Shown here piece after piece: positions 1 through 64,000 of a DNA stretch of 64,000 bases. Numbering within the stretch: the first letter of the stretch is position 1; each line of letters begins with the position of its first letter. Origin of the DNA: an uncultured Candidatus Saccharibacteria bacterium (GTDB lineage Bacteria; Patescibacteriota; CPR2_A; CAYFQT01). The notes beneath the pieces are model-generated. The model was not told the origin of the DNA, ran no database searches, and was given only the letters and a program-made list of their open reading frames with translations. Both the position numbers and the translations under genes were made by a program. The stretch is from positions 30,893 through 94,892 of the forward strand of contig CAYFQT010000038.1 of assembly GCA_964345445.1 (NCBI GenBank), read 5' to 3'.

Positions 1-1
1 T

Positions 2-667
2 TCAGCTTTTAATTTTCGGGATGTAATGGATCAGCAAAAAATTCTTTTAGTTAATTTATCGCGAGGGAAAATTGGCGATGTAAACAGTGACCTTCTAGGA
101 ATGATTTTGGTATCTAAATTGCAAATGGCCGCCATGGGTCGAGCTGATATTCCAGAAAGTGAAAGAAAAGATTTTTATTTATATGTTGATGAGTTTCAAA
201 ATTTTGCTACTGATTCTTTTGCTACAATACTTTCCCAGGCTCGAAAATATCATCTTAATTTAATTACTGCTAATCAATATATAGCTCAGCTTGAAGAACA
301 AGTTCGTGATGCGGTTTTTGGCAATATTGGAACATTAATTTGTTTTAGGGTGGGTGCTCAAGATAGCGAATTTTTGGCTCGAGAATTTCATCCAGTATTT
401 TCAGAGAGTGATTTAGTAAATATAGATAGATTTAATACCTATATTAAACTTTTGATTGATGGCACAGCTTCCAGACCTTTTTCTATGCAAACTGTTAAAA
501 CAGAAGGTGAGGAGAACAAAGATGTTACTTTGTCTATTAAAGAGCTTTCTCGCCTGAAATATGGAAAAGATAAAAAAGTTGTAGATAAAGAAATTGGAGA
601 AAGAGTAGATATAGAAAGTGTAAGTGAATTTCCAATATCATCAGGGGAGGAGATGAGGAGAGAATAA
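2..667 (+). CDS. C-terminal part (5' end outside window) of a TraD/TraG/VirD4-like P-loop ATPase; paralog of the C-terminus of the 39630..42482 protein
   Basis: Frame is open from position 2. LYVDEFQNF Walker-B-like motif and ANQYIAQ...VFGNIGTL block align to the C-terminal 200 aa of the 950-aa minus-strand ATPase. Lys/Glu-rich tail. Confidence 0.6.
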   Translation, partial: SAFNFRDVMDQQKILLVNLSRGKIGDVNSDLLGMILVSKLQMAAMGRADIPESERKDFYLYVDEFQNFATDSFATILSQARKYHLNLITANQYIAQLEEQVRDAVFGNIGTLICFRVGAQDSEFLAREFHPVFSESDLVNIDRFNTYIKLLIDGTASRPFSMQTVKTEGEENKDVTLSIKELSRLKYGKDKKVVDKEIGERVDIESVSEFPISSGEEMRRE

Positions 668-728
668 GTTAGTTATAGTTAAGTAGTAAGCAATAAATAA
701 AGAATAAGATTGTCTAAGAGGTAAAAAA

Positions 729-1013
729 ATGGGAGAAAAATTACCAAATTTTGAGGATCATTATAAGGAAATCCAAAAAGAATTACAAGGTGCAGAAAAT
801 AGAGATTTAAGTACAGAAGATAAAGTAGTAGATAGATTAAATTCTTTAGCAGAATCTTTAGGTTTTAAGAACCCTGAAGATAAACAAAGATTTTTCGAGG
901 AGGCAGAAGAAATAGCTGAGAAATCAATCTTTGATTTTAAAAATGAAGATGTAGATAAAATCAAAGATGAATTATGTGATCAATATAGTGATAGTAATAG
1001 AAGAGAAAATTGA
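729..1013 (+). CDS. small highly acidic hypothetical protein
   Basis: 94-aa ORF rich in D/E immediately downstream of the ATPase fragment; no recognisable domain. Confidence 0.35.
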   Translation: MGEKLPNFEDHYKEIQKELQGAENRDLSTEDKVVDRLNSLAESLGFKNPEDKQRFFEEAEEIAEKSIFDFKNEDVDKIKDELCDQYSDSNRREN

Positions 1014-1039
1014 AGATATTTTAAGTATTAAAAATAAAT

Positions 1040-1068
1040 TTGCAAAAAATTTATAAAAGGTATATAAT
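1040..1068 (+). promoter_or_regulatory. sigma70-like promoter TTGCAA-17-TATAAT
   Basis: TTGCAA at 1040-1045, 17-nt spacer, TATAAT at 1063-1068, about 75 nt upstream of the 1142 start. Confidence 0.5.
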
Positions 1069-1141
1069 AAATTCCACTTTGTAAAAATCAAATAAATATA
1101 TAAAGTTTAAAACACAGATAAAAACCAAGGGAGGAAACAAA

Positions 1142-1744
1142 ATGTCCAAATTATCTAAATTAGAAGTTATTAGACAAATGTTAGAAAGTGCAGAAAATAA
1201 TATTGCTTCAGCTCGTGAACTTTTAAAAGAAGTTATGGGAATAAAAGGAACAGCAGATGTAAGTAAAAAAGCTAAAAATCTTTCTATCTCTGAGGGGGGA
1301 GAAATAATTGAAGGTGTTTTTGATGGAGAAAATATGATTGGTCCTGATGGTCAAAAATATCCTGTGCCGGCAAATTACGCTTCTAAATCTAAATTAGTTT
1401 TTGGAGATGTATTGAAACTTACTATTACCCAAGACGGTTCTTATATTTATAAACAGATTGGTCCAGTGGAAAGAAAAAAGGTTATTGGAGTATTAACCCA
1501 AGAAGATGATAATTTTAAAGTATTAGCTGAAGGGAAGACTTATAGTGTCCTGCAGGCTTCAGTTACTTATTTTAAAGCCAATATAGGTGATGAAGTAACC
1601 TTAATTGTTCCTAAGATGCAAGAAAGTGATTGGGGTGCTATTGAGAATGTAATTATTAAGCCTCAAAAAGAAGCTGTAACTGCAAAAACACAAAAAGAAG
1701 CAAAAACGCAAAAAGAAAAAGAGAAGAAGAAAAAGAAGAAGTAA
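1142..1744 (+). CDS. hypothetical protein with poly-lysine C-terminal tail
   Basis: 200-aa ORF with good SD (GGGAGG); ends KEKEKKKKKK; no recognised domain. Confidence 0.5.
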   Translation: MSKLSKLEVIRQMLESAENNIASARELLKEVMGIKGTADVSKKAKNLSISEGGEIIEGVFDGENMIGPDGQKYPVPANYASKSKLVFGDVLKLTITQDGSYIYKQIGPVERKKVIGVLTQEDDNFKVLAEGKTYSVLQASVTYFKANIGDEVTLIVPKMQESDWGAIENVIIKPQKEAVTAKTQKEAKTQKEKEKKKKKK

Positions 1745-1766
1745 AATACTTTAGGCGATAAATAAA

Positions 1767-1791
1767 TAGACGGTGACTCCGTCTATTTTTT
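1767..1791 (+). terminator. Rho-independent terminator
   Basis: TAGACGG-TGACT-CCGTCTA hairpin followed by TTTTTT. Confidence 0.6.
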
Positions 1792-1905
1792 ATATCAAGA
1801 TTATGTTTTTTACCCCGTTGACTTTTTTACTTTTTTGTTTTAAATTGAAAGATAGTAAGGTGAATAAGGGATAAGGAATAAGGAATAGGGAAGGGGAGTG
1901 AATTT

Positions 1906-3516
1906 ATGGTTTCAAAATCAAAAGATATAAAGAAGGAAGTAGTTCTATATCGGAAATGGAGACCTCAGTTTTTTTCTGAGATTATTGCTCAAAATCATAT
2001 TAAAAAAACATTGCAAAATGCTATAATTAAAAATCGTATTTCCCATGCTTATATTTTTTGTGGTCCTCGAGGAACAGGTAAAACATCAGTAGCTCGCCTT
2101 TTAGCTAAAGCAGTTAATTGCACAAATTCTAAGTCAGGAGAGCCATGTAATGAATGTAAAACTTGTTCTGAAACTTCTTCTGGTAGAAGCTTAGATCTTA
2201 TTGAAATTGATGGTGCATCAAATAGGGGGATTGATGAAATTAGAGAATTAAGGGAGAAAATTAGATTCAGTCCTTCTTCTGCTTTATATAAAGTTTTTAT
2301 TATTGATGAAGTTCATATGTTAACTCGCGAAGCTTTTAATGCTTTACTTAAAACTTTAGAAGAACCACCAGAGCATGCTATTTTTATTTTGGTAACTACT
2401 GAAGTACATAAGATCCCTCCCACTGTTCTTTCTCGTTGTCAAAGATTTGATTTTGAAAGAATTTCTATAAAAGATTTAATAAATAGGTTATATTTTATAG
2501 CCAGTAAAGAAAATTTAAATGTAGATAAAAGGGTTTTACAACTTATTGCCCAAAATGCTGAGGGAGGATTACGAGATGCTATTTCTCTTTTAGATCAATT
2601 AGTATCTTATGGAGGGAAGAATATAAATTTAGATCAAATTAGATCAGTTTTAGGCCTTGCTGATATAAAAACCTTGGAAAAGTTAATGGATTTGTTAATT
2701 AAAAAAGATACTACACATGCTATCAAACTTGTAAATGATGTTTTTTCTAAAGGTTATGATCTTCATCAATTTGCAAAAGGAATGATTGAATATTTAAGGA
2801 GTATTTTGATTGTTAAATTAAACCAAGATAATAAAATATTACAGGTATCTCCTGAACAATTTAAGAAAATAATTTCTCAATCAAAAGAAATTAAACTAGA
2901 TGAAGTTTTGTATTTAATAAAATTATTTATTAAAGCAGAAAAAGATTTAAAATCTGCTACTTTTCCTCAATTACCTTTAGAATTAGTATTAGTTGAAGCA
3001 AACAAAGGTAGTTCGAATATTTCTCAAGAAGATATTTCCCCGCCCGACGGCTTTTCTTCCGACAAGATGGGCAAGGCAGGGGGCACGGACAGAGATGTGC
3101 CTATGGCGCAAAAAATAAAGGCAAAAAACAAACCAGCAGATGAAATTAATTCTAAAAAAGATAATATTGACATAAAGAAATTTTTAGATCTTTGGGAGGA
3201 AGTTCTAGAGGAAGTAAAATATTATAATCATTCTGTTCGAGCTTTCCTGAAAGCTTCTCGCCCTGTAGCTATAAAAGACGATGAAATTACTTTAGAATTT
3301 TTCTATCCCTTTCATAAAGAACGGATTGAGGATGATAAGAACCTTTCCTTGGTAGAAAAAGCTGTTTTTAAAGTAACTAAAAAGTCTTATAAGATTCACT
3401 GTATTTTAAGTGATAAAAATATTTCAGGATTTCAAAAGACTCAAAAAAATGATGGTAATGAAGATGGTGGTTTATTTCAAAATGCCCAGAAAATTTTCAA
3501 AGATCAGACAGAATAA
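1906..3516 (+). CDS. dnaX: DNA polymerase III subunit gamma/tau
   Basis: GPRGTGKTS Walker A, IIDEVHML, SRCQRFDF clamp-loader motifs. Confidence 0.9.
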   Translation: MVSKSKDIKKEVVLYRKWRPQFFSEIIAQNHIKKTLQNAIIKNRISHAYIFCGPRGTGKTSVARLLAKAVNCTNSKSGEPCNECKTCSETSSGRSLDLIEIDGASNRGIDEIRELREKIRFSPSSALYKVFIIDEVHMLTREAFNALLKTLEEPPEHAIFILVTTEVHKIPPTVLSRCQRFDFERISIKDLINRLYFIASKENLNVDKRVLQLIAQNAEGGLRDAISLLDQLVSYGGKNINLDQIRSVLGLADIKTLEKLMDLLIKKDTTHAIKLVNDVFSKGYDLHQFAKGMIEYLRSILIVKLNQDNKILQVSPEQFKKIISQSKEIKLDEVLYLIKLFIKAEKDLKSATFPQLPLELVLVEANKGSSNISQEDISPPDGFSSDKMGKAGGTDRDVPMAQKIKAKNKPADEINSKKDNIDIKKFLDLWEEVLEEVKYYNHSVRAFLKASRPVAIKDDEITLEFFYPFHKERIEDDKNLSLVEKAVFKVTKKSYKIHCILSDKNISGFQKTQKNDGNEDGGLFQNAQKIFKDQTE

Positions 3517-3665
3517 AAACTCTGTGGCTTTTTAACTACAGTTCCTTGAAGATATTAAAAGCTGTGGATAATTATATTTGTATTTTTTTTATTTTGTAGT
3601 ATAATAAATTTTGTTTATTGTAATTAAAATAAATAATTTATAGGTTTTAACTTTAGGAATAATCG

Positions 3666-5018
3666 ATGGAAGAAATCAATGAAAAAATTCCTCCTCAAAA
3701 TATTGAGGCTGAACAGTGTGTTTTAGGTTGTCTTTTGTTAGATAAAGAGTCAATTGTTAAGATAGCAGATATTTTAAGCCCTTCAGATTTTTATCGAGAG
3801 AATCATGGGTTAATATTTAAGGTAATTTCAGAATTATATGAGCAAAGAAATCCTATAGATTTAGTTACTACCTCTAATAAATTAGAAGAAGAAGGACAAT
3901 TGGAGCAAATAGGAGGAGCAAGTTACTTGACTGTATTAGTAAATAGTGTTCCTTCTGCTGCACATGTAACATATTATGCCGATATTGTTCAACATAAGGC
4001 AACATTAAGAAGATTAATTTCAGCAGCTAATGAAATTACATCATTAGGATTTGAGGAAAATAAAGATTTAGATAAAATTTTAGATAAAGCAGAACAAACT
4101 TTATTTTCTGTTTCTCAAAAATATCTCAAGCAAAATTTTATTTCCATTAAAGAAGTATTAACCGAATCCTTTGATAGAATTGACAAATTACATAAAGATA
4201 AAGGTACATTACGAGGTATTGCCACTGGTTTTGTGGAATTAGATAGAATTTTAGCCGGCCTGCAAGCTGCAGATTTAATTATTGTGGCTGGCCGTCCAGC
4301 AATGGGTAAAACTTGTCTTGCTTTGAATATTGCTCAACATATAACTTCAGAGGAAAATGTTCCAGTAGGTATTTTTAGTTTAGAAATGTCCAAAGAACAA
4401 TTAGTAGATAGATTAATTTGTTCAGAAGCAGGGGTAGATTCTTGGAAATTAAGAACAGGTAATTTAGCAGATGAGGATTTTCCTAAAATAGGCCATGCAA
4501 TGGGAGTGCTTTCTGAAGCTCCTTTGTTTATAGATGATTCTCCTAATGTTAATGCAATGGAGATTCGTACTAAAGCTCGTCGTCTTCAATCTGAACAAGG
4601 TTTAGGAATAATTATAGTAGATTATCTTCAGTTAATGCAAGGTCGTAAATTAAAAAGTGATATAAATAGAGTTCAAGAGATTTCCGATATTTCAAGGGCT
4701 CTGAAATCACTTGCTCGAGAAATTAATGTTCCAGTGGTTGCGGTATCTCAACTTTCTCGAGCAGTAGAAACAAGACCTGACAGAATTCCTCAACTTGCCG
4801 ATCTGAGAGAATCAGGTTCTATTGAGCAAGATGCAGATGTAGTAATGTTTATTTACAGAGAAGATTATTATAATAAAGATACAGAAAGAAAAAATGTTGC
4901 TGATATCTTTATTAAAAAGCATAGAAATGGTCCCACAGGTCAAATAGAATTATATTTTCAACCTGAGCAAATGAAGTTTTCTAATTTGGAAAGAAAAAGG
5001 GAAGGGGTAGAAATATAA
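3666..5018 (+). CDS. dnaB: replicative DNA helicase
   Basis: GRPAMGKT Walker A, IIVDYLQLM, SQLSR motifs typical of DnaB. Confidence 0.93.
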   Translation: MEEINEKIPPQNIEAEQCVLGCLLLDKESIVKIADILSPSDFYRENHGLIFKVISELYEQRNPIDLVTTSNKLEEEGQLEQIGGASYLTVLVNSVPSAAHVTYYADIVQHKATLRRLISAANEITSLGFEENKDLDKILDKAEQTLFSVSQKYLKQNFISIKEVLTESFDRIDKLHKDKGTLRGIATGFVELDRILAGLQAADLIIVAGRPAMGKTCLALNIAQHITSEENVPVGIFSLEMSKEQLVDRLICSEAGVDSWKLRTGNLADEDFPKIGHAMGVLSEAPLFIDDSPNVNAMEIRTKARRLQSEQGLGIIIVDYLQLMQGRKLKSDINRVQEISDISRALKSLAREINVPVVAVSQLSRAVETRPDRIPQLADLRESGSIEQDADVVMFIYREDYYNKDTERKNVADIFIKKHRNGPTGQIELYFQPEQMKFSNLERKREGVEI

Positions 5019-5185
5019 AATCATTAATATTGTAATGTAGTTAGTCGAGTTAAACGAAGTATCTTCCCGGCAAAGCCGGGACTCGTGGTAAACATATGGT
5101 TTTAATGAGCGAAGCGATGCTATGCTACGGGTGTGAAGCATAATACTACGACTACTACATTTACTAACTTTTTATAATAATAGTA

Positions 5186-5209
5186 GCCGAGCTTAGCTCG
5201 GTCTTTTTA
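5186..5209 (+). terminator. Rho-independent terminator
   Basis: GCCGAGC-TTA-GCTCGGT hairpin followed by CTTTTTAT. Confidence 0.55.
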
Positions 5210-5341
5210 TTGCAATAAATCCCAATTTTTCATATAATTAAACTAATTACATTAGAGAATATAATAAAAATTATTTAATTACGCTGGAGCTGTGCGAAAG
5301 CACTAATTAAATAAATATTAATACTTAATTTTATCAGAAAG

Positions 5342-5962
5342 ATGGAAGAGCAAAAGATTAAACTTTTAAAATCAGATATTTTAGCCTCTTTATTAATAGG
5401 AATTCTGGCTTTTTTATTTTCATTAATCATAATCAAAAATTTAGCAATTAAAATTCCTTATTATCAGAGTGCTTTATTTTTTATCCCTCTTTGTTTAGTG
5501 GGAATTTATATTGGCTATTTACTTGGTCGAATAAAAAAAGTGTTTTTTCAATTTACTAAATTTGGTGAAACTGGTGGATTAAATTTGTTGGTAGATTTTG
5601 GTGTTTTAAATTTACTTATTTTATTTACAGGAATTAGTACAGGAATCTTGTACTCGGTTTTTAAAGCCATTTCCTTTACAGTGGCAGTTATCAATAGTTA
5701 TGTTTGGAATAAATTCTGGGTTTTTAAAAAAACAGGTTCTTCTAAAGAGACGAGTAAGGAGTTTGTTAATTTCATTATTGTAAGTTTAATTGGATTAGGA
5801 ATTAATGTATTATTAGCCAGCTTAATAGTTTATTTTTCTTCCCTGGGTAATCCACAACCACAATGGGAGAAGATTTGGGCAAATATAGGTGCTGCTTTTG
5901 GTTCTATTACAGCTATGATTTGGAATTTTATTGGATATAAATTTTTAGTATTCAAGAAATAA
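5342..5962 (+). CDS. GtrA-family polyisoprenoid-linked glycan translocation membrane protein, with 2-TM N-terminal extension
   Basis: QFTKFGETGGLNLLVDFGVLNLL matches the GtrA signature; multiple TM helices. Confidence 0.7.
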   Translation: MEEQKIKLLKSDILASLLIGILAFLFSLIIIKNLAIKIPYYQSALFFIPLCLVGIYIGYLLGRIKKVFFQFTKFGETGGLNLLVDFGVLNLLILFTGISTGILYSVFKAISFTVAVINSYVWNKFWVFKKTGSSKETSKEFVNFIIVSLIGLGINVLLASLIVYFSSLGNPQPQWEKIWANIGAAFGSITAMIWNFIGYKFLVFKK

Positions 5963-5997
5963 TTGCATTTAAATAAATATAAATAGGAGAATAGAAT

Positions 5998-6786
5998 ATG
6001 AAAGAAAGGCCTTATCTAACAATTATCATTCCTACTTATAATGAAGCTAAGCGTATTGGAAAGACTTTGGATGCTGTAGCTGATTTTTTAAAGAAACAAA
6101 AATATTCTGCTGAAATTTTGGTAATGGATGGAGGAAGCAAAGATGACACAAAAGGAGTTGTTAAAGTAAAAGAGGAATTGTTTGATGATATCCAATTTAT
6201 AGATGTTAGCAAAAACACTGAGGGCAGAAGCGGAAAAGGTTATGCAGTGAGATGTGGAATGATGAAAGCAAGGGGCCGATATGTTATGTTTACTGATGCT
6301 GACAATTCTACTCCCATTTCTGAAGTTGATAAACTTTTGCCTTATATGAAAGAATATGCAGTGGTAATTGGTTCTAGATATTTAAAAAGAGAAACTGTTA
6401 AAATAAAACAGCCTTGGTATAGGATTCTTTTGTCTCGAGCAGGTAATCTTTTGATTAAATTTTTAGTATTACCGGGCATTTTTGATACTCAATGCGGATT
6501 TAAAATATTTCGGCAAATAACAGCAAAAAAAATATTTTGCTTTCAATATATTGACGGATGGGGTTTTGACATGGAGATTTTGACTATAGCCTATAATTTG
6601 GGATATAAAATTAAAGAGGTATCAGTTTCCTGGTATGATGCCGGTGGCTCCAAAGTTCATTTATTTAAAGATAGTCTTAAAACATTAGCTGATTTATTAA
6701 AAATTAAATGGAATTTATTAACTGGGAAATATAGTAAGAAAAAATTACTTGATTGTCTTTTAGAAAAAGGATTGATTAAGAAATAA
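5998..6786 (+). CDS. GT2 polyprenyl-phosphate glycosyltransferase (GtrB/DPM1-like)
   Basis: IIIPTYNEAKRI N-terminus, TDADNS DXD motif. Confidence 0.85.
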   Translation: MKERPYLTIIIPTYNEAKRIGKTLDAVADFLKKQKYSAEILVMDGGSKDDTKGVVKVKEELFDDIQFIDVSKNTEGRSGKGYAVRCGMMKARGRYVMFTDADNSTPISEVDKLLPYMKEYAVVIGSRYLKRETVKIKQPWYRILLSRAGNLLIKFLVLPGIFDTQCGFKIFRQITAKKIFCFQYIDGWGFDMEILTIAYNLGYKIKEVSVSWYDAGGSKVHLFKDSLKTLADLLKIKWNLLTGKYSKKKLLDCLLEKGLIKK

Positions 6787-6874
6787 TTAAATAACTGAAA
6801 AACTTAATAAATAAAGAACCAAATAACAAAAAAACAGAAAAATAGAATTGTTATTAAGTTGGAAGTAAAAGTAT

Positions 6875-8650
6875 ATGGACAAATTATCATCTTTTATCAA
6901 AAAACACAAAGTCAAATTGATAGTTGGTTTATTATTAACTGTTATGTTTTTTACAATGCTTGCATCTTCTGTGGGAGATTCAGGAATTGTTGATGAAATA
7001 GCTCATATTCCTGCTGGTTATTCTTATTTAACTACCGGCGATTTTCGAATTAATCCTGAGCATCCTCCTTTGATTAAATCTCTGTCAGCTGTTCCTTTAT
7101 TATTTTTAGGATTGAAATTTCCTTATAAATATTGGCAAGCTTATGGTAATAATCAATGGGAGCTGGGTTGGAAATTTATTTACCATTTTGGTAACAATCC
7201 TGATCGTATCTTTTTTTGGGCTAGAATCCCTATAATTTTATTAGCTTTATTATTAGGTTATTTTGTTTTCAGGTGGGCAAGAGAGCTTTATGGAGCAAAA
7301 GCAGGAATTTTTGCTTTATTTTTATATTCATTTTCTCCTAACATCATTGCCCATTCTCGATTTGTAACTACTGATTTAGGAATGACTATTTTTTATGTAT
7401 TAGCTGTTTATTTTTTTGGTAGATTTTTAAAAAATCCTACTAAGAGAAATGTTGTTATTGCCGGGGTGATTTTTGGATTGGCCCAGTTGGCAAAATTTTC
7501 AGCAGTACTCCTAGGCCCGATATTTATTATCCTTGTGATATTAAAGGCTTATTCTGAGAGTAAATTTATAAAGCAAGAAGATAAATCTTGGATTTCCAAT
7601 TTACTAGCTTATTTGTTTAATAAAAAAGTTTTTAAGAATGGATTAAAATATTTAGCAAAGCTAATTTTAATTTTTACAATTGCTCTTGCCTTAATTCTTT
7701 TGGTTTATTGGGTTCATACATTCCGTATGCCTTTGGCTGTTTGTGAAGATTTAATCAAAGAGTCAATCCCAACTAATCAGAATATTCAAAATGGTCTTAT
7801 TACAATTTCTCACTTTTCTAGACCTTTGGCTCAATATCTTTTAGGATTAGCAATGGTTTTTGCTCATGTAGGAGGAGGTCATACTGCTTTTCTTTTAGGA
7901 GGTTTTTCCAGAGTAGGTTGGTGGTATTATTTCCCCGTTGCTTTTCTTGTAAAAACACCTATTCCTACTTTAATATTTTTAGTTTTAGCTATTGCCTTAA
8001 TTAGAAAATTTAAATGGAAGTTTTCGGAATGGCTTTTAATTGTCCCTGTTATTTTCTATTTTTTAATTAGTATTAAAGGTTCTTTAAATATTGGAGTAAG
8101 ACATCTTCTTCCTATTTATCCATTTATTTTTATTTATGTAAGTAAGTTAGCGCCTGGCATTCAACAATTAGCCCTTAACTCTGTTAAGTTTTCAAAAAAA
8201 TGGCTTTTTAATTCCTTTTATTTATTTTTTGCTATTTTGTGCGGCTGGTATTTATGGACTTCATTATCTATATACCCTTATTATGTTGCTTATTTTAATG
8301 AAGCAATAGGCCCTAAAAATGGTTATAAATATTTAGTTGATTCATCTTTAGATTGGGGTCAGGATTTAAAAAGATTAACTAAATATGTAGAAGAAAATAA
8401 TATTAAAAATATAAAAGTGGATTATTTCGGTGGGGGTGTGCCTCAATATTATATTCCAGATAGCATAGAGTGGCATTCTCAATATGGCAAGACTTCCGGC
8501 CCGATTGCAATTTCGGCTACTTTCTTACAAATGAGCAAGTTCTATGCTCCCTTAGAAAACCAACCTTCTTACCAGTGGATAGAGAAATATGAACCGGAGA
8601 CGGTAATTGGTCATTCGATTTTTGTGTATAATATACCTGAGGAGAAGTAA
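6875..8650 (+). CDS. GT-C family 39/83 (PMT/ArnT-like) integral membrane glycosyltransferase
   Basis: 591 aa, more than 10 TM helices, DEIAHIPAGYSY...EHPPLIK motif in the first periplasmic loop. Confidence 0.8.
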   Translation: MDKLSSFIKKHKVKLIVGLLLTVMFFTMLASSVGDSGIVDEIAHIPAGYSYLTTGDFRINPEHPPLIKSLSAVPLLFLGLKFPYKYWQAYGNNQWELGWKFIYHFGNNPDRIFFWARIPIILLALLLGYFVFRWARELYGAKAGIFALFLYSFSPNIIAHSRFVTTDLGMTIFYVLAVYFFGRFLKNPTKRNVVIAGVIFGLAQLAKFSAVLLGPIFIILVILKAYSESKFIKQEDKSWISNLLAYLFNKKVFKNGLKYLAKLILIFTIALALILLVYWVHTFRMPLAVCEDLIKESIPTNQNIQNGLITISHFSRPLAQYLLGLAMVFAHVGGGHTAFLLGGFSRVGWWYYFPVAFLVKTPIPTLIFLVLAIALIRKFKWKFSEWLLIVPVIFYFLISIKGSLNIGVRHLLPIYPFIFIYVSKLAPGIQQLALNSVKFSKKWLFNSFYLFFAILCGWYLWTSLSIYPYYVAYFNEAIGPKNGYKYLVDSSLDWGQDLKRLTKYVEENNIKNIKVDYFGGGVPQYYIPDSIEWHSQYGKTSGPIAISATFLQMSKFYAPLENQPSYQWIEKYEPETVIGHSIFVYNIPEEK

Positions 8651-8850
8651 AATAATAAATCCGAAATCCTAAATACTAAACAATTTCAAAATTCTGATGT
8701 TCCAATATTCTAAACGTTTGTTTTAGTCATTTGTATTTATATATTAGGATTTGTTTAGGATTTAGAAATTAGATATTAGGATTTATTCTTAATTAGATAT
8801 TGATTAGGCATTAGGTCAATTAGGAATTAGAAATTAACTATTACAATAAT
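8651..8850. repeat. degenerate TTAGGATT / ATTAGG repeat-rich intergenic region
   Basis: At least seven ATTAGG(A/C)(A/T)TT units within 200 nt, plus an inverted AAATCCTAA at the 5' edge. Confidence 0.5.
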
Positions 8851-8862
8851 TTGAGGTTTAAA

Positions 8863-9594
8863 ATGGATGATATCTATCTTTCAGTGATTATTCCAGCCTA
8901 CAATGAAGAGGAACGTATTGGACAAACTTTGGATCTAGTTTGTAAATATTTAAAAAAACAAAATTTTCCTTCAGAAATTATTGTAGTAAATGATGGAAGT
9001 AAAGATAATACTTTAGATGTAATAAAGGGGAAACGATGTTTAGCTTATTTTCAAATCATTTCTTATTCTATAAACCGAGGCAAAGGTTATGCAATAAGGT
9101 CGGGAGTTAAAAAAGCTCAAGGTAAATATATTCTATTTGCTGATGCGGATAATTCTACTCCTTTTGAGCAAATTAAGAAATTACAAGCGAAGATTAGAAA
9201 TGATTGTGATATTGTTATAGGCTCTCGTTATATATCTGGTGGAGAGATCAAAAAAAAACAAAATGTAATAAGAAGATTTATTAGTCGAGGAGGAAATTTA
9301 TTATTTTGGTTAATTTTAGGACTTAGATTTAAAGACACCCGCTGTGGTTTTAAATTGTTTAAAAGTAAGATAGCTAAACATCTTTTTTCTTTGCAGAAAT
9401 TAGAAAGATGGGGATTTGATACAGAAATTTTGGTTTTAGCTTGTAAATACAAATATAGGGTAGCAGAAGTCCCGGTGATTTGGTATGATAAAACCAGAAG
9501 TCAAATTAATCCTTTCAGTGATTCTTTAAGATCCTTTTGTGAAATATTTCAGATTAAGTGGAATATGATAAGAGGGAAATACAATAAAAATTAA
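8863..9594 (+). CDS. second GT2 polyprenyl-phosphate glycosyltransferase (paralog of 5998..6786)
   Basis: VIIPAYNEEERI, ADADNS. The ORF track starts at 8851, but the Met at 8863 (MDDIYLS) aligns with the paralog. Confidence 0.85.
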   Translation: MDDIYLSVIIPAYNEEERIGQTLDLVCKYLKKQNFPSEIIVVNDGSKDNTLDVIKGKRCLAYFQIISYSINRGKGYAIRSGVKKAQGKYILFADADNSTPFEQIKKLQAKIRNDCDIVIGSRYISGGEIKKKQNVIRRFISRGGNLLFWLILGLRFKDTRCGFKLFKSKIAKHLFSLQKLERWGFDTEILVLACKYKYRVAEVPVIWYDKTRSQINPFSDSLRSFCEIFQIKWNMIRGKYNKN

Positions 9595-9701
9595 AAAATC
9601 AAAATGCAAAATACAAAACGACAAACCAAAGTTTAAAAAGAAAAAATAATTTTGAATTTTTATATGAAATTTTAACTTTTAATATTTTATAAGGAGCAAC
9701 T

Positions 9702-10001
9702 ATGTTAGATCGTACAAAAGAATTATTAAAGTTACAAAAGCAAGCTAGAGAGATTCAAAAAGCTTTAAGAGAAGAAATTATTGAGGTAGAAAAATTAGAT
9801 GGAAAAATCAAAATTGTAATTTCAGGGGAACAAAAAATCCAAGAAATAAAAATTGATCCTTCTTTACTTACAGCTGATAGTGTTTTAAGCTTAGAAAGTA
9901 ATTTGAAAGAAGCTTTTTCTGAAGCTATTACTCGTTCTCAGCAAGTAGCCGCAGCAAAGATGAAGGAAATGGGAGGAGGAATGGGATTACCAGGGTTGTA
10001 G
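9702..10001 (+). CDS. ybaB: YbaB/EbfC nucleoid-associated protein
   Basis: 99 aa, KIDPSLL and C-terminal MGGGMGLPGL typical of YbaB; sits upstream of recR. Confidence 0.85.
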   Translation: MLDRTKELLKLQKQAREIQKALREEIIEVEKLDGKIKIVISGEQKIQEIKIDPSLLTADSVLSLESNLKEAFSEAITRSQQVAAAKMKEMGGGMGLPGL

Positions 10002-10022
10002 AAAAGTATAAGTGATTAAGTA

Positions 10023-10105
10023 ATTAGGAATTTGGAATTAGTAAAGAAGAAGAGTTTATGTTAATCAAAAAGTTTGGAAAACTCTAACTAATTCCTAATT
10101 CCATA
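10023..10105 (+). repeat. long imperfect inverted repeat (AATTAGGAATTTGGAATTAGT / RC) with nested AGAGTTT..AAACTCT hairpin
   Basis: About 18-bp arms around a 40-nt loop between ybaB and recR; possible terminator or attenuator. Confidence 0.4.
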
Positions 10106-10123
10106 TAACTACTACTGATACTT

Positions 10124-10729
10124 ATGAACTATATTCCAAAATCAGTTCAAAATTTAATAAGTGAATTTTCCAAACTTCCTGGAATTGGACCGAAGACAGC
10201 CTCGAGGCTTACTTTTTATCTTCTTAGATCTTCTGAAGAAGATATTGCCTCTTTAGGAAAGACAATTTTAGAATTAAAGAAGAAAATTGTTACTTGTTCA
10301 GTTTGTTGTAATATTGCCGAAGAAAATCCTTGCCCAATTTGTAAAAATTCTCAACGTAAAAAATCTCAAATTTGTGTTGTAGAAGAGCCACTGGATGTAA
10401 TGGCTTTGGAAAAGACTGGTGAATATAAAGGAACTTATCATGTTTTAGGTGGGGCGATTTCGCCAATTGAAGGAATAGGTCCTGAAAATTTATATATCAG
10501 GCAATTGGTCAGTAGGATTAAAAAAAATAGAGATACAATTTCAGAAATTATTTTGGCTACCAATCCTTCTTTAGAAGGGGAAGCTACTGCTATGTATCTT
10601 TTAGAAATATTAAGACCGCATAATATCAAAATTACTCGAATAGCTAGAGGATTGCCGGTAGGAGGAGATTTAGAATATGCTGATGAAGTAACTTTAACCA
10701 GAGCTTTAGAAGGAAGAAAAGTATATTAA
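10124..10729 (+). CDS. recR: recombination protein RecR
   Basis: GIGPKTASRL HhH, C-x2-C...C-x2-C zinc finger, Toprim region. Confidence 0.92.
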   Translation: MNYIPKSVQNLISEFSKLPGIGPKTASRLTFYLLRSSEEDIASLGKTILELKKKIVTCSVCCNIAEENPCPICKNSQRKKSQICVVEEPLDVMALEKTGEYKGTYHVLGGAISPIEGIGPENLYIRQLVSRIKKNRDTISEIILATNPSLEGEATAMYLLEILRPHNIKITRIARGLPVGGDLEYADEVTLTRALEGRKVY

Positions 10730-10796
10730 TATATTCTTTAAAAGATATTTTAGAAAAATCAGGGTAAATACTCTGATTTTTTGTTGGCGCATAAAC

Positions 10797-10825
10797 CTTG
10801 ACTTTTTGCCTATTTTAAGGTATAA
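10797..10825 (+). promoter_or_regulatory. sigma70 promoter TTGACT-17-TATAAT
   Basis: TTGACT at 10797-10802, 17-nt spacer, TATAAT at 10820-10825, upstream of corA. Confidence 0.55.
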
Positions 10826-10920
10826 TAGAATAATTACAAAACTATAGAGACCCGACCCCCAATAGTAAAGACTTGGGGGAGGTTGGGTCTTCAAAAGTCA
10901 ATTCAATTAGCGGTATAGTT

Positions 10921-11841
10921 ATGAATAAAATACAAAAAATTAAAATTGGAAATTTAACCTGGGTGAATATTAAAAATCCTACTTCCAAAGAAATTATTTA
11001 TTTGGAGAAAAATTTTAATTTTCATATTTTGAATTTAGAAGATTGTTTGTCTGTTTTTCAACGGCCTAAAATTGATGAATACCCTGATCATTTATTTATA
11101 GTTTTACATTTCCCCGTATTTGATTATAAAAAAAGAATGCTCAAATCCTCAGAAGTAGATATTTTTATTGGTTCGAATTATTTGATTACTCTTTCCGATT
11201 CTTGCCTAAAACCTTTAAATATTTTATTTGAGAGTTGTTTAAAGGACGAAAAAAATTGTACAGAAATTTTCCAAAAAGGCCCTTTTTATCTTTTATATAA
11301 AGTTATAGATAGGCTAACTGATGATTGTTTTCCCATTTTAGATAAAATAGCTTTTAATATAGAGAAAATTGAAGATCAGATATTCAAAGGCCAGACAAGA
11401 AAGATGGTGGAGGAAATATCTACGGTTAAAAGAAATATTTTAAATTATAGGAAAATTATTGAGCCCCAAAGAGAAGTCATTGCTGACCTGGAAAGTAATA
11501 ATAAAGAATTTTTACCTTCAAATTTAGATATTTATTTTGATGATATTTTAGATCATATTGAAAAGATTTGGTATACATTAGAGAATTATAAAGAGTTGAT
11601 AGACGGATTACAGGAAACTAATGAATCTTTAATTACCCATAAAATTAATGATGTAATGAAAATATTGACTATTTTTTCTGTTATTCTTTTGCCTTTAACT
11701 TTACTCTCTGGAATATATGGAATGAATTTAGAACAGTTGCCTTTAGCTGAACATCCTTTGTCTTTCTGGATAATTTTAATATTTATGATGATTATAGTTT
11801 TAGGCATGCTTTATTATTTTAAGAAAAAGAAATGGTTATAA
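10921..11841 (+). CDS. corA: CorA-family Mg2+/Co2+ transporter
   Basis: YGMNLEQ (GMN motif) before two C-terminal TM helices. The ORF track starts at TTG 10873; ATG 10921 (MNKIQK) is an alternative start. Confidence 0.8.
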   Translation: MNKIQKIKIGNLTWVNIKNPTSKEIIYLEKNFNFHILNLEDCLSVFQRPKIDEYPDHLFIVLHFPVFDYKKRMLKSSEVDIFIGSNYLITLSDSCLKPLNILFESCLKDEKNCTEIFQKGPFYLLYKVIDRLTDDCFPILDKIAFNIEKIEDQIFKGQTRKMVEEISTVKRNILNYRKIIEPQREVIADLESNNKEFLPSNLDIYFDDILDHIEKIWYTLENYKELIDGLQETNESLITHKINDVMKILTIFSVILLPLTLLSGIYGMNLEQLPLAEHPLSFWIILIFMMIIVLGMLYYFKKKKWL

Positions 11842-11842
11842 A

Positions 11843-11898
11843 ATGCGAATTAGTTACAAATGAAATGTATAGTTATTTCTAATGCGAATTAGTTACTA
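11843..11898 (+). repeat. direct repeat AATGCGAATTAGTTAC(A/T)AAT x2
   Basis: Two 20-nt copies 36 nt apart downstream of corA. They are followed by a TGGCGGCAAA...TTTGCCGCCA hairpin at about 11910-11950, a likely corA terminator. Confidence 0.45.
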
Positions 11899-12011
11899 AT
11901 ATTAAATGTGGCGGCAAAAAATGCTATCGCATAATTTGCCGCCATTTGTAATTGGAAATTAAATTTTGCCTAAAATAAGCTATACTGTTATACTAATAAC
12001 AGAGGATCTTT

Positions 12012-13445
12012 ATGCTTAAACTTTACAATACTTTAACTGGTAAGAAAGAATTATTCAGACCTATTGCAGGAAAAAAAGTAGGGATTTACACTTGTGGTCC
12101 CACTGTTTATGATTATATACATATTGGAAATCTGCGGGCATTTACAACTGCTGATATTCTGCGAAGATATTTGGAATATAGAGGTTTTAAAGTATATTAT
12201 ATAAAAAATATTACTGATGTTGGACATATGTTTGCAGATTCGGATGAAGGGAAAGATAAAGTTCTAGAGACAGCTCGGAAAGAAAAAAAAGATCCTTATG
12301 AAGTGGCTAAATTCTATGAGTCTGCTTTTTTAGAAGATGAAGGAAAGATGAATATCAAACCATCTAATGTTTATCCTAAAGCTACTGAACATATTGAAGA
12401 TATGATTGAATTGATAAAAAGATTGATTAAAAAAGGTTATGCTTATGAAACATCGGGTTCTGTTTATTTTAGAGTAAGAAAGTTTAGAAAATATGGGAGA
12501 CTATCAGGAAATACTATAGATCAACTTGCAGCTGGGAAACGAATCCAGCCACATCCTGATAAAAAAGATCCTTTTGATTTTGCTCTTTGGAAAAAAGCAG
12601 AACCCTCTCGTCTTATGAAATGGAACTCGCCTTGGGGTGAAGGTTATCCAGGTTGGCATATTGAATGTTCAGCAATGAGTATAAAATATTTAGGAGAAAG
12701 TTTTGATATCCATACTGGTGGTGAAGATAATATTTTTCCTCATCATGAGGATGAAATAGCTCAATCAGAAGGAGCGACAGGAAAAAAATTTGTTAGATAT
12801 TGGGTGCATACTCGTCATCTTTTAGTTAATAATCAAAAAATGTCTAAATCCCTGGGTAATTTTTATACCTTAAGAGATTTACAGGAAAAGGGTTATGATC
12901 CTAAAGCTTTAAGATATCTTTTTCTGACTTGCCACTTCCGAGATAGATTAAATTTTAGTTTGAAATCTTTATCTAGTGCAGAAAATACTTTAGAGAATAT
13001 AAGAGACTTTTTTTGGCGATTAAAAAATATAAAAAATAACAACAATAGAAGGAATAAAAAAATAGAAAAGTTAATTTCCAAAACTCAAAAGGGCTTTAGG
13101 AAAGAAATGGATAATGATTTAAATACGCCAAAAGCTTTGTCTTATATTTTTGATTTTATGAGAGAGGTTAATAGATTAGTAGATAAAGAGAGATTAAGTA
13201 AAAAAGATGCTAAATTGGTTTATAATGTTTTAATGGAATTTGATCAAGTATTAGGTTTGCTGAAATATTTGTCACATGAAGAAGAAATTTCTGAGGATAT
13301 TAAATTTTTGATCCGTGAAAGAGAAGAGGCCCGGAGAAAAAAAGACTGGGCTCATGCAGATGCTATTCGTGACCAACTTAAAGAAGAGGGTATAGAGTTA
13401 GAAGATACATCTTCTGGAACAAAATGGAGAAAGGTTAAAAAGTAA
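12012..13445 (+). CDS. cysS: cysteine--tRNA ligase
   Basis: HIGN (HIGH) and KMSKS motifs; CysRS architecture. Confidence 0.93.
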
Positions 13446-13450
13446 ATCAT

Positions 13451-13506
13451 TCCGGGATCGTCCCTGGCCGATACGAGCTCGGCTCGAGCAGGCTAATGGT
13501 AGGACA
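13451..13506 (+). other. duplicated 5' fragment of tRNA-Gln (acceptor 5' strand plus D-arm) interrupted by a 31-nt GC-rich insert
   Basis: TCCGGGATCGTC, then the 31-nt CCTGGCCGATACGAGCTCGGCTCGAGCAGGC, then TAATGGTAGGACA, versus the intact tRNA TCCGGGGTCGTC TAATGGTAGGACA. Confidence 0.7.
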
Positions 13507-13764
13507 ATGAAAATGGAAAAGTATTATTTTTATGTTTTAAAAAGCTTAAAAGATGGAAATTTATATAAAGTGTTTACAAAAGATATCAAAAAAAGATTAA
13601 ATGAACATAATTCAGGTAAAGTAAGATCTACAAAGAATAGAAAACCATTTATTTTGGTATATAAAGAAGAATTTCAAAATAAAAATGAAGTTATTAAAAA
13701 AGAAAAATATTATAAGTCTTTAAAAGGAGGTAAAGAGTTAAATAAAATTATAAGTAATGTTTAA
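13507..13764 (+). CDS. small stand-alone GIY-YIG nuclease family protein
   Basis: YYFYVLKS...GNLYKVFT...R..EHN pattern of the GIY-YIG domain, 85 aa. Confidence 0.75.
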   Translation: MKMEKYYFYVLKSLKDGNLYKVFTKDIKKRLNEHNSGKVRSTKNRKPFILVYKEEFQNKNEVIKKEKYYKSLKGGKELNKIISNV

Positions 13765-13772
13765 GTAATCGT

Positions 13773-13843
13773 TCCGGGGTCGTCTAATGGTAGGACATCA
13801 GGTTTTGGTCCTGAAAATTGGGGTTCGAGTCCCTGCCCCGGAG
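13773..13843 (+). tRNA. tRNA-Gln (anticodon UUG)
   Basis: Manual cloverleaf: acceptor TCCGGGG/CCCCGGA with U1:A72, D-stem GTCT/GGAC, anticodon stem TCAGG/CCTGA, loop TTTTGGT (anticodon TTG), T-arm TGGGG-TTCGAGT-CCCTG, discriminator G; no encoded CCA. Confidence 0.85.
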
Positions 13844-13853
13844 TTCCGCTTAG

Positions 13854-13877
13854 ATGCCTGCATGAAGGCATTTTTTG
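13854..13877 (+). terminator. Rho-independent terminator after tRNA-Gln
   Basis: ATGCCT-GCATGA-AGGCAT followed by TTTTTT. Confidence 0.5.
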
Positions 13878-13928
13878 GGTCTTACCCCAGGCTGGTCATC
13901 GAACCTTATAGTAATATATAGCTCTTGT

Positions 13929-13945
13929 AATACAATTTTTGTATT
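13929..13945. promoter_or_regulatory. palindrome AATACAATTTTTGTATT (TACA-n-TGTA type), candidate metal-regulator operator
   Basis: Perfect 7+3+7 inverted repeat 25 nt upstream of a TTGACT-17-TATAAA promoter (13969-13997) driving the P1B ATPase. Confidence 0.4.
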
Positions 13946-14012
13946 GTAATAATGAAATTGATGTTTTATTGACTAATATTAAGCTAATTTATATAAAGGA
14001 ATTGAAAATAAT

Positions 14013-16010
14013 ATGATGCAAAATAGTCATTCTAATCATAAAAAACATAATATGAAAAGTGGGCAAAATCACCATACTCATATGATTAAAGAATACAAAA
14101 AGAGATTTTGGATATCTTTAGTATTAACCATTCCAATTCTTATTCTTTCACCTGCAATTCAAAATTTTATTGGTATAAGAAATATACTTGAATTCACTGG
14201 AGATATTTATCTTCTATTTACATTAGCCTCTTTTGTCTTTTTCTATGGAGGTTACCTCTTTTTTAAAGGGATATTAAAAGAATTAAAATCTGCCAAACCA
14301 GGCATGATGACTCTTATTGCTTTAGCAATTACTGTTGCCTATGTATATAGTAGCGCTGTCATTTTTGGCTTAGAAGGTAAAATCTTCTATTGGGAATTAG
14401 TAACTTTAATTGATGTAATGTTACTTGGCCACTGGATTGAAATGAAATCTATCATGGGTGCATCCCTTGCGCTTGAAGAACTGGCTAAACTGATGCCTTC
14501 TGAAGCGCATTTAATAATGCCTGATGGGAGTATTCAGGATGTACTATTAGATAAACTTAAGCCTAACGATAAAGTTTTAATAAAACCTGGTGAAAAAATT
14601 CCTGCAGATGGAAATATCATAGAAGGCGAAACTTCAGTCAACGAATCAATGCTTACAGGTGAATCAAAGCCAGTAGCAAAAAAAGTAGATGGAAGTGTCA
14701 TAGGAGGGTCAATCAATGGTGAAGGCTCAATTACGATAGAAATTCAAAAAACTGGTAAGGATTCTTTTCTTTCCCAAATCATACAATTAGTAAAAGATGC
14801 CCAAGAAAGCAAATCAAAAACGCAGGACTTAGCTAATCGAGCAGCTCTTTATTTGACAATTATTGCTATCGTCGGTGGAGTTTTAACTCTGTTTGTTTGG
14901 TTTGCCATTCTAAATAAAGACTTTGCTTTTGCTTTAGAAAGAACAGTTACCGTCATGGTGATTACATGTCCTCATGCTCTTGGGCTTGCTGTTCCTCTTG
15001 TTGTAGCTGTTTCCACTGTTTTATCCGCAAAAAATGGTTTATTAATAAAAAACCGTGTAGCTTTTGAAAGTGCCAGAAATATTCAAGCGATCATTTTTGA
15101 TAAGACTGGTACTTTAACTGAAGGTAAGTTTGGAGTAACGGATACTATGATTTTAGATAGTAACCTAAACGAAAAAGAACTATTACAATATGCAGCTTCT
15201 ATAGAGTCGAATTCAGAACATCCGATTGCCAAAGGAATCACTTCATCAACAAAAGAAGTTTCCCCTGTTAAAAAATTTGAAGCAATACCTGGCAAGGGAG
15301 CAGAGGGAGAGGTTAATGGTAAAGATATAAAAGTTGTAAGCCCAGGCTATCTTAGAGAAAATAAAATAGCAGTTGATAACCATAAGATCGAAAGGCTTAC
15401 TTCACAGGGGAAAACTGTTGTATTTATTTTAATAGATGGAAAGCTCAGTGGAGCCATTGCTTTAGCAGATATTATTAGACCTGAATCGAAAAAGGCAATT
15501 TCTCAACTTAAAAATATGGGTATTAAATGTATGATGCTGACAGGAGACAATAAGCAGGTAGCAGAATGGGTTGCTAAAGATCTTGATCTTGACGATCATT
15601 TTGCAGAAGTATTACCTCACGAAAAATCTGAGAAAGTGAAAAAAGTTCAAAAAAGAGGTCTTGTTGTAGCTATGACTGGTGATGGTGTAAATGATGCTCC
15701 AGCATTAGCTCAAGCTGATGTTGGTATTGCTATTGGCGCAGGAACAGATGTAGCTGTTGAGACGGCTGACATTATATTGGTGAAAAGCAACCCTCTGGAT
15801 GCAGTTGCAATTATTAGTCTTGCTAAGGCTACATACAAAAAGATGATTCAAAACCTAGTGTGGGCTACTGGTTACAATGCTATTGCCATTCCAATAGCCG
15901 CAGGAGCCCTTTTTAGTTATGGGATTCTTCTTAGCCCAGCAATAGGGGCGGCGTTGATGTCGCTTAGCACTGTAATTGTTGCAATCAATGCTAGATTTTT
16001 AAAAGCTTAA
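14013..16010 (+). CDS. copB: P1B-type heavy-metal (copper) transporting ATPase, CopB-like
   Basis: His-rich N-terminus, CPH motif in TM6, DKTGTLT, GDGVNDAPAL. Confidence 0.85.
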   Translation: MMQNSHSNHKKHNMKSGQNHHTHMIKEYKKRFWISLVLTIPILILSPAIQNFIGIRNILEFTGDIYLLFTLASFVFFYGGYLFFKGILKELKSAKPGMMTLIALAITVAYVYSSAVIFGLEGKIFYWELVTLIDVMLLGHWIEMKSIMGASLALEELAKLMPSEAHLIMPDGSIQDVLLDKLKPNDKVLIKPGEKIPADGNIIEGETSVNESMLTGESKPVAKKVDGSVIGGSINGEGSITIEIQKTGKDSFLSQIIQLVKDAQESKSKTQDLANRAALYLTIIAIVGGVLTLFVWFAILNKDFAFALERTVTVMVITCPHALGLAVPLVVAVSTVLSAKNGLLIKNRVAFESARNIQAIIFDKTGTLTEGKFGVTDTMILDSNLNEKELLQYAASIESNSEHPIAKGITSSTKEVSPVKKFEAIPGKGAEGEVNGKDIKVVSPGYLRENKIAVDNHKIERLTSQGKTVVFILIDGKLSGAIALADIIRPESKKAISQLKNMGIKCMMLTGDNKQVAEWVAKDLDLDDHFAEVLPHEKSEKVKKVQKRGLVVAMTGDGVNDAPALAQADVGIAIGAGTDVAVETADIILVKSNPLDAVAIISLAKATYKKMIQNLVWATGYNAIAIPIAAGALFSYGILLSPAIGAALMSLSTVIVAINARFLKA

Positions 16011-16340
16011 TAAAAGGAAGGAGTGAAGTTTTCATTTATTCTAATGAAGAAAATTCTTGATACACAAATTGAATAGCAATGATAGCTTCACTAAAGGTCC
16101 TCACTCAAAAAACTCTTCCAATTCATCGAGCATCTCCATGTTCGAATAAAGGATATCAAAGAGAGTTTAAAAAACGGTTTATAGAGCCATTTTTTTAAAT
16201 TCTTGACATTATAGAGATTATTTAATATTATTTAATATACTATAATTTTTTTAAGGGGGTGATCTTTAACAATTTTTCTTTAAACTTAAAAGTAAAGAAC
16301 TTTACAAGAATAGTAAGATTTTAAAAAAGGAGAGGGAAAG

Positions 16341-16949
16341 ATGAATAATGAGGAAGTTGTAAGTATTTCACAGAAAAGTTGGCATTATAGAACAGTACAT
16401 TGGATGTATCATAATCCACTTTGGAATTCATATCGCGATTATGGATGGAAATCACTTTGCACATATGGAAGAAAACTAATCTTTGCATTATTGATTTTCT
16501 ATCCAATTATAGTTCCAATTCTTCTTCTAGCTTTTGTTTTTGAAAGAATAACTAGAAGATGGATAAAAGAAGATATAATTAGAGAAACAACATCCGGTCT
16601 ATTTGAATGGTTCATATTGAGTATTTTGATTTTTTATAGTTGGTATCAAATAAGAATTGAATATGGATGGTCTGGCTTTCTTGTTGAAGGAATGCCTTGG
16701 TATTATAAAGTTGTTGATTTTATTGCTGTATTCAATATTATTGCAATTGCTATATTTTCCATATCAATTATTTATTTTGTTACTCAATATTTTTTGTGGG
16801 ATCCTTTAATAGAAGAATGGAAATATTTAAAACAAAGATTTGAGAGAACAAAAGAAGGGGAAACTGGAGAATCAGCTATGTCCATAATTGTCAAAACTTA
16901 CCTAGCTTGGAAAAATAAAGTATGCCCACCAGTAGAGTTTGTGGACTAA
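16341..16949 (+). CDS. hypothetical aromatic-rich membrane protein
   Basis: 202 aa, about 4 TM helices, no recognised domain. Confidence 0.45.
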   Translation: MNNEEVVSISQKSWHYRTVHWMYHNPLWNSYRDYGWKSLCTYGRKLIFALLIFYPIIVPILLLAFVFERITRRWIKEDIIRETTSGLFEWFILSILIFYSWYQIRIEYGWSGFLVEGMPWYYKVVDFIAVFNIIAIAIFSISIIYFVTQYFLWDPLIEEWKYLKQRFERTKEGETGESAMSIIVKTYLAWKNKVCPPVEFVD

Positions 16950-17116
16950 ATTTCAAAATTCTATCTGCTTTATGCAGTTACACTATTTAAGAGATCTGCA
17001 CCGTATTTGGTGTTTTAGTGTGTTAAACAAGGTCTCTTTTTTATTTGACAAAAGAATTTTGATATAATAATATTAAGTATCTAGGAGATTTCTAGAAAAC
17101 TAAGGAGTGAGTACCT

Positions 17117-17235
17117 TGAAAAATGAAAAAGTACCTTTTGTTATTACTGATAATAATATAGAAGTGTTTACAGATAAAGATGGTCAATTTGGTAATAATC
17201 AGAGATTTATTGGAAGAAAGGGTGATTATAATTGA
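17117..17235 (+). CDS. putative 38-aa small ORF (TTG start) translationally coupled to the next ORF
   Basis: AAGGAG SD 8 nt before TTG; its stop overlaps the next ORF's start (ATTGA). Confidence 0.25.
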
Positions 17236-17522
17236 GTGAAAAAGGTTTTGTTGAGAAAAATGGTATGCCAGCAGAGATAATGATAAGTATTAAAAAGAAG
17301 AGAGAGAAAAAAAAGGGAAGCTATGTTGCTACTTTATATAGCAACGATATTTGCAAGATTAAAGGATCTTTTTGTGGAGAAGGGAACACCCCGGAAAAAG
17401 CTATAAGAAATCTCATGACAAAAAAATGGCCCAACCATAATATAATGAAGCTCTATGGTGATGTTAATAATATGATTATTTCGGATTTTAAGTATGCAGA
17501 AGAAAATACTAAATCTTATTGA
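17232..17522 (+). CDS. hypothetical protein, weak HicB/UPF0150-like pattern
   Basis: GSYVATL...GSFCGEGNTPEKAIRNL resembles the HicB antitoxin core; low confidence. Confidence 0.35.
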   Translation: MSEKGFVEKNGMPAEIMISIKKKREKKKGSYVATLYSNDICKIKGSFCGEGNTPEKAIRNLMTKKWPNHNIMKLYGDVNNMIISDFKYAEENTKSY

Positions 17523-17965
17523 AAGAGGCGATTGATAAAATGAAAAAAGATTTGGAATTAAATATGGAGTTGGTTTCTTCATTTAGTGATTGTTCAATGG
17601 GATTGAGTCTTTTTCTTCATAATATTAGGGGTAGTCACACTATAGAATTAATTGAAAACGGATTAGGAATTTTGGAAGTTTTAAAACAAGGCAAAAATTG
17701 TGTTGAGGTTGAAAAGAAAATTAACCTAGATCAACTTTCAGCCTGTGAAGAATACAATATAGTTAAAGAATGTCTAAAGGAAGAAAATTTTGATGATTTT
17801 GTAAATGAAATTGAAATATTGTTAAATCATGTTAAAGATTTTCTCAAAGGAAAAAGACCAGATGAACCTGATGAGAAAGATGTAAGGAAAGTCCAAAATA
17901 TGACTTTCAAGATCAGTGAACCATGTTTGACATATGTTTCACAAACAGTTTCACCATTTAGATAG
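17519..17965 (+). CDS. hypothetical protein
   Basis: 148 aa, start overlaps previous stop; no domain recognised. Confidence 0.4.
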   Translation: MKEAIDKMKKDLELNMELVSSFSDCSMGLSLFLHNIRGSHTIELIENGLGILEVLKQGKNCVEVEKKINLDQLSACEEYNIVKECLKEENFDDFVNEIEILLNHVKDFLKGKRPDEPDEKDVRKVQNMTFKISEPCLTYVSQTVSPFR

Positions 17966-17995
17966 AGAATCTTATTGAAAGGGGCGTGAAAAGAA

Positions 17996-18445
17996 GTGAG
18001 CTCAACAACAAAACTTTCTGAAATTTTTCCAGGATTAGATGATTTACTTGAAGAAACCAAAGAAAAAATTTGGTCAGTTCATTTTGTAGGAGAAGCAAGA
18101 GGGTATATTAGAGGATTTTTTTTAGGGAATAAAAGTGTAAAGAACACTTCCTATAATAAGAGGCATATTATTTATATTAAGAATGGAGATTTGATAATTG
18201 AAGAAATTGCTGAGAATATTGTAGATATCGCATTTGGTAAGTCTGATATTTTTATTCCTGAAGATTATGATGATGCTATGGATTTAGTTCAAGGATTATG
18301 TGGACTTATTAGAAATACTATTGCTTGTTTGAATAGTGGTGATCATATAGCAGAAGACATGCTAATATTAGATGTAATAAATAAAAAAGTTCCAGAAATA
18401 GCTTCAGAAAGAGCAAAAGCACAAAAAGTCAGAGAAAAAGTCTAA
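17996..18445 (+). CDS. hypothetical protein (GTG start)
   Basis: 149 aa; no domain recognised. Confidence 0.4.
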   Translation: MSSTTKLSEIFPGLDDLLEETKEKIWSVHFVGEARGYIRGFFLGNKSVKNTSYNKRHIIYIKNGDLIIEEIAENIVDIAFGKSDIFIPEDYDDAMDLVQGLCGLIRNTIACLNSGDHIAEDMLILDVINKKVPEIASERAKAQKVREKV

Positions 18446-18473
18446 GATTGAAAAATAGAGTTTAAAAAATAAT

Positions 18474-18533
18474 GAACTCCTGTTTATTTATATATTTTGG
18501 TTTTCAAACCAAAAACAACAGGGGTTCTTTTTT
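18474..18533 (+). terminator. candidate terminator (long-loop hairpin plus T-run)
   Basis: GAACTCCTGTT ... AACAGGGGTTC with nested TTGGTTTTCAAACCAA hairpin, then TTTTTT. Confidence 0.45.
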
Positions 18534-18800
18534 ATTCTCCTTCTTAGACACCCACTTTTAAACTGGGGATGAATACGCAAAAAAGAAGTTTTCTGCTTTA
18601 GGGGATTTCGCAAAAAAGAAATATTAGATAACCCGGGTTTTAATTTGGGTAAGCTTCATTTATTAGTTATTAATTTAGTATTATAAAAGTTTTTATTTTG
18701 TAGTATAATTAAATAAGTTACATTAAACAATATAATAAGAATTATTTGATTACACTGGAGTGAAACAAAAGCTCTAATGTAAAGAAGGAGAATAATTATA

Positions 18801-20039
18801 ATGACAAACATTAATTTTAGCAATATTATAAAAAATCTAGAGAGAGTTTCTAATATAATAGATGTTGATGAAGATGTTATAGAGATTTTATCAAGTCCCC
18901 AGAGAGTTATTCAAGTAAGTATTCCAGTAAAAATGGACTCTGGTAATATAGAAGTTTTTCAAGGATATCGTGTTCAATATAATAATGCTCGAGGACCATA
19001 TAAAGGCGGTATTCGTTATCATCCAGATACTGGACTTGATGAGATTCAAACATTGGCAGCACTTATGGCTTTTAAATGTACAGTAGCTAATATTCCTTTC
19101 GGTGGCGCCAAGGGCGGTATAAAATCTGATCCTACCAAGATTTCTAAAGATGAACTTGAAAGATTAACTCGAGGCTATATAGATAGGATTTATGAAGTTA
19201 TTGGCCCTCAAAAAGATATTCTAGCTCCGGATATTTATACAGATGCTCAAATTATGGCTTGGGTTATGGATGAATATAGCAGAAGAACTGGTTATAATGT
19301 AACAGCAGTTGTAACAGGAAAACCAATAGAAATTGGTTGTTCAGCAGAGAGAGGAGGATCGACATCACTGGGGGGTGTTATTATATTAAAGGAAGCTTTA
19401 AAGTCAATAAAATCTAAACCATCTGATACAAAAGTGGCTATTCAGGGATTTGGAAAAGTAGGTTCTTTCATGGCGAGTTTTTTGGAAAAAGAAGGTTTTA
19501 AAATAATTGCTATATCTGATGTTTCAGGCGGGATAATGAACAAAAAGGGATTAAATGTTCAAGAAATTTTAAAATACAATCAGAAAACTGGTAGTGTTAC
19601 TGGTTGTCCTAAAACTGATAAAATTACTAATAGCCAATTATTAGAATTAGATATTGATGTTCTTATACCCGCTGCTGTAGAAAATCAGATTACTGAAGAA
19701 AATGCTGATAAAATAAAGGCTAGAATAATTCTAGAGATGGCTAATGCTCCCATAACACAAATTGCTGATGGAATGTTGGAAAAAAGAAAGATTATTGTTG
19801 TTCCAGATATTTTGGCGAATAGCGGAGGAGTGGTAGTTTCTTATTTTGAATGGATACAAGATATGCAGGCTTATTGTTGGTCAGAGGGAGAAGTTGTTAA
19901 AAGATTAAAAGAAGTTATGGTAACATCATTTGACGAAGTGTTAGAAAAGAGTAGAAAGTATAAGACTAGCTTAAGAATGGCTTCTTATATATTGGCTGTA
20001 GAAAGATTATCTGCCGCTATCAATTTAAGAGGAAAATAA
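18801..20039 (+). CDS. gdhA: glutamate dehydrogenase (Glu/Leu/Phe/Val dehydrogenase family)
   Basis: KGGIRYHP, GGAKGG, 412 aa. Confidence 0.92.
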   Translation: MTNINFSNIIKNLERVSNIIDVDEDVIEILSSPQRVIQVSIPVKMDSGNIEVFQGYRVQYNNARGPYKGGIRYHPDTGLDEIQTLAALMAFKCTVANIPFGGAKGGIKSDPTKISKDELERLTRGYIDRIYEVIGPQKDILAPDIYTDAQIMAWVMDEYSRRTGYNVTAVVTGKPIEIGCSAERGGSTSLGGVIILKEALKSIKSKPSDTKVAIQGFGKVGSFMASFLEKEGFKIIAISDVSGGIMNKKGLNVQEILKYNQKTGSVTGCPKTDKITNSQLLELDIDVLIPAAVENQITEENADKIKARIILEMANAPITQIADGMLEKRKIIVVPDILANSGGVVVSYFEWIQDMQAYCWSEGEVVKRLKEVMVTSFDEVLEKSRKYKTSLRMASYILAVERLSAAINLRGK

Positions 20040-20076
20040 TCCAAACTTTTTAAATAAACTTTTCCCCGGGGTAATT

Positions 20077-20865
20077 ATGGATTTTAAGAAATATAATAGT
20101 GATATTGGAACAATCATTTTAGCAGCAGGAAAGGGAACAAGATTAAATTACGGAAAACCTTCTCCTATACCAAAAGTTTTGTATAAAATTTGTGGTCGTC
20201 CAATGATTTCTTATATTTTAGATACTTTAGAGAAGATTGGAATTTGTAATATAGTTATTGTAGTTGGCTACAAAGCGGATTTGGTGGAAAAAGCTTTAGG
20301 AGACAAGTATACTTATGTAATTCAAAAAAAACAGCAGGGGACAGGTAATGCTCCTTTATATGCAAAAAATATATTAGCCGGCAAGGTTGATACAGTTTTA
20401 ATTCTTCAGGGAGATGACTCAGCTTTTTATGAACCTCAAACATTACTGGATTTAATCAATTTGCATAATAGACAAAAAGCTATTTTGACATTCCTAACAA
20501 TTGATCATCCTGCTCCTTCTGAGATGGGAAGAGTAGTGCGAGATAAAAAGGGGAATGTGCAGGGTATTGTTGAGAAAGAGGTAATAACTGAAGAACAAAA
20601 GAAAATTTGTGAGATAAATGCTGGTTTATATTGTTTTAATGATAGATGGCTTTGGCAATCACTCCCGAAATTAAAACACAGCAAGGTAGGGGATGGAGAA
20701 TATGCTCTTCCTGATTTGGTTAATATGGCAACCTCTGAAGGCAAGAAAGTTATAACTTATAAAATTGATGATTTAAATCAATGGGTGGGAATTAATAATA
20801 TAAAGCAATTAGAGCATGCTAATAAATTGATGCGCACAAAGTTAGTCAGTAAGGTAATAAAGTAA
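20077..20865 (+). CDS. sugar-1-phosphate nucleotidyltransferase (GlmU N-terminal-domain-like)
   Basis: IILAAGKGTRL pyrophosphorylase motif; 262 aa with no acetyltransferase domain. Confidence 0.75.
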   Translation: MDFKKYNSDIGTIILAAGKGTRLNYGKPSPIPKVLYKICGRPMISYILDTLEKIGICNIVIVVGYKADLVEKALGDKYTYVIQKKQQGTGNAPLYAKNILAGKVDTVLILQGDDSAFYEPQTLLDLINLHNRQKAILTFLTIDHPAPSEMGRVVRDKKGNVQGIVEKEVITEEQKKICEINAGLYCFNDRWLWQSLPKLKHSKVGDGEYALPDLVNMATSEGKKVITYKIDDLNQWVGINNIKQLEHANKLMRTKLVSKVIK

Positions 20866-20879
20866 TAAGGTTGAGGTAT

Positions 20880-21647
20880 ATGGCAACTTACAAAACAAAA
20901 GGGATAATTTTACATAGAAAAGATTTTTCTGAGTCTGATAGAATTGTTACTATTTTCACCTTGGATTATGGTAAAATATATACTATAGCAAAGGGAATAA
21001 GACGTCCGGGGAGTAAATCATCGGGTCATTTGGAACTTTTTACCTATTGTGATTTATTTATAGCTTCTGGCAGGAATTTAGATATTATTTGTCAAGCAGA
21101 AACAAAAAATAGTTTCCGGCCACTAAGATATAATTTGTTTAAAACTAGCCTTGCTTATTATATAGCTGAGTTGGTTTTAAAGATCGCTCAGGAAAGACAA
21201 AAAAATAAAAATGTTTTTAATTTGCTTAAAGATACTTTTAATTATTTATCAAAAGACGGCAATCCAGAGGTATTACTTAGATGGTTTGAACTTGCTTTGA
21301 TTGGTAATACAGGTTTTCATCCTGAATTTAATCGATGCGTTCATTGCAAAAGAGAAATTAAAGAAAATCAAGAGAATTTCTTTAGCGCCACCTCTGGAGG
21401 TATTTTGTGCCCTTTGTGTATAGAATCTGATTCCTTTGTTATTAGACTATCTAAGGATGCATTAAATAATCTTAGAATTTTACAAAGAAGTGAATTAGAA
21501 GATACAAATCAATTAAAAATTAAAAAAGATATTTTAGAAGAAATTGAAAGTATAATGAATTTTTATATAAATTTTGTTTTGGAAAGAGAATTGAAATCCA
21601 AGAAATTTGTACAGAAGATTAAAAAAGAAAAAATTGCCTATTCTTAA
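20880..21647 (+). CDS. recO: DNA repair protein RecO
   Basis: OB-fold N-terminus and C-x2-C...C-x2-C zinc motif. The ORF track starts at 20871; MATYK at 20880 is the likelier start. Confidence 0.88.
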   Translation: MATYKTKGIILHRKDFSESDRIVTIFTLDYGKIYTIAKGIRRPGSKSSGHLELFTYCDLFIASGRNLDIICQAETKNSFRPLRYNLFKTSLAYYIAELVLKIAQERQKNKNVFNLLKDTFNYLSKDGNPEVLLRWFELALIGNTGFHPEFNRCVHCKREIKENQENFFSATSGGILCPLCIESDSFVIRLSKDALNNLRILQRSELEDTNQLKIKKDILEEIESIMNFYINFVLERELKSKKFVQKIKKEKIAYS

Positions 21648-21763
21648 AGTGATCCCGGTAATTTACCCCGAAAGTTTTCGGGACAATCTTGAACAATAAT
21701 ATACTTCGAATTAATAAAAAAATAAGTCAATAAGCTTATTTCTAATATTATAAAATTTATTAA

Positions 21764-22129
21764 TTGAATATTATGACAAAAAAACAAAGCAAAAAAACAG
21801 CCGAGCAAAAAAAGTGGGAAAAAGAACATTCTAATGGAAAAGCAATATTTTCTTGGACTATTTATGATTATAAAATTTGGGGGATTGAATGTCCTGAGTG
21901 TATTTTGAAAAATCCAGGGAAAACCGAGGGAGAGCTTTTAGGAGAGGAAGAAATTAAAAATTGGTATATTGATTCCATTCAAACATTAATAGTTTTAAAA
22001 GGAGAAAATAAGAAAGTTTATGAAAGGGTGTATAAAGATTTTATCTTGGATTTGAAATATTTGTTGTCTTTAGGTAATATTCCTTTTGAACTTTTGGAAT
22101 ATGCACAAGATGAAAGTAATTTTGGATAG
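21764..22129 (+). CDS. hypothetical protein
   Basis: 121-aa ORF, no domain recognised. Confidence 0.4.
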   Translation: MNIMTKKQSKKTAEQKKWEKEHSNGKAIFSWTIYDYKIWGIECPECILKNPGKTEGELLGEEEIKNWYIDSIQTLIVLKGENKKVYERVYKDFILDLKYLLSLGNIPFELLEYAQDESNFG

Positions 22130-22162
22130 TTTATTAGACTTTAGACCTAGGTAGATATTCAA

Positions 22163-22304
22163 TATAATCGCTCAGGGGAACGAAAATTTGCTTCTGCCCC
22201 GTAATAAAACGGGATAAACGGAACTTCTTTATCTCAGACAGCTTGCCCCGTAGGAGCAAAGGGACTTTCGGGGGCCTCGTGCACAAATTTTATTTCCTTC
22301 GCTT
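22163..22304 (+). ncRNA. conserved structured leader element, copy X (TATAATCGCTCAGGGGAACGAAAATTTGCTTCTGC ... CCTCGTGCACAAATTTTATTTCCTTCGCTT)
   Basis: The 5' 35 nt and 3' 30 nt are near-identical to copy Y at 33239-33334. AAAATTTGC and GCAAATTTT form a closing stem around a GC-rich variable core. Confidence 0.5.
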
Positions 22305-22331
22305 AAAAGATTAATTAAAAAGGACTATTGA

Positions 22332-23726
22332 ATGGCTTTTAATTTGATGGAAAAAATTGTATCCCTATGTAAACGTCGAGGTTTTATATTTCCTTCCTCT
22401 GAGATTTATGGAGGAATTGGTGGATTTTGGGATTGGGGCCCATATGGAACAGAACTTAGAAATAATATAAAAAAAGCTTGGTGGAAAAATATAGTCCAAC
22501 AGCAAGATAATATTGTAGGTTTAGAGAGTTCCATTATTTCCAATCCCAAAGTTTGGGAAGCTTCAGGCCATACATCTTCCTTTGCTGATCCTTTGGTTGA
22601 TTGCAAAAAATGCAAAAAGAGATTTAGGGCTGATCATTTAATCCAGTCAATGGAGAAAAAGGAAGATGGGGTAGTTACCTCAGCAGAGATAGAAAAACTT
22701 AAAAAGGCCTTGAAGAAAGTTAGCTGTCCTGAATGTGGAGGAGAGCTGACCCAGCCAAGAAAATTTAATCTCCTGGTTCCTACTTATATTGGAGTTATAG
22801 AAGATGAAAAGTCAAAAACTTATCTAAGAGGAGAAACCTGTCAGGGTATATTTGTAGATTATGATTTAATTAGACAGTCTAGCCGGCTGAAAATTCCCTT
22901 TGGTATTGCTCAGATTGGTAAAGCTTTTAGGAATGAAATCACCCCTGGAAATTTTGTTTTTAGGTCTCGGGAATTTGAACAGATGGAATTGGAGTTTTTT
23001 ATAAACCCCAATGATGACAAAAAATGGTTTTCCTATTGGAAAAAGCAAAGATTAAAATGGTTTTTGGATTTAGGAGTGGAAAAAAAGAATTTAAGATTTC
23101 GTGATCACAAGAAAGATGAACTTGCTCATTATGCTAAGGAAGCAACTGATATTGAATACAAATTTCCTTTTGGCTGGAAAGAACTGGAAGGTGTTGCCAA
23201 CCGTACTGATTTTGATCTAAAACAACACTCTAAATATTCTGCAAAAGATTTAAGTTATTTTGATGAAGATACTAAAAAAAGATATATACCTTATGTAATA
23301 GAGCCTTCTTTGGGAGTAGATAGAGCAGCTTTAGTATTTCTATTAGATGCTTACCATGAAGTAAAAGGCGGAAGAACAAAAACAACCGAATCAATTAAGG
23401 AAAAAGAAGTGGTTTTAAAGCTGCATAAAGATCTAACTCCAATTAAAGTAGCAATTTTGCCTCTGTTACGCAAAGACCAGCTAATAAAGAAAACCAAGGA
23501 GATTTATGATTTGATGAAGAATCATTTTATGTCTGAATATGATGAAACTGGTTCAATAGGAAAGCGCTATCGCCGTCAAGATGAAATTGGTACTCCATAT
23601 TGTGTAACTATTGATTTTGATACTTTGAATGATAAAGCCGTCACTGTCCGTGATCGAGATTCAATGGTTCAAGATAGAATAAAGATTGAAAAGTTAGTAA
23701 AATTTTTATGTGAGAAATTAGAATAA
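22332..23726 (+). CDS. glyQS: glycine--tRNA ligase (dimeric GlyQS type)
   Basis: N-terminal KRRGFIFPSSEIYGGIGGFWDWGPYG, class II aaRS core, 464 aa. Confidence 0.92.
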   Translation: MAFNLMEKIVSLCKRRGFIFPSSEIYGGIGGFWDWGPYGTELRNNIKKAWWKNIVQQQDNIVGLESSIISNPKVWEASGHTSSFADPLVDCKKCKKRFRADHLIQSMEKKEDGVVTSAEIEKLKKALKKVSCPECGGELTQPRKFNLLVPTYIGVIEDEKSKTYLRGETCQGIFVDYDLIRQSSRLKIPFGIAQIGKAFRNEITPGNFVFRSREFEQMELEFFINPNDDKKWFSYWKKQRLKWFLDLGVEKKNLRFRDHKKDELAHYAKEATDIEYKFPFGWKELEGVANRTDFDLKQHSKYSAKDLSYFDEDTKKRYIPYVIEPSLGVDRAALVFLLDAYHEVKGGRTKTTESIKEKEVVLKLHKDLTPIKVAILPLLRKDQLIKKTKEIYDLMKNHFMSEYDETGSIGKRYRRQDEIGTPYCVTIDFDTLNDKAVTVRDRDSMVQDRIKIEKLVKFLCEKLE

Positions 23727-23898
23727 TATATCTATTTTATCTCTGCAATAGTGAAAGACCAAAATTGTTTTGTTTTTAATTTGTGGATAAGTGAAGGTTA
23801 GGAATAAGGAATAAGGAAAAAGGAATAAGGAAAAAATGGCTTTTCAAAGCCATTTTTTTATATTTAGGTATATAAATTATTTTTTACTTGACAAGATA

Positions 23899-23926
23899 TT
23901 GACAAATATTGAAAGTGGGGTATAAT
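23899..23926 (+). promoter_or_regulatory. consensus sigma70 promoter TTGACA-16-TATAAT for the mraZ/dcw operon
   Basis: TTGACA 23899-23904, TATAAT 23921-23926; a second TTGACA at 23888. Confidence 0.6.
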
Positions 23927-23986
23927 GGTGACAAAGATATAGATTGTGGATAAAAGTGGGGATAAGTGGTAGAAGCTGTGGATAAG
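23915..23986 (+). promoter_or_regulatory. MraZ-box-like direct repeats ((A/T)GTGG) at 10-bp periodicity
   Basis: GTGG at 23915, 23946, 23956, 23966 and 23978 (AAAGTGGGG x2, TGTGGATAA x2). Three of them equal the DnaA-box consensus TGTGGATAA. Confidence 0.5.
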
Positions 23987-24162
23987 CAGTAGCTAAAACA
24001 CACTAAAGTTACACTAATAAATCACTAAATTAATACTAAAAATAAAGATAGAGTTTTAACTTGTAAAAATACTTTAGTATTTTTACGAAAGAGGAGAAAC
24101 AAACTGAAAGCTGGAGTAATTGCCTATAAGGAAATTAGGAAAGCGGCAGGTTTGTTTGGACG

Positions 24163-24594
24163 ATGTTTATAGGAGAATTTACACATTCAGTTGATAGTAA
24201 AGGAAGATTGGCTGTTCCAGCCAAGTTTCGAAAAAAATTAGCCACAGGCGCTGTAGTTACTCGAGGCTTGGATGATTGTCTTTTTCTATATCCTAAAGTT
24301 GAATGGGAAAAACTAGCTAAAAAGTTATCCCAGCTTCCTATAAGTCAGAAGAATGCCAGGGCTTTTGCTAGATTAATGTTAGCAGGGGCTTATGATGTAG
24401 ATTTAGACAAACAGGGTAGAATAGTCATTCCTGCCTACCTGAGAAGATATGCTTCGATTAAAAATGAAACAGTCATAGCAGGACTTTATAGTAGATTGGA
24501 AATCTGGAGTACAGCTCGCTGGAATAAATATAAAAAAGGAGCAGAGGAAGAAAGTACTGATATTGCCGAACATCTGGGAGAGTTAGGTGTGTAA
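24163..24594 (+). CDS. mraZ: transcriptional regulator MraZ
   Basis: MFIGEFTHSVDSKGRLAVPAKFR N-terminus, two MraZ repeats. Confidence 0.92.
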   Translation: MFIGEFTHSVDSKGRLAVPAKFRKKLATGAVVTRGLDDCLFLYPKVEWEKLAKKLSQLPISQKNARAFARLMLAGAYDVDLDKQGRIVIPAYLRRYASIKNETVIAGLYSRLEIWSTARWNKYKKGAEEESTDIAEHLGELGV

Positions 24595-24802
24595 TATTAA
24601 AAATTTTTTGTTTGCTAGTAGCTAGTAGCCAGTTTTTTAAAAAATGGCTGTAGAGTTTATTTAAAGATGATTAAAAATTGAATACTCCGAAAACCTTCGG
24701 AGTAACCATTTGTTCACCTCCTTAAAGTTAAAACCCCACAAAAACAAAAATATTTTTTAAAACCCCACAGGCTGGCTACTAGTTTACAATATTATAAAAA
24801 AT

Positions 24803-25735
24803 ATGTCAGATGCTCAAAAACATATACCTGTTCTTTTAAAGGAAACATTAAATTTTTTAAATCCTCAACCAAATCAAAATTTTATTGATTGCACAGTAGG
24901 GGGAGGAGGACATTCTCAAGCTATTTTGTCTCACATAGCCCCTCGTGGTAAACTTTTAGGAATTGATAAAGATAAGGCGGCAATAGAAAAAGCAGAAAAG
25001 AATTTAAAGAAATATGAATCCAGATATATTCTTATAAGAGATAATTTTGTAAATTTAAAAAATATAGTTTCTGAATATAAATTTTTCAATGTAGATGGAA
25101 TTTTATTTGATTTAGGTATTTCCTCAATTCAGCTTTCCGATAAAAGAAGAGGGTTTTCATTCCTTTTCGATGCACCTTTGGATATGCGAATGGATCAAAG
25201 GAATATTCTTACTGCTTCAGATATTATAAATAATTGGGAAGAAGTGGATTTGATTAAAATTTTTAGAGATTATGGTGAGGAAAGATATGCAAGGAAGATT
25301 GCTCAAGCTATTGCTGATTTGAGAGCAAAAAATCCAATTACTCGGAGTTTGCAGTTAGTAGAGATAATTACTAAGATAAAGCCTCATAATAGAAGGATAC
25401 ATCCAGCAACAAAAGTTTTTCAGGCTTTAAGGATTGCTGTAAATAATGAGTTAGAGAATTTAAAGAATATATTACCAGATTGTCTATCTATCCTGGAAAA
25501 AGGAGGGAAAATTGCAGTGATTTCTTTTCATTCTAAAGAAGACAGAATTGTAAAAGATTTTTTTAGAAAAGAGTCAAAAGATTGTATCTGCCCTCCTAAA
25601 ACTTTAGTTTGTAGGTGCAAACATAAAGCAAAACTTAAAATAATAACTAAAAAGCCAATTACAACTACAAATAAAGAAATAAAACAGAATTTGAAAAGTC
25701 GCAGTGCTAAATTAAGAGTAGCCCAGAAGGTATAA
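24803..25735 (+). CDS. rsmH: 16S rRNA (cytosine1402-N4)-methyltransferase
   Basis: HIPVLL, GGGGHS SAM-binding motif. Confidence 0.93.
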   Translation: MSDAQKHIPVLLKETLNFLNPQPNQNFIDCTVGGGGHSQAILSHIAPRGKLLGIDKDKAAIEKAEKNLKKYESRYILIRDNFVNLKNIVSEYKFFNVDGILFDLGISSIQLSDKRRGFSFLFDAPLDMRMDQRNILTASDIINNWEEVDLIKIFRDYGEERYARKIAQAIADLRAKNPITRSLQLVEIITKIKPHNRRIHPATKVFQALRIAVNNELENLKNILPDCLSILEKGGKIAVISFHSKEDRIVKDFFRKESKDCICPPKTLVCRCKHKAKLKIITKKPITTTNKEIKQNLKSRSAKLRVAQKV

Positions 25736-25897
25736 ACTTACTAAATAACCAATTAACTAAAGAACCAAAGAACAAAATTATTATTATATTGTGATGTTAT
25801 TAAGTTATTCAGTTTTTTAAAGGTAAAAATTATGGGAAGATTATTAACTTTTACAATTTCAGAATCACAGGATAGGAGAGCAACAGGTGGAAACATT

Positions 25898-26191
25898 ATG
25901 CCTAAGATTAAAATAGGTCCTATATCTTTGACTTTTATCACTATAATTTTAGCTTGTCTCTTGTGCCTTTTCTATCTAGTTCAGTCTAATGCAGTAACTA
26001 CCAAAAGCTATGATATAAGAGAATTAGAAAGTAAAAAAGAACAAATTCAAGAAGAAAATGAAAGGCTACAGTTGGAAGCAGCAAGGTTACAATCAATTAA
26101 AGAAGTTGAAGAGGAGGCTAAAGATTTAAAGATGGTTCCTTCAAAAAAAGTCGATTTTCTCACCCCTTCTTCTGGTGTAGCAAGTAAATAA
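25898..26191 (+). CDS. ftsL: FtsL/DivIC-like cell-division protein
   Basis: Single TM followed by a coiled coil, in the dcw position after rsmH. The ORF track starts at 25832. Confidence 0.6.
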   Translation: MPKIKIGPISLTFITIILACLLCLFYLVQSNAVTTKSYDIRELESKKEQIQEENERLQLEAARLQSIKEVEEEAKDLKMVPSKKVDFLTPSSGVASK

Positions 26192-26254
26192 TGTTCTTTG
26201 ATTTTATATAATCTTATAAATGTATCTTTATAGTTTGTACTTTAGTTCATTAAA

Positions 26255-26286
26255 ATAGCTCTTGTTATAAATAAGAGCTATTTTTT
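26255..26286 (+). terminator. intrinsic terminator inside the dcw cluster (after ftsL)
   Basis: ATAGCTCTT-GTTATAAAT-AAGAGCTAT followed by TTTTTTG. Confidence 0.5.
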
Positions 26287-26337
26287 GATATAATAGTTAA
26301 AGATAAAATATTTTATTTAATTAAATTGGAGTATTGA

Positions 26338-28059
26338 ATGAAAGGATATAAAGAACATACTATCCAACGTCGACGTATTTCTTTTATTCTATCAATAATT
26401 GTTCTTTTAACTTTCTTAGTTATTGGTAAACTTTTTATTATTCAAATAATACAATATGACCATTATACAGCTTTAGCCAAAAATCAACACTGGCTTATTA
26501 AGGAGATTCCAGCCAAACGAGGTAGAATTTTAGTAAAAGATAGATATTCCCAAGAATCTTTTCCTCTGGCTATGAATATAACTCGTTATTTAGTATATGC
26601 TGTTCCAGCACAGATTAAAGATCATAAAGATATAGCTTTGAAATTATCTCCTATATTAGAAATACCTTCTGGGGAAATAGAAGAAAAAATTTCTAATAAA
26701 AAAGATATGTATGTACCTTTAAAACATAAACTGTCTAAAGAAGATATAGAAAAAATTGAGAATTTGAAACTAGAAGGGATTGCTTTTCAATCAGAGAATT
26801 GGCGTTCTTATCCAGAGGGAGAATTAGCCGCTTGTATTTTAGGTTTTGTTGATGCTGAAGGAAATGGAAAATATGGAATTGAAAGTTATTTTAATGAGGA
26901 TTTAAAAGGGGAAACAGGAATTTTAAAAACAGAAAAAGATACCCAAGGAATTCAAATTTTAGTTGGTCAAGAAAATATTTACTCTTCTTCTGATGGCAAT
27001 GATTATGTTTTGACTATTGATCGTACTATTCAACATAAAGTAGAAAATGTGTTAAAAGAACATGTAGAAAAACATGGAGCTAAAGGTGGAAATGCTATTG
27101 TTTTAGATCCCAAAACCGGGGCTGTTTTAGCTATGGCTTGTTACCCTACTTTTGATCCTAATTTTTATTATCAACAGAAAGATTATACGATATTTGAAAA
27201 TACTTGTATTTCTTCGGTTTTTGAGCCAGGTTCTATTTTTAAACCCATTGCTATGGCTGCTGGGTTAGATTTAAATAAAGTTTCTCCGGAAACAACACAT
27301 TACTGCCAGGGTAATGTGGGTGTAGGGGCGGAGATAATTTATACCTCTGACCGTAAAGCTCATGGAACAGAGAATATGATAAAAGTTTTAGAGGAATCTT
27401 GTAATGTCGGCATAATTTTTGTAATAAGACAAATAGGGGGAGAGCAATTTTATAATTATATAAAGAAATTTGGTTTTTCAGAGGCTACAGGAATTGAGTT
27501 AGATGGTGAAATAAAAGCAGATTTGAAGGATATTTCAGAATGGAGAGAAATTAATTTTGCCACTGCTGGTTTTGGTCAAGGGATTGCTGTAACTCCTTTG
27601 CAGATGGTTACATCTATTGCTGCCATAGCCAACGGAGGTAAATTGATGCGTCCTTATATAGTAGATAAGGTTGTTTATTCTCAAGAGCAAAAGGAACCTA
27701 AAGAAACAGAACCCCAGATAATTAGACAAGTTATTTCTGAAGATAAAGCTGAAACATTAATTGCTATGTTAGTTTCTGTTGTTGAGAAAGGACATGGTTA
27801 TCAAGCTAAAATTCCTGGTTATAGGATTGCTGGTAAAACTGGTACAGCGGAAGTACCTGATGAAAAAGGAGGATATGCTTCTGGTAAGACTGTTGGTTCT
27901 TTTATAGGTTTTGGCCCAGTAGATGATCCTCAATTTGTAGTTATGGTAAAAATAGACGAGCCTAAAGGAGTAGCTTGGGCTGAATCAACAGCAACACCTG
28001 CTGTAGGAGAGATTTTAGGTTGGCTTTTTAATTATTATCAAATTCCTCCTTCGGAGTAA
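26338..28059 (+). CDS. ftsI: peptidoglycan D,D-transpeptidase (PBP2/FtsI class)
   Basis: N-terminal TM, SIFK (SxxK), KTGTAE motifs. Confidence 0.9.
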   Translation: MKGYKEHTIQRRRISFILSIIVLLTFLVIGKLFIIQIIQYDHYTALAKNQHWLIKEIPAKRGRILVKDRYSQESFPLAMNITRYLVYAVPAQIKDHKDIALKLSPILEIPSGEIEEKISNKKDMYVPLKHKLSKEDIEKIENLKLEGIAFQSENWRSYPEGELAACILGFVDAEGNGKYGIESYFNEDLKGETGILKTEKDTQGIQILVGQENIYSSSDGNDYVLTIDRTIQHKVENVLKEHVEKHGAKGGNAIVLDPKTGAVLAMACYPTFDPNFYYQQKDYTIFENTCISSVFEPGSIFKPIAMAAGLDLNKVSPETTHYCQGNVGVGAEIIYTSDRKAHGTENMIKVLEESCNVGIIFVIRQIGGEQFYNYIKKFGFSEATGIELDGEIKADLKDISEWREINFATAGFGQGIAVTPLQMVTSIAAIANGGKLMRPYIVDKVVYSQEQKEPKETEPQIIRQVISEDKAETLIAMLVSVVEKGHGYQAKIPGYRIAGKTGTAEVPDEKGGYASGKTVGSFIGFGPVDDPQFVVMVKIDEPKGVAWAESTATPAVGEILGWLFNYYQIPPSE

Positions 28060-28156
28060 TTTGTAGACTGCTTCGCACTAAGCAAATTCCTCCTTCGGAA
28101 TAGTAATGATTTGATGTGTGAATTCATAACCCATTAACTTACCTATAAGGATATTT

Positions 28157-29464
28157 ATGAAGAAAATTCTTAAAAAGAATATTGTTGAGCCTCTTTTTCG
28201 TAGTTTAGCCTTTTTTATGCTTAAAAAACATAAACCAGAAGTTATTGCTATAACTGGAAGTTTAGGAAAAACTTCTGTAAAAGATACTATTGCTTTACTT
28301 TTGTCTCAAAAGTTTACAGTTGGAACTCCTAAAAGAAGTTATAATACTGAAATAGGAGCACCCCTTAGTATATTTAGCCAGGATGTTCCTCATCCTATCA
28401 CTTCATTAGTAGGATGGGTGAGAGTACTAGGAAACTGCTTTTTTCAAATTTTATTTCAAAAAAAATATTATCAGAAAATTATTTTAGAAATGGGGGCAGA
28501 TAAACCAGGAGATATAAAATATTTTACTAGTTTTATAAAACCTCATGTGGCTGTTGTTACAACAGTGGCACCAGTTCACCTTTTGGAATTTAAAGATATA
28601 AATGCTATATCGAAAGAGAAACAGATATTAATAGAAAATTTATCTCCAGATGATTTTGCAGTTTTAAATTATGATGACCAAAGGGTGAGAAATATGGCTG
28701 ATAGTACCTCAGGGAAAGTGGTATTTTTTGGATTAGACGAGAAAGCTAATATATATGCCAGTGATATAGTATCTAGAATAGATGGTTTAGAATTCACTTT
28801 GAATTATAAAAATAAATCAGTTTTTACAAAAATACCTAACATAATTTCCAGACATCAAATTTATATACCCTTAGCTGCAGGAGCTGTAGCTTCAGTTTTT
28901 GGTTTTAGCCTACAAGAAATATCTCAAATTTTACGAAAAATCAAATTACCCCCTGGTCGAATGAATTTAATACCAGGTATAAAAAATAGTTTGATTATTG
29001 ACGATAGTTATAATTCTAATCCACAGGCAGCTTGTGCTGCTCTGGAGACTTTAGCGGAAATCCCTGGGGCAAAAAAAATTGCTGCCTTAGGAACTATGAA
29101 TGAATTAGGAGATTATACAAAAGAAGGGCATAGAAAAGTAGGTAGAAAGGCAGCAAGTGTAGCTGATTTATTAATTACAGTGGGTAAGCCGGCGGAAATA
29201 TTTTTAGCTGATCAAGCTTATAAATCTGGACTTAAGTCTTCACAGATTTTTTCTTTTGAAAATTCACTTAAAGCAGGAGATTTTTTAAAGAACAAAATAA
29301 AAAAGGGGGATATTATTCTAGTTAAAGGTTCTCAAAATAATGTACGTATGGAATGGCTGGTGGAAAAAATTATGAGTGATCCTGAAAAAGCAAAGGATTT
29401 ATTGGTAAGACAAGGACCAGAATGGGACAAGCCCAAAAAATTAAAAGGTTTGCTTAAAAAATAA
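28157..29464 (+). CDS. murF: UDP-MurNAc-tripeptide--D-Ala-D-Ala ligase
   Basis: ITGSLGKTS Mur ligase P-loop; IDDSYNSNP is the MurF signature. Confidence 0.8.
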   Translation: MKKILKKNIVEPLFRSLAFFMLKKHKPEVIAITGSLGKTSVKDTIALLLSQKFTVGTPKRSYNTEIGAPLSIFSQDVPHPITSLVGWVRVLGNCFFQILFQKKYYQKIILEMGADKPGDIKYFTSFIKPHVAVVTTVAPVHLLEFKDINAISKEKQILIENLSPDDFAVLNYDDQRVRNMADSTSGKVVFFGLDEKANIYASDIVSRIDGLEFTLNYKNKSVFTKIPNIISRHQIYIPLAAGAVASVFGFSLQEISQILRKIKLPPGRMNLIPGIKNSLIIDDSYNSNPQAACAALETLAEIPGAKKIAALGTMNELGDYTKEGHRKVGRKAASVADLLITVGKPAEIFLADQAYKSGLKSSQIFSFENSLKAGDFLKNKIKKGDIILVKGSQNNVRMEWLVEKIMSDPEKAKDLLVRQGPEWDKPKKLKGLLKK

Positions 29465-29554
29465 AATGACAAATTATTTAAAATATGCTAAATTAATTAA
29501 AGATTCCCCGTAACCATTAACTAATAACTAATAACTAATAACTAAAGAATCTCT

Positions 29555-30631
29555 ATGGAATATGTACCAACATTAACTAAAATTTTTTTAATATTATCCA
29601 TATCTTTTATAATAGGTATGGCCATAACTCCCTTTTTAAGTTTTATTTTATATAAGTATAAAATAATCCAAGGTCTTAGAAAGACAGCGGTTGATGGGAA
29701 GGGGGTGCCGGTTTTTACTTCTTTGCATAAAAATAAAGCAAATACTCCTACTGCTGGTGGAGTTTTAATTTGGCTTACTGTTTTATTTTTGGCTTTTTTT
29801 ATTCATCTTTTAAAATTAACAACTGGTTTTTGGTTATTTAATTATTTAGATTTTTTAAGCCGTCCACAAACATGGTTGCCTTTATTTACTTTAGTATCTG
29901 CAGGAATTTTAGGATTAGTTGATGATCTTATAAATGTATTTGGTAGGAGTGTACAGAAAGGAATTAGGGTTACTCAGAAGTTTATCTGGCAGGCAATCAT
30001 TGCTTTAGGAGGAGCTTGGTGGTTTTATTATAAATTAGATTGGACAGTTATTCATATTCCCGGGGGTAATTATTTTGGCTTGCCATATAATATAGATATT
30101 GGTTTTTTATATATTCCTTTATTTATTTTAGTAATTATTGCTTGTGCTAATGCTGTAAACATTACTGATGGTTTGGATGGTTTAGCTGGAGGGGTGGCAG
30201 GGACAACTTTTGGAGCTTATGCAGTTATTGCTTTTGTTCAGGGTAAGATAGAATTGGCTGCTTTTTGTGGAGCTATCTTAGGAGTGCTTTTAGCTTTTCT
30301 GTGGTTTAATATTTATCCAGCTAGATTTTTTATGGGAGATTCAGGATCTTTAGCTTTAGGAGCTACCTTAGGCGTTGTTGCTCTTTTAACTAATTCTGTA
30401 ATTGTTTTACCTATTATTGGTTTTATATTTGTTATTGAAACTTTTTCTTCTATAATTCAAATTTTATCTAAAAGATTTAGAGGGGGGAAACAAATATTCA
30501 AGTGTGCTCCTTTGCATCATCATTTTGAAGCAGTAGGTTGGCCAGAGCCCAAAGTTACTATGCGATTTTGGGTGGTATCTGCTATTTTTGCTGGAATTGG
30601 ATTAATAATTGGACTAATTGGGATGGGATAA
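29555..30631 (+). CDS. mraY: phospho-N-acetylmuramoyl-pentapeptide transferase
   Basis: NAVNITDGLDGLAGG motif, 10 TM helices. Confidence 0.93.
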   Translation: MEYVPTLTKIFLILSISFIIGMAITPFLSFILYKYKIIQGLRKTAVDGKGVPVFTSLHKNKANTPTAGGVLIWLTVLFLAFFIHLLKLTTGFWLFNYLDFLSRPQTWLPLFTLVSAGILGLVDDLINVFGRSVQKGIRVTQKFIWQAIIALGGAWWFYYKLDWTVIHIPGGNYFGLPYNIDIGFLYIPLFILVIIACANAVNITDGLDGLAGGVAGTTFGAYAVIAFVQGKIELAAFCGAILGVLLAFLWFNIYPARFFMGDSGSLALGATLGVVALLTNSVIVLPIIGFIFVIETFSSIIQILSKRFRGGKQIFKCAPLHHHFEAVGWPEPKVTMRFWVVSAIFAGIGLIIGLIGMG

Positions 30632-30633
30632 AA

Positions 30634-32049
30634 ATGAAAAATTATTTATATAGATTTAAAAAGAAAAAAATCGCAATAGTGGGATTGGCAAAAAGTAATG
30701 TTCCTTTAATACATTTTTTACTTAAGGAAGGAATTGATAACATTACTGGTTGTGACAAAAAAGTTGAAAAAGAACTAGAAGTATTTAGTGAACTTTCAAA
30801 AATACCTATTGAATTATCCTTAGGTAGAAAATATTTGGAAGATTTACACAAGTTTGATGTGATATTTTTATCCCCTGGTGTTCCTAAAGATTTAAAAGAA
30901 ATAAAAAAAGCAAAAATTTATGGGGCTGAGATTACAAGTGAAATGAAATTGTTTTTTGATTTATGTCCGGCTGAAATTGTGGGTGTAACAGGAACAAATG
31001 GAAAATCAACAACGGTAGCATTGATAGGAGAAATATTAAAAAAATTAAAAATCAAGAAGCCAGAGGCGCCGACAACAAATAAAAAATCAAAAATATTTAT
31101 TGGGGGGAATATTGGTCAACCTTTGATTGATAAGTTAGAGAAAATCCAAAAAAAAGATCTTGTTGTTTTGGAACTTTCTTCTTTCCAATTAGAAGATTTA
31201 GCAAAGAGTCCTCATATTGCTGTAATTTTGAACATTACCCCAGATCATTTAAATCGTCATTATAAATTTTCTGATTACATTAAAGCCAAAAAAAATATTA
31301 TCAAATTTCAGAAGAAAGATGACTGGGCAATATTAAACTTTGATGATGAAATTGTTAAAAATTTTCCAAAAGACTACAAAGGAAAAGTTTTTCCTTTTAG
31401 TATAAATAAAAAATTTAAAAAAGGTGTCCAGATAGAAAATGGCTACATTACAGTAAAAAATGGTATATCTGAACAAAAAATTTGTTCAAAAAGTAGATTA
31501 AAACTTTTAGGTGGGCATAATCTGGAAAATGTATTATCTGCAACAGCTGTAGCATATTTAATAGGGGTAGAGCCTGAACAAATCAAAGAAGTTATAACTG
31601 GTTTTTCTGGTTTAGAACACAGATTAGAATTTGTATCCGAAATAAATAGAGTGAAATTTTATAATGATTCCAAAGCCACAACCTGTGAGTCTACAATTGT
31701 TGCCCTAAGATCTTTTGATTGTGGAAAAATAATTTTAATTGCTGGAGGATATGACAAGAAAGCAGATTTTTCTAAATTAGCATGTGAAATTATTAATAGC
31801 AAAGTTAAACATCTTATTTTAATAGGGGAGACTAGTGATAAAATTGCTCAAGCAATTTTACAAATCTCAAATCTCAAATCTCAAATCTCAAAATGTAAGA
31901 CTTTAAAAGAAGCAGTAAAGTTATCTAAAAAAATAAGTCAATCGGGTGACATCATTCTTCTTTCTCCAGCTTGTGCTTCTTATGATATGTTTTTAAATTT
32001 TGAAGAAAGAGGAAAGAAATTTAAACAATTGGTTAAGAAAGAGAAATAA
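30634..32049 (+). CDS. murD: UDP-MurNAc-L-Ala--D-Glu ligase
   Basis: GVTGTNGKSTT. The ORF track starts at 30538 inside mraY; MKNYLYRFKKKKIAIVG at 30634 is the likely start. Confidence 0.9.
   Translation: MKNYLYRFKKKKIAIVGLAKSNVPLIHFLLKEGIDNITGCDKKVEKELEVFSELSKIPIELSLGRKYLEDLHKFDVIFLSPGVPKDLKEIKKAKIYGAEITSEMKLFFDLCPAEIVGVTGTNGKSTTVALIGEILKKLKIKKPEAPTTNKKSKIFIGGNIGQPLIDKLEKIQKKDLVVLELSSFQLEDLAKSPHIAVILNITPDHLNRHYKFSDYIKAKKNIIKFQKKDDWAILNFDDEIVKNFPKDYKGKVFPFSINKKFKKGVQIENGYITVKNGISEQKICSKSRLKLLGGHNLENVLSATAVAYLIGVEPEQIKEVITGFSGLEHRLEFVSEINRVKFYNDSKATTCESTIVALRSFDCGKIILIAGGYDKKADFSKLACEIINSKVKHLILIGETSDKIAQAILQISNLKSQISKCKTLKEAVKLSKKISQSGDIILLSPACASYDMFLNFEERGKKFKQLVKKEK
31861..31888 (+). repeat. 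tandem heptanucleotide repeat (CAAATCT)x4 inside murD
   Basis: Exact 7-nt unit x4 encoding QISNLKSQISK near the MurD C-terminus. Confidence 0.8.
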
Positions 32050-32050
32050 T

Positions 32051-33163
32051 ATGCCCAAAGAAAAAAGAAAGCTTCATAAACCAGATTATATTTTAGCTGT
32101 TGTTGTATTTATTTTGATTATTTTTGGCTTGATTATGATTTTTTCTGCTTCACCAGTTATCTCTTATACCCAAACAGGCTCTCCTTATTACTTCTTCTGG
32201 CGACAGACTATAGCCTTAGCAGTGGGAATTATAGTTTGGGTTATTTGCTATTTAATTGATTATCATTTTTGGAAAAAAATTGCTTTGCCTCTTTTGATTT
32301 TAACTATCATTCTTTTGACAGCTATATTTATACCTCAATTGAAAGTTTGTACTGAAGAAGAAGTTTGCAGATGGATTCGTATTGGCCCAATATCATTACA
32401 GCCAGCCGAGATAGCTAAACTTACTTTTATTTTATATTTAGCGGCTTGGCTGGAAAAAAGAGGACAATATATCCGTAAATTCGTTTATGGATTTTTGCCT
32501 TTTATGATAGTATTGGGTATTATTACTTACCTAATAATGTCTGAGCCTGATTTAGGAACTATGTCAGTTATTGTGATAACAGGAATATCAATGTTTTTTG
32601 TTGCCGGTGCTTCATTACCTTATTTGATATTAGGAGGAGCTTTTGGTTGTGGTATTTTGTGGTTTTTGATTAAAAATGCTCCTTATAGAATGGAGAGATT
32701 AATGGTTTATTTAGACCCTTCAAAAGATCCACAAGGTATAGGTTACCATATCAATCAGGCTCTCTTGGCTGTTGGTTCTGGTGGAATTTTAGGATTAGGT
32801 TTTGGTCAAAGTCGTCAAAAATATAATTACTTACCTCATGCCGAAGGCGACTCTATTTTTGCTATTATTGGTGAAGAATTAGGATTTATAAGATCTTCCT
32901 TGATAATTATTATATTTTTAATTTTAGCTTGGCGAGGATTTCAAATTGCTCGTAAGGCCCCAGATATTTTTGGCAGATTAGTGGCTTGTGGAATTACTTC
33001 TTGGCTTATTTTCCAAGCTTTAATTAATATTACTGCTATGGTTGGTTTAGTTCCTTTAACAGGGATTACTTTGCCATTTATAAGTCATGGAGGGACTTCA
33101 TTAGTGATTTCTTTAGCGGGTATTGGAATTTTACTTAATATTTCTCGACAGACTGTAAGATAA
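32051..33163 (+). CDS. ftsW: SEDS-family peptidoglycan glycosyltransferase FtsW
   Basis: FtsW/RodA family, 10 TM helices. The ORF track starts at 32000; the Met at 32051 follows the murD stop. Confidence 0.9.
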   Translation: MPKEKRKLHKPDYILAVVVFILIIFGLIMIFSASPVISYTQTGSPYYFFWRQTIALAVGIIVWVICYLIDYHFWKKIALPLLILTIILLTAIFIPQLKVCTEEEVCRWIRIGPISLQPAEIAKLTFILYLAAWLEKRGQYIRKFVYGFLPFMIVLGIITYLIMSEPDLGTMSVIVITGISMFFVAGASLPYLILGGAFGCGILWFLIKNAPYRMERLMVYLDPSKDPQGIGYHINQALLAVGSGGILGLGFGQSRQKYNYLPHAEGDSIFAIIGEELGFIRSSLIIIIFLILAWRGFQIARKAPDIFGRLVACGITSWLIFQALINITAMVGLVPLTGITLPFISHGGTSLVISLAGIGILLNISRQTVR

Positions 33164-33238
33164 AAGTAATAGGAATTTTTGCCACGAAAACACCCCGAAC
33201 AACTCATTATATTCGTATACGGGGTAGGCGCAGTTGGC

Positions 33239-33334
33239 TATAATCGCTCAGGGAACCAAAAATTTGCTTCTGCGGAACTCGCTCGCTTACGCTCGCTCAA
33301 ACAGTCCTCGTGCGCAAATTTTATTCCCTTCGCT
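33239..33334 (+). ncRNA. conserved structured leader element, copy Y (between ftsW and murG)
   Basis: The same 5' TATAATCGCTCAGGGAACCAAAAATTTGCTTCTGC and 3' CCTCGTGCGCAAATTTTATTCCCTTCGCTT blocks as copy X, with a different core (CGCTCGCTTACGCTCGCTC). Confidence 0.5.
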
Positions 33335-33347
33335 TGCCGGAGTTTAT

Positions 33348-33380
33348 CCTCCGATGTTCATCGGGGGAAAGACTTTTTTC
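33348..33380 (+). terminator. intrinsic terminator/attenuator between ftsW and murG
   Basis: CCTCCGAT-GTTC-ATCGGGGG hairpin followed by AAAGACTTTTTTC. Confidence 0.45.
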
Positions 33381-33416
33381 AGGGGTGCTCTCAAACAAAA
33401 AAGGAGTATTAATTTA

Positions 33417-34523
33417 ATGAGAATCATAGTCACTGGGGGAGGGACAGCTGGACATATTTATCCTGCTTTAGCTACAGCCAAGGAATTAAAAAGAAAGGAA
33501 CCTAAAGCTTCTTTTTTATATATTGGCTCAAGAAATAAAAAAGAGAAGGAAATAGTACAAAAATCTAGTGTCCCTTATAGGAGTATTTATACTGGAAAGT
33601 TTAGAAGATACTGGAAGGAGGATTTTTTATCCTTTTTTCAAAATTTAATTGATATTTTTTTTATTATAATTGGGATTTTTCAATCACTGTGGATTATAGG
33701 TAGAGAAAGACCGAATGTGATTTTTTCCAAAGGCGGTTATGTGGGTTTACCTCCTATATTAGCAGGATGGATTCTAAGAATTCCATGTATAGTTCATGAA
33801 TCTGATGCGCAGGTAGGTTTAGCTAATAAAATATCCCTCTATTTTTGTGAAAAAATTGCTATTTCTTTTCCCCCAGAGGTTTTTCCTACCCTTCCTGTTT
33901 CTAAAGTAATTTTTACAGGAAATCCTACAAGAGAAGAGATTATAAAAGGGGACCCAGAGAAGGCACTAAGAATTTTTAAGTTAGAATCTGATTTGCCAGT
34001 TATTCTGGTTACTGGTGGAAGCCAGGGGGCTTCCAAGATTAATAAAGCAATATCCCAATCACTTCCAAATTTACTTCCTGTATGTCAAATAATTCATCTT
34101 TGTGGCGAGAAAGATTTAAGTTGGCTTCAGTCAATAAGGTCTCATTTTGATTTAAAGATGCAGAAGAGATATTATTTGGCAGGTTATCTTAAAGAAGAAA
34201 TGAAGGATGCATTGGCAAAAGCTGACTTGGTAATTTCTAGGGCAGGGGCTAATATTTTATCGGAGATTAGTTTATTAGGTAAACCGGTTATACTGATACC
34301 GCTTTTAGGACATCAATATAAAAATGCTCAATTTTTCCAGAGGAATAAAGCAGCAATTGTTATTAAAAACGAAAAACTTAATTCTCCAATTTTAATTAAA
34401 ACTATTTTAAATTTATTAAAAAGTCCTCAGCAGTTGGATATATTGAGTAAAAATATAAAAAATTTAGCTGAGCCTGAAGCAGCTTCTATCTTGGCTGAGG
34501 AGATTTTAAAAATTGCTAAATAA
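33417..34523 (+). CDS. murG: UDP-GlcNAc:undecaprenyl-PP-MurNAc-pentapeptide GlcNAc transferase
   Basis: MRIIVTGGGTAGHIYPALA N-terminus with AAGGAG SD 8 nt upstream. The ORF track's upstream extension (from 33234) covers the non-coding Y element. Confidence 0.9.
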   Translation: MRIIVTGGGTAGHIYPALATAKELKRKEPKASFLYIGSRNKKEKEIVQKSSVPYRSIYTGKFRRYWKEDFLSFFQNLIDIFFIIIGIFQSLWIIGRERPNVIFSKGGYVGLPPILAGWILRIPCIVHESDAQVGLANKISLYFCEKIAISFPPEVFPTLPVSKVIFTGNPTREEIIKGDPEKALRIFKLESDLPVILVTGGSQGASKINKAISQSLPNLLPVCQIIHLCGEKDLSWLQSIRSHFDLKMQKRYYLAGYLKEEMKDALAKADLVISRAGANILSEISLLGKPVILIPLLGHQYKNAQFFQRNKAAIVIKNEKLNSPILIKTILNLLKSPQQLDILSKNIKNLAEPEAASILAEEILKIAK

Positions 34524-34665
34524 TATGAAGGTTGTTAATGTTGCACTAAGCAGGTTATGAAATATGAAAGTCGGTTATCGTTGTTGGAAAAATGATACTT
34601 CTTTCCTTTTTTATTTTTTTCACTAGTATATACTAATTTATTAATTTTATTAATGAGAGTAATCA

Positions 34666-36051
34666 ATGGTTAAAGATTCTAAATATTATCATATGGTGGG
34701 AATAAAAGGGGTAGGGATGTCTGCCTTGGCTCAAATTTTAAAATCCCAAGGCGTAAGATTAACCGGTTCTGATGTAAATGAAGTTTTTTTTACTGATAAA
34801 ATTTTAAAAGATTTAAAAATTCCTGTTTTCTCGGGATTTAAAGCAGAAAATATAGGAAAACCTGATTTAGTAATATCTTCAGCTGCCTATGGTAAGGATA
34901 ATCCAGAAATTACTGAGGCTAAAAGAAAAGGTGTTAAAGTTCTCTCGTACCCTCAAATGTTAGGGGAGTTGACAAAGGATAAAAAGAATGTTGCTATCTG
35001 TGGCACCCATGGCAAGACAACAACAACAGCTTTAGCTGGTTTATTATTGGAGAAAGCTAAATTTGATCCCACTGTTGTTGTTGGAAGTTATGTTGATGAT
35101 TTTTCAGGGAATGCTCGGATAGGGAAAAGTAATTGGTTTGTGATTGAGGCTTGTGAATATATGCGACATTTCCTAAATTATAATCCTTATATTGTAATTT
35201 TAACATCGCTTGAGATGGATCATCCTGATTATTATAAAAATATTGATGATATAAAAAGAGCTTTTAGTCAATTTGTAAATAAATTATCCCAAGATGGACT
35301 TTTAGTTTATTGTGGCGATGATAAAAATGCCAGCGAGGTATCCCAAAGAGCAAGATGCCCAACTTTATCTTATGGATTTTCTGATAAAGTGAATGTTCAA
35401 GCCAAGAATATTAATACCAAAGAGAAAAATATTAATTTTAATGTTATATCATCAGGTGAAAAAATAGGAAAATTTAGTTTACAAATTCCAGGTGAGCACA
35501 ATGTATTAAATTCTTTGGCAATAATTGCTTTGGGGTTAAAGCTAGATATTAATAAAAAAATTATAAGTCAAACTTTGGCTTCTTATTCTGGGATTAAAAG
35601 AAGGTTTGAGACAATAGGAGAAGTAAATAATATTAAGGTTATTGATGATTACGCTCATCATCCTTCTGAGATTAAAGCAACTCTGGCGGGAGCAAGGAAA
35701 TTTTATCCCAAAAATAGAATTTGGGTCGTCTTCCAACCACATACTTTTTCTCGCACAAAAGAATTACTTTCTGAATTTAGCCAAAGTTTTGCAGATTCTG
35801 ATTATGTTATAATAGCTGATATTTTTTCATCAGCTCGCGAGAAAGATACTGGCAGCATTCATTCTAAAGATATTGTAGCCGGAGCTCAAAAATATCATAA
35901 AAGTGTGCAATATATAGGTGATCTTTCTGATATAGAAGATTATCTAAAAGACAAACTTCAGGAAGGGAATGTTTTAATCACCATGGGCGCAGGTAGCATA
36001 TATAAAGTAGGGGAGGGGTTGTTGAAGAAATTAAGAGGTAAAAGATATTAG
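34666..36051 (+). CDS. murC: UDP-N-acetylmuramate--L-alanine ligase
   Basis: MVGIKGVGMSALA N-terminus, GTHGKTTTTAL. Confidence 0.9.
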   Translation: MVKDSKYYHMVGIKGVGMSALAQILKSQGVRLTGSDVNEVFFTDKILKDLKIPVFSGFKAENIGKPDLVISSAAYGKDNPEITEAKRKGVKVLSYPQMLGELTKDKKNVAICGTHGKTTTTALAGLLLEKAKFDPTVVVGSYVDDFSGNARIGKSNWFVIEACEYMRHFLNYNPYIVILTSLEMDHPDYYKNIDDIKRAFSQFVNKLSQDGLLVYCGDDKNASEVSQRARCPTLSYGFSDKVNVQAKNINTKEKNINFNVISSGEKIGKFSLQIPGEHNVLNSLAIIALGLKLDINKKIISQTLASYSGIKRRFETIGEVNNIKVIDDYAHHPSEIKATLAGARKFYPKNRIWVVFQPHTFSRTKELLSEFSQSFADSDYVIIADIFSSAREKDTGSIHSKDIVAGAQKYHKSVQYIGDLSDIEDYLKDKLQEGNVLITMGAGSIYKVGEGLLKKLRGKRY

Positions 36052-36102
36052 TTAGTTTGTAAGTTACTAAGGTGCTAAGTTAGTAAGGTAGTAAAGATTT
36101 GT

Positions 36103-37011
36103 ATGAATAAATATGAAAAATTTAAAAATGAGTTGGGAAAGCCGGTTTTGGAGAAGGAGAAGTTAGCCGGTTATACTGCATTTAAAATTGGTGGGCCGGC
36201 GGATTTGTTTTTCAAAGCCACAAATAACAATGATTTAGTAAAAGCAGTAAAATTGGCTATAAAATATAAAATTCCTTATATAGTCTTAGGGCAGGGGAGT
36301 AATGTTTTAATTTCTGATTCTGGATTTCGGGGTTTGATAATTAAAAATAGTTGCCAAGATTTTAGAATAGAAAATAATAAAATTATCGCCTCATCTGGCG
36401 CTAAACTCTTTAATATTGTGCGACATTGCGCAGAAAAGAATTTAGGAGGGATAGAATTTTTGGCCAATATCCCAGGAACAATAGGTGGGGCAGTATATGG
36501 AAATGCTGGAAGTTACAGGAAAGATAATAAAAAATCTATTGCTGATGTATTAATTGAAGCAAAGATATTAAGGAAAGACGGTAAAATTAAAAAAGTAAAA
36601 AAAGATTATTTTGATTTTGACTATCGTAAAAGTAAGCTTATGGAGACTAAAGAATTGGTAATTGAGATTACTTTAGAATGTGAAGGAAGAGATAAAGATG
36701 AAGTTTTACATTTGATTAAAGAAGATATTAATAAAAGAATTAAAAAATATCCTTCATATCCTTTTCCTGGAAGTTTTTTCAAAAACCCTTCTGGCAAATA
36801 TGCTGGACAATTAATAGATGAAGCCGGTCTTGTAGGAAAAAAAATAGGTGGGGCAATGGTGTCACATGAGCATGGTAATTTTATAGTGAATACAGGTGGA
36901 GCAAAAGCTGCTGATATAAAAAAATTAGCCCGGAAGATAAAAAAAGAAGTTTATGATAAATTTGGAATAAAATTAGAAGAAGAAATTCAATATATTGGAG
37001 AGTTTAAATAA
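36103..37011 (+). CDS. murB: UDP-N-acetylenolpyruvoylglucosamine reductase
   Basis: FKIGGPADLF FAD-binding region, 302 aa. Confidence 0.9.
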   Translation: MNKYEKFKNELGKPVLEKEKLAGYTAFKIGGPADLFFKATNNNDLVKAVKLAIKYKIPYIVLGQGSNVLISDSGFRGLIIKNSCQDFRIENNKIIASSGAKLFNIVRHCAEKNLGGIEFLANIPGTIGGAVYGNAGSYRKDNKKSIADVLIEAKILRKDGKIKKVKKDYFDFDYRKSKLMETKELVIEITLECEGRDKDEVLHLIKEDINKRIKKYPSYPFPGSFFKNPSGKYAGQLIDEAGLVGKKIGGAMVSHEHGNFIVNTGGAKAADIKKLARKIKKEVYDKFGIKLEEEIQYIGEFK

Positions 37012-37044
37012 AAGGAGTATATTATAATAGAAAGAAAGGAAATT

Positions 37045-37884
37045 ATGTTATTTAGAGATTCTAGCCTAAGAAGAAAAAAAAGGATTACAAAAACAAGACA
37101 TCATCCTAAAATTTATGCTAAAAGTTATAGAAGACCTCGCACTCCGAAATCTTTTTTTTCTTTTAAAAAAATTATCATTTTGTTCTTTTTAGGAGCTTTA
37201 TTTTCTGGATTAGTATATTTTATTTTTCTTTCTGGAATTTTCCAAGTTAAAAATATTATTTTAATAAATAATCGTTCAATTATTTTAGAAGAAGTGGAAA
37301 GAACATTAAATCCTATTTATAAAAAGAAATTATTAAATTTAGAATTTAATAATATTTTATTTTTTAAAAGCAGAGAGGCTAAAAATTTGCTTTTGGAGAA
37401 TTATCCTCGTTTAAGTTCTGTTGAAATTAAAAGGAAATTTCCTGATACATTAGAGATTAAAGTCCAAGAGAGAGAAGGGATTATTGTTTGGGATATAGGT
37501 GATAAGAAATATTTGATAGATGAAGAGGGTATTGCTTTTTCTGAATGCTTAGGAGAAAGTAATCTGCCAAATATTACAGATAGTAAAAAACTACCAGTTG
37601 ATTTGAATTCTCAAGTTGTAAATAGTGATTTTGTAAATTTTATTTTACAACTTTCAGAAAAACTACCTAAAGAAGATATATTTATTGGCTCTATTGTTGT
37701 TCCAGAATCAATTTATGATATTGAAATAGAAACTAAAAAAGGTTTTAAAATTTTTTTTGACATTAGAAGAAGTATAGATTCTCAAATTAATAAACTTAGA
37801 ACATTATTAGAGAAAATTGGGGATGAGGTAAATTATATTCAATATATTGATTTGAGAATTGAAAATAAAGTCTTTTATAAATAA
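37045..37884 (+). CDS. ftsQ: cell-division protein FtsQ/DivIB-like
   Basis: Basic N-terminus, single TM, POTRA-like region, in the dcw position after murB. Confidence 0.7.
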   Translation: MLFRDSSLRRKKRITKTRHHPKIYAKSYRRPRTPKSFFSFKKIIILFFLGALFSGLVYFIFLSGIFQVKNIILINNRSIILEEVERTLNPIYKKKLLNLEFNNILFFKSREAKNLLLENYPRLSSVEIKRKFPDTLEIKVQEREGIIVWDIGDKKYLIDEEGIAFSECLGESNLPNITDSKKLPVDLNSQVVNSDFVNFILQLSEKLPKEDIFIGSIVVPESIYDIEIETKKGFKIFFDIRRSIDSQINKLRTLLEKIGDEVNYIQYIDLRIENKVFYK

Positions 37885-37946
37885 AGAGTATCATAAGTGT
37901 CATCGGATATACCTTTGATACTTATTTATAAAGGAGGCATATTAAT

Positions 37947-38288
37947 ATGTGGTGGGCAATTTTAGGATTTGCTTTAGGAATAATTATAGGATTGTTTTTT
38001 ACTTTTTCTATTCCTATACAATATGCTCGATATACAGCAGTAGCTATATTAGCTGCTTTAGATTCTATTTTAGGGGCAGCAAAAGCAGACCTAGAAAATA
38101 GATATTCCAGTCAAATTTTTATCACTGGATTAATATTTAATATGGTTTTGGCAGCTGGAATTACTTTCTTAGGAGATAAATTAGGTTTAGATTTGTATAT
38201 TGCTGTGGTTGTAGCATTTACATTTAGAATGCTTTTGAATATTGGCAAAATCCGCCGTCATATTTTAGAGAGATTTAGAAAGAGATAA
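37947..38288 (+). CDS. sbp: small basic protein Sbp (DUF1290)
   Basis: IP..Y..Y...LAALD...G.....FN..LA..FLG..LG.DLY....F..R...NI..IRR pattern matches B. subtilis Sbp, which sits between divIB and ftsA. Confidence 0.7.
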   Translation: MWWAILGFALGIIIGLFFTFSIPIQYARYTAVAILAALDSILGAAKADLENRYSSQIFITGLIFNMVLAAGITFLGDKLGLDLYIAVVVAFTFRMLLNIGKIRRHILERFRKR

Positions 38289-38325
38289 AAAATAATTTGT
38301 ATTTTAAAATTTTTATATTGATAGT

Positions 38326-38414
38326 ATAGTTTTGCGAAGTAATGAAGAAGTAATGAAGGAGTACATAAGTATTATTAATTTTGAATGTTCTTTTAATTTA
38401 CTTCGCAAAACTAT
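38326..38414. repeat. 17-bp perfect inverted repeat (ATAGTTTTGCGAAGTAA / TTACTTCGCAAAACTAT) around a 55-nt loop
   Basis: The loop itself contains the direct repeat GAAGTAATGAAG x2. Confidence 0.7.
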
Positions 38415-38448
38415 CATTGTCCGACATATTTTCAAATGTAAAATAACA

Positions 38449-38478
38449 CCAGCAGAACCCCTTCCCTGCTGGTTTTTT
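38449..38478 (+). terminator. Rho-independent terminator closing the dcw operon
   Basis: CCAGCAG-AACCCCTTCC-CTGCTGG followed by TTTTTT. Confidence 0.6.
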
Positions 38479-38741
38479 ACACTAATTAAATATATTTTAT
38501 CTTAGAATTACTCTGATAAAATAATAAGACTTTTAGTAATAGAGTTTGCCAAAATTGGTGACTTTTTTAAAAAAAATTAAATTCTATCCCCTATTATGAT
38601 GAAACTTAGTATTTTTTTACTCCAGATCTCTATATTGCTGTTATATTGCTGTAGTGAGGGATTTTAATATAGTTCAGCAATAGCAATAATGTAGATTATT
38701 GAAGTGAAGGTGTTTGATTTTTAAAAAAATAATAAAAGATT

Positions 38742-39188
38742 TTAGTAGTTCACTTCCCTATCTTTCATAATCTTTCCGAAAGTCTCTTTTATTTCTTCAA
38801 AATGTTTTTCTTTTTCTTCCTTAGAATCATTTACACTATCTTTATAAAAATATACCAAAGCCAGACTTTCAGGATTGGAAGTTTCTCCTCCAAAATCTTC
38901 TGCTTTGCCGATTTCTAAAATATGATTTCCAAATTCTATCATATCTGCTTCGTGGTCAGATAGTTCTGTTATTTCATCTTGTTCAAATAATTCCATTTTT
39001 TCTATAATTTCTTCTGATTGCCAATCTACCTCTTGATTTTTTTCATAAGCCAAAGCGGAGATGAATTTCTTCAGTTCCTCAACTTCTCCTTTAATAATAA
39101 TTCTATTAAATTGTTCATCAATTTCTGGTTCTATTTCTATTTCTTCAGTTGGGTCATATTCAGAAGTAGATCCTAAATCCCCAAGCAT
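38742..39188 (-). CDS. highly acidic hypothetical protein (possible DNA-mimic-like)
   Basis: 148 aa, about 30% D/E, downstream (same strand) of the coupling-protein-like ATPase. Confidence 0.45.
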   Translation of the reverse strand: MLGDLGSTSEYDPTEEIEIEPEIDEQFNRIIIKGEVEELKKFISALAYEKNQEVDWQSEEIIEKMELFEQDEITELSDHEADMIEFGNHILEIGKAEDFGGETSNPESLALVYFYKDSVNDSKEEKEKHFEEIKETFGKIMKDREVNY

Positions 39189-39278
39189 TTTTTCCTCTCT
39201 TATTGAAGCCTAATTACATAGACTTCTCCTTTTTCGATAAAATACTTAAAGCATTTTATCAAGTAAAATGATTTAAAA

Positions 39279-39314
39279 AGCAGCTTCAATACATAAAAAG
39301 CTGCTCATTTTTTG
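39279..39314. terminator. bidirectional hairpin terminator
   Basis: AGCAGCTT-CAATACATAAA-AAGCTGCT with T-runs on both strands. Confidence 0.45.
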
Positions 39315-39629
39315 AGTTTTTTGTATAATTTTAATTTTTTTAGAAATTTTATTTTTGTTTTCATTTTTGTATAACGCAGATTAACACTGATATTATAATG
39401 TAGATTATTTTGACGCTGATTTACGCGGATATATATTATAATCGCTGAGTGCCGATTAATCGGCAGGCCCGACTGCAACGCTATGCTTGCATTAGCGGGC
39501 AGGCTACATCTTCAACATCTTGAACAAGTGAGCGGAGCGAACAATATAGCAATTTGAACATTTTATAATTATTTGTGTTTAATTTGTGCATTAAATTCGT
39601 GTTTAATTTGAGAAAGATTCCTGCTTTTT

Positions 39630-42482
39630 TCAACCAGAGTCTGATCTTCCTTTGGACGAAATTTTTACCTCTTCTCCTTCTTTCAACTCATGTGTTTTAC
39701 TTTTTTCTTTTTGTTCTTTTTCTTCAGTTACTGAGTTTTGGGTCTTTTCTTTTGAAGATGAAAGAGTATCAGAAGGTTCTGTGGGTTTATGTGATATCTT
39801 AATTTCTTCTTTTTCTTTTATTGGCCTATGATGTATTATAGAAGGCTTTGCTTCTTTTTTTTCTTCAGCTATTTCTTCTTGAGGTTTTTCTTTTACTTTT
39901 ATACCTTCTTCTTGAGTAACTTCTTCTAAAATATCTTCTGCAGTTATTCTTACCTCTGGGTATTTTTCTACTCTAATAGTTTCTCTGGGTCTTTTTTCTT
40001 TAAATTTCTGAGGTTGAGTTTCTTCTTCGTTTTCCTCTTCTGTTTCTTCTATCCCTGCCCAACGAGCAATTTTTTCTTCTACTACATTTTTTGGGGTGCT
40101 ATATCTTTCTTGTGATAAAAGAATAACCTTTTCTTTATTTTTATTTTCCCCTTTGAGTGGAGGTAAAGTTTGAGCAGAAAAAGCAGGAGAAGTTACCCCA
40201 TTAATAGCAAGTTTTAAATAAATATTATATTTATCCAAATTTACTATATCAGTTTCATCAAAGACTGGGGCTACTTCTTTGGCTAAGAATGTTGCATCTG
40301 CTGCGCCTACTCTAAAGGAAATTAATGTTCCAATATTGCCAAAAACAGCATCACGAACTACTTCAGGCATTTGGGCTATATATTGGTTAGCTACTATTAA
40401 ATTTAATCCATATTTTCTTGCTTCAGATAATATTTTGGCAAATGATTCAGTAGCAAAGTTTTGAAACTCATCAACATATAGATAAAAATCTTTTCTCTGT
40501 TTTTCTGGGATGTCTACTCGACTCATAGCTGCTAACTGGAGTTTAGTAATCATCATTGCTCCTAAAAGAGAAGAATTGTCTTCCCCTATAGTTCCTTGAG
40601 CTAATTTGATTAATAATATTTTTCCTGAATCAATAACTTCTCGCATATCGATAGTGCTTTTAGGCTGCCCTATAATGTTTCTTATTGTTGCCGAAGATAT
40701 AAACTGCCCTACTTTGTTTTGAATTGGAGAAATTGCTTCTGTTACTAAACGAGGATTTGATTGATATCCAGGAAACTCTTGAGTCCAAAATCTTTTTACT
40801 TCTATATCGGTAATTTTCTTAACCACTTTTTTTCTAAATTTTTTATCAGTAAGCATTCGATTTACTGATAACATTGTAGAATTAGGATAATCTAACAAAG
40901 CTAATAAAGTATTTCTTAAAATATGTTCTAATCTAGGACCCCAGGTGAAAGCCCAGATTTTTTGAAAAATGGAAATTAATCCTGAACATATCAACCCTTT
41001 ATAGTCAGGGTCCACAGCTTCTAGTGGATTGAAAGCAATAGGATATTCTCGATCAGAAGGATCAAAGATAATTACATCATTTATTCTTTCAGAGGGAATG
41101 AAATTTAATATATCGTCAATTAGGTCTCCATGAGGGTCCACTACTCCTACTCCTTTTCCTGCTCGGATATCAGAAATAGCCATATTTCTCAACATATTAG
41201 TCTTGCCCATCCCAGTTTTACCAATTAAATACATATGTTTTCTTCTGTCATCAGTTTTTATTCCAAATTTTTGTCTTATATGTCTAAAGTTTGTCTCGGC
41301 AAATAAAGTTAGTTCGCTAGATGGAATAACTTTTTCTTCAATTGGTAAGTTATCAGGAGGTTCTCCTTTTTTAGATTTTGTCCAAGCGATTGTGGGAGTT
41401 TCTACTCCTATAGTTGGAAGATGAAATATTGAAGCTAATTCTTCAGTATTTAAAACAAAGCCAGAGTCGGAAAACAAACGTGCTTTATAGTCTTGAAGAA
41501 AATTTTCACCTTCATAAGTTTTGTCTGATTTGAAACCATTTAGGTTAGCGGTTGAAAATTGTTTAAATGTTCCAATAAGAGATTGAAGATGAGGATTTAC
41601 AATTTGTCCTTTCTTGCAAACATATGCTGCTCTTATTTTTGTATCAAAACCAAGTTTGGATACTTTTTCCTCAATAGCCGAAAGCTGAGTCTCTTGAGCA
41701 GATGAGAGTTGAGGAGGTCCGGAGGCACTTTCTTCAGTGGTTCCTGGTGTAATCAAAGAAGTAATTTGTCCTAAAACTTTAGCTAAAAATCCAAAAGCTG
41801 TTCCTATGCCAAAAGCTTCTGGGTTTCCACCAGCTTTTACTATGTCTATATAAGAAAGACCTTTTTTTTGCCATTCTTCCCCTGAAGGACGAACGAGTAT
41901 TTGAATCCAAATTTGTTCATTATTTTCTTTTAATTTTCCTAAAACCCCAGTGATTCCTGCCAGAGGATCTACTTCGAAATCAGGAAAGGTTTTAATAGGA
42001 AAAAAATCTAATTTGTTTAAGAGAAGTTGAGTGCCCATAATTTGTTTTTCTTTTAAATCAATCTCAGTGTAATCAGGTACTTTTTCAATTTCTACTTCAG
42101 GATATTGGGCATAAATTTGTCCTTCCACAAAATCTCTTAGATGTTCTGGAACCCAAATAAAAAATCCAATTTTTCCATTTGTTGAAGCAATTTCAAAACT
42201 AATGTGTTCTTGTAATGTTCCTTCCAGAAATCTTTTTTTAGTAGGTTTATAAATTCCATGTAGAGAAGCAAACATCATTTCTGCTGCAGTAGGTCCTTTT
42301 TCATTTTCTTTTGGAATATACAAAGATAAAAGAACGTATTTTTGTTGAGAAACCCAGTTTAATTTTCTACGGCTTAAAAAAGACAAAAATAAAAGTAGAG
42401 GTACTAGAAACCATATACCCCAAAATAAAAATTTACCAGTTTGTGGTAATATTTGGCTTAAAATTTTAAATAAGCCTTCCAT
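39630..42482 (-). CDS. membrane-anchored P-loop NTPase of the type IV coupling protein (TraD/TraG/VirD4; FtsK-HerA superfamily) type, with long Glu/Lys-rich C-terminal tail
   Basis: N-terminal TM (FLFWGIWFLVPLLLFLSFL), Walker A GKTGMGKT, Walker B YLYVDEFQNF about 240 aa later, ANQYIAQ block, 220-aa low-complexity EK-rich tail. Confidence 0.7.
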   Translation of the reverse strand: MEGLFKILSQILPQTGKFLFWGIWFLVPLLLFLSFLSRRKLNWVSQQKYVLLSLYIPKENEKGPTAAEMMFASLHGIYKPTKKRFLEGTLQEHISFEIASTNGKIGFFIWVPEHLRDFVEGQIYAQYPEVEIEKVPDYTEIDLKEKQIMGTQLLLNKLDFFPIKTFPDFEVDPLAGITGVLGKLKENNEQIWIQILVRPSGEEWQKKGLSYIDIVKAGGNPEAFGIGTAFGFLAKVLGQITSLITPGTTEESASGPPQLSSAQETQLSAIEEKVSKLGFDTKIRAAYVCKKGQIVNPHLQSLIGTFKQFSTANLNGFKSDKTYEGENFLQDYKARLFSDSGFVLNTEELASIFHLPTIGVETPTIAWTKSKKGEPPDNLPIEEKVIPSSELTLFAETNFRHIRQKFGIKTDDRRKHMYLIGKTGMGKTNMLRNMAISDIRAGKGVGVVDPHGDLIDDILNFIPSERINDVIIFDPSDREYPIAFNPLEAVDPDYKGLICSGLISIFQKIWAFTWGPRLEHILRNTLLALLDYPNSTMLSVNRMLTDKKFRKKVVKKITDIEVKRFWTQEFPGYQSNPRLVTEAISPIQNKVGQFISSATIRNIIGQPKSTIDMREVIDSGKILLIKLAQGTIGEDNSSLLGAMMITKLQLAAMSRVDIPEKQRKDFYLYVDEFQNFATESFAKILSEARKYGLNLIVANQYIAQMPEVVRDAVFGNIGTLISFRVGAADATFLAKEVAPVFDETDIVNLDKYNIYLKLAINGVTSPAFSAQTLPPLKGENKNKEKVILLSQERYSTPKNVVEEKIARWAGIEETEEENEEETQPQKFKEKRPRETIRVEKYPEVRITAEDILEEVTQEEGIKVKEKPQEEIAEEKKEAKPSIIHHRPIKEKEEIKISHKPTEPSDTLSSSKEKTQNSVTEEKEQKEKSKTHELKEGEEVKISSKGRSDSG

Positions 42483-42535
42483 TTATTCACCCCTTTAAAT
42501 TATATATTCCCCTATTTTTATTATATCATTTTTCT

Positions 42536-43681
42536 CTATTTTTTATTTATCTTTTTTAGCCCATAAGTACATTTTTTTATTCTTGTAAATTGAGGTTTTT
42601 CTTGAAGATTTAAAACTATAGTATTAGGATTTACTTGACGTACTTCTAACACTTTTTTAATAATTTCATCTTTGCTAAGCGGTTTTCCTTCCTTTTCCAA
42701 TATTTCTTTAATAACATTTGCTACTGTTCCTGGTTTAAGCCCCCATTCAGAAAGTCCATAAATTCCTCTTCCTACTAAAACAAATTTTTTATCTTTTACT
42801 AATTCATTATGCACTGCTTGACTGTTTACTGGTTTTTTATCAAAATTTGCTTCGGTAATCATTTGAGCGACTGTTCTAAAATGAACAGGTTTTTTATATT
42901 TTCTTAAAACATATAAAGCTTTGTCTCTTATATTTTTAGGATTAATATTTGACCAATATTTAAGTCCCCATCTGCCATCTTCAGTTTTCATAATATTTCC
43001 ACTTATTTCTAAACAAGATAAGAGAAAGTTATCAGATAACATAAGTTGATTTTGCTTATAAAATTCTTGTATTTTGATTTTTTGTAGAATATAGTCGGAT
43101 TCTTGAACTTTTTGAGCTTTTTGTAGTATTTTCTCAAATGATAAAATTGTAGGTATAGTCAATCTTTGAGGATTTTTTAATAGACTCCAAGATTTTTTTA
43201 ATTTTTCCTGTTTTATTTTGATAAATTTATCTTCTGTTTCTAGGATGAATTTTAAAGCATTAATATTTTCATTACTTTGTTTTATTGAATTTAGGGTTTT
43301 TTGAATAATTTTTTCTTCAGTTAATACTCCCCCACTCTCTTTTATTATTTCTATAAGTAGATTAATTGCTGGGTTTAATATCTTTTTTGAAGAAGGTTGA
43401 TTTATTTTTATAAGACTCATTTTTTCTATTTGACGAATTCGTTCTCGAGATACTGAATATTCTTTTCCAATTTGTTCTAATGTCTGTTTCGCCTCGCCTT
43501 GTAGAGCAAAACGCTTAATTATTACTTCTTTTTCTCTAGGTTTAAGATTTTCAAGAACAGAAGATACTACCTTAGCTGGTTCAAATTCTTGTAAGGCATT
43601 TTTATGATTTATAGATATTATTTTGTCTAAAATAGAAGATTGAGTTTGTTGTTTTTCTTCATTATTCATTTTTTTCTCCAT
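42536..43681 (-). CDS. DNA-binding protein with sigma70 region-4-like HTH and C-terminal HARE-HTH-like winged helix
   Basis: LKPREKEVIIKRFAL...TLEQIGKEYSVSRERIRQIEKMSLIKI matches sigma region 4.2; C-terminal VLVGRGIYGLSEW is the HARE-HTH hallmark. Confidence 0.6.
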   Translation of the reverse strand: MEKKMNNEEKQQTQSSILDKIISINHKNALQEFEPAKVVSSVLENLKPREKEVIIKRFALQGEAKQTLEQIGKEYSVSRERIRQIEKMSLIKINQPSSKKILNPAINLLIEIIKESGGVLTEEKIIQKTLNSIKQSNENINALKFILETEDKFIKIKQEKLKKSWSLLKNPQRLTIPTILSFEKILQKAQKVQESDYILQKIKIQEFYKQNQLMLSDNFLLSCLEISGNIMKTEDGRWGLKYWSNINPKNIRDKALYVLRKYKKPVHFRTVAQMITEANFDKKPVNSQAVHNELVKDKKFVLVGRGIYGLSEWGLKPGTVANVIKEILEKEGKPLSKDEIIKKVLEVRQVNPNTIVLNLQEKPQFTRIKKCTYGLKKINKK

Positions 43682-43698
43682 ATCTGAATATAGTTATA

Positions 43699-43795
43699 TT
43701 TTCTAATGTAATTACTTAATTAGTGCTTCCACTTTGTTACAGCGTAATTAAGTAATTTTCTATTATATTTTCTAATGTAATTACTTAATTATAGC
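43699..43795 (-). promoter_or_regulatory. duplicated promoter/operator region: 26-nt direct repeat x2 plus a third copy of the 57-nt conserved promoter-leader module
   Basis: TATTTTCTAATGTAATTACTTAATTA at 43699-43724 and 43768-43793. The reverse complement of 43742-43795 matches the modules upstream of gtrA and gdh. Confidence 0.55.
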
Positions 43796-43907
43796 ACAGA
43801 ATGAGGAAAATGTCAAGTCTTTTATATTTAATATATAGTTAATTATTGTTATAAAAAAATACTATAGATTATTAAAAATCATAGCTGTTTTGCAGAATTG
43901 ACTTATT

Positions 43908-45371
43908 TTATCCTTTAATAACTCCAATAGGTTCCAGTCTAGCTATTTTTTTAGCTAAACCTGCTTTTTCTACTATATTAACAACTATATCTATATCTTT
44001 GTAAGCCTCAGGAGCTTCTTCAGCCAACCCTGGTTTGCTTTTGCACTTTACTATAATACCTCTTTTTCTTAAATCTTCTTCTAATTTTTCTCCCCAAATT
44101 TTTCTTTTAGCTGCTTTGCGGCTTAATACTCGCCCTGCTCCATGACAGACAGATCCAAAAGTATTTTGAGATTTTTCTGCCCCTGTTAATATATAAGAAG
44201 CAGTGCCCATATCACCAGGGATTAGAACTGGTTGTCCATAAGGTTTATAATCTTCTGGTAGGTCAGGATGACCAGGTCTGAAAGCTCGAGTGGCCCCCTT
44301 TCTATGCACACATACCTTAATAGTAGATGGTGATTGGTGGTTAGTGACTGTCTGGTGTTCTTCTATCTTAGCAATATTGTGGGCTACATCGTATAATAAC
44401 TTTAATTGAAAATTTTTTATTTTTCCTGCTAAGGTTTTTTCCCAAATTTTTCTTACTAGATGGGTTAAACATTGTCTGTTAGCCCAAGCAAAATTAGCCG
44501 ATGCACTCATAGCGGAAAAATATTTTTTGCCTTCCTCTGAATCTAAAGGGGCACAAGCCAACTCGGGGTCAGGAAGCTTAATTCTAAAACTTGATAACTT
44601 CCCGTGCATTTCTCTTACATAGTCAGTACAAACTTGGTGTCCTAGTCCTCGAGAGCCAGAATGAATAAAAATAGTTATTTGATCTTTTTTTAAATTAAAT
44701 TTTAAAGCTACATGTTTGTCAAAAATTTGTTTAACAGTCCCTATCTCTAAAAAATGATTTCCAGACCCCAAAGTTCCTAATTGATTAATTCCTCTCTGTT
44801 TTGCTCTTTCACTTACATTTTCTGGATTAACACCTGACATACATCCTTGCTCTTCAGTATGTTCTAAATCTTCTTTTGTTCCATATCCATTTTGGATAGC
44901 CCATCCGCTTCCATTTTTTAGAACTCCATCCATTTGGGAAGAATTAAGTTTTATTTTTCCCCCTCTACCCACTCCGGAGGGGATATTATAAAATAATTCG
45001 TCTAGTAATTTTTCTAAATGAGGTTTTAATTCTTCAAAAGTAACTTCAGAGGTTAGAACTCTTGTTCCACAATTGATGTCGTAACCGACTCCTCCAGGAG
45101 AGATAACACCTCGAGGCAGTTTTGTTGCCGCTACTCCTCCTATAGGAAAGCCATATCCTTCATGAACATCAGGCATAGCAAAAGCATACCCTACAATCCC
45201 AGGTAGAGTGGTTACATTCACTAATTGTTCTAATGACCTGTCTTTCCAAATTGATTGCAAAAGCAATTCATCTGCATAAATTCTGGCCGGAACTCGCATA
45301 TCACTTCTGTAACTTTTAGGAATTTCATATAAATATTCTTCAATTTTTTTCAAATATTTTTGCTCAATCAT
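43908..45371 (-). CDS. rtcB: RNA-splicing ligase RtcB
   Basis: GSGNHFLEIG, HNIAKIEEH and other RtcB signature blocks, 487 aa. Confidence 0.92.
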   Translation of the reverse strand: MIEQKYLKKIEEYLYEIPKSYRSDMRVPARIYADELLLQSIWKDRSLEQLVNVTTLPGIVGYAFAMPDVHEGYGFPIGGVAATKLPRGVISPGGVGYDINCGTRVLTSEVTFEELKPHLEKLLDELFYNIPSGVGRGGKIKLNSSQMDGVLKNGSGWAIQNGYGTKEDLEHTEEQGCMSGVNPENVSERAKQRGINQLGTLGSGNHFLEIGTVKQIFDKHVALKFNLKKDQITIFIHSGSRGLGHQVCTDYVREMHGKLSSFRIKLPDPELACAPLDSEEGKKYFSAMSASANFAWANRQCLTHLVRKIWEKTLAGKIKNFQLKLLYDVAHNIAKIEEHQTVTNHQSPSTIKVCVHRKGATRAFRPGHPDLPEDYKPYGQPVLIPGDMGTASYILTGAEKSQNTFGSVCHGAGRVLSRKAAKRKIWGEKLEEDLRKRGIIVKCKSKPGLAEEAPEAYKDIDIVVNIVEKAGLAKKIARLEPIGVIKG

Positions 45372-45467
45372 AAAATTTCCCTCTGTTTATATTTTATCAA
45401 ATTAGAGCAAAATAAAAAACAATCTAAAGATTTAGATTGATATATAATAATATATATTAATAATAAA

Positions 45468-45872
45468 CTATATATCAAATATAATCTGAGCTTGCCAAAT
45501 TCCTTTTTTTTCTTCTATTTTTAAATCATGATAGGTAGCAGCTTTGATTTCTAACTTTATATCAGAAGTTTTCATACCTTTAACTTCCGCTTCAATTTCT
45601 TTTTCATTTAGTTTTTTAATGTTAAATTGACTGTATATTTCTTGATTTGCATCATATAAATATAAGAGCTCATTTAAAAAGTCAATGAGTAAATCTTGAA
45701 TATTGCTAGCTTTAAGTCTTATTTCTCGTTTAATTTCAGGGGTAATTTTATTTAAATCAACCATATTGGAGAACATTGCATAGGCACTGTTTATAAAAAG
45801 CTCAGATAATTCTTTTCCATATGCTCGGATAGCTAAGTCAGCTATGTGTTCTAAATTTTCAAATTTTTTCAT
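45468..45872 (-). CDS. archease (RtcB activator)
   Basis: MKKFENLEHIADLAIRAYGKELSELF matches the archease N-terminal consensus; adjacent to rtcB. Confidence 0.8.
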   Translation of the reverse strand: MKKFENLEHIADLAIRAYGKELSELFINSAYAMFSNMVDLNKITPEIKREIRLKASNIQDLLIDFLNELLYLYDANQEIYSQFNIKKLNEKEIEAEVKGMKTSDIKLEIKAATYHDLKIEEKKGIWQAQIIFDI

Positions 45873-46555
45873 TTTATTTCACCAATAATTATCATTTTTC
45901 TATCTTTAAGTTGAATATTAGTTATATAAAAATTTTCTTCTTTGGGTAAAGATTTTTCTAATTCTTCAGTTATATTTTCTTGTAATTGACTAACTAAAAA
46001 AGAAGGAATTCCTACACTACCACAATAAATTTTTTTAATATTTATTTTAAGTTTACCATTTTGTATCCATGGGATAAAAACAACTTTAAATGCTGTTGAT
46101 ACAGGTTTTTTTGTCTTCCCAAATAATTTTACCTCTTCTGGTGTAATTACTATCTGAGGATTTTCAATTTCAATTTTATTTTTAGGGGGATAATAAACTA
46201 AATAAGAAGTTAATTCTTCCTGAGTAATTTCTATTTTAAAAATATTTTTGTCTAAAATAGGATTTTCTAATTTGTCTTGTAAAGATTGAGCTTTTTCTTC
46301 TGTAGGTATGATAACTTCTTTGGGTTTGGGTTCGTGATAGACCAAAGAAGAAATTCCGGGAATTTTAATAATGCCAGTAGCAGCCAATAATAAAATAATT
46401 AATAAAATAAAAAATATACACCCAGCTCCAAAAATTTTAAGACAAAAGTGTTTTTTGCGTTTTTTTCTGGGAGTTTTTAAAATTTCTATTTTTCTTCCTA
46501 ATTTTTTTATATCTTCTTTTCTTTGAGTTTTATTATTGTTAGAATAATTTGACAT
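45869..46555 (-). CDS. hypothetical membrane-anchored protein (basic N-terminus, 1 TM)
   Basis: 228 aa; stop overlaps the archease start (operon). Confidence 0.45.
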   Translation of the reverse strand: MSNYSNNNKTQRKEDIKKLGRKIEILKTPRKKRKKHFCLKIFGAGCIFFILLIILLLAATGIIKIPGISSLVYHEPKPKEVIIPTEEKAQSLQDKLENPILDKNIFKIEITQEELTSYLVYYPPKNKIEIENPQIVITPEEVKLFGKTKKPVSTAFKVVFIPWIQNGKLKINIKKIYCGSVGIPSFLVSQLQENITEELEKSLPKEENFYITNIQLKDRKMIIIGEIK

Positions 46556-46611
46556 CTTTTTAAGAATAGACTGTATGGGGTTTCAGCCCAAAAAATGATG
46601 GAATCTTCAGC

Positions 46612-46968
46612 CTAAAGACCCGGGGATGCTTTATTTAAATCAATTTCTTCCCAATCTCCTTCTTGATCATTCCACCTGTAAGCTGTGACTTTATGAGTTT
46701 TTTCAGTATCAGAGAAAATATATTCTACTTGTCCACTTTGAGCTTTTGTTTTCTTATAGTGGACTTTTTTTTCTAAAATAAGAGGTTTGGTGGTTCTTTC
46801 TAATTTCATTTTTCCTATACCTGAATTAAAAATAACAATTTCTTTTTTACCTTTTTTTTCTTTTTTACCCAACCCATCTTCTATTTGCAAATCTTCTGTT
46901 TTTTGATTTTCAATACCAAATTTTTGATCTATATTAAATATTAAATCTTCCCATTTTTCATCATTCAT
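46612..46968 (-). CDS. hypothetical protein
   Basis: 118-aa ORF, no domain recognised. Confidence 0.4.
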   Translation of the reverse strand: MNDEKWEDLIFNIDQKFGIENQKTEDLQIEDGLGKKEKKGKKEIVIFNSGIGKMKLERTTKPLILEKKVHYKKTKAQSGQVEYIFSDTEKTHKVTAYRWNDQEGDWEEIDLNKASPGL

Positions 46969-47128
46969 TGTTCCCTCACTAATAAATTATGAATCTTGCG
47001 TTCTTAATTTTAAAGATTATATTTAAATTCTAACTTTTATCTTATTAATCTAAATAATCTTCGCGTCCGAATCATTACGAATATTATATATAACTAATTC
47101 CTCATATCTAATAACCAATAACTAAATA

Positions 47129-47752
47129 TTATGGTATTCCAACAAGTTCTACAGCATCTATTTCATTCCAGCCAGGAATTTTTTTAGTATCTAAAGTTAT
47201 TTTTATAATATTTGTTTTGAAGTTTATCTTGGGGAAAGTTATATCTAAAGAACCTAGTCCTGAAGTTTCATCGTCGCCCGTCCAAATTGTATGATATTCC
47301 CCTTTTTCATCTTTTACTTCTAGTTTAGTTACTGCTCCGGGGTTATATGACTGGTAAATTTTTACAGCAGTTGCATATACATGGGTTTGATATTCAAGTT
47401 CTATCCATTCTTCACCTTTATTTTCTTCCCCTGGAGCCCAGGCATTTTCACAATCTCCATATTTTGTAACATCAGGTTCGCCTATAAGTTTTTTTTCAGA
47501 CCAATTTTCCTCTTCCGGAGTTCCATAACTGCTACTTACAGAAGCAGAACAAGCCCATTGCTTAAGTGCATTTTGGGAAATTTTAATTTCTTGATTATTT
47601 TTTTCTTTGGGTTGATTTTTAAATATAGTTTCTTTATTAGTATAAGGTAATTCTTTGTTTTTTTGATAATAGTAATATCCTAAAAGTACTCCTATAGCAA
47701 TAATTAAACCAATTAGAATTTTAGCCCAGAGTATAATTGTTGATTTACGCAT
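47129..47752 (-). CDS. membrane-anchored hypothetical protein with beta-sandwich (galactose-binding-like) C-terminal domain
   Basis: N-terminal TM; EWIELEY...IKIYQ...IDAVELVG pattern. Confidence 0.4.
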   Translation of the reverse strand: MRKSTIILWAKILIGLIIAIGVLLGYYYYQKNKELPYTNKETIFKNQPKEKNNQEIKISQNALKQWACSASVSSSYGTPEEENWSEKKLIGEPDVTKYGDCENAWAPGEENKGEEWIELEYQTHVYATAVKIYQSYNPGAVTKLEVKDEKGEYHTIWTGDDETSGLGSLDITFPKINFKTNIIKITLDTKKIPGWNEIDAVELVGIP

Positions 47753-47755
47753 ATT

Positions 47756-47941
47756 TTATTCACTGATTCTTCTTAATAAAATTCTAAGTCCTAATAAAAT
47801 TAATAAAACTGGCCAAAATTTCCAAATACTTTCTGTAATTATTCCCAAATTACGAAGTAGAAGAATTATCCCTAAAGCAATTATGAAAATTGCCCAAAAT
47901 ATCCCTCGAGAATTATAAGAAAAATTTTTAAAGTAAAACAT
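47756..47941 (-). CDS. small 2-TM membrane protein
   Basis: 61 aa, two hydrophobic helices. Confidence 0.35.
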   Translation of the reverse strand: MFYFKNFSYNSRGIFWAIFIIALGIILLLRNLGIITESIWKFWPVLLILLGLRILLRRISE

Positions 47942-47969
47942 AGTTTTAATTAACCTATTTAGAGAAATA

Positions 47970-49115
47970 TTAAGTATTTAATTCTTTTTTTCGCCTAAAA
48001 AGTTCTTTTTGGGCTATACCCAAAGCTCCTAAGCCAAGTAATATAACTATAAAATTAATAATTCCTCCTATAAAAGGAATATTTATAACAATCAAAATTA
48101 ACACTAAACCTAGAAATAAACTTTGTACCGTCGGTATATCTTGTTTTTTAGTAAAGTAAACTAAAGTTCTTTTACCTAAATATAAACCTACAAAGATTTT
48201 GCTTATATATATAACTATAATATATATACATAAAGTAATTAAAGCTAAAGGGACTCCTATTATAGTTATAAATAATAAAATACAGATTATAGGCACTAAA
48301 AACAATAAAACAAATCCTATTCCTAAACTTAGGAGAGATTTTTTCTGTAAATTATCGACGACTTGATTAGATTTTTTAGGAAAAAGATACATCAAAATCA
48401 ATCCTATAATTATCAAAGAGGCTAATGATATTATTTTTCCAATTAATATTCCTTTTACATTTGCTGTTTTTCTTACCTGTTGAGGAGTTTTATGTGTTGT
48501 TTGTCCTTTAACTTTACCTTGAATTTGAGCTTCTTTATCACTTGTATAATTTAAATCCCCGGCAATTACACTTTTTTCACTTAGAGTTAAATTTTCACAA
48601 CTTACATTTACATTTCCTTCAATCCCTCCACCAATTTCCAAATTTCCAACCTCACCTCTAACTTTTTTCTTTACTTTTCCATTGATTTTAACTGTTCCTC
48701 CATATACTATTACATCACCTTCAATTGAACTTTCTCCTCTAAAATCTACATTGCCAGCAAATACGATTACATCACTCATTACTGTTCCGCTTAAGGTTAC
48801 ATCTGCCCCAGCTACTCTGATGTCATCTCTTACTATTCCAGAGATATTTATTATCTGACCAACAGCAATTACATCACCAGAGACATTGCCTGGGATATTT
48901 ATTTTCCTTCCTGCAGCAATTACATCACCAGAGACAATTCCATCTATATCTATATTATTAGCAGCGGTTATAAAATCATCTTCTAAAACTTGGTCTTTAG
49001 AAACAAAAGTGTAATCTCCTGTACGGATTTCAGTAGCTTGGGCAATAGTTCCAAAGAAAAAAATTGAAATAAATAAATATAAAACTATTCCCCAAATTAT
49101 TTTTTTAGTTTTCAT
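47970..49115 (-). CDS. bactofilin/DUF4097-like beta-helix repeat protein with N-terminal signal and C-terminal multi-TM region
   Basis: Repeated GDVIA.G..I.I.G.V.G motifs. The ORF track starts at TTG 49163; ATG MKTKKIIW with GAGGGAGG SD near 49115 is the likely start. Confidence 0.55.
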   Translation of the reverse strand: MKTKKIIWGIVLYLFISIFFFGTIAQATEIRTGDYTFVSKDQVLEDDFITAANNIDIDGIVSGDVIAAGRKINIPGNVSGDVIAVGQIINISGIVRDDIRVAGADVTLSGTVMSDVIVFAGNVDFRGESSIEGDVIVYGGTVKINGKVKKKVRGEVGNLEIGGGIEGNVNVSCENLTLSEKSVIAGDLNYTSDKEAQIQGKVKGQTTHKTPQQVRKTANVKGILIGKIISLASLIIIGLILMYLFPKKSNQVVDNLQKKSLLSLGIGFVLLFLVPIICILLFITIIGVPLALITLCIYIIVIYISKIFVGLYLGKRTLVYFTKKQDIPTVQSLFLGLVLILIVINIPFIGGIINFIVILLGLGALGIAQKELFRRKKELNT

Positions 49116-49577
49116 ATTTTCCTCCCTCGTCGAAGTAAACTTCAAGCTTTGGCGATCCCACAAAGTAGAATCGCTCTCGCTTTTCGTTCACTTCTCCTCT
49201 TTTGGCAAAATACTTTAGTATTTTGCTTAGTGAAATATTAAAAATCTCAGTTTCCATTCCAAAATCACCTTGGTGTTTCTTGGTGTTTAAAGCTTCCGCT
49301 TATTTCTTCTCTCCGTTAAAATGCTAAAATATTTTAACAGGCTTTTTTGATAATAATTATTCCTTTGTGGGGTCGAAGGCCCCGACGACTCGCTTCGGAT
49401 CGCCCGAATCGAGGCGAGAACACAAGTGGATGTCGGGACAACTTTCATTATTTATATTCATTGTAAAAATTGAAGCCCTATCGTAACACAAGTGGATAAA
49501 AGGACAATTTCTTTTGTTAAATTAGTTAAATTACCATTTATTCTATTCTACTTTAATTCTTTTTTTTGTGCAAATTT

Positions 49578-49612
49578 TAAAAAGGGGTCGGTATATACCG
49601 ACCCCTTTTTAC
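49578..49612 (-). terminator. perfect 22-bp palindrome terminator (GGGGTCGGTATATACCGACCCC) flanked by A- and T-runs
   Basis: Symmetric hairpin immediately after the stop of the 49636..50637 gene. Confidence 0.7.
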
Positions 49613-49635
49613 ATTTAATATAGAACTCTTTTGTT

Positions 49636-50637
49636 TTAAGGAAAAGTAGGTGTTTCATAAATATCAGGTGTCTCGTAGTAATATTCTGGCATTTCATATA
49701 AAGATTCACCACCATACCAATTCATATAATATTCAGTCATAATATCTTCCAAAGATTTGGTTTTTTTAGGCTTTTCTACTTCTATTGGTTTATTATAATC
49801 TGAGAGGGTTATTTCCAAATTCACACCAATTTTATCTTTCGTATCAGGAATTTTAATATTAAATTTACTTTTTGTCTTATACAACAGATTATCTTTTTTG
49901 CCAATCCATAATTCAGCAGATAGTTCATCAATATTATCTAAAAGTTCTTCTAAACTTTTTTTATTTGAAAGGGTCATTTCCTCTCCTGTAATAATATCAA
50001 TATTTTTCTTCATAAATTCCAATAAAGCATCTTTATCTATAATTACTTGGTAATGATAACATTTTACTCCAGAGACAGTCTCCGGTTTTAAAGCTTTAAT
50101 TTCGGAAAATTCAGCTTCTTTAATTAATTCATTAAAAAATTTGCTAAAATTTAATTCCATATCTTCTCCATATAATCCAGAGAAATCAGAAGAAGATACT
50201 TTAATCCATTCATTTTCCAAAAAACTTAAGTCAATAGGGATATATTCCAAAGGAATATTGGGAATTTCTTTGATTATAAAGTATAATTCATCCTCGATTG
50301 TTCTTATTTCTAATTGACCGGAAAAAGTTATACCACCAGTTTCAAAGCTTCCGGAAATGTCATTTTTTGTTTTAGGATTATTAATATCTAATTTATCAAT
50401 ATCCCCTTCTGCGCTTAATTTTATATTAAATGGTTCATCATCAGTTTCTCCACTTAAGGTTAAATTATCCATTTTATAATGGTAAGTTTCAGTTTCTTTA
50501 CTGCTCATTTTTTCTTGCATTGCTGCCACAACTTTCTTTGGGGTTTTATATAGGTATTTATAAGCAAAAAATCCACCTGCGCCTAATACTCCTACTCCTA
50601 ATACAACAGCAATAATAATTTTTACTTTTTTAGTCAT
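49636..50637 (-). CDS. hypothetical secreted/membrane-anchored protein
   Basis: N-terminal TM/signal (IIIAVVLGVGVLGAGGFFAY), 333 aa. Confidence 0.45.
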   Translation of the reverse strand: MTKKVKIIIAVVLGVGVLGAGGFFAYKYLYKTPKKVVAAMQEKMSSKETETYHYKMDNLTLSGETDDEPFNIKLSAEGDIDKLDINNPKTKNDISGSFETGGITFSGQLEIRTIEDELYFIIKEIPNIPLEYIPIDLSFLENEWIKVSSSDFSGLYGEDMELNFSKFFNELIKEAEFSEIKALKPETVSGVKCYHYQVIIDKDALLEFMKKNIDIITGEEMTLSNKKSLEELLDNIDELSAELWIGKKDNLLYKTKSKFNIKIPDTKDKIGVNLEITLSDYNKPIEVEKPKKTKSLEDIMTEYYMNWYGGESLYEMPEYYYETPDIYETPTFP

Positions 50638-50816
50638 TTTTTCTCCTTACTTTTTTACCACAAATTTTATTAGGTATTATTATAAATTTTAATTTATTAA
50701 TATTCGACCTTATATTTTTTTATTTTTTATATAATAAATTAAATTATTTTTGTATAAGTTTATTTCAATATACTATAAAAAAGATAATAATGTCAAATTT
50801 TACAATTTTTGTCAAA

Positions 50817-51224
50817 TTATCTTTCATATTTTTCAATAAAACTTTTTGGTCTAATAACTTCAATCTTTCCAAATTTCTTTATTTTCAACAAATGTTTATC
50901 ATTACTAATAATATAATCAGCTCTAGCTTGTTTTGCACATTCTAGAAATTTATTATCTTCAGGATCCTCAGATACTATATGTAATTTTTTAATATTTTTA
51001 ATTTCTTTTCCAATTTGAAAGAATTTTTGTATTTTCTTTTTATATTTTTGATCAGCTTTAATATTATTTAAAATAAAATTTATCTCTTTTTTAATTTTCA
51101 AGCTAAATACAGGAATAAATTTTCTTTTAATACATAAATTGATAATTTTATATGAAGCAGATTTTTTGTTCCAATATGCTCCAATAAATAAATTAGTATC
51201 TAATACTACTTTTTTTCTATTCAT
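50817..51224 (-). CDS. PIN-domain protein (orphan, no adjacent antitoxin ORF)
   Basis: VVLDTNLFI N-terminal acidic motif, DPEDNKFLECA, ADYIISNDKHLL. Confidence 0.6.
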   Translation of the reverse strand: MNRKKVVLDTNLFIGAYWNKKSASYKIINLCIKRKFIPVFSLKIKKEINFILNNIKADQKYKKKIQKFFQIGKEIKNIKKLHIVSEDPEDNKFLECAKQARADYIISNDKHLLKIKKFGKIEVIRPKSFIEKYER

Positions 51225-51448
51225 CTAAGTTCACTTTTTGGTTTAATATATAGCTTATAGAAAAAATTCATTTAATTTATCTGAAGGCAGTCTTTGAGAA
51301 AACCATATCGCAGCCCCCCCAAATAAATCTTCACCTTAGAAAAACTTTAGATGGGGAGGTGAGATCTGAGTAGCGCCTGGGGCAAGCCTATCAAAATTAT
51401 TCAATTAGAGGCGACTGCGTGTTTTCGAGGTGGATAAAATCTTGTAGA

Positions 51449-52462
51449 TTATTTAAGTTCACTTTCTGCCTTTTTAATAGCTTTAGGTAAAAATTTAATA
51501 ATATCTGAAGCAATAATAGATCTTTGACCAATTTTCTTACAAGCTAAATCTCCAGCTAAACCATGTAGATATACAGCAGTACAGGTAGCTTCAAAAATTT
51601 TTGTTAGATTTTGAGCACATAATGTAGAAATAATTCCTACCAAGACATCACCCATTCCCGCAGTAGCCATAGCAGGATTTCCTGTTTTATTAATTACTAT
51701 TTGTCCTTTTTTATTTGAGATTACTGTGTTATTCCCTTTTAAGACTACAATAAATTTTAATTTTTCAGAAAGAGCGGGAGCAATTTTTAATCTATTTTTA
51801 TCAATAAATTCCGGTGTCTTTGATTTTTCTCCTTTTTCTTTGAGTGCATTAAATAATTTACTTGCTTCTTGTGGGTGAGGAGTAATGACAGTTTCTGTTT
51901 TTCTTTTGGAAATATATTTTTCTATTTCAGTTTTATCTTTTTTTTGTTTAATTACCTTTATCCCTTTTGTTAAAGCATTGATTCCGTCAGCATCTAAAAC
52001 CAGAGGTTTGCCTATAGCAAATATTAATTGCCAGATTAATTGAACTGTTTCTGGATTAGCTGATAATCCAGGACCTAAAGCTATAATATCAAAATCATCT
52101 TCTTTATTTTTAATTTGATCAAACGCTTTTAAACTTAGGCTACCCTCTTTTGTAGAAGGCAAAGGTAAAGTCATAGCTTCAGGAAGAATTTTTTTATAAA
52201 TATCTTTTAGTTTTTCTGGAAAACCTAAAACAACAATTCCTCCCCCTGATCGAAAAGCAGATTCACATACCAGCGCTGCGGCTCCTGTCATTCCTTTTGA
52301 TCCAGCAATAATTAATACTTTACCTCTTTGGCGTTTATAAATATTTTGAGGCATTTCCCAAAGAATATCTGGAAATAAAAGTTTATTTTGAGCCTGTAAG
52401 AAACAAGGTTCTTCGAATGAAGTGAGCAGGTTCTTATTTTGAATTTGAGGTTTTATTCGCAT
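51449..52462 (-). CDS. nnrD: ADP-dependent NAD(P)H-hydrate dehydratase (YjeF C-terminal-domain family)
   Basis: GSKGMTGAAALVCESAF and TAGMGDVLVG motifs. Confidence 0.8.
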   Translation of the reverse strand: MRIKPQIQNKNLLTSFEEPCFLQAQNKLLFPDILWEMPQNIYKRQRGKVLIIAGSKGMTGAAALVCESAFRSGGGIVVLGFPEKLKDIYKKILPEAMTLPLPSTKEGSLSLKAFDQIKNKEDDFDIIALGPGLSANPETVQLIWQLIFAIGKPLVLDADGINALTKGIKVIKQKKDKTEIEKYISKRKTETVITPHPQEASKLFNALKEKGEKSKTPEFIDKNRLKIAPALSEKLKFIVVLKGNNTVISNKKGQIVINKTGNPAMATAGMGDVLVGIISTLCAQNLTKIFEATCTAVYLHGLAGDLACKKIGQRSIIASDIIKFLPKAIKKAESELK

Positions 52463-52537
52463 ATTTGAAATTATTATACCATTAGAGGAAACATTCTGCT
52501 TTAAATAAAAGGTTGTGGTCAGGTGACTGCAGAGTTT

Positions 52538-53443
52538 TCACTTATGTTTCTTTAAATATTCATATACAGATAAAGCTGCTTTAGCACCCTCACCAGCTGC
52601 TACAATAATTTGTTTTTGAGGTATATTTGTTACATCGCCAGCAGCAAAAATTCCTGGGATATTAGTTTGGTTTTCTGAATTTATCTCTATTTCTCCTTTT
52701 TTATTCAACTTAACAAGAGTTTTTATAGAATAAGAAGCAGGTATAGAACCAATTTCAATAAAAACCCCATCTGTTTTAAGTTCTTTCTGTACCCCTGTTT
52801 TTTCCTTTATTTTAATTTTCTCTACTATTTTTTTTCCTTTAATTTCTAAAGTTTCTGTATTAGTTAAAATTTTTACTTTAGGAGATTTTTTTATTCTATC
52901 TTCAGTTTTTTCATCTCCCACAAATTCTGGGTTAATATTGATTAAATAGACTTTTTGGGCAATTTTAGAAAGTTGTAGAGCTGAATCTAAGGCTGCATTA
53001 CCCCCACCAATTACAGCAATAATTTTATTTGTAAAAAAAGGAGCATCACAAGTAGCACAAAAGCTTACTCCTTTACCTAAGAATTTTTTTTCTCCTGGAA
53101 TTTGTAATGTCCGAGGGATTTTTCCAGAGGCTATAATAATTGCTTTACATTGAAATTTATTTTTGGAAGTGATAACTTGAAAACCTTTAGATATTTTCTT
53201 TATTTTTTCAACAGTTTCTTGCTTTATTGGAATATTAAAATGTTCAATATGCTCTTGAAATTTTTGAATAAGTTTTACACCTGAAATTGACTTAAATCCT
53301 AAGTAATTTTCTACTTTAAATGATTTGGTTGCCTGACCTCCAATATTTTCAGATAAAATTAAAGTAGATAATTTTTTTCTTATAGTATAAATAGAGGCAG
53401 AAAATCCTGCTGGCCCTGCACCAATAATAATAACGTCGTACAT
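52538..53443 (-). CDS. trxB: thioredoxin reductase
   Basis: IIGAGPAGFSASIY, CATCD redox motif, GGGNAALD second Rossmann. Confidence 0.9.
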   Translation of the reverse strand: MYDVIIIGAGPAGFSASIYTIRKKLSTLILSENIGGQATKSFKVENYLGFKSISGVKLIQKFQEHIEHFNIPIKQETVEKIKKISKGFQVITSKNKFQCKAIIIASGKIPRTLQIPGEKKFLGKGVSFCATCDAPFFTNKIIAVIGGGNAALDSALQLSKIAQKVYLININPEFVGDEKTEDRIKKSPKVKILTNTETLEIKGKKIVEKIKIKEKTGVQKELKTDGVFIEIGSIPASYSIKTLVKLNKKGEIEINSENQTNIPGIFAAGDVTNIPQKQIIVAAGEGAKAALSVYEYLKKHK

Positions 53444-53460
53444 TATTGTCCCTTTCTATT

Positions 53461-54027
53461 TTAAATTTTACCAGTTAATAATTTTATTAATGTCTCTACA
53501 GAAACCATAATAGTTAAAGTTGGTTTGCCAGTAGCTATATTTTCTTTTAAATTTCCTCCTTTAATTAATTTTAAATTTAGAGTACTAATAGGTGTGGAAA
53601 GAAAATCTCCCATTTTAAATAAAATATCATTTAATTTAGTTTTTTTAATATTATCCTTTTTCTTTTTTTTCTTCTCTATTTTCTTTTCTATTTTTATCTT
53701 ATATTTTTGAAGTTGTGCACAATTTAACCAAATTCCCCCACATTCATTGCATCGATTCACTTGATAGAAATTAGGTAAATTAGAATCTTGGAAAAAATCT
53801 AATTTGGTTTTACATTTAGGACAGGAAAGGACGGTAGAGATAATTGAATCAATATCTCGTAATTTTCTAGTATTAATTTTTTTAATATTTTTTTTCTTGT
53901 CATATAATTCCCACCTATCAAACCAAATTCCTCCACAAGAAGGACATTGATTAATTTCTATTGTTTTACCCCATTTTGTTTTTGTATATACTTTTTCAGT
54001 TGGAGTATTACAATTTGGACAATTCAT
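53461..54027 (-). CDS. double zinc-ribbon protein (two CPxC...C..CGGIW(F/L) modules)
   Basis: CPNCN...CPSCGGIWFD and CPKCK...CNECGGIWLN repeats. Confidence 0.55.
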   Translation of the reverse strand: MNCPNCNTPTEKVYTKTKWGKTIEINQCPSCGGIWFDRWELYDKKKNIKKINTRKLRDIDSIISTVLSCPKCKTKLDFFQDSNLPNFYQVNRCNECGGIWLNCAQLQKYKIKIEKKIEKKKKKKDNIKKTKLNDILFKMGDFLSTPISTLNLKLIKGGNLKENIATGKPTLTIMVSVETLIKLLTGKI

Positions 54028-54249
54028 ATGCCCCCCAGTCTTCAGTCTTCAGTCTACTGACTACAGACTATGAATAATTACTATTCTAAGTTTATCATAT
54101 TTTTTTTAAAATCAAAAGATTATCAAATATAGTCCAATGATTTATTTTAATAATTTATAAATAAATAATCTTCCGCGACTGCGAAAGAAAATATATATTT
54201 ATATTTGGTAAATTTATAACTATATCAAAATATAAACAACAATTTTTAG

Positions 54250-54312
54250 AAAGAAAAAGAGCAAATTGATTTTATGTCTACTTAATAAGTAAATAACCAA
54301 TTTGCTCTTTAT
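54250..54312 (-). terminator. candidate terminator (12-bp inverted repeat AAGAGCAAATTG / CAATTTGCTCTT plus T-rich tail)
   Basis: Lies immediately downstream of the 54322..54678 gene on the minus strand. Confidence 0.4.
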
Positions 54313-54321
54313 TTTGGAATT

Positions 54322-54678
54322 TTATGGTTTTATTTCTTCAACAACTTTATAGATAAGTATTCTATTATTTAACACATTCTTAAATTTTATTTTAGCATAT
54401 TCTTCGGCATCTTCCTTTCGGGTAAAATAAACTGGAGAACCACTCATGGGAAAAAAAGCCTGAGGATTACCAAGACGAATTGTAAAATATGCTACTGGGT
54501 CTATTAGGTAAATCACATAGCTGTCAATTTGACAATGAGGAGTTAAGATACCATCTTTAATCAGCCGATTAGCTAGTTCGTTAAGTTTTTCATAATCCTC
54601 AACTTCTTCTAATATAAGAAACTTTTCCCAATCAACTTCTTGTTTAATATCTTTTTTTATCCCAATCCCTCCTCTCAT
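54322..54678 (-). CDS. hypothetical protein
   Basis: 118-aa ORF. Confidence 0.4.
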   Translation of the reverse strand: MRGGIGIKKDIKQEVDWEKFLILEEVEDYEKLNELANRLIKDGILTPHCQIDSYVIYLIDPVAYFTIRLGNPQAFFPMSGSPVYFTRKEDAEEYAKIKFKNVLNNRILIYKVVEEIKP

Positions 54679-54768
54679 TTTTCTCTTAATATGGTTTTTA
54701 ATGTGCTGAAGATTTTAATTTAGCATTTTTTAGAGATTTTTACAAAATCTTTTTTTCTTTTAAGAATA

Positions 54769-55347
54769 TCAGTAAGAACAGATTCTATTTTTTTGATTTA
54801 ATTGCTCAGTTTCAGAATGTGAGTTTTCTATAATGAAATCAGCTAATTTGATACAAGCTTCAACTTGCTGTCCTGATATAGGTTGGTCAATTCCTCTATC
54901 TCTTTGATCTGCTTTTATAAATTCTTCCCATTTTTGAGGGTCAGATGGTCTTTTTCTTTTGGTTATTCTTTGAAATCTTATTTTAAGTGGTGCTGTAACA
55001 CCGATAAGAAAGAAATTCTCCTGAGATTTGAGATATTTTACTTCATCAGGGTTTCTAATACTGTCAATAGTAATATTTTCCGATTTATTCTCTTGAGCTT
55101 TTTTGAAAACTCGCCTAGCTAATACATCGTTACCAAAACAATTTCTTAGATCATCGCCAATATTTTGAAGTAGTCTTCTTGTGAATTCTTTATCAGTAAA
55201 GTCTCTATCCCTTGCTTCCTCTCGAACTATTTCAGAAAGAGAAAGATAGGCAAAACCTCTTTGTTTTAAATAACAAGCCACTTCTCCTTTACCAGCCCCA
55301 ATATAACCTGAAAGTCCAATAATTAATTTTTGTTTTCCAATATTCAC
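54769..55347 (-). CDS. P-loop nucleotide kinase (dephospho-CoA kinase / dNMP kinase-like)
   Basis: IIGLSGYIGAGKG Walker A at the N-terminus, 192 aa. Confidence 0.55.
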   Translation of the reverse strand: MNIGKQKLIIGLSGYIGAGKGEVACYLKQRGFAYLSLSEIVREEARDRDFTDKEFTRRLLQNIGDDLRNCFGNDVLARRVFKKAQENKSENITIDSIRNPDEVKYLKSQENFFLIGVTAPLKIRFQRITKRKRPSDPQKWEEFIKADQRDRGIDQPISGQQVEACIKLADFIIENSHSETEQLNQKNRICSY

Positions 55348-55381
55348 TTTGTTTTACCCCCTTTATTTTTTGTAGAGTTTT

Positions 55382-55921
55382 TTATTTATTGTCATTCTGA
55401 TATTTTCTTAAAATTTCAAAAACAACCACCCCATAAGCAGTGGCGACATTTAAGGAATTGGCCATACCCAACATAGGAATGTTAATAGAAAAATCACAAA
55501 GATTTAAAGTTTTTTCTGAAATTCCTTCTCTTTCATGGCCCAAAACCAAACATAAAGGAAATTGATATTTGGCTTTGGTATATTCTATACTTCCATCTGT
55601 TTGTTCTAAAGCTATAATTTTTATTTTTTTATTTTTTAAATTACAAATTATCTTTGTAGCATCTTTATGATATTCCCAAGGAATAAATTCTGTTGTACCT
55701 AAAGCAGTTTTGCTAATTTCTTTTCTTGGTGGATAGCCAGTTATTCCGCATAAATATAATTTTTTAATTAGGACTGCATCAGAAGTTCTAAAAATAGCCC
55801 CTACATTATATAAACTGCGAATATTTTCTAAAACTATATAAATAGGATTTCGGGGTTTTCTTTTAAATTTAGAAGGTGATGGTTTATTTTCCACCAGTTG
55901 ACAAGTAGATAATTTTTTCAC
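55382..55921 (-). CDS. SpoU-family RNA 2'-O-methyltransferase (TrmH/TrmL-like)
   Basis: NVGAIFRTSDA and SLNVATA motifs of the SPOUT fold. Confidence 0.8.
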   Translation of the reverse strand: MKKLSTCQLVENKPSPSKFKRKPRNPIYIVLENIRSLYNVGAIFRTSDAVLIKKLYLCGITGYPPRKEISKTALGTTEFIPWEYHKDATKIICNLKNKKIKIIALEQTDGSIEYTKAKYQFPLCLVLGHEREGISEKTLNLCDFSINIPMLGMANSLNVATAYGVVVFEILRKYQNDNK

Positions 55922-57021
55922 TGATATTGTAATCTCCTTAAAGCCTCTAATTTATCTCTTTGGCCAATTTTAGCTTTTCTTATAGCTTTTTCTAAAACTT
56001 CAATTGACCTGTCATAATTTTTTCTATCTACAGGGTAAGGATAGCCATCTTTTCCGCCATGAGCAAAGGAAAATTTAGCCGGATCTGAAAATGAAGGTTT
56101 GCTTCCATATACTAATTCAGAAATTAAAGATAAAGCTCTGATTGTTTTTGGACCTACACCTGTCATTCCTAGGAGTTTTTCAAAATTTTCTGGTTTTTGC
56201 ATATAGGTTTTAATTAATATCCTTTTTAAATTTTCTGGTCTAATATCCAAAGTTGAAATTGGATGATAAGAAGATAGGGTTAGATTTTGTATTTTCTTTA
56301 AATATTCAACCGTTTTTTCTGGTTTTTGCAAAGATAAGAAGGTGGATGCTTTCCTTGCCTTTTCACTTTCAGAAGCTATCATATTTAAAGTTTTTCCTTT
56401 TTTGTCACAACAAATAGCATATTCCGGTTCAACTACAAAATCATTTACTTCATCAGATAACCAGTGATAACGTCTTGCCCATTTTCCAACTGTTGACATA
56501 TCTTGGTATGAACCATGCGCTTCGCTTAGGTTCATACCTTGTTGAATTGTTGCCCATTTTCCACCTGTAGTAAAAATAAATGTATGATGGTAAAGCTGGT
56601 AGCCATCTTGGAGTGCTGTATTGTCCACCTTGGCTGACATTTTTGAGGCGTAAATAAGCTTGGAAGTGGAAGATATCGCTTGCTTCTCCCCTATTTTTTC
56701 AATTTCATGAGGTGTTTTTCTGGAAGTTTTCCCCTTGCCACCACAGACAAATAATCCCAAATCATTTTGAAATCTTGCAAGTCCTTCTTTTAAAGCACCA
56801 CAAACTGTTGTCGTTAAACCAGATGAATGCCAATCAAAACCCAGAACACAACCAAAAGATTGAAACCAAAAAGGATCAGAAAGTTTCTTTAGCATTTCCT
56901 CTGGACCAAATTCAGATACAATTATATAGCTAATTTCCCTTGATAGCCTAGTCATTCTCTCAAAAAGCCAAGGAGGAGTTGATCCATAATGTAATGGCAA
57001 GTTAACAATTCCTGTTCTCAT
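55918..57021 (-). CDS. conserved hypothetical protein (DUF763-like)
   Basis: 367 aa; stop overlaps the SpoU start; weak recollection of the DUF763 N-terminal pattern. Confidence 0.4.
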   Translation of the reverse strand: MRTGIVNLPLHYGSTPPWLFERMTRLSREISYIIVSEFGPEEMLKKLSDPFWFQSFGCVLGFDWHSSGLTTTVCGALKEGLARFQNDLGLFVCGGKGKTSRKTPHEIEKIGEKQAISSTSKLIYASKMSAKVDNTALQDGYQLYHHTFIFTTGGKWATIQQGMNLSEAHGSYQDMSTVGKWARRYHWLSDEVNDFVVEPEYAICCDKKGKTLNMIASESEKARKASTFLSLQKPEKTVEYLKKIQNLTLSSYHPISTLDIRPENLKRILIKTYMQKPENFEKLLGMTGVGPKTIRALSLISELVYGSKPSFSDPAKFSFAHGGKDGYPYPVDRKNYDRSIEVLEKAIRKAKIGQRDKLEALRRLQYQ

Positions 57022-57134
57022 TTTTCTTCCCCTTCTACCTTTATTTTACCTCAAATTAAAATTTATATAAATATAAACAAAACCTGCCTTTAACTTCTTT
57101 AAGGCAGGTTACCAAAATAGAAAAATTATTTGGC

Positions 57135-57545
57135 TTACTCTTTTTCAGTCTCTTCCTCAGATTTGCTGGCGGAATTCAGAATGCTTTCTATTCTTTCTAC
57201 CACTTCTTCTAAAGAATGTTCTGACTTTATCATATAATCAGCCGCTCCTTCTTCTAGCCCCTTCATTACTTCATCCATCTCTGAGAGATTAGATAGAATT
57301 AAAACTGGGATAGAAGATGTTTGAGATTTTTCTTTTAATTTTTTTAAAACTTCTCGTCCATTTAATTTAGGAAGTAAAATATCCAACAAAATAATATCTG
57401 GTTTTTCAATATCAACCATTTTGATACCTTCCCTCCCATCTAAAGCTATTGCCACATCATATCCTTCTCTTTGTAGTTTATTCTGATAAATCTTATTCAA
57501 AGCAGTATCATCTTCTATTATTAGAATTTTAGATTTATTGTTCAT
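57135..57545 (-). CDS. stand-alone response-regulator receiver (CheY-like)
   Basis: ILIIEDD, phospho-acceptor D in ILLDILLP, 136 aa, no output domain. Confidence 0.8.
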   Translation of the reverse strand: MNNKSKILIIEDDTALNKIYQNKLQREGYDVAIALDGREGIKMVDIEKPDIILLDILLPKLNGREVLKKLKEKSQTSSIPVLILSNLSEMDEVMKGLEEGAADYMIKSEHSLEEVVERIESILNSASKSEEETEKE

Positions 57546-57665
57546 TTTAACCTCCTGAGGTCTCTGTTATCCATTCATTACAGAGGCCGAGGCCCTATCG
57601 GAACCGGAGGTGGATGATAGGGCATTATTATTTTATTACTTAATAATAAGTGTTTGATGGGACTT
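57546..57665 (-). ncRNA. conserved two-hairpin 5' leader, copy L1
   Basis: More than 85% identical to L2 at 59878-60003. Hairpin 1 is GCCCTATC..(16-nt loop)..GATAGGGC, hairpin 2 is GGCCTCTGT..ACAGAGACC, then GGAGG SD. The hairpin-1 loop CCACCTCC is complementary to the SD. Confidence 0.55.
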
Positions 57666-57712
57666 TTTAGCTAATCTTATTTTACTACATTATTGGCAAA
57701 TATGGAACATTT

Positions 57713-59320
57713 TTAAAACCCAGTTAATTTCACATGAGCAATATTATCACAGTGATCGCCGATTCTTTCTAAATTGCGAGTTACATCTATAAAAATTATT
57801 CCTGCTTGGGGATGACAAATTCTTGCTTTTAATCTTTTTAGGTGATGATTTCGTAATTTTCTTTCCAATTGATCAACTTTTCCTTCTTGATCTAATATGT
57901 AAGTAGCTAGTTTAATATTTTTTCTTTTAAGAATTTTAACTACATTGCTATACATTTTTTTCACTTCATCAAACATTTCTATGAGCTCTTTTTGAGCTTT
58001 GTCAGAAAAAGGAACTTTTTTTTCTATTTTTACCTTTCCTAATTCAGCAATATTATTTCCATGATCAGCTATTCTTTCAATATCAGAAATAGAGTGCATC
58101 AGCCCAGCTAGTTTTTGGGATTCTTTTTTAGTTAGAGGTTTTTCGGAGAGTTTAATTAAATAATTTCTAATTTTTCTATATAAATCATCTATTGCTTCTT
58201 CTTGTCTGATTGCTGGTTGAAAAAAAGTAATATCATCTGACATTAATACTTTATAACTATTTGAAAGCAATTGAGAAGCCATATGTGCCATTCTATGAGT
58301 TTCTTTAGTTGCTTGGGATAGAGCCAGTGAGGGAAGATTTAAAACTCTTTTGTCTAGATATTTTACGCCCCTATCAATTTTTATTTCTTTACCAGGGATT
58401 ATTTTTTCTACTATTTTAACTAAAATTGGTATAAAGGGTAATAAGATTAGAGTAGTTGTTATATTGAACACAGTATGAGCATTAGCTATTTGTCTAGCTA
58501 AACCAGCTGAGGTTTTTAACATAATTTGGGTAAAAATTGGTAAAAAAAGAAAAAAGATTATCACTCCTATAATATTGAATAAAAGATGAACAATTGCTGC
58601 TCGCCTAGCTTGTAGATAGGAGCCAATTGAGGCTAAGATTACTGTTATACAAGTACCGATATTAGCTCCTAGGATTAGAGAAATTGCTGCTTTTAAATCT
58701 ATAATATTTGCCATCCCCATAGCAATAACTAAACCAGAGGTAGCGCTTGAGCTTTGGATAATTCCAGTAAATAAAGCTCCTGCTAATATTCCTAAAATTG
58801 GTATTTGACTAAAGTTAGTTAGAAGATTGGTAAAAAATGGTGCACCTCTTAAGGGTTTTATGCCACTGGTCATAAAATTCATTCCTACAAATAAAATACC
58901 CAACCCCAAAAGCATTTCCCCAATATATTTATTAGTTCTTTTTTTACTCAGGAAGAATAGGAGAAAACCTATAACTAAAATAAGTAAAGCATAATAATTA
59001 ATTTTAAAGGCAACAAGTTGGGCAGTAATTGTTGTTCCAATATTAGCCCCCATTATTACTCCTATAGCTTGTTGAAGGTTGACTAAACCAGCATTTAAAA
59101 ATCCTAAAAGTATTACTGTTGTCGCACTTGAGCTTTGAATGATGGCAGTAATAACAGCCCCTATTGAAACTCCTACAAAAGGATTATTAGTTATTTTTTC
59201 TAGTGTTTTTCTGATTTTATCGCTAGCTATTTTCTGCAGTCCTCCACCCATCAAGATCATGCCATATATAAAAAGAGCTAATCCTCCCCCTACTTCAAAA
59301 ATTATTTCTTTTACTGGCAT
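57713..59320 (-). CDS. Na+/phosphate cotransporter (NptA family) fused to PhoU-like domains
   Basis: N-terminal Na/Pi-cotransporter repeats (QSSSATT x2) plus two C-terminal PhoU-like helical repeats. Confidence 0.85.
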   Translation of the reverse strand: MPVKEIIFEVGGGLALFIYGMILMGGGLQKIASDKIRKTLEKITNNPFVGVSIGAVITAIIQSSSATTVILLGFLNAGLVNLQQAIGVIMGANIGTTITAQLVAFKINYYALLILVIGFLLFFLSKKRTNKYIGEMLLGLGILFVGMNFMTSGIKPLRGAPFFTNLLTNFSQIPILGILAGALFTGIIQSSSATSGLVIAMGMANIIDLKAAISLILGANIGTCITVILASIGSYLQARRAAIVHLLFNIIGVIIFFLFLPIFTQIMLKTSAGLARQIANAHTVFNITTTLILLPFIPILVKIVEKIIPGKEIKIDRGVKYLDKRVLNLPSLALSQATKETHRMAHMASQLLSNSYKVLMSDDITFFQPAIRQEEAIDDLYRKIRNYLIKLSEKPLTKKESQKLAGLMHSISDIERIADHGNNIAELGKVKIEKKVPFSDKAQKELIEMFDEVKKMYSNVVKILKRKNIKLATYILDQEGKVDQLERKLRNHHLKRLKARICHPQAGIIFIDVTRNLERIGDHCDNIAHVKLTGF

Positions 59321-59589
59321 ATAATGTGCCTCCTTCGTCGGCAGGTATCAAATGTATCAAGAGTATCAAAGGTTTAAAAACCTCTGATACCTGTGATACC
59401 CATGACACTTGTGAGACTTATAAAAATGATACCTTTTTTGACACCTATTAAATAAAATAAAAGGCTGTTGGCTAAAAGCTACAGCCTTTAATTAAAATAA
59501 AGATGTTTTTTTCTATACAACAGATGAATATCAAAAACCATTATTTGAACATATTCTTGGATATTATTTATTGTTTATTATTTTTTCCT

Positions 59590-59877
59590 TCATTCCACCA
59601 CTTTATAAACTATATCATGTTCTCGAGCATGTTCTTTGACTTTCAAACCGATAGCATCACCTTTTTTAGCCTCTTTGACATCTTCATGCTCAATCTGCAT
59701 TGATTCTACTTTTTGAGTAAAGTCAGAAGTAGCTCCTTTAATATGGACATTATCTCCTACTTTTAAAGTATCAGAAAGTTCAACAATAGCTACTCCTATT
59801 TTATTAAAATAGTGGGTTACTTTACCGACTTCTTTCTCTTCCTTTTCTTTTTTTTCTTCTTTTTTTTCTTCAGCCAT
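59590..59877 (-). CDS. small EF-Tu-domain-2-like beta-barrel protein with Lys/Glu-rich N-terminus
   Basis: 95 aa; G.V.....L...L.VGD...I.G.......V.S.Q......V..A..GD.IG pattern. Confidence 0.4.
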   Translation of the reverse strand: MAEEKKEEKKEKEEKEVGKVTHYFNKIGVAIVELSDTLKVGDNVHIKGATSDFTQKVESMQIEHEDVKEAKKGDAIGLKVKEHAREHDIVYKVVE

Positions 59878-60003
59878 TTTTTAACCTCCCGAGGTCTCTG
59901 TTTACCCATTCATTACAGAGACCGAGGCCCTATCGAAACTGGAAGTGAATGATAGGGCATTATTATTTGTTATTATTATCCTTAATAATTAGTGGATGAT
60001 GGG
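59878..60003 (-). ncRNA. conserved two-hairpin 5' leader, copy L2
   Basis: Same architecture as L1: GCCCTATC/GATAGGGC and GGTCTCTGT/ACAGAGACC stems; loop CACTTCC pairs with the SD GGGAGGT. Confidence 0.55.
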
Positions 60004-60090
60004 ATATTATTAATTTTAATTGTTTGTTACTTAATTTATATAATCCCTATAGCAACATTCAGTAACTATTTGTAACATCTAGTAAATTTT

Positions 60091-60462
60091 TTATCCTAAT
60101 ATTTCTTTTATTCTTTTTAATATTTGAGGAATAGTGGATTCGGATTTAACAAAAAAGTCTTCAATTTCATAACTTTGGCATTTTTCTTTGGTTTCTCTAT
60201 CACTTAAAACAGTAAGAATAACTATAGGAATAGATTCTGTTTTTGGTGTTTTTTTTAAAATGTCTAATACACTAAGTCCGTCAATTTCTGGAAGCATTAT
60301 ATCTAATAGAATTAGATCTGGTTTTTCGTCTACTGCTTTGGCTAAGGCTTCTTGACCATTTGAAGCTTGAATTACTTTATACCCTTCATTTTTTAAATTT
60401 AGCGCATATAGTTCTTGCAATGGTTTGTCATCTTCTACTAATAATATTTTTTTTTCTATCAT
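60091..60462 (-). CDS. stand-alone response-regulator receiver (CheY-like)
   Basis: ILLVEDD, LILLDIMLP, 123 aa. Confidence 0.8.
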   Translation of the reverse strand: MIEKKILLVEDDKPLQELYALNLKNEGYKVIQASNGQEALAKAVDEKPDLILLDIMLPEIDGLSVLDILKKTPKTESIPIVILTVLSDRETKEKCQSYEIEDFFVKSESTIPQILKRIKEILG

Positions 60463-60779
60463 TTAAATCTCCAGAGAAATAGATAATAATTACTAATTAA
60501 ATTTTACCATTCTAATTGAATAATTACAATAAAAAATATAATAATAGATTATTTAATTATAATTCATTTAATTTTTCTAAAACAGGCAAAGAGATATCAA
60601 TTAGGTCTTTAGTGTCGCTTCTGTTTAATTCTGCTAAGCTACCTTTTGGTTTACAAAGAAATAAAAGTTCTATTATAGCTCTATAAAGTTCTGGAGTTAT
60701 GATTTTGTTGTCTTTTAATTCCTCAGCTATATTTATTGGATCTCTTTCTTTAGATTGAGGTAATTTTTTATTTTGTATT

Positions 60780-61136
60780 TCACCTAATCTTTGGGTAATT
60801 TTTTTTTCTTATTATTCCCACAGTCAAACAAACATCTCCTTTAGTTTGTTTTTTAAGCTCTTCTTTTTGAGCTTCTGCCTTTTTTTCGTCTTTTATTTTC
60901 ATTTTTTCTACCGAGTCTTTTGCCTTTTTCAAACTTCTTTTAAATTCAAATAAATAACTAATTTTCCCACTTTGTAAACTGGGCAAAATGGAAATGAAAA
61001 ACAAAAGAACGATTAAAAATAAAGAATATTTATCCAAGTTGATTGTATCAGGATAAAATAGATTTAAAATTAAAATTGCTAAAATTAATAATGTATAAAA
61101 ATAAATAAATCTAATTTTTTTCAAAAAACTAATCAT
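60780..61136 (-). CDS. hypothetical 2-TM membrane protein; reading frame possibly continues to 60557 after a -1 shift at an A9 tract
   Basis: 118-aa ORF ends 25 nt after an A9 homopolymer (60799-60807 on plus as T9). The -1 frame stays open for about 83 more codons. Confidence 0.4.
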   Translation of the reverse strand: MISFLKKIRFIYFYTLLILAILILNLFYPDTINLDKYSLFLIVLLFFISILPSLQSGKISYLFEFKRSLKKAKDSVEKMKIKDEKKAEAQKEELKKQTKGDVCLTVGIIRKKNYPKIR

Positions 61137-61188
61137 AATTTCCCCTATTAAATTTTGATTTTTTAACTTTGAATTTTAAACTTTTATA

Positions 61189-62883
61189 TTACCATCCACT
61201 TCCTCCTCCTCCACCAAATCCGCCGCCGGAGAATCCGCCTCCTCCAAATCCACTTCCTCCAGAAGGTGCAGATCTAAAAGTACTTCCTATACCTTTGGAC
61301 ATACCATTTAGAGAGCTAGCAAAACGACTGGCTGAAAAAGCACCAACATAACTTCCTGAATACCAATCAGGAGGAGTTTTGTAGATATCTTTAAATTTTC
61401 CAGCCCAAATCTCAGCCACACCAAAAACCATTGCATAGGGCAGAAGTTTTTCAAATATCTTTTCTTTTTCGGCAAATTCCATTCTATATCTTTCAGCAGT
61501 TTTAATATATTCTTTCAAACCCAAGGCATGTTCATATGCCAAAGTTCCTGCTTTAGTCCGTCTGGGCATAAAGAAAGAAAAAATAATAATTATCAAAGCA
61601 GAAATCCACATAGATATCACAGCAGTAAAACTGAAAATATTCGCTATAAAAAATATAAAGACAAAGCCCAAAATACCAAAAGCTATACCTACTCCTAAAT
61701 AAATACCTCTTATTTTATCAGGACTAATTTTAAAATAGTTAAGTAATACTACCTCTTGATAAAGATATTTTTTAATTTTGGGCAAGTGAGTATAAAATTT
61801 TTCTTTCAAATCAGAAAGTTTACTTTCATCTTTAGAATAGCCAAAAACCCCTCTTAAAATTTCTTTTTCATGTTCTTTTAAAGATTTATCATCCTTAAAT
61901 TCTTTATTTTTAATAAATTTATAGTCTTTGCCTTTAAAAATTAATCCCTTGCCTTCAATCTCCTCAATTTTTAAATATCCTCTCACTGCTAAATCAATTA
62001 CTGTCGCTGAAATATCTTTCATATCTGCTCTTTGATCAATTAGAATCCCTAACTCCCCGGCTGTTATATTGTCTGGAGGTTCATATTGGGCAATAATGGT
62101 TTTTCTCCCCTCAGGTTCTCTGCCTCTGGTCCACCAGAGATAAAACAAAACAAAAAATACTAAAAAGGGAATAGCCACAGCCCAGTTATCTTGAGAAAAC
62201 CAGAAGATTTGTTGAGATGTAGAAGGTTTTTGGACAATTTCTTTTGGCCAGCCGGCAACAATTGTCAAATATACCGTTGATTGATAATCTATTTGTCCAT
62301 CTTTGATTTCATAGGTTAAATCTTGGCTTTTTGAACCATATTCTCCTGTATATCCTTCTGCTTGCAATTTGTCTTTGGGAATATTTTCCGGAAAATAAAC
62401 AGTAGCTGAGCAATTTTCAATAGGCATATCCAATTGAGTTCCTGTAACATTCCAATATAATTCATCATGATCAGAAAAATAATTTATAGCTCTTTGTACT
62501 TTATAGGTGATTACATAAGTATTAAGTCCAGAAATTGTCACATCTGGATCACCTATTTTGATTTTTATATTTCTTCCAGACCTGGAAGTCTCATATTTCC
62601 ATTCTTTTCCATTCTCGTCAGTTATGGAAATTAATTCAAATTTCAATTTTAAATTATTTCCATATTTATCTTTGTATTTAAGGGGGATTTCCCGGTTTAT
62701 TCCGTGCTTGCCATGTGGAACATCAACTTCTATTTTTTCTTTGATATCAATTGAAGCATCTTTATTTATAGTAATATCAGAATGAAAATTCTCAATTACA
62801 AACTCTGACTGCGCCCAAGCAAAAATATAGAGAACAAAAACTAATATTACTGTTCCAAAAATTAATCCAATTTTCTTTTTCAT
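61189..62883 (-). CDS. DUF2207-family membrane protein with C-terminal Gly-rich tail
   Basis: Signal/TM, about 230-aa extracytoplasmic domain, 3-4 TM helices, tail GSGFGGGGFSGGGFGGGGGSGW. Confidence 0.7.
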   Translation of the reverse strand: MKKKIGLIFGTVILVFVLYIFAWAQSEFVIENFHSDITINKDASIDIKEKIEVDVPHGKHGINREIPLKYKDKYGNNLKLKFELISITDENGKEWKYETSRSGRNIKIKIGDPDVTISGLNTYVITYKVQRAINYFSDHDELYWNVTGTQLDMPIENCSATVYFPENIPKDKLQAEGYTGEYGSKSQDLTYEIKDGQIDYQSTVYLTIVAGWPKEIVQKPSTSQQIFWFSQDNWAVAIPFLVFFVLFYLWWTRGREPEGRKTIIAQYEPPDNITAGELGILIDQRADMKDISATVIDLAVRGYLKIEEIEGKGLIFKGKDYKFIKNKEFKDDKSLKEHEKEILRGVFGYSKDESKLSDLKEKFYTHLPKIKKYLYQEVVLLNYFKISPDKIRGIYLGVGIAFGILGFVFIFFIANIFSFTAVISMWISALIIIIFSFFMPRRTKAGTLAYEHALGLKEYIKTAERYRMEFAEKEKIFEKLLPYAMVFGVAEIWAGKFKDIYKTPPDWYSGSYVGAFSASRFASSLNGMSKGIGSTFRSAPSGGSGFGGGGFSGGGFGGGGGSGW

Positions 62884-62918
62884 AAAAACCCACTCATTTT
62901 TAAATAAATCTATTTACC

Positions 62919-62932
62919 TATTCGCGCGAATA
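62919..62932. promoter_or_regulatory. 14-bp perfect palindrome TATTCGCGCGAATA (candidate operator)
   Basis: Lies between the ArsR gene and the DUF2207 gene start. A second copy (ATTCGCGCGAAT) sits at 63294-63305 upstream of the ArsR gene. Confidence 0.5.
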
Positions 62933-62962
62933 AGTCTATAGAATATCTTTATAAATTAATAA

Positions 62963-63226
62963 TTAAATCATGCTCATAATTTTATATTCGGGACTGTTTT
63001 TCTTAAGATCGGATAAATAATATAGAACTTTGTTAGAAACTTGTCTATGAGAAATCAGCCCTAAAGCATCTAATCGTTGCAGGTGTTTAGAAGTACTTTT
63101 AAAAGAAAGATTAATTCTATTGCTGATTTCTCCCACAGTCATTTCCCTTTCTGCCCTAAGAATTTTAATAATTTTTAATCTTCTTTCATTCCCTAACACT
63201 TTAAATAAATTAGTTAATTTTTTCAT
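62963..63226 (-). CDS. ArsR/SmtB-family winged-HTH transcriptional regulator
   Basis: LFKVLGNERRLKIIKIL...MTVGEIS...LSFKSTSKHLQRLDALGLI matches HTH_20. Confidence 0.75.
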   Translation of the reverse strand: MKKLTNLFKVLGNERRLKIIKILRAEREMTVGEISNRINLSFKSTSKHLQRLDALGLISHRQVSNKVLYYLSDLKKNSPEYKIMSMI

Positions 63227-63292
63227 AATTTATCCTTTTTTCTATTTTTCTATATTCCCAGCACAGAATATCACAATTTATAACTATTCGCA

Positions 63293-63306
63293 AATTCGCG
63301 CGAATA
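63293..63306. promoter_or_regulatory. second copy of the TTCGCGCGAA palindrome
   Basis: AATTCGCGCGAATA preceded by a partial half-site TATTCGC; in the ArsR promoter region. Confidence 0.5.
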
Positions 63307-63405
63307 CGTCCAAGGGATTTTAGAAGAAATATCTCTTTTTATTATTTTCTTTCTTCTTTCTTAGAAAAAATAAAAATATAAATAATTTCTAAAATTCCTA
63401 AAGTG

Positions 63406-63561
63406 TTAAAGATAAGAAGAATAATATACCAAACTACAAGCCGCTTTCCACAAGGCTATTCCCTTCCAGACCAGAGACCAAAAAGTTGCTATGATTATAA
63501 AAGCAACAAAAAATGGATTTTTAAAAATTGGATATGTATTTATAAAAATCTCTATATCCAT
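63406..63561 (-). CDS. possible 51-aa small membrane protein (MDIEIFINTYPIF...)
   Basis: ATG-initiated ORF below the 60-aa track cutoff with one clear TM helix. Competes with the plus-strand ORF 63403..63585, which looks non-protein-like. Confidence 0.25.
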   Translation of the reverse strand: MDIEIFINTYPIFKNPFFVAFIIIATFWSLVWKGIALWKAACSLVYYSSYL

Positions 63562-63649
63562 TTTATTTTCCTTAGATTAAATTAGCAATTTTATTTTCTG
63601 TATAAATTATACCCTAAAATTATTTATATACAAAATAGTTGTTTTTTGT

Positions 63650-63694
63650 TTTAAAAAAACAACAACACCCGGTGTTGTGTCAACACCGGGTGTT
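63650..63694 (-). terminator. Rho-independent terminator for the TPR gene
   Basis: ACACCCGGTGTTG-ACA-CAACACCGGGTGT followed (minus strand) by TTGTTGTTTTTTT. Confidence 0.6.
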
Positions 63695-63746
63695 TATTTA
63701 AACTAATTCCTTATTCCTTATAACTTATCCCTAATAACTAATAACT

Positions 63747-64000
63747 TTACTCTTCTCCTACTTTCTCCCCCCCTATTTCTTGTTCTTCCACAGGTGGTCT
63801 TCCTTCTAAAAATTCCTCTTCTTCGGCTTCTATAGCAATTCCTTTTTCTAATTTATCAATTTCCTCCAGTTGTTTTTTAGCGTCTTCATTTTCTGGTTGT
63901 AAGGCAAGCACTTTATCAAAATATTTCTTGGATTTTGAATAATCTTTTTTTGCTCTATAAACTAACCCTAGATTGAATTGAGGATCAGCAAGATCATCTT
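63747..64000 (-). CDS. C-terminal part of a TPR-repeat protein (continues beyond window)
   Basis: Minus-strand frame open to the window edge: ...DDLADPQFNLGLVYRAKKDYSKSKKYFDKVLALQPENEDAKKQLEEIDKL...EE*; TPR-like helices. Confidence 0.55.
   Translation of the reverse strand, partial: DDLADPQFNLGLVYRAKKDYSKSKKYFDKVLALQPENEDAKKQLEEIDKLEKGIAIEAEEEEFLEGRPPVEEQEIGGEKVGEE

Follow-up and report, generated by a model that had tools for sequence, protein, structure and literature searches.

Conserved DnaA-consensus boxes in a phased MraZ-type operator at the patescibacterial dcw promoter

Introduction

Autorepression by MraZ has been demonstrated in Escherichia coli, Bacillus subtilis and Mycoplasma. 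The DNA recognised by the protein consists of short repeats: three copies of GTGG[A/T]G are bound in B. subtilis (bioRxiv 10.1101/2022.02.09.479790), four MraZ boxes of the form AAAGTG[T/G] have been described in Mollicutes (PMC8475190), and cryo-EM of the Mycoplasma genitalium complex places a MraZ octamer on four boxes, with K13, R15 and R86 making the principal base contacts to GTG(T/G) (PMC12957436). In E. coli, the 196 nt read upstream of mraZ contain three GTGGG repeats with a 10-bp period (AGTGGGAAAT-TGTGGGGCAA-AGTGGGAATA) and no exact DnaA consensus.

DnaA boxes act as transcriptional operators in E. coli at the dnaA, mioC and nrdAB promoters. How replication is coupled to division in bacteria is a long-standing question, and direct links from DnaA to division have been found in Caulobacter, where DnaA controls the division and cell-wall genes ftsZ and murD (bioRxiv 10.1101/2025.02.22.639668). 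The two regulators come together at the E. coli mioC promoter where, according to PMC4446571 citing Eraso 2014, MraZ binds a site that overlaps the DnaA box.

Patescibacteria (candidate phyla radiation) are ultra-small bacteria whose tiny genomes encode few transcription factors and whose cell cycle is virtually unstudied. Here we analyse a stretch of 64,000 nt from a Patescibacterium (30% GC), hereafter the window, for which an original prediction had proposed that the mraZ promoter carries an array of MraZ boxes doubling as DnaA boxes, and possibly an element close to a replication origin.

Materials and methods

The comparison set comprised 82 related mraZ loci, namely 80 patescibacterial loci from species-level genomes and two closer relatives of the window, L085 (90% identity) and L086. 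Together with the window these gave 83 upstream regions, of which 75 could be anchored for the analysis of box positions. The related loci total 1.14 Mb, divided into 47.5 kb representing the 600 nt upstream of each mraZ and a background of the other 1.09 Mb. DnaA homologues were sought with a PROSITE-like signature and with phmmer, using as query a B. subtilis DnaA sequence. A further 80 DnaB loci were retrieved with the DnaB of the window as query; most have a GC content of 35-71% and are probably not Patescibacteria. This set doubles as a negative control for the enrichment at mraZ.

Results and discussion

Gene context and promoter

The mraZ gene of the window (24163-24594, forward strand, ATG at 24163) was recognised by the Pfam MraZ model (1.2e-42), and the nearest homologues of its product are all patescibacterial. 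It leads a dcw cluster of rsmH, ftsL, ftsI, mur ligases, mraY, ftsW, murG, murC, murB, ftsQ and a DUF1290 gene that ends at 38288, with gene identities drawn also from the orthologues in the two closer relatives. Upstream lies a class II aminoacyl-tRNA synthetase gene (22332-23726, stop codon at 23726) that probably encodes GlyRS (glyS-like), a call made also through its orthologue in L085. The gap of 436 nt between the two genes holds the promoter and leader of mraZ. Rfam searches at the gathering threshold returned nothing in the window except one tRNA, and relaxing the threshold to E<=1 between 23700 and 24850 gave no credible structured RNA.

The sole 12/12 promoter match within 23500-25000 is a TTGACA -35 hexamer (23899-23904) separated by 16 nt from a TATAAT -10 hexamer (23921-23926), both on the forward strand, with 237 nt between TATAAT and the mraZ ATG. 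This agrees with the promoter originally predicted about 240 nt upstream of mraZ, and its geometry is conserved in relatives: a GTGG stands 2 nt 5' of a TAnAAT -10 element in 75 of 83 upstream regions, and TTGAC is found at -17/-16 relative to this anchor GTGG in 60 of 75. The transcript would start near 23933. A second TTGACA (23888-23893, forward strand), which had also been pointed out beforehand, lies 11 nt 5' of the -35 hexamer and is kept in L085. At 27 nt from TATAAT it is too distant to serve that hexamer, and it sits at the site where many relatives carry GTGGTTGACA.

A terminator scan assigned a hairpin with A- and T-run flanks (AAAAAATGGCTTTTCAAAGCCATTTTTT, 23831-23858) to the aminoacyl-tRNA synthetase gene upstream, as its intrinsic terminator. 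Hairpins of the kind aaaaaatggc...gccattttttt occur at the equivalent place in L007, L009, L028 and L064, and the hairpin is the 5' boundary of the mraZ promoter region. From sequence and comparison we conclude with considerable confidence that 23780-23990 represents a sigma-70-type promoter with the operator of the mraZ-led dcw operon.

A phased GTGG array as the predicted MraZ operator

GTGG cores start at 23915, 23946, 23956, 23966 and 23978, separated by 31, 10, 10 and 12 bp. These coordinates are as originally given, with a small difference in that the downstream boxes fall at about +14 to +46 of a transcript starting near 23933 rather than at +20 to +60. The spaced pair GTGG-N6-GTGG occurs three times in the window against 0.17 expected, two of the three being within the mraZ leader, and the triple repeat formed there is found nowhere else in the window.

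The positions of the cores are shared across the group. Taking the -10-adjacent GTGG as 0, GTGG recurs at -21, 0, +20/21, +30/31, +40/41, +51 and +62/63, and 281 of the 313 GTGG found between -30 and +70 in the comparison with the 82 related loci fall in these seven slots, which make up 15% of the positions. All slots are multiples of ~10.4 bp and thus share one helical face. Phasing of the repeats, whose spacing of 10, 10 and 12 bp in the window had been likened to that of MraZ operators, is conserved in relatives. Among relatives the array extends from just 5' of the -35 hexamer through +63. The window has slots 0, +31, +41, +51 and +63 filled, identically to L085.

Individual slots differ in how they are embedded. 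The GTGG of slot 0 (23915-23918, forward strand) lies between the -35 and -10 hexamers, 2 nt ahead of the latter, a combination reading GTGGnnTAnAAT in 75 of 83 loci, and probably represents a MraZ box overlapping the RNA polymerase site; in a similar manner, the GTGG of slot -21 in relatives is joined to the -35 hexamer as GTGGTTGACA. Slot +31 holds box B1 (TGTGGATAA(AA), 23945-23953, forward strand, GTGG at 23946), which is at once a predicted MraZ box and an exact DnaA consensus. This slot is occupied in 71 of 75 loci with the consensus aaaaGTGG[A/G][T/G]AAAA, and the T at -1 of B1 is retained in the close relatives L085 and L086. Box B2 at slot +41 (GTGGGGATAA, 23956-23965, forward strand) includes, 3 bp past B1, the DnaA-like sequence TGGGGATAA (8/9), a form represented in the related loci by 32 copies in array orientation and one inverted copy. 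Slot +51 holds an extra MraZ-type GTGG (23966-23969, forward strand) and is filled in just 7 of 75 loci, L085 included. The 3' end of the array is box B3 at slot +63 (CTGTGGATAAG, 23976-23986, forward strand), a conserved box of the DnaA type.

The MraZ of the window has both DXXXR motifs (D11..R15 and D82..R86) as well as K13, and D11, K13, R15, D82 and R86 are invariant among 27 MraZ homologues. It matches the solved Mycoplasma MraZ structures at 2.6e-20. In the M. genitalium cryo-EM complexes it is these residues that make contact with GTG(T/G) (PMC12957436). With its contact residues kept, this MraZ is predicted to be competent to bind DNA.

The array resembles the MraZ-binding repeats of E. 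coli, B. subtilis and Mollicutes in consisting of direct GTGG-core repeats with a 10-bp period directly upstream of mraZ, in overlapping the promoter and the presumed transcript start, and in accompanying a cognate MraZ with both DXXXR motifs. It differs from the three to four contiguous repeats described elsewhere in having up to seven slots from -21 to +63 with gaps of 21, 31, 10 and 22 bp, in the fusion of GTGG to the -35 (GTGGTTGACA) and -10 (GTGGnnTAnAAT) hexamers, and, in the window, in its distance of 185-250 nt from the start codon. The sequence thus points strongly to a MraZ operator of a known kind, yet longer and more interrupted than the three to four boxes described so far. Extending the MraZ operator from three to four contiguous boxes to as many as seven slots that include the -35 and -10 hexamers bears on the wrapping of DNA by MraZ octamers and dodecamers.

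We posit that oligomeric MraZ would bind the same-face GTGG cores at 23915, 23946, 23956, 23966 and 23978, spanning the promoter spacer to about +46, and that the bound protein would block binding or escape of RNA polymerase, so that the dcw operon represses itself. Autorepression by MraZ through the phased cores is, in our judgement, very probable.

DnaA-type boxes in the window

Exact copies of TGTGGATAA are present at 3563, 23782, 23945 and 23977, all on the forward strand, giving four in the window against 0.57 expected, and 0 of 100 shuffles reached this number. Three of the copies lie within 204 bp at the mraZ promoter. This bears out the earlier statement that four consensus boxes, three of them within some 200 bp, exceed chance, for which an expectation of roughly 0.8 had been given. 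Only the exact consensus is enriched: one-mismatch boxes number 25 in the window against 19 expected, and the relaxed motif TTWTNCACA 8 against 7.8.

The upstream box TGTGGATAA at 23782-23790 (forward strand) is an exact match 133 nt 5' of the -10-adjacent GTGG, placed between the glyS-like stop codon (23726) and the terminator of that gene. The block TTTGTGGATAAGT around it is kept in L085 though the flanks have diverged. Box B3 reads TGTGGACAA in L085. Across 27 loci, the base at -1 of this box is T in 20, and the GTGG is succeeded by A in all 27, T in 21, A in 27 and A in 25, the next base being C in 18. The resulting +63 consensus is CTGTGGATAAC, an 11-mer identical to the E. coli oriC boxes R1 and R4; the likeness is one of sequence, whereas the context of B3 is not that of an origin.

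Boxes B1 and B2 together read TGTGGATAA-aag-TGGGGATAA, that is, a 9/9 and an 8/9 match separated by 3 bp, and a comparable arrangement, TGTGGATAA-nnn-TGTTGATAA, is found upstream in L066 and L073. E. coli DnaA binds in vivo mostly at pairs of boxes 2-3 bp apart (PMC11317965), a rule that the gaps of B1-B2 and of L066 and L073 fit. Pairing is a modest signal in the group, with only 8 of 43 other boxes having, at a distance of 2-3 bp, a partner that scores 6/9 or better.

Conservation of the DnaA-type motif among relatives

The enrichment of the motif extends across the group. The exact 9-mer is present in 55 copies in the 47.5 kb upstream of mraZ and in 11 copies in the other 1.09 Mb, an enrichment of ~100-fold. 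An exact box is found in 44 of 78 independent sequence clusters, as opposed to 2 of 320 random control windows. With a presence in ~56% of clusters, the feature falls short of being universal. An unbiased count of 9-mers between -300 and -42 ranks TGTGGATAA/TTATCCACA as the most widely shared (27 of 74 loci), ahead of poly-T terminator words.

Many of these copies lie outside the array. The upstream boxes of relatives are mostly inverted and located at -95 to -210, often just 5' of the terminator of the upstream gene or 15 nt before a second TTGACA, and 23 of the 9-mer copies are inverted with respect to the direct-repeat array and out of phase with it. The inverted copies show enriched variants, namely A>T (6) and A>G (3) at position 3, C>A (4) and C>G (3) at position 5, and C>A (4) at position 6, while none occur at positions 2, 4 and 9, and positions 7 and 8 have 1 and 2 copies. 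This spectrum is that of the TTWTNCACA degeneracy expected of a DnaA-type site and not that of the MraZ GTG(G/T) core. The proposal that the array doubles as DnaA boxes is supported beyond what coincidence would allow by the ~100-fold enrichment, the presence of both orientations and the DnaA-type degeneracy, with binding by DnaA itself being putative.

DnaA domain IV is generally conserved, from which we infer that the DnaA of these organisms would read TTATCCACA. Against a role of DnaA stands that the genome-wide DnaA maps of B. subtilis are not known to contain mraZ. In the literature searched, no paper connects DnaA boxes with MraZ operators at the mraZ promoter or deals with DnaA boxes in Patescibacteria. 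Nor was a published description found of a motif class that matches the DnaA consensus and is shared by the mraZ promoters of this group.

MraZ, DnaA or another factor

All of the boxes, the exact TGTGGATAA copies included, could be MraZ sites, with the match to DnaA being a by-product of GTGG next to an A/T-rich spacer (ATAA). All three downstream DnaA-like boxes indeed hold a GTGG in a phased slot, and B1, possibly also B3, may be MraZ boxes in which an A/T-rich spacer completes the consensus of DnaA by accident. Plain MraZ boxes keep their spacers too (GTGGATAAAA, GTGGGGATAA), the third MraZ repeat of E. coli reads GTGGGAATAA, and B3 stands at a fixed distance of 22 bp from B2 as would be expected of an array member. 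This reading leaves unexplained the 23 inverted, out-of-phase copies of TTATCCACA upstream. It is also at odds with the strict A at position 9 of the inverted copies, given that plain array boxes prefer the opposite base, with A before GTGG (AGTGGATAA, 32 copies in array orientation and 0 inverted). Furthermore, the GTG(G/T) core is disrupted in the enriched variants TTATGCACA and TTATCAACA, GTGC and GTTG being among the variant cores. Such cores should not be accepted by MraZ, whose reported base contacts are essentially confined to GTG(T/G), apart from a single additional one made by Ser17 (PMC12957436). We thus consider MraZ as the sole reader of the boxes rather unlikely. Should DnaA not bind, the sequence of the MraZ operator would be strongly constrained outside the GTGG core as well, in a way that is not accounted for by current structures.

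Another candidate reader is a patescibacterial transcription factor other than DnaA and MraZ that recognises (C)TGTGGATAA(C). The motif is nearly exclusive to the region upstream of mraZ (11 copies in 1.09 Mb elsewhere), a narrower distribution than expected of a global regulator such as DnaA. Set against this, identity of the 11-mer to E. coli R1/R4 and the TTWTNCACA degeneracy make DnaA the economical candidate, and no candidate gene for such a factor adjoins the site, leaving this explanation highly improbable.

For DnaA itself, the evidence tips slightly towards its binding the TGTGGATAA boxes of the dcw promoter and thereby providing an input of replication status. As in promoters with DnaA operators, the motif is the exact TTATCCACA in either orientation, with one to three boxes near the promoter. 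The 3-bp gap of one pair is like that of in vivo sites in E. coli. In contrast to those promoters, the putative boxes are embedded in the array of another regulator, they precede the entire dcw operon, and their conservation spans a phylum-level radiation. A parallel is E. coli mioC, where the specificities of MraZ and DnaA overlap on one sequence (PMC4446571 citing Eraso 2014). There MraZ is a secondary binder at a DnaA-controlled promoter beside oriC, whereas here it is the promoter of MraZ itself that has the DnaA consensus, at a site remote from any origin.

Origin and titration as alternative readings

Exact DnaA boxes clustered in AT-rich intergenic DNA could mark a chromosomal replication origin or its vicinity, as the original prediction had suggested. 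The GC skew of the window is uniformly positive over 1-38 kb and amounts to +0.15 to +0.31 across 20-28 kb without any change at 23.9 kb, and the genes flanking the mraZ promoter are co-directional. Of 38 relatives, 36 have a positive skew to either side of mraZ, and none shows an origin-like pattern. Searches of the window and of the 82 related loci up to 10 kb from mraZ detected no DnaA homologue, and neither dnaA nor oriC was found in the window or in 162 fetched loci. The single weak phmmer match to DnaA, in L147, is an IstB/DnaC-like ATPase. Read by eye, the region shows no evident DnaA-trio run and no repeats of an AT-rich unwinding element, and no repeated trio or run of 13-mers follows 23985. 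GC skew in the window and 38 relatives, together with the absence of dnaA nearby, led us to reject this part of the prediction, and an origin at or next to mraZ is extremely improbable.

The sole switch of skew in the window is at ~38.3-38.7 kb and is terminus-like, as evidenced by a maximum of the cumulative skew and convergent genes. The mraZ promoter is ~14 kb from this switch and hence would be replicated late, which is compatible with a further explanation, namely that the DnaA-bound boxes are mainly a chromosomal titration or reactivation site (like datA, DARS or the DnaA-box clusters of B. subtilis) that tunes initiation and not dcw transcription. The presence of three consensus boxes in 204 bp of DNA that is not part of an origin would suit such a role. 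With 163 and 32 bp between them (mean 97.5 bp) they border on the cluster definition quoted in PMC7561715, at least three DnaA boxes with a mean spacing under 100 bp. Two to four boxes are few for titration, and the boxes stand at constant distances from the promoter (B3 at +63, others at -31/-41), as is typical of a transcriptional site. We therefore regard titration as the main function of the boxes as improbable.

Proposed regulation of the dcw promoter

Combining the two regulators, we hypothesise that DnaA would bind the consensus boxes at 23782, B1(-B2) at 23945 and B3 at 23977, and that DnaA bound downstream of the transcript start and upstream of the -35 hexamer would tie dcw transcription to DnaA status. 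Each DnaA-type box in the array contains a MraZ GTGG core, and DnaA and MraZ could thus compete or cooperate on the same DNA. Location of sites downstream of the start would favour repression as the effect of DnaA. Sequence anatomy, conservation and statistics were observed directly; the identity of the binder and the sign of its effect are inferred.

A composite of MraZ operator and DnaA input at the dcw promoter is the reading that we modestly favour. A more far-reaching version, which we put forward tentatively and hold to be somewhat doubtful, is that the patescibacterial dcw promoter is read by both proteins through overlapping sites, in registers of 10 bp for MraZ and 12 bp for the DnaA pair, plus inverted upstream boxes for DnaA, amounting to a hard-wired coupling of replication initiation and division. 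A perfect DnaA consensus within the MraZ operator of a dcw cluster provides a concrete hypothesis for a direct link between replication and division.

The box upstream of dnaB

The fourth exact box of the window (gCTGTGGATAAt, 3563, forward strand) lies ~30 nt 5' of a TATAAT upstream of an ORF identified as DnaB (dnaB, 3666-5018). The box is present where it was originally reported. It is not conserved in the retrieved DnaB loci, which are of metagenome origin and mostly not from Patescibacteria, an exact box being found within 400 nt upstream in just 3 of the 80. Membership of this box in a conserved DnaA regulon is thus unsupported, and it may be lineage-specific or a product of chance.

Leader and spacer sequences flanking mraZ

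The long leader of mraZ (window positions 23990-24162) contains a perfect 12-bp hairpin at 24061-24088, formed by GUAAAAAUACUU and UAGUAUUUUUAC and followed by the motif AGAGGAG, and the predicted RNA fold from the inferred transcription start (23933) to just beyond the ATG has a z-score of -3.6. Leader length ranges from ~20 to ~420 nt among the relatives, and ~120 nt of the window leader is missing in the relative with 90% identity (L085). Further upstream, an imperfect tandem repeat, (AGGAATA/AGGAAAA)n, occupies positions 23799-23835, with the upstream DnaA-type box on its 5' side and the terminator hairpin on its 3' side; this repeat has diverged in L085.

Downstream of mraZ, the 208-nt spacer separating it from rsmH (24595-24802) is predicted to fold strongly (MFE -49.5 kcal/mol, z-score -5.5). 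The corresponding spacer in L085 spans just 125 nt. A perfect 11-nt inverted repeat in the window spacer, CTAGTAGCCAG / CTGGCTACTAG, has between its arms a GC hairpin (24683-24704), terminator-like on both strands, as well as two copies of CCCCAC (GTGGGG on the minus strand) located 30 nt apart. A search of the spacer against Rfam returned no match.

DnaA-type motifs and promoter arrangement

An exact DnaA consensus, gCTGTGGATAAt, is also present at 3563-3571 between dnaX and dnaB, ~30 nt 5' of a TATAAT; no conservation of this site was found upstream of the retrieved DnaB homologues. Among the few motif copies located outside mraZ upstream regions in the comparison loci are those of two related genomes (L030, position 1040; L046, position 1407), in which TGTGGATAA overlaps the -10 element (TATAATGTGGATAA) of a promoter preceding a gene pair that resembles rplJ-rplL, as judged from N-terminal sequences.

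Five of the related mraZ loci (L004, L009, L010, L028, and L064) share an arrangement in which TTATCCACA lies 15 nt 5' of a second TTGACA and 100-210 nt upstream of the GTGG adjacent to the -10 element, with the second TTGACA followed by a terminator-like hairpin and then by the main mraZ promoter. This arrangement may give rise to a short upstream transcript or act as a decoy promoter. In one further relative (L078, positions 9413-10000), a 140-aa ORF separates mraZ from its conserved promoter/operator, which carries TTATCCACA immediately 5' of a terminator.

Skew switch near 38 kb

GC skew in the window changes from ~+0.2 to ~-0.1 at ~38290-38740, where gene orientation also turns from the plus to the minus strand, leaving the genes on either side convergent. 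The switch is a cumulative-skew maximum ~14 kb from mraZ and is terminus-like. The gap at this position carries an inverted repeat, GTTTTGCGAAGTAA...TTACTTCGCAAAAC. Shortly beyond the switch, a 950-aa ORF on the minus strand (39630-42482) carries TrwB_AAD_bind and TraG-D_C, domains of type IV secretion coupling proteins, and adjoins an ORF that combines sigma-70 region 4 and HARE-HTH domains.

Follow-up and report, generated by a model that had tools for sequence, protein, structure and literature searches.

A conserved pair of genes for a sigma region 4/HARE-HTH protein and a coupling-protein-like ATPase in Patescibacteria

Introduction

What does a membrane-anchored ATPase resembling conjugative coupling proteins do in a bacterial chromosome, when no genes for a VirB-type channel lie around it? 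This question is raised by a locus of the Patescibacteria, where the ATPase gene is preceded by a gene for a helix-turn-helix (HTH) protein and followed by a gene for an acidic protein. The original prediction, made from the DNA sequence, regarded these three genes as a triad forming a system not described so far. We have analysed the proteins, their regulatory region, their relatives and the published data that bear on them.

Results

The locus and its surroundings

The window (the whole stretch of DNA analysed, 64 kb long) was found to contain the three predicted minus-strand genes (Table 1). As anticipated, they occur in housekeeping surroundings, with the dcw cluster on one flank and rtcB-archease on the other. 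The expected absence of VirB-type channel genes also held, in that our Pfam scan of the window (53 of the 56 ORFs of at least 110 aa; MurC, MurB and FtsQ were identified by synteny) found no VirB, relaxase or integrase genes. The ATPase locus lies beside ftsQ, at a strand or GC-skew switch, the sign of the GC skew changing near 38.3 kb. A dif-like site was looked for and none was found.

Table 1. Features of the locus and of the related paralogue B region, in window coordinates.
Feature	Position	Strand	Remarks
Paralogue A, DUF8128/T4CP-like ATPase of Patescibacteria, 950 aa	39630..42482	-	
N-terminal membrane anchor, aa 17-37, then RRK	42372..42434	-	sequence; AF2 long helix aa 2-46
DUF8128 domain, aa 47-400	41283..42344	-	fold of VirB4 N-terminal domain
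NTPase motor, aa 401-805	40068..41282	-	includes TraG-D_C region
Walker A GKTGMGKT, aa 421-428	41199-41222	-	
Walker B YLYVDEFQNF, aa 667-676	40455-40484	-	
Disordered Glu/Lys-rich tail, aa 806-950	39633..40067	-	composition
C-terminal motif ELKEGEEVKI, conserved	39660-39689	-	tail end of ATPase
Sigma-70-type promoter, extended -10	43788..43816	-	TTGACA, 17 nt, TGcTATAAT; consensus match 12/12
5' leader module	43680..43793	-	common to gtrA-like and gdh genes
HTH protein, 377 aa, pI 9.8	42536..43669	-	sigma-70 region 4, middle domain, two HARE-HTH winged helices
Acidic orphan protein, lineage-specific, 148 aa	38742..39188	-	29% D/E, pI 4.2
Terminator-like hairpin, 10-bp stem then U-run	39272..39306	-	3' of ATPase gene
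Paralogue B, C-terminal 221 aa, cut by window start	2..667	+	phmmer 234 bits; TraG-D_C match
Small partner of paralogue B, 200 aa, conserved	1142..1744	+	orthologues directly after paralogue B elsewhere

The ATPase and its paralogue

The ATPase had been described as a membrane-anchored protein of the TraD/TraG/VirD4 type, and this description stands. Both Walker motifs occur as predicted and their residues are invariant in 56 homologues, while the anchor corresponds to one hydrophobic helix, seen in the sequence and in the AF2 model (pLDDT 88.5). The Pfam model TrwB_AAD_bind matched the ATPase with 43.8 bits (cut-off, 20.5), TraG-D_C matched it as well, and its only sequence matches in the PDB were the coupling proteins TrwB and DotL. 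The VirB4 models CagE_TrbE_VirB and AAA_10 (Pfam, NCBIfam) gave no match, in contrast to a genuine Bacillus-plasmid VirB4, which scores 387 bits on AAA_10. Similarly, the Pfam model FtsK_SpoIIIE did not match the ATPase, which does not have the FtsK architecture (4TM N-domain, alpha-beta motor and gamma winged helix). The ATPase is neither a plain FtsK nor a plain VirB4, but a coupling-protein-like protein encoded outside any conjugative element.

The domain preceding the motor has the predicted size of about 350 aa, but it is not a novelty of unknown function, being already a Pfam family, DUF8128 (PF26449); its predicted structure adopts the VirB4 N-terminal fold. DUF8128 is followed by TrwB_AAD_bind in all 120 homologues among the matches listed and in the 75%-identical protein P0001 (precomputed Pfam annotations). 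The AF2 model also comprises a helical insertion within the motor (aa 492-604). The Glu/Lys-rich tail, first thought to span 220 aa, is about 145 aa long. Out of 120 homologues, 86 have a motif of the ELKEGEEVKI type within their 25 C-terminal residues (0-7 in shuffles), and the tail with its terminal motif is present in the HTH-linked paralogue A and missing from paralogue B.

Paralogue A is 39% identical to the full-length paralogue B of locus L001. The orthologue of the small partner of paralogue B directly follows it in L001, L004, L006, L007 and L009; this partner received no confident family assignment, only weak hints of a beta-barrel.

The HTH protein

The protein encoded directly upstream of the ATPase had been predicted to combine a sigma-70 region 4-like HTH with a HARE-HTH, and Pfam matched both, Sigma70_r4 with 50 bits (aa 42-90) and HARE-HTH with 36 bits in two stretches. 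Its gene probably starts at M5 (43669), because this codon is served by the SD sequence GGAG and because a 377-aa database protein is 100% identical. Region 4 (aa 38-100) can be aligned to primary sigma factors over its whole length, and its recognition helix, SRERIRQIE, is nearly identical to theirs, with RERIRQIE retained. The HARE-HTH winged helices lie at about aa 250-375, and the first of them (aa 253-313) passes the NCBIfam model TIGR04567 of the RNA polymerase (RNAP) delta subunit (43.7 bits; cut-off, 42), i.e., the RpoE protein of Firmicutes. Sigma70_r4 was the only sigma domain matched by Pfam and NCBIfam, which detected no sigma region 2. The HTH protein differs from sigma-70 factors and from delta: sigma regions 1-3 are missing, the protein is basic with no acidic delta-type C-terminal tail, it combines a middle domain with two winged helices, and its gene is fixed beside that of a translocase.

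The promoter and 5' leader of the HTH-ATPase unit

The HTH-ATPase unit had been assigned a tandemly duplicated promoter. We found a single sigma-70-type promoter, with no other site of this kind in the window, and it is kept upstream of the L081 orthologue; what is repeated is a 29-nt segment of the leader (43694-43722 and 43763-43791), and this duplication is absent from the closest relative. A second promoter within the duplicated segment was unsupported on inspection of the sequence. The prediction that a conserved module recurs upstream of gdh and of the gtrA cassette proved correct: about 90 nt of promoter plus leader also occur at the gtrA-like cassette (5210-5330) and at gdh (about 18700-18800). 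The leader carries three AT-rich 13-nt arms (43710-22, 43745-57 and 43779-91), which could pair into alternative hairpins or serve as an operator. As a structured RNA the leader hairpin is a weak candidate, with a z-score of -2.3 and poor covariation among four sequences.

The acidic protein and the spacer

The acidic protein does follow the ATPase and has close to the 30% D/E ascribed to it, but the HTH-ATPase-acidic triad is not a conserved unit, because the acidic protein is lineage-specific and its gene is set apart by a terminator-like hairpin. A search of 5.8 billion proteins yielded only four homologues of the acidic protein, each from one of the closest relatives, and a small acidic ORF occurs downstream of the ATPase in none of 73 related loci. 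The two genes are 441 bp apart with the terminator-like hairpin between them, and in the aligned intergenic sequence of L081 a similar stem with a T-run behind it seems, by eye, to be present. The acidic gene is probably a separate transcription unit outside the conserved module, and nothing supports the DNA-mimic role proposed for its product. As to the 441-bp spacer itself, a non-coding RNA was considered and found no support (no Rfam match; a cloverleaf-like GC-rich fold with a z-score of only -1.7); its GC-rich stretch has no repeat within the window and is absent in L081.

Distribution and published data

The HTH protein had been viewed as a dedicated partner of the ATPase. In agreement with this view, 69 of the 80 loci compared, from across the classes of Patescibacteria, carry its gene immediately upstream of the ATPase gene and in the same orientation, and this order also holds where the ATPase is encoded by two separate pieces; Peregrinibacteria, in contrast, have the HTH and ATPase genes apart. 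None of the 80 loci has a VirB4 or relaxase gene within 8 kb of the ATPase. Homologues of the ATPase fall into more than 6,400 clusters and occur at 594 or more species-level loci, almost all of them bearing Patescibacteria titles, and the position beside the dcw cluster is kept in at least 26 loci. Full-length homologues from outside this group (CPR) are about 25% identical (E 2e-55). In a Bacillus conjugation operon the homologue is the first gene, with a Replic_Relax relaxase directly next and VirB4 later, and in phage SPO1 another homologue has a Replic_Relax nickase as its partner.

A survey of 2025 counted 5,713 orphan VirD4-like coupling proteins (T4CPs) in 2,918 of 3,035 Patescibacteria genomes, only 148 of them near virB4, noted a separate true VirB4 in these organisms and raised the exaptation of the orphan T4CPs (PMC12102498). 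With DUF8128 in Pfam, this survey and transposon-sequencing (Tn-seq) data (PMC10633639), the statement that the system is not described is overstated. In Southlakia epibionticum, Tn-seq identified the HTH orthologue SEML1_0294 as essential and paralogue A as non-essential (reads falling from 5817 to 1372); it also found an essential protein that is probably paralogue B, and an essential type IV secretion system (T4SS) with no recognised coupling protein (PMC10633639).

Discussion

The HTH and ATPase genes analysed here make up a two-gene module, in its paralogue-A version, which occurs in nearly all Patescibacteria genomes and belongs to the core of this group. The family is real and partly described, and it is not a new three-protein machine.

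Like the VirD4/TrwB/TraD coupling proteins, the ATPase has a TrwB-type motor and a TraG-D_C region, and the helical insertion of its AF2 model may correspond to their all-alpha domain. Its closest kin among T4CPs are uncharacterised DUF87-annotated ATPases encoded next to RelLS20-type relaxases on Bacillus conjugative plasmids and SPO1-like phages, the plasmid-encoded one being about 25% identical over the full length, N-domain included. The tail of TraD docks TraM, and the tail of the ATPase, with its terminal motif, recalls that arrangement. Unlike T4CPs, the Patescibacteria ATPase is chromosomal, near-universal and present as two paralogues; neither a relaxase nor oriT proteins or mating-pair genes are linked to it, its partner being a sigma region 4/HARE-HTH protein instead of a relaxase; and it has one transmembrane helix, whereas canonical T4CPs have two and the Bacillus plasmid relative none. 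With VirB4/TrwK, VirB3-VirB4 fusions included, it shares the layout of a membrane helix, a VirB4-type N-domain and a C-terminal motor, and its N-domain can likewise be a separate gene, as in the stand-alone TrsD (PMC12102498); it differs from VirB4 in having no VirB4 Pfam match and in being encoded outside a T4SS cluster.

From the domains and folds, the intact catalytic motifs, the conservation of the pair, the relaxase-linked homologues and the published essentiality, we tentatively favour, while holding it somewhat short of probable, that the ATPase is an ATP-driven nucleic-acid translocase, recruited by its HTH partner and probably serving a T4SS encoded elsewhere. It belongs to the VirD4/VirB4 clade of P-loop ATPases, is anchored in the membrane and would presumably work as a hexameric translocase. 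Its ancestry lies with coupling proteins from conjugation systems of the Gram-positive type, and these relatives are encoded beside a relaxase; in Patescibacteria the gene has become chromosomal, has been duplicated and has lost the relaxase. The HTH protein would bind DNA, possibly at -35-like TTGACA sites, and would be held by the tail or the putative all-alpha domain of the ATPase, as relaxosome proteins are on TraD-type coupling proteins, the short motif at the tail end being of a docking type. Using ATP, the ATPase would then move its substrate, nucleic acid or nucleoprotein, at the membrane and most likely pass it to the distant T4SS, which in cultured Saccharibacteria is essential and has no coupling protein linked to it. 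DNA uptake or export would be a possible role. Several observations weigh against this proposal: T4SS genes are absent throughout the window, neither VirB4 nor a relaxase is found near the ATPase in the loci compared, T4CP genes seldom neighbour virB4, the HTH and ATPase genes are unlinked in Peregrinibacteria, and no mechanism is known by which DNA transfer would begin in the absence of a relaxase. Furthermore, since the HTH gene is essential and that of paralogue A is not, the HTH protein must do more than serve paralogue A; it might also serve paralogue B, or be a transcription factor.

The latter possibility leads to another reading, which we consider doubtful but worth retaining, namely that the HTH protein is primarily an essential RNAP-associated factor, kin to sigma region 4 and delta, and that its adjacency to the ATPase reflects co-expression or regulation of the ATPase rather than a physical adaptor role. 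The end-to-end alignment with primary sigma factors, the delta-model score, the unequal essentiality of the two neighbours, and the sharing of the promoter and leader module with the unrelated gtrA and gdh genes all speak for it. Against it, the gene order persists across very divergent classes, even where the ATPase is split, which usually marks physically interacting products; the protein has neither sigma region 2 nor the acidic tail of delta, and the tail motif of the ATPase is confined to the HTH-linked paralogue. An equally doubtful reading is that the two paralogues and their nucleic-acid-binding partners make a separate membrane machine independent of the T4SS and of any VirB-type channel. 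Such a machine might take up or release DNA or RNA, or it might act on the chromosome where this meets the membrane. The phylum-wide dispersal of T4CP genes from virB4, the fixed chromosomal synteny by the dcw cluster, the anchor and VirB4-like N-domain of the ATPase, the small partner proper to each paralogue and the exaptation raised by the survey authors are consistent with such a machine; a single transmembrane helix per subunit, however, would make a poor channel, and the closest non-CPR relatives function inside conjugation operons. The higher prevalence of T4CPs than of VirB4 among genomes (96% versus 80%; PMC12102498) was rejected as a sign of independence, because two copies versus one at about 80% completeness predict both figures.

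Two further explanations are far less credible. A chromosome segregation pump standing in for FtsK could be suspected from the position beside ftsQ, at a strand or GC-skew switch, and from features shared with FtsK/SpoIIIE (the FtsK-HerA superfamily, a membrane anchor, a long low-complexity linker or tail, and a gene adjoining division genes). We regard it as very improbable and rejected it, since Southlakia has a complete and essential FtsK (4TM, alpha, motor and gamma), the ATPase has no 4TM, alpha or gamma domains, no FtsK_SpoIIIE match and a lower structural similarity to FtsK, and no dif-like site was found. We give hardly any credence to a mobile element or an anti-phage defence system (MADS, Dnd or Mza-like), or to the predicted machine of three proteins, with the acidic one as a DNA mimic. 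The PADLOC mad8 (2.7e-18) and HerA matches on the NTPase, the MzaA match on sigma region 4 and the full-length match to PHROG 5156 point to defence or mobility, but these matches span generic domains only, and the defence reading was rejected on that account; moreover, the genes are near-universal, flagged core and partly essential, and they stand in a fixed housekeeping synteny that includes neither an integrase nor defence genes as partners. As for the three-protein machine, the acidic protein is an orphan of narrow distribution, and a terminator-like hairpin precedes its gene.

Returning to the T4SS-serving translocase, cultured Saccharibacteria need their T4SS to grow on their host, and we know of no coupling protein, relaxase or substrate for it. 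Paralogues A and B are obvious candidates, as phylum-wide motors of the coupling type, each with a putative nucleic-acid-binding partner; they are testable leads rather than a demonstrated new machine. That a VirD4-type motor carries a VirB4-type N-domain, in the Bacillus plasmid and phage kin too, bears on the kinship of the two signature ATPases of T4SSs. We regard as unlikely a relaxase-free system of two ATPases derived from a conjugative coupling protein, paralogue A working with the sigma-like winged-helix protein and paralogue B with the small beta-rich protein, to move nucleic acid via the essential T4SS or a channel of their own. If true, for example with nucleic acids taken from the host cell, this system would provide the motor and the substrate receptor that are still missing from the picture of how epibionts live.

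Locus layout and encoded proteins

Combining family searches, neighbourhood comparisons, structure prediction and published Tn-seq data, we securely assign the locus to paralogue A of a domesticated, Gram-positive-type coupling ATPase, which is found throughout the Patescibacteria with a Sigma70_r4/HARE-HTH protein (the HTH protein) as its neighbour. The three minus-strand ORFs have exactly the coordinates of the original prediction, which had also described the ATPase as TraD/VirD4-like and its neighbour as combining a sigma70 region 4 with a HARE-HTH; Pfam confirmed both descriptions. TrwB_AAD_bind (aa 410-709 of the ATPase) scored 43.8 bits for a cut-off of 20.5, and NCBIfam returned partial TraD- and CedD-type matches only. 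In the HTH protein, Sigma70_r4 occupies aa 42-90, and the NCBIfam matches were primary-sigma region 4 and RNAP-delta-type HARE-HTH. Its gene probably starts at M5, because the database protein that is 100% identical to it is 377 aa long. The charged tail of the ATPase measures ~145 aa, and not 220 aa as first estimated. The acidic protein gene is downstream of the ATPase gene, beyond a 441-bp spacer that contains a terminator-like hairpin. This spacer also harbours a ~120-nt GC-rich stretch with a cloverleaf-like minimum-energy fold of three hairpins (z-score only -1.7), which had no Rfam or tRNA match and is missing from the closest relative.

Coordinates of the features discussed (positions in the window, or in the locus of another genome where an L-number is given)
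Feature	Position	Strand	Remark
Acidic protein gene	38742-39188	-	no family matched (Pfam)
ATPase gene, paralogue A	39630-42482	-	TrwB_AAD_bind + TraG-D_C (Pfam)
HTH protein gene (ORF)	42536-43681	-	Sigma70_r4 + two HARE-HTH stretches (Pfam)
Paralogue B, C-terminal 221 aa	2-667	+	cut by window edge
200-aa protein gene	1142-1744	+	
Extended -10 promoter	43816-43788	-	
Promoter + leader module copy	43680-43816	-	
Promoter + leader module copy	5210-5330	+	
Promoter + leader module copy	~18700-18800	+	
Promoter + leader module copy, L081	8590-8745		
GC-rich spacer stretch	39440-39560	-	
Strand and GC-skew switch	~38290-38740		
HTH paralogues, L085	8001-9047; 14554-15639		
477-aa protein gene, L081	5442-6875		
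Split ATPase genes	L038 4946-8086; L046 7920-10718; L056 7941-10997; L068 4265-7474; L086 9131-12264		

The window (G+C ~30%) contains only housekeeping or unassigned genes among the 53 of 56 larger ORFs scanned, including dnaX, dnaB, a gtrA-glycosyltransferase cassette, recR, cysS, gdh and recO. The locus is preceded by a full dcw cluster (mraZ to ftsQ) and a DUF1290 gene, and rtcB, archease and further genes come after it. None of these 53 ORFs encodes a VirB-type protein, a relaxase or an integrase, which bears out the proposed housekeeping setting devoid of channel genes. Near the acidic protein gene, the larger ORFs switch from all plus to all minus and the GC skew changes sign; this switch may mark a replication terminus or merely a convergent junction, and a search for a dif-like site gave no match.

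The HTH gene has a single perfect extended -10 promoter. The duplicated promoter suggested earlier is thus a duplicated 29-nt leader segment (spacing 69 nt), the first copy of which is missing in the closest relative. The other half of that proposal held: a ~90-nt promoter and leader module, comprising the -10 TATAAT, TAATTACATTAGA, and TTAATTACGCTG..AAGCACTAATTAA, is common to three unrelated genes, namely the HTH gene, the gtrA-like cassette and gdh, and is kept upstream of the HTH orthologue in the closest relative (L081). The leader has AT-rich inverted arms (hairpin z-score -2.3) and may act as a regulon operator or a leader RNA hairpin; covariation among the four copies is weak.

Conservation of the HTH-ATPase pair

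The ATPase has at least 6,400 homologue clusters. Among the matches listed, all homologues carry PF26449 (DUF8128), nearly every one PF10412 too, and all those with a named source are from Patescibacteria. Scanning one genome per species yielded at least 594 loci (identity 44-54%), titled Berkelbacteria, Saccharibacteria, Gracilibacteria, Peregrinibacteria, Moranbacteria, Nomurabacteria and Buchananbacteria, except for a few bins under the names of other taxa. Of 80 loci, 69 encode an HTH homologue right upstream of the ATPase in the same orientation, and 26 of them have a convergent FtsQ downstream. Therefore, the HTH-ATPase pair is an old conserved unit with a conserved chromosomal position, and the proposal of a dedicated DNA-binding partner is upheld. 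The linkage is broken in Peregrinibacteria, where two HTH paralogues (L085) adjoin no DUF8128 ATPase, this gene being 6 kb away on the opposite strand. A further unusual sigma-region-4 protein of the lineage, a 477-aa Sigma70_r4 and RNA polymerase alpha C-terminal domain fusion, is encoded just upstream of rtcB in L081.

The acidic protein does not belong to this unit. It had no tblastn match in 80 loci, no small acidic ORF followed the ATPase in 73 loci, and only four homologues, all from nearest relatives, occur among 5.8 billion proteins. The HTH-ATPase-acidic triad originally put forward is thus unlikely.

The window begins within paralogue B, which shares 39% identity with paralogue A across both domains and lacks its long tail. 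Next comes a conserved 200-aa protein, the orthologues of which directly follow paralogue B in five other loci; the order is B, small protein, HTH, A in four of them, and no HTH was found in the fifth (L001).

Structure, gene fission and tail motif

In the AlphaFold model (residues 1-811, 56 homologues), which is confident (pLDDT 88.5), the N-terminus forms a long helix, the N-domain is alpha/beta and the motor carries a helical insertion. The DUF8128 fold is VirB4-type; the PDB sequence search matched TrwB and DotL only. Several lineages encode the N-domain and the motor in two genes. In L038, L046, L056 and L068, genuine stop codons and new start codons break the gene within the linker, after the GEPPxNLP motif and before TNFR, and L086 has the domains annotated simply as two genes; the ATPase gene has split repeatedly and independently into DUF8128 and motor genes. 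A complete Kerfeldbacteria genome also has two separate genes, with the HTH still upstream, and an N-domain-only search returned 2,599 cluster representatives, many being 410-520-aa proteins ending with the domain. The variable Glu/Lys tail terminates in a conserved short motif (ELKEGEEVKI in the window), which 86 of 120 homologues have among their final 25 residues (0-7 in shuffles; 2 in other tail parts) and which occurs in paralogue A and not in paralogue B.

Relatives in plasmids and phages

Full-length homologues (aa 48-777, 23-27% identity) occur in the large Bacillus phages SPO1 (gp27.4) and G (gp156), and others on 323 plasmids of Bacillus, Streptomyces, Clostridium, haloarchaea and Sulfolobus. 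A Bacillus subtilis plasmid of 27.5 kb carries the homologue (E 2e-55) as gene 1 of a conjugation operon. The very next gene encodes a Replic_Relax protein, Replic_Relax being the family of the relaxase RelLS20 (PMC5313138), and a true VirB4 (AAA_10, 387 bits) comes after it. In SPO1, gp27.4 is followed by a Replic_Relax nickase (gp27.3), a coupling-protein and relaxase pair in a lytic phage. By these adjacencies, the family consists of coupling-type ATPases that normally act together with a nickase. In contrast to these nickase-linked relatives, the Patescibacteria copies have no Replic_Relax-type nickase or VirB4 within 8 kb (80 loci), nor in the window.

Discussion

The feature is real and conserved, and some parts of it were known beforehand from the literature and Pfam. 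New here are the VirB4-type DUF8128 fold, the pairing with the HTH gene across the phylum, the tail motif particular to one paralogue, the repeated fission of the ATPase gene and the tie to ATPases encoded beside relaxases in Bacillus plasmids and phages.

A 2025 survey counted 5,713 VirD4-like T4CPs (type IV coupling proteins), 148 of them near virB4, in 2,918 of 3,035 Patescibacteria genomes, with VirB4 in 2,417, and its authors considered exaptation possible (PMC12102498). That the ATPase is a translocase independent of the T4SS is somewhat less probable than the model proposed below; the higher T4CP prevalence is no argument for it, since at ~80% completeness two copies versus one give 96% versus 80%. 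For the essential T4SS of Southlakia epibionticum, neither a coupling protein nor a relaxase can be recognised (PMC10633639). A second rival, of about the same probability as the independent translocase, is that the HTH protein is chiefly an RNAP-associated factor, in line with its sigma- and delta-type domains; against it, the protein stays paired with the ATPase across the phylum. Roles as a mobile element, a defence system or an FtsK substitute are unlikely, and Southlakia has a complete, essential FtsK (SEML1_0096; PMC10633639).

As the most economical model, we tentatively propose an ATP-driven membrane translocase, which would take a DNA or nucleoprotein substrate via its HTH partner and work with the dispersed T4SS. 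The main tension is that in Southlakia Tn-seq the HTH gene (SEML1_0294) is essential and the adjoining paralogue A (SEML1_0293; normalised reads dropping from 5817 to 1372) is not (PMC10633639). The survey called the Southlakia T4CP homologue not essential (PMC12102498), whereas the Tn-seq table scores a second T4CP-like gene, SEML1_0142, a TraM-recognition-domain ATPase, as essential (ES/ES/ES; PMC10633639 Table S1). Its annotated P-loop at aa 381-800, behind an unassigned N-terminal stretch, suggests that it is paralogue B. An essential HTH protein beside a dispensable ATPase would be accounted for if the HTH protein also serves this probable, essential paralogue B or has a separate role in transcription.

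Follow-up and report, generated by a model that had tools for sequence, protein, structure and literature searches.

The 521-nt spacer at positions 49115-49635 of the analyzed 64-kb stretch of DNA (the window) is probably a composite promoter and 5'-leader region, assembled by gain and decay of lineage-specific leader modules. The evidence that carries this reading includes the homology of its parts, the covariation of the M1 motif and of hairpin H2, the absence of a large block from the syntenic spacer of a relative, and the lack of a coding or known-RNA signal. The preliminary description had proposed a novel sRNA or riboregulatory leader at this place. The leader half of the proposal survives, as the spacer consists of 5'-leader modules that are absent from Rfam, whereas a conserved RNA gene is not what we found. 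The spacer does not qualify as a new sRNA gene or as a conserved riboswitch and should not be counted as one.

Organization of the spacer

The spacer is located between two minus-strand genes, an upstream gene encoding a 333-aa protein (49636-50637) and a downstream DUF8173/bactofilin-like gene (47970-49115), which is the first gene of an operon that also contains a LiaF-TM gene. The position upstream of a bactofilin-like gene had been given correctly. All meaningful signal in the spacer is carried by the minus strand, on which both neighboring genes are also encoded. In the direction of transcription, the order is terminator, sigma-70-like promoter, M1 copy B, M1 copy A, M2-B, M2-A, and finally the SD and start codon. 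The individual features are as follows:

49579-49610, minus strand: intrinsic terminator belonging to the gene of the 333-aa protein; symmetric hairpin GGGGTCGGTATATACCGACCCC between A5 and T5
49545-49574, minus strand: distal sigma-70-like promoter TTTGCA-18-TAGAAT (consensus scan), with a predicted transcription start near 49538
49448-49507, minus strand: M1 copy B, degenerate; P1 GUCCUUUU/GAUAGGGC with wobbles and one mismatch, P2 destroyed
49419-49510, minus strand: direct repeat (copies 49419-49444 and 49485-49510), the 5' strand of P1 plus loop 1 in copies A and B
49354-49441, minus strand: M1 copy A, 56% GC; P1 plus inserted hairpin P1a, P2 missing
49303-49339, minus strand: M2-B, decayed M2 copy UGUUAAAAUAUUUUAGCAUUUUAACGGAGAGAAGAAA; local alignment to the mraZ M2 scores 51, a score reached by 0 of 500 shuffles
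49268-49285, minus strand: short tandem direct repeat, CACCAAGAAA then CACCAAGG; a run of Ns in contig L001 begins beside it
49207-49234, minus strand: promoter-like core of M2-A, with -35 TTCACT (49234-49229), 16 nt, and -10 TATTTT (49212-49207)
49191-49202, minus strand: SD-like box AAAGAGGAGAAG (GAGGAG), present in all three M2 copies; a GUG follows after only 2 nt, and there is no usable start codon
49132-49194, minus strand: H2, three-tier hairpin of the M2 leader; outer stem GAAGUGAAC/GUUUACUUC, middle stem, inner stem GCGAUUCUAC/GUGGGAUCGC
49113-49128, minus strand: true SD GAGGGAGG (49128-49121) and ATG (49115-49113) of the DUF8173/bactofilin-like gene

The region had been characterized as GC-rich for its genome. 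This applies to the 88-nt core at 49354-49441, which belongs to the top ~0.1% of 88-nt windows by GC content and reaches 70% within 49369-49418, but not to the whole spacer (35% vs 30.5% in the window) or to its part at 49442-49635 (26%). The whole leader is more structured than expected by chance, with fold z-scores of -4.3 (minus strand) and -5.8 (plus strand), and most of the local structure signal comes from the terminator and the proximal hairpin H2.

Small ORFs of 41-53 aa are present in the spacer, contrary to the letter of the earlier statement that no ORF fits. The statement is effectively right. A search of 1.84 billion protein representatives gave no relative of the most plausible ORF (49108-49257, minus strand, 50 aa), which is preceded by an SD-like sequence, and Pfam gave no match at E<=1 for the five small ORFs in the spacer. 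The small-protein reading was dropped on these results.

The Rfam scan that had been suggested as a check was run at two levels. At the gathering thresholds of Rfam 15, the only match in the whole window is a tRNA-Gln. At E<=10, the spacer itself gave nothing beyond terminator-driven noise, the best local match scoring 35.6 bits against a gathering score of 228.9. The separate tRNA/tmRNA scan likewise returned only tRNA-Gln, at 13772. The spacer has no match in phage and viral collections.

The terminator (~49578-49611) consists of 15 pairs, including 7 G-C pairs, has a T5 run on each strand, and begins 25 nt past the stop codon at 49636. The symmetry of the hairpin and the A5 and T5 runs on its two sides mean that it could stop transcription arriving from both sides. 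The relative L003 also has a terminator hairpin at this place, with a sequence that differs in part, and the stretch TTTGCACAAAAAAAAGAATTAAAGTAGAATA of the distal promoter is identical there (the protein is 74% identical). Both promoters discussed in this work, as well as the transcript ends, are predictions from sequence.

The T-run that follows the terminator hairpin on the plus strand too and the plus-strand fold z-score of -5.8 are the two observations in favor of an independent plus-strand sRNA, starting near 49360 and ending at the bidirectional terminator at 49611. We regard such an sRNA as highly improbable. Apart from the terminator, the marks of a free-standing sRNA gene are lacking: the consensus scan found no plus-strand promoter-like site in the spacer, and the unit is absent in L003. 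The homology to M1 and M2 described below is all on the minus strand, the best plus-strand scores being 5-8 bits. In addition, it is the terminator and mirror images of minus-strand stems that dominate the plus-strand z-score.

The intact M1 motif

M1 is an undescribed, lineage-specific structured 5'-UTR motif of ~83 nt, which we define as a family in this analysis. Two covariance models were built for it, R1 and R2, the latter without the spacer copies A and B. The window contains two intact members, the L1 and L2 leaders of the preliminary description:

57543-57625, same strand as the downstream gene: intact M1 (L1/L2 leader), 100-106 bits
59877-59960, same strand as the downstream gene: intact M1 (L1/L2 leader), 100-106 bits

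The motif begins with hairpin P1 (8 bp), whose loop starts with AUYCAC, continues with hairpin P2 (9 bp, loop AAUGAAUGGAUA) and ends with an SD (UCGGGAGG) located 5-8 nt before the start codon. The base of P2 contains a CUC triplet that pairs with GAG in the SD. This helix is 96-100% paired in the family alignments; thus, intact M1 most likely occludes the SD and controls translation initiation in this way. An anti-SD-like CACCUCC is carried in the hairpin loop, and the P1 loop AUYCACYUCC resembles the 3' end of 16S rRNA. Other members of the family have insertions of 23-50 nt in the P1 loop and of up to 66 nt in the P2 loop.

In relatives, M1 was found before the genes for PNPase (L037) and RNase J (L039 and L043), a DUF4430 gene (L043), and, in L035, a DUF3467-like gene (identified from sequence) and two further genes. 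A partial copy covering model positions 19-83 precedes the DUF8173 orthologue in L005; its 5' end is cut by the contig end, and it has a canonical P2 and an SD directly at the start codon. Altogether, the genes downstream of M1 encode RNase J, PNPase, a response regulator, DUF3467, DUF4430 and DUF8173 proteins, and a small protein with a match to EF-Tu domain 2. Genuine members score 25.9-111.5 bits with R1 and 53-106 bits with R2.

Both M1 helices covary. In model-fitted alignments of related sequences (10 good sequences from perhaps four or five closely related uncultured genomes), 92-94% of the cells are paired and 9-11 of the 20 pairs are changed on both sides. These values are reached by 0 of 500 shuffles, and the slid controls are 32-55% paired. 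A loop-loop pseudoknot (AUYCA with UGGAU) is compatible with the sequences; a compensatory change is absent, and therefore we do not claim it.

Scanned against Rfam, the intact M1 loci matched no family at E<=1, and a literature search for a described M1-like motif returned nothing relevant. An 18-nt M1 pattern with 17 specified bases, searched across genome contigs, gave 27 chance matches in high-GC genomes. M1 is a real structured RNA family absent from Rfam, and a concrete candidate for a new cis-regulatory RNA of an uncultured lineage, preceding RNase J, PNPase and other genes. It is of more interest than the spacer that had been flagged.

Degenerate M1 copies in the spacer

A direct repeat had been reported in the spacer. 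The repeat exists, but it lies at 49419-49444 and 49485-49510, and its copies are spaced by 66 nt rather than 57 nt. They are 81% identical over 26 nt and share the exact 13-mer AACACAAGTGGAT, which is found nowhere else in the 64 kb. The word GCCCTATCG, reported to precede the second repeat copy, is indeed immediately before it at 49475-49483. Elsewhere in the window, it occurs only at 57592 and 59927, compared with 0.06 occurrences expected, and its proposed link to the L1/L2 leaders is real, as the repeat units are homologous to M1.

Copy B scores 20.5 bits with R1 and 24.1-27.8 bits with R2 (E = 0.0017 over 221 kb). Its P1 retains 7 of 8 pairs counting wobbles, and the P2 columns are mostly mismatched. 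Copy A scores 21.9 bits with R2 (E = 0.006 over 221 kb). Its P1 is formed by 49439-49432 (GUCCCGAC) and 49386-49379 (GUCGGGGC) with the loop AUCCACUUGUGUU, and the model flags no non-standard pair in it. The GC-rich hairpin P1a (49418-49389) is inserted in this copy, and just 10 nt take the place of 34 model positions of P2. P1a is homologous to the P1a of the RNase J leader in L039: their local alignment scores 45, which none of 1000 shuffles reached. The R2 search of 221 kb at E<=0.1 found nothing beyond the genuine members and the same copies A and B on contig L001.

Two hairpins had been quoted from this core, and both sequences are present as written: GGGGTCGAAGGCCCC at 49369-49383, and CTCGC-TTCGG-ATCGC-CCGAA-TCGAG-GCGAG at 49389-49418. 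The GGGG/CCCC hairpin, however, has only 4 bp and is outcompeted in the thermodynamic ensemble by the 8-bp helix P1 (pair probability >0.9 for 6 of 8 pairs).

Copies A and B resemble the L1/L2 leaders in the 5' strand of P1 and its loop (GYCC-N4-AUCCACUU), in the 3' strand of P1 (GAUAGGGC or GUCGGGGC), and in their location on the strand of the downstream gene. They differ from these leaders in scores (22-24 vs 100-106 bits), in the absence or destruction of P2, and in the distance from the start codon, which they do not abut but precede by 240-390 nt. With R2, for which intact members exceed 50 bits, both copies (21.9 and 24.1 bits) fall outside the range. Their 3' ends lie ~240 and ~330 nt before the ATG (49115), no start codon follows either of them, and the anti-SD loop is lost (CUUGUG instead of CUUCC/CCUCC). 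Given the low scores and the lack of P2 and start-codon adjacency, the flagged core and repeats look like decayed leader copies rather than a new sRNA, and the core is most likely a relic. With its M1 copies decayed, the spacer itself does not show the conserved aptamer and expression platform expected of a metabolite riboswitch.

The main competing view is that copies A and B still function in a long riboregulatory leader, where P1 and P1a would bind the same factor or ligand as intact M1, or switch H2 through a 13-nt pairing, and so tune translation of the operon. Some observations agree with it. P1 of copy A differs from copy B and the canonical copies at four positions per strand and is still fully paired, and P1a is intact, which could reflect a structure still under selection, not decay. 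Identity of the 13-nt loop between the two copies hints at constraint or recent duplication. The distal promoter is perfectly conserved, and no terminator was found between the copies and the gene. Furthermore, a 13-nt inverted repeat with 12 matches (49375-49363 with 49165-49153) occupies the expected site of the 5' strand of P2, for which it could be a long-range substitute; it also overlaps the 3' strand of the H2 inner stem, and hence could compete with H2. However, this long-range pairing has a probability of ~0 and a cost of 14 kcal/mol, and it clashes with an inner hairpin showing covariation with the mraZ leader. Both copies have lost P2, the anti-SD loop and start-codon adjacency, which rank among the best-conserved features of intact M1. 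Moreover, the block is absent in L003, and the L005 copy has a canonical P2 and its SD at the start codon. On balance, we consider functional copies unlikely, though the strongest of the competing views of the spacer.

Two related candidates were rejected. In the first, the 13-nt inverted repeat would close a P2 loop of 197 nt and make one giant M1 of the entire leader. This depends on the same disfavored pairing, the 3' arm of which belongs to the inner stem of H2, and the alignment to L043 shows copy A to be a full-length unit with a decayed P2. The second, a third M1 fragment, GGAAUGGAAACUGAGAUUU (49260-49242), lacks significance: its score was reached in 96 of 1000 shuffles. Elsewhere in the window, an M1-like copy before a PIN gene (~51380-51448) was discarded, as it has no model match on the right strand and a fold z-score of -0.49; the Rfam scan of the 51.2-51.5 kb spacer gave nothing credible.

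The repeats could also act as DNA, with the box GTCC-N4-ATCCAC(TT), present twice 66 bp apart, being a transcription-factor site that controls the downstream promoter. As read from the sequences, intact M1 is preceded at a distance of ~30-45 nt by orphan boxes of this type (CCCATCA..CACT and ATTATTAAG) without a 3' pairing partner, both in L039 and L035 and at the two window loci, and the 13-nt core is exactly identical in both spacer copies. Nevertheless, in the M1 family the box is the 5' strand of a covarying helix, which is a signature of RNA pairing and not of protein-DNA recognition. The box spacing varies between loci from ~30 to 66 nt, and no candidate DNA-binding regulator was found, the nearby response regulators being short (123 and 136 aa). 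A protein-binding site is therefore quite improbable, and we retain the reading of copies A and B as decayed RNA leaders.

The M2 module and hairpin H2

The second module, M2, consists of a promoter-like core (TTNACT-16/17-TATTTT) followed by AAAGAGGAGAA and by a hairpin right after this box, and is located upstream of gene starts. Three good copies and one decayed copy (M2-B) were found. In addition to M2-A, the core arrangement occurs in front of mraZ (24056-24083, plus strand) and at 39267-39239 (minus strand). The M2-A segment 49234-49132 matches both the mraZ copy (24056-24160) and the copy at 39267 with scores of 45-52, reached by 0 of 500 shuffles. The M2-A core overlaps the palindrome GCAAAAUACUAAAGUAUUUUGC (49226-49205). 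The module that looks functional, M2 adjoining the gene, had not been singled out in the preliminary description.

The copy at 39267 directly follows a terminator-like hairpin (read from sequence), and thus its promoter must lie inside M2; accordingly, we regard the -35/-10 core as a putative promoter. Across the window, the promoter pattern of M2 shows no enrichment, with 5 matches vs 2.4 expected.

The SD-like box is located within a few nt of the predicted 5' end of the short transcript. In the mraZ copy, no other SD precedes the start codon, so the box may be a real SD that is brought near the AUG once H2 folds. H2 has a free energy of -32.5 kcal/mol, accounts for 55% of the ensemble and has a z-score of -5.85. 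The mraZ leader has the same architecture, with 8 of the 20 pairs changed on both sides. The working leader of the DUF8173/bactofilin-like gene is probably the proximal M2-A hairpin.

Probable turnover of leader modules among relatives

Conservation in relatives, which the preliminary description had named as a check on its candidate RNA, was not borne out. The syntenic spacer in L003 is only 127 nt long and lacks a block of ~390 nt, while the synteny, the terminator and the distal promoter are kept.

The presence of this block here and its absence in L003, the 13-nt inverted repeat, and the 66-nt repeat period, which resembles a CRISPR repeat-plus-spacer unit, might suggest a single MITE-like non-autonomous insertion or a remnant of a CRISPR-like array. 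We give this origin very little credence. The block as a whole does not recur in the window or the fetched loci; its modules recur separately and always in the 5'-UTR position. The sole notable inverted repeat is internal instead of flanking the block, and a target-site duplication is not seen. With regard to CRISPR, there are only two copies with 81% identity and no Cas domain among the neighboring genes scanned against Pfam; the phage and viral searches were negative as well.

The leaders of DUF8173 genes differ among close relatives, being absent, of the M1 type, or composed of M1 relics and M2. The RNase J gene shows the reverse patchiness. The stretch GACGAGGGAGGAAAAUAUG at the SD and start codon of the DUF8173/bactofilin-like gene aligns with the 3' end of the M1 preceding the L005 orthologue. 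These differences between orthologues suggest that 5'-UTR modules are exchanged or replaced on short evolutionary time scales, with old copies decaying upstream.

A composite leader built in this way may work as follows. The terminator would end transcription of the upstream gene, and the predicted distal promoter, common to a relative with only a short 5' UTR, would come next. Copies B and then A would be decayed tandem M1 units that have kept P1 and lost P2 and the anti-SD loop, with no adjoining start codon; P1a, retained in copy A, would be an expansion of a type seen in genuine members at the same site. In a long transcript from the distal promoter, the two copies may at most add stable structure. 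The module M2-A, with its own predicted promoter, is most likely the working control of the gene.

A more ambitious proposal is that M1 represents a new ligand- or factor-responsive class of 5'-UTR RNAs in an uncultured low-GC clade related to Patescibacteria/CPR, which moves between genes as a cassette and controls RNase J, PNPase and others, the spacer being a fossil record of cassette turnover. Under this proposal, copy A, having kept P1 and P1a, might still serve as a decoy or sensor within the long transcript. We put it forward as a speculation of low probability. Should module turnover prove to be general, many long "structured" spacers of small AT-rich genomes may be module graveyards and not single functional RNAs.

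Comparison with known systems

Intact M1 is similar to SD-sequestering 5'-UTR elements, such as translational riboswitch platforms, RNA thermometers and ribosomal-protein leaders, in that its ~83 nt end at the SD, the CUC of P2 pairs with the GAG of the SD, and a loop carries the anti-SD-like CACCUCC. As in riboswitch aptamers, its peripheral hairpins vary in length around conserved loops. Unlike the known elements of this type, M1 has no Rfam match and precedes genes without a common pathway; compared with metabolite riboswitches, it has the conserved core and the SD pairing, while the downstream genes are unrelated in function. The spacer copies A and B differ from such elements in that the SD-occluding part is wholly lost in them.

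The M2 leader invites a different comparison. The cryIIIA, aprE and ermC leaders of Bacillus contain mRNA stabilizers of the STAB-SD and 5'-terminal stem-loop types, and RNase J is a 5'-exonuclease that is blocked by such stabilizers in Bacillus. M2 has no sequence relationship to these leaders. Like them, it has a strong SD-like GAGGAG a few nt from the predicted 5' end, coupled to no usable start codon, and a very stable hairpin after this box; relatives in this lineage encode RNase J. By analogy with the STAB-SD and 5'-hairpin stabilizers of bacteria possessing RNase J, the 5'-proximal SD-like box and H2 may plausibly set the stability and translation of the mRNA.

Locus and sequence features of the spacer

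The flagged spacer (49116-49635) is flanked by two minus-strand genes, and the locus is present in identical form on two more contigs, L001 and L002.

49636-50637, minus: upstream gene, 333 aa, no Pfam domain
47970-49115, minus: downstream gene for a 381-aa DUF8173 protein that has a bactofilin-like beta-helix
after the DUF8173 gene: LiaF-TM protein, 61 aa

In the independent assembly of L001, an N run at about 1275-1290 (window positions of about 49150-49290, ∼125 nt missing) begins beside the CACCAAG tandem repeat; evidently, assembly is disturbed by the spacer repeats.

The preliminary description proposed this spacer as a GC-enriched, hairpin-rich candidate for a novel sRNA or a riboregulatory leader, and its observation is largely real. 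All strings quoted in it were found in the window. The direct repeat exists with 81% identity, but its copies lie at 49419-49444 and 49485-49510 with a spacing of 66 nt; its exact 13-mer AACACAAGTGGAT is unique within the window. Only 49354-49441 is GC-enriched (56% GC); the 5' third of the spacer has 26% GC (window, 30.5%). The GGGG/CCCC hairpin has only 4 bp and loses to an 8-bp helix. No known RNA family in Rfam matched, whether the cut-off was the gathering threshold or E≤10, ARAGORN returned no result on the spacer, and no homologs of its small ORFs were found.

Elsewhere in the window, a 950-aa TrwB/TraG-like type IV coupling protein (39630-42482, minus) adjoins a second protein (42536-43681, minus) whose domains are sigma-70 region 4 and HARE-HTH. 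This gene pair, located near RtcB and an archease gene (as seen on L001), may belong to an integrated conjugative element.

The M1 leader motif

M1 is a lineage-specific 5'-UTR RNA motif of ∼83 nt that is absent from Rfam. It consists of helix P1 (8 bp), a 16-nt loop starting with AUYCACYUCC, and helix P2 (9 bp), whose loop is AAUGAAUGGAUA. In a 3-bp extension of P2, CUC pairs with the GAG of the Shine-Dalgarno (SD) sequence (UCGGGAGG), which is followed by AUG. Copies were found in the window, by a metagenome pattern scan, and with R1, a covariance model built from five sequences, which also turned up more diverged copies in L035.

57543-57625, minus: intact, before a response-regulator gene
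59877-59960, minus: intact, before the gene of a 95-aa protein that matches EF-Tu domain 2, then a 535-aa membrane protein
L005:1-66: before the DUF8173 gene
L037:2651-2733: before the PNPase gene (pattern scan)
L035:7035-7117, 6326-6418 and 7929-8034: copy before a DUF3467-like gene (L035/L036) from the pattern scan
L039:15496-15626: before RNase J, with a 50-nt GC-rich P1-loop insertion (R1)
L043:9889-10004 and 6273-6428: one before RNase J, one before a DUF4430 gene (R1)

In the L043 copies, 23-33 nt are inserted in the P1 loop and 66 nt in the P2 loop, and an additional hairpin lies between P1 and P2. Across the M1 family both helices covary, the loops are conserved, and three sites accept inserted hairpins that vary. 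In model-fitted alignments of only about ten, mutually related sequences, 92-94% of cells are paired and both sides have changed in 9-11 of 20 pairs, values that none of 500 shuffles reached. When the 3' partners were slid, pairing fell to 32-55%. An intact M1 would most likely occlude the SD sequence via the CUC:GAG extension of P2, to which the P1 loop, a mimic of the 3' end of 16S rRNA, possibly adds.

M1 is patchily distributed among relatives. The DUF8173 gene has it upstream in L005 and lacks it in L003; for RNase J it is present in L039 and L043 and absent in L044, L045, L046 and L047; for PNPase it is present in L037 and absent in L038, L039, L040 and L042. PNPase and RNase J of this clade (L037, L039) are only 55-60% identical to their nearest named homologs, found in Patescibacteria, Berkelbacteria, CPR2 and some Firmicutes. 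In this uncultured, CPR-related clade, M1 is a candidate for a new class of cis-regulatory RNA.

Among L037, L038, L039, L040 and L042, the length of the rpsO-pnp spacer varies between 95 nt (L040) and 650 nt (L037:2080-2730); a CTGAAACAC...GTGTTTCAG hairpin is among its conserved blocks, and M1 occurs at the pnp start only in L037.

Degenerate M1 copies in the spacer

A second covariance model, R2, based on ten M1 family members with the spacer left out, finds two adjacent matches in the spacer.

49448-49507, minus: copy B, 24.1 bits, E = 0.0017
49354-49441, minus: copy A, 21.9 bits, E = 0.006

Over 221 kb on both strands, R2 matches at E≤0.1 comprise the genuine copies and A and B (also on L001), and none else. 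The reported direct repeat is the P1 5' strand and loop of the two copies. In copy A, P1 (GUCCCGAC/GUCGGGGC) is fully paired despite several differences on both strands from the canonical GCCCUAUC/GAUAGGGC. The nested hairpin CTCGC...GCGAG of the preliminary description corresponds to P1a, an element inserted in the loop where L039 carries its own insertion (UUCUCGCCUYGAUUCGG...CGAAGCGRGUCG), to which it is homologous (local alignment score 45, reached by 0 of 1000 shuffles).

Both copies are devoid of the SD-occluding parts of intact M1. Copy A has no P2 (10 nt stand in for 34 model positions), its loop reads CUUGUG instead of the anti-SD-like CUUCC or CCUCC of intact copies, and the start codon is ∼240 nt away; copy B has lost P2 by many transitions, and its P1 is weakened. 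Because their scores are far below those of intact members (53-111 bits), we read them as decayed M1 paralogs that arose by tandem duplication. A novel sRNA is unsupported. A riboregulatory leader is the right kind of element, although the core singled out in the preliminary description probably represents a relic. Interpretations of the spacer as a DNA-level operator, a plus-strand sRNA, or a MITE or CRISPR remnant were contradicted by specific results.

Orphan half-copies of the M1 5' end (CCCATCA..CACT, then ATTATTAAG) occur ∼30-45 nt upstream of intact M1, with the 3' pairing partner absent.

about 57660-57680 and 59995-60015, minus: half-copies in the window
L039:15468-15492 and L035:6437-6455 (minus): half-copies in relatives

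Their layout with intact M1 parallels that of copies B and A; they may represent a promoter element, an alternative pairing partner or a duplication scar.

The M2 module

The proximal part of the spacer (49236-49116) resembles the upstream regions of mraZ and of a gene for a 148-aa protein (local scores 45-52, 0 of 500 shuffles). This second module, M2, a putative promoter plus leader, is represented by the proximal copy M2-A and three others.

24052-24165, plus: upstream of mraZ
39275-39186, minus: upstream of the 148-aa gene, which has no Pfam match
49339-49303: M2-B, a decayed second copy within the spacer

Common features of M2-A and the two copies outside the spacer are TTNACT-16/17-TATTTT inside a palindrome, a box AAAGAGGAGAA, and a hairpin beginning directly after the box. 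The hairpin of M2-A, H2, has the same three-tier architecture in the mraZ leader, with both-side changes in 8 of 20 pairs; in the spacer it has a dG of -32.5 kcal/mol, 55% of the ensemble and z = -5.85. At 39267, M2 stands immediately 3' of what reads as a terminator-like hairpin, so its promoter would have to lie inside M2, which supports TTNACT and TATTTT as the predicted -35 and -10 elements. The promoter pattern shows no overall enrichment. It is improbable that the GAGGAG box of M2-A serves as a leader-peptide SD, since a GUG 2 nt past it is too near to be a start codon. In the mraZ copy the ATG has no adjacent SD, so the GAGGAG box further upstream may be moved to the place of an SD when the hairpin folds.

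Just 5' of the mraZ promoter-like module, four direct YACTAA boxes with 10-11 bp spacing (24002-24039, plus) form a plausible candidate MraZ operator. CACTAA and TACTAA also stand 12 nt from each other in M2-A, at about 49232-49215, a hint of MraZ control common to mraZ and the bactofilin-like operon.

It is unlikely that copy A still functions within the long transcript. In favor of this idea, P1 and P1a of copy A have been kept in good shape, and the H2 region could be bound by a 13-nt arm; against it, this pairing is thermodynamically disfavored and conflicts with a covarying stem.

Probable turnover of leader modules

The DUF8173 protein of L003 is 74% identical to that of the window, with synteny kept (thioredoxin-reductase-like, Carb_kinase, unknown protein, DUF8173, LiaF-TM). 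A terminator occurs at the matching place, and the string TTTGCACAAAAAAAAGAATTAAAGTAGAATA, identical in both, fits the sigma-70 consensus TTTGCA-18-TAGAAT. The L003 spacer has only 127 nt, and ∼390 nt of the window spacer (roughly 49125-49510) have no counterpart. In the closer relative L005 (DUF8173 protein 88% identical), a near-perfect M1, the "L1/L2 leader" of the preliminary description, lies immediately 5' of the DUF8173 start codon. In a third relative the leader is different again: L006:1-163, before a 63%-identical ortholog, contains another direct repeat, CGCTGGAGTGAAACGAAAGCACTAATTAA, twice, ∼70 nt apart.

The PIN-domain gene (50817-51224) and its 224-nt upstream spacer are missing from the syntenic L003 region. 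Within this spacer, 51300-51449 has 45% GC; neither an Rfam match nor a fold signal (z = -0.49) was found for it (50817-51448 region).

On the minus strand, the flagged spacer is ordered as terminator, predicted distal promoter, M1-B relic, M1-A relic, M2-B relic, short tandem repeat, M2-A (promoter, SD-like box, H2), SD and ATG. Its final 19 nt (GACGAGGGAGGAAAAUAUG) can be aligned to the 3'-terminal part of L005's intact M1 (GACCUCGGGAGAAAAAUAUG), which suggests that new leader modules recombined in at the SD and displaced older ones upstream. The DUF8173 gene would most likely be served by M2-A. The spacer itself is of modest interest; follow-up is worthwhile for the M1 family and for the evidence that leader modules turn over rapidly.

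In Bacillus, STAB-SD sequences and 5'-stem-loop stabilizers shield mRNAs from RNase J. By analogy, the 5'-proximal SD-like box and H2 of M2-A appear to resemble these elements.
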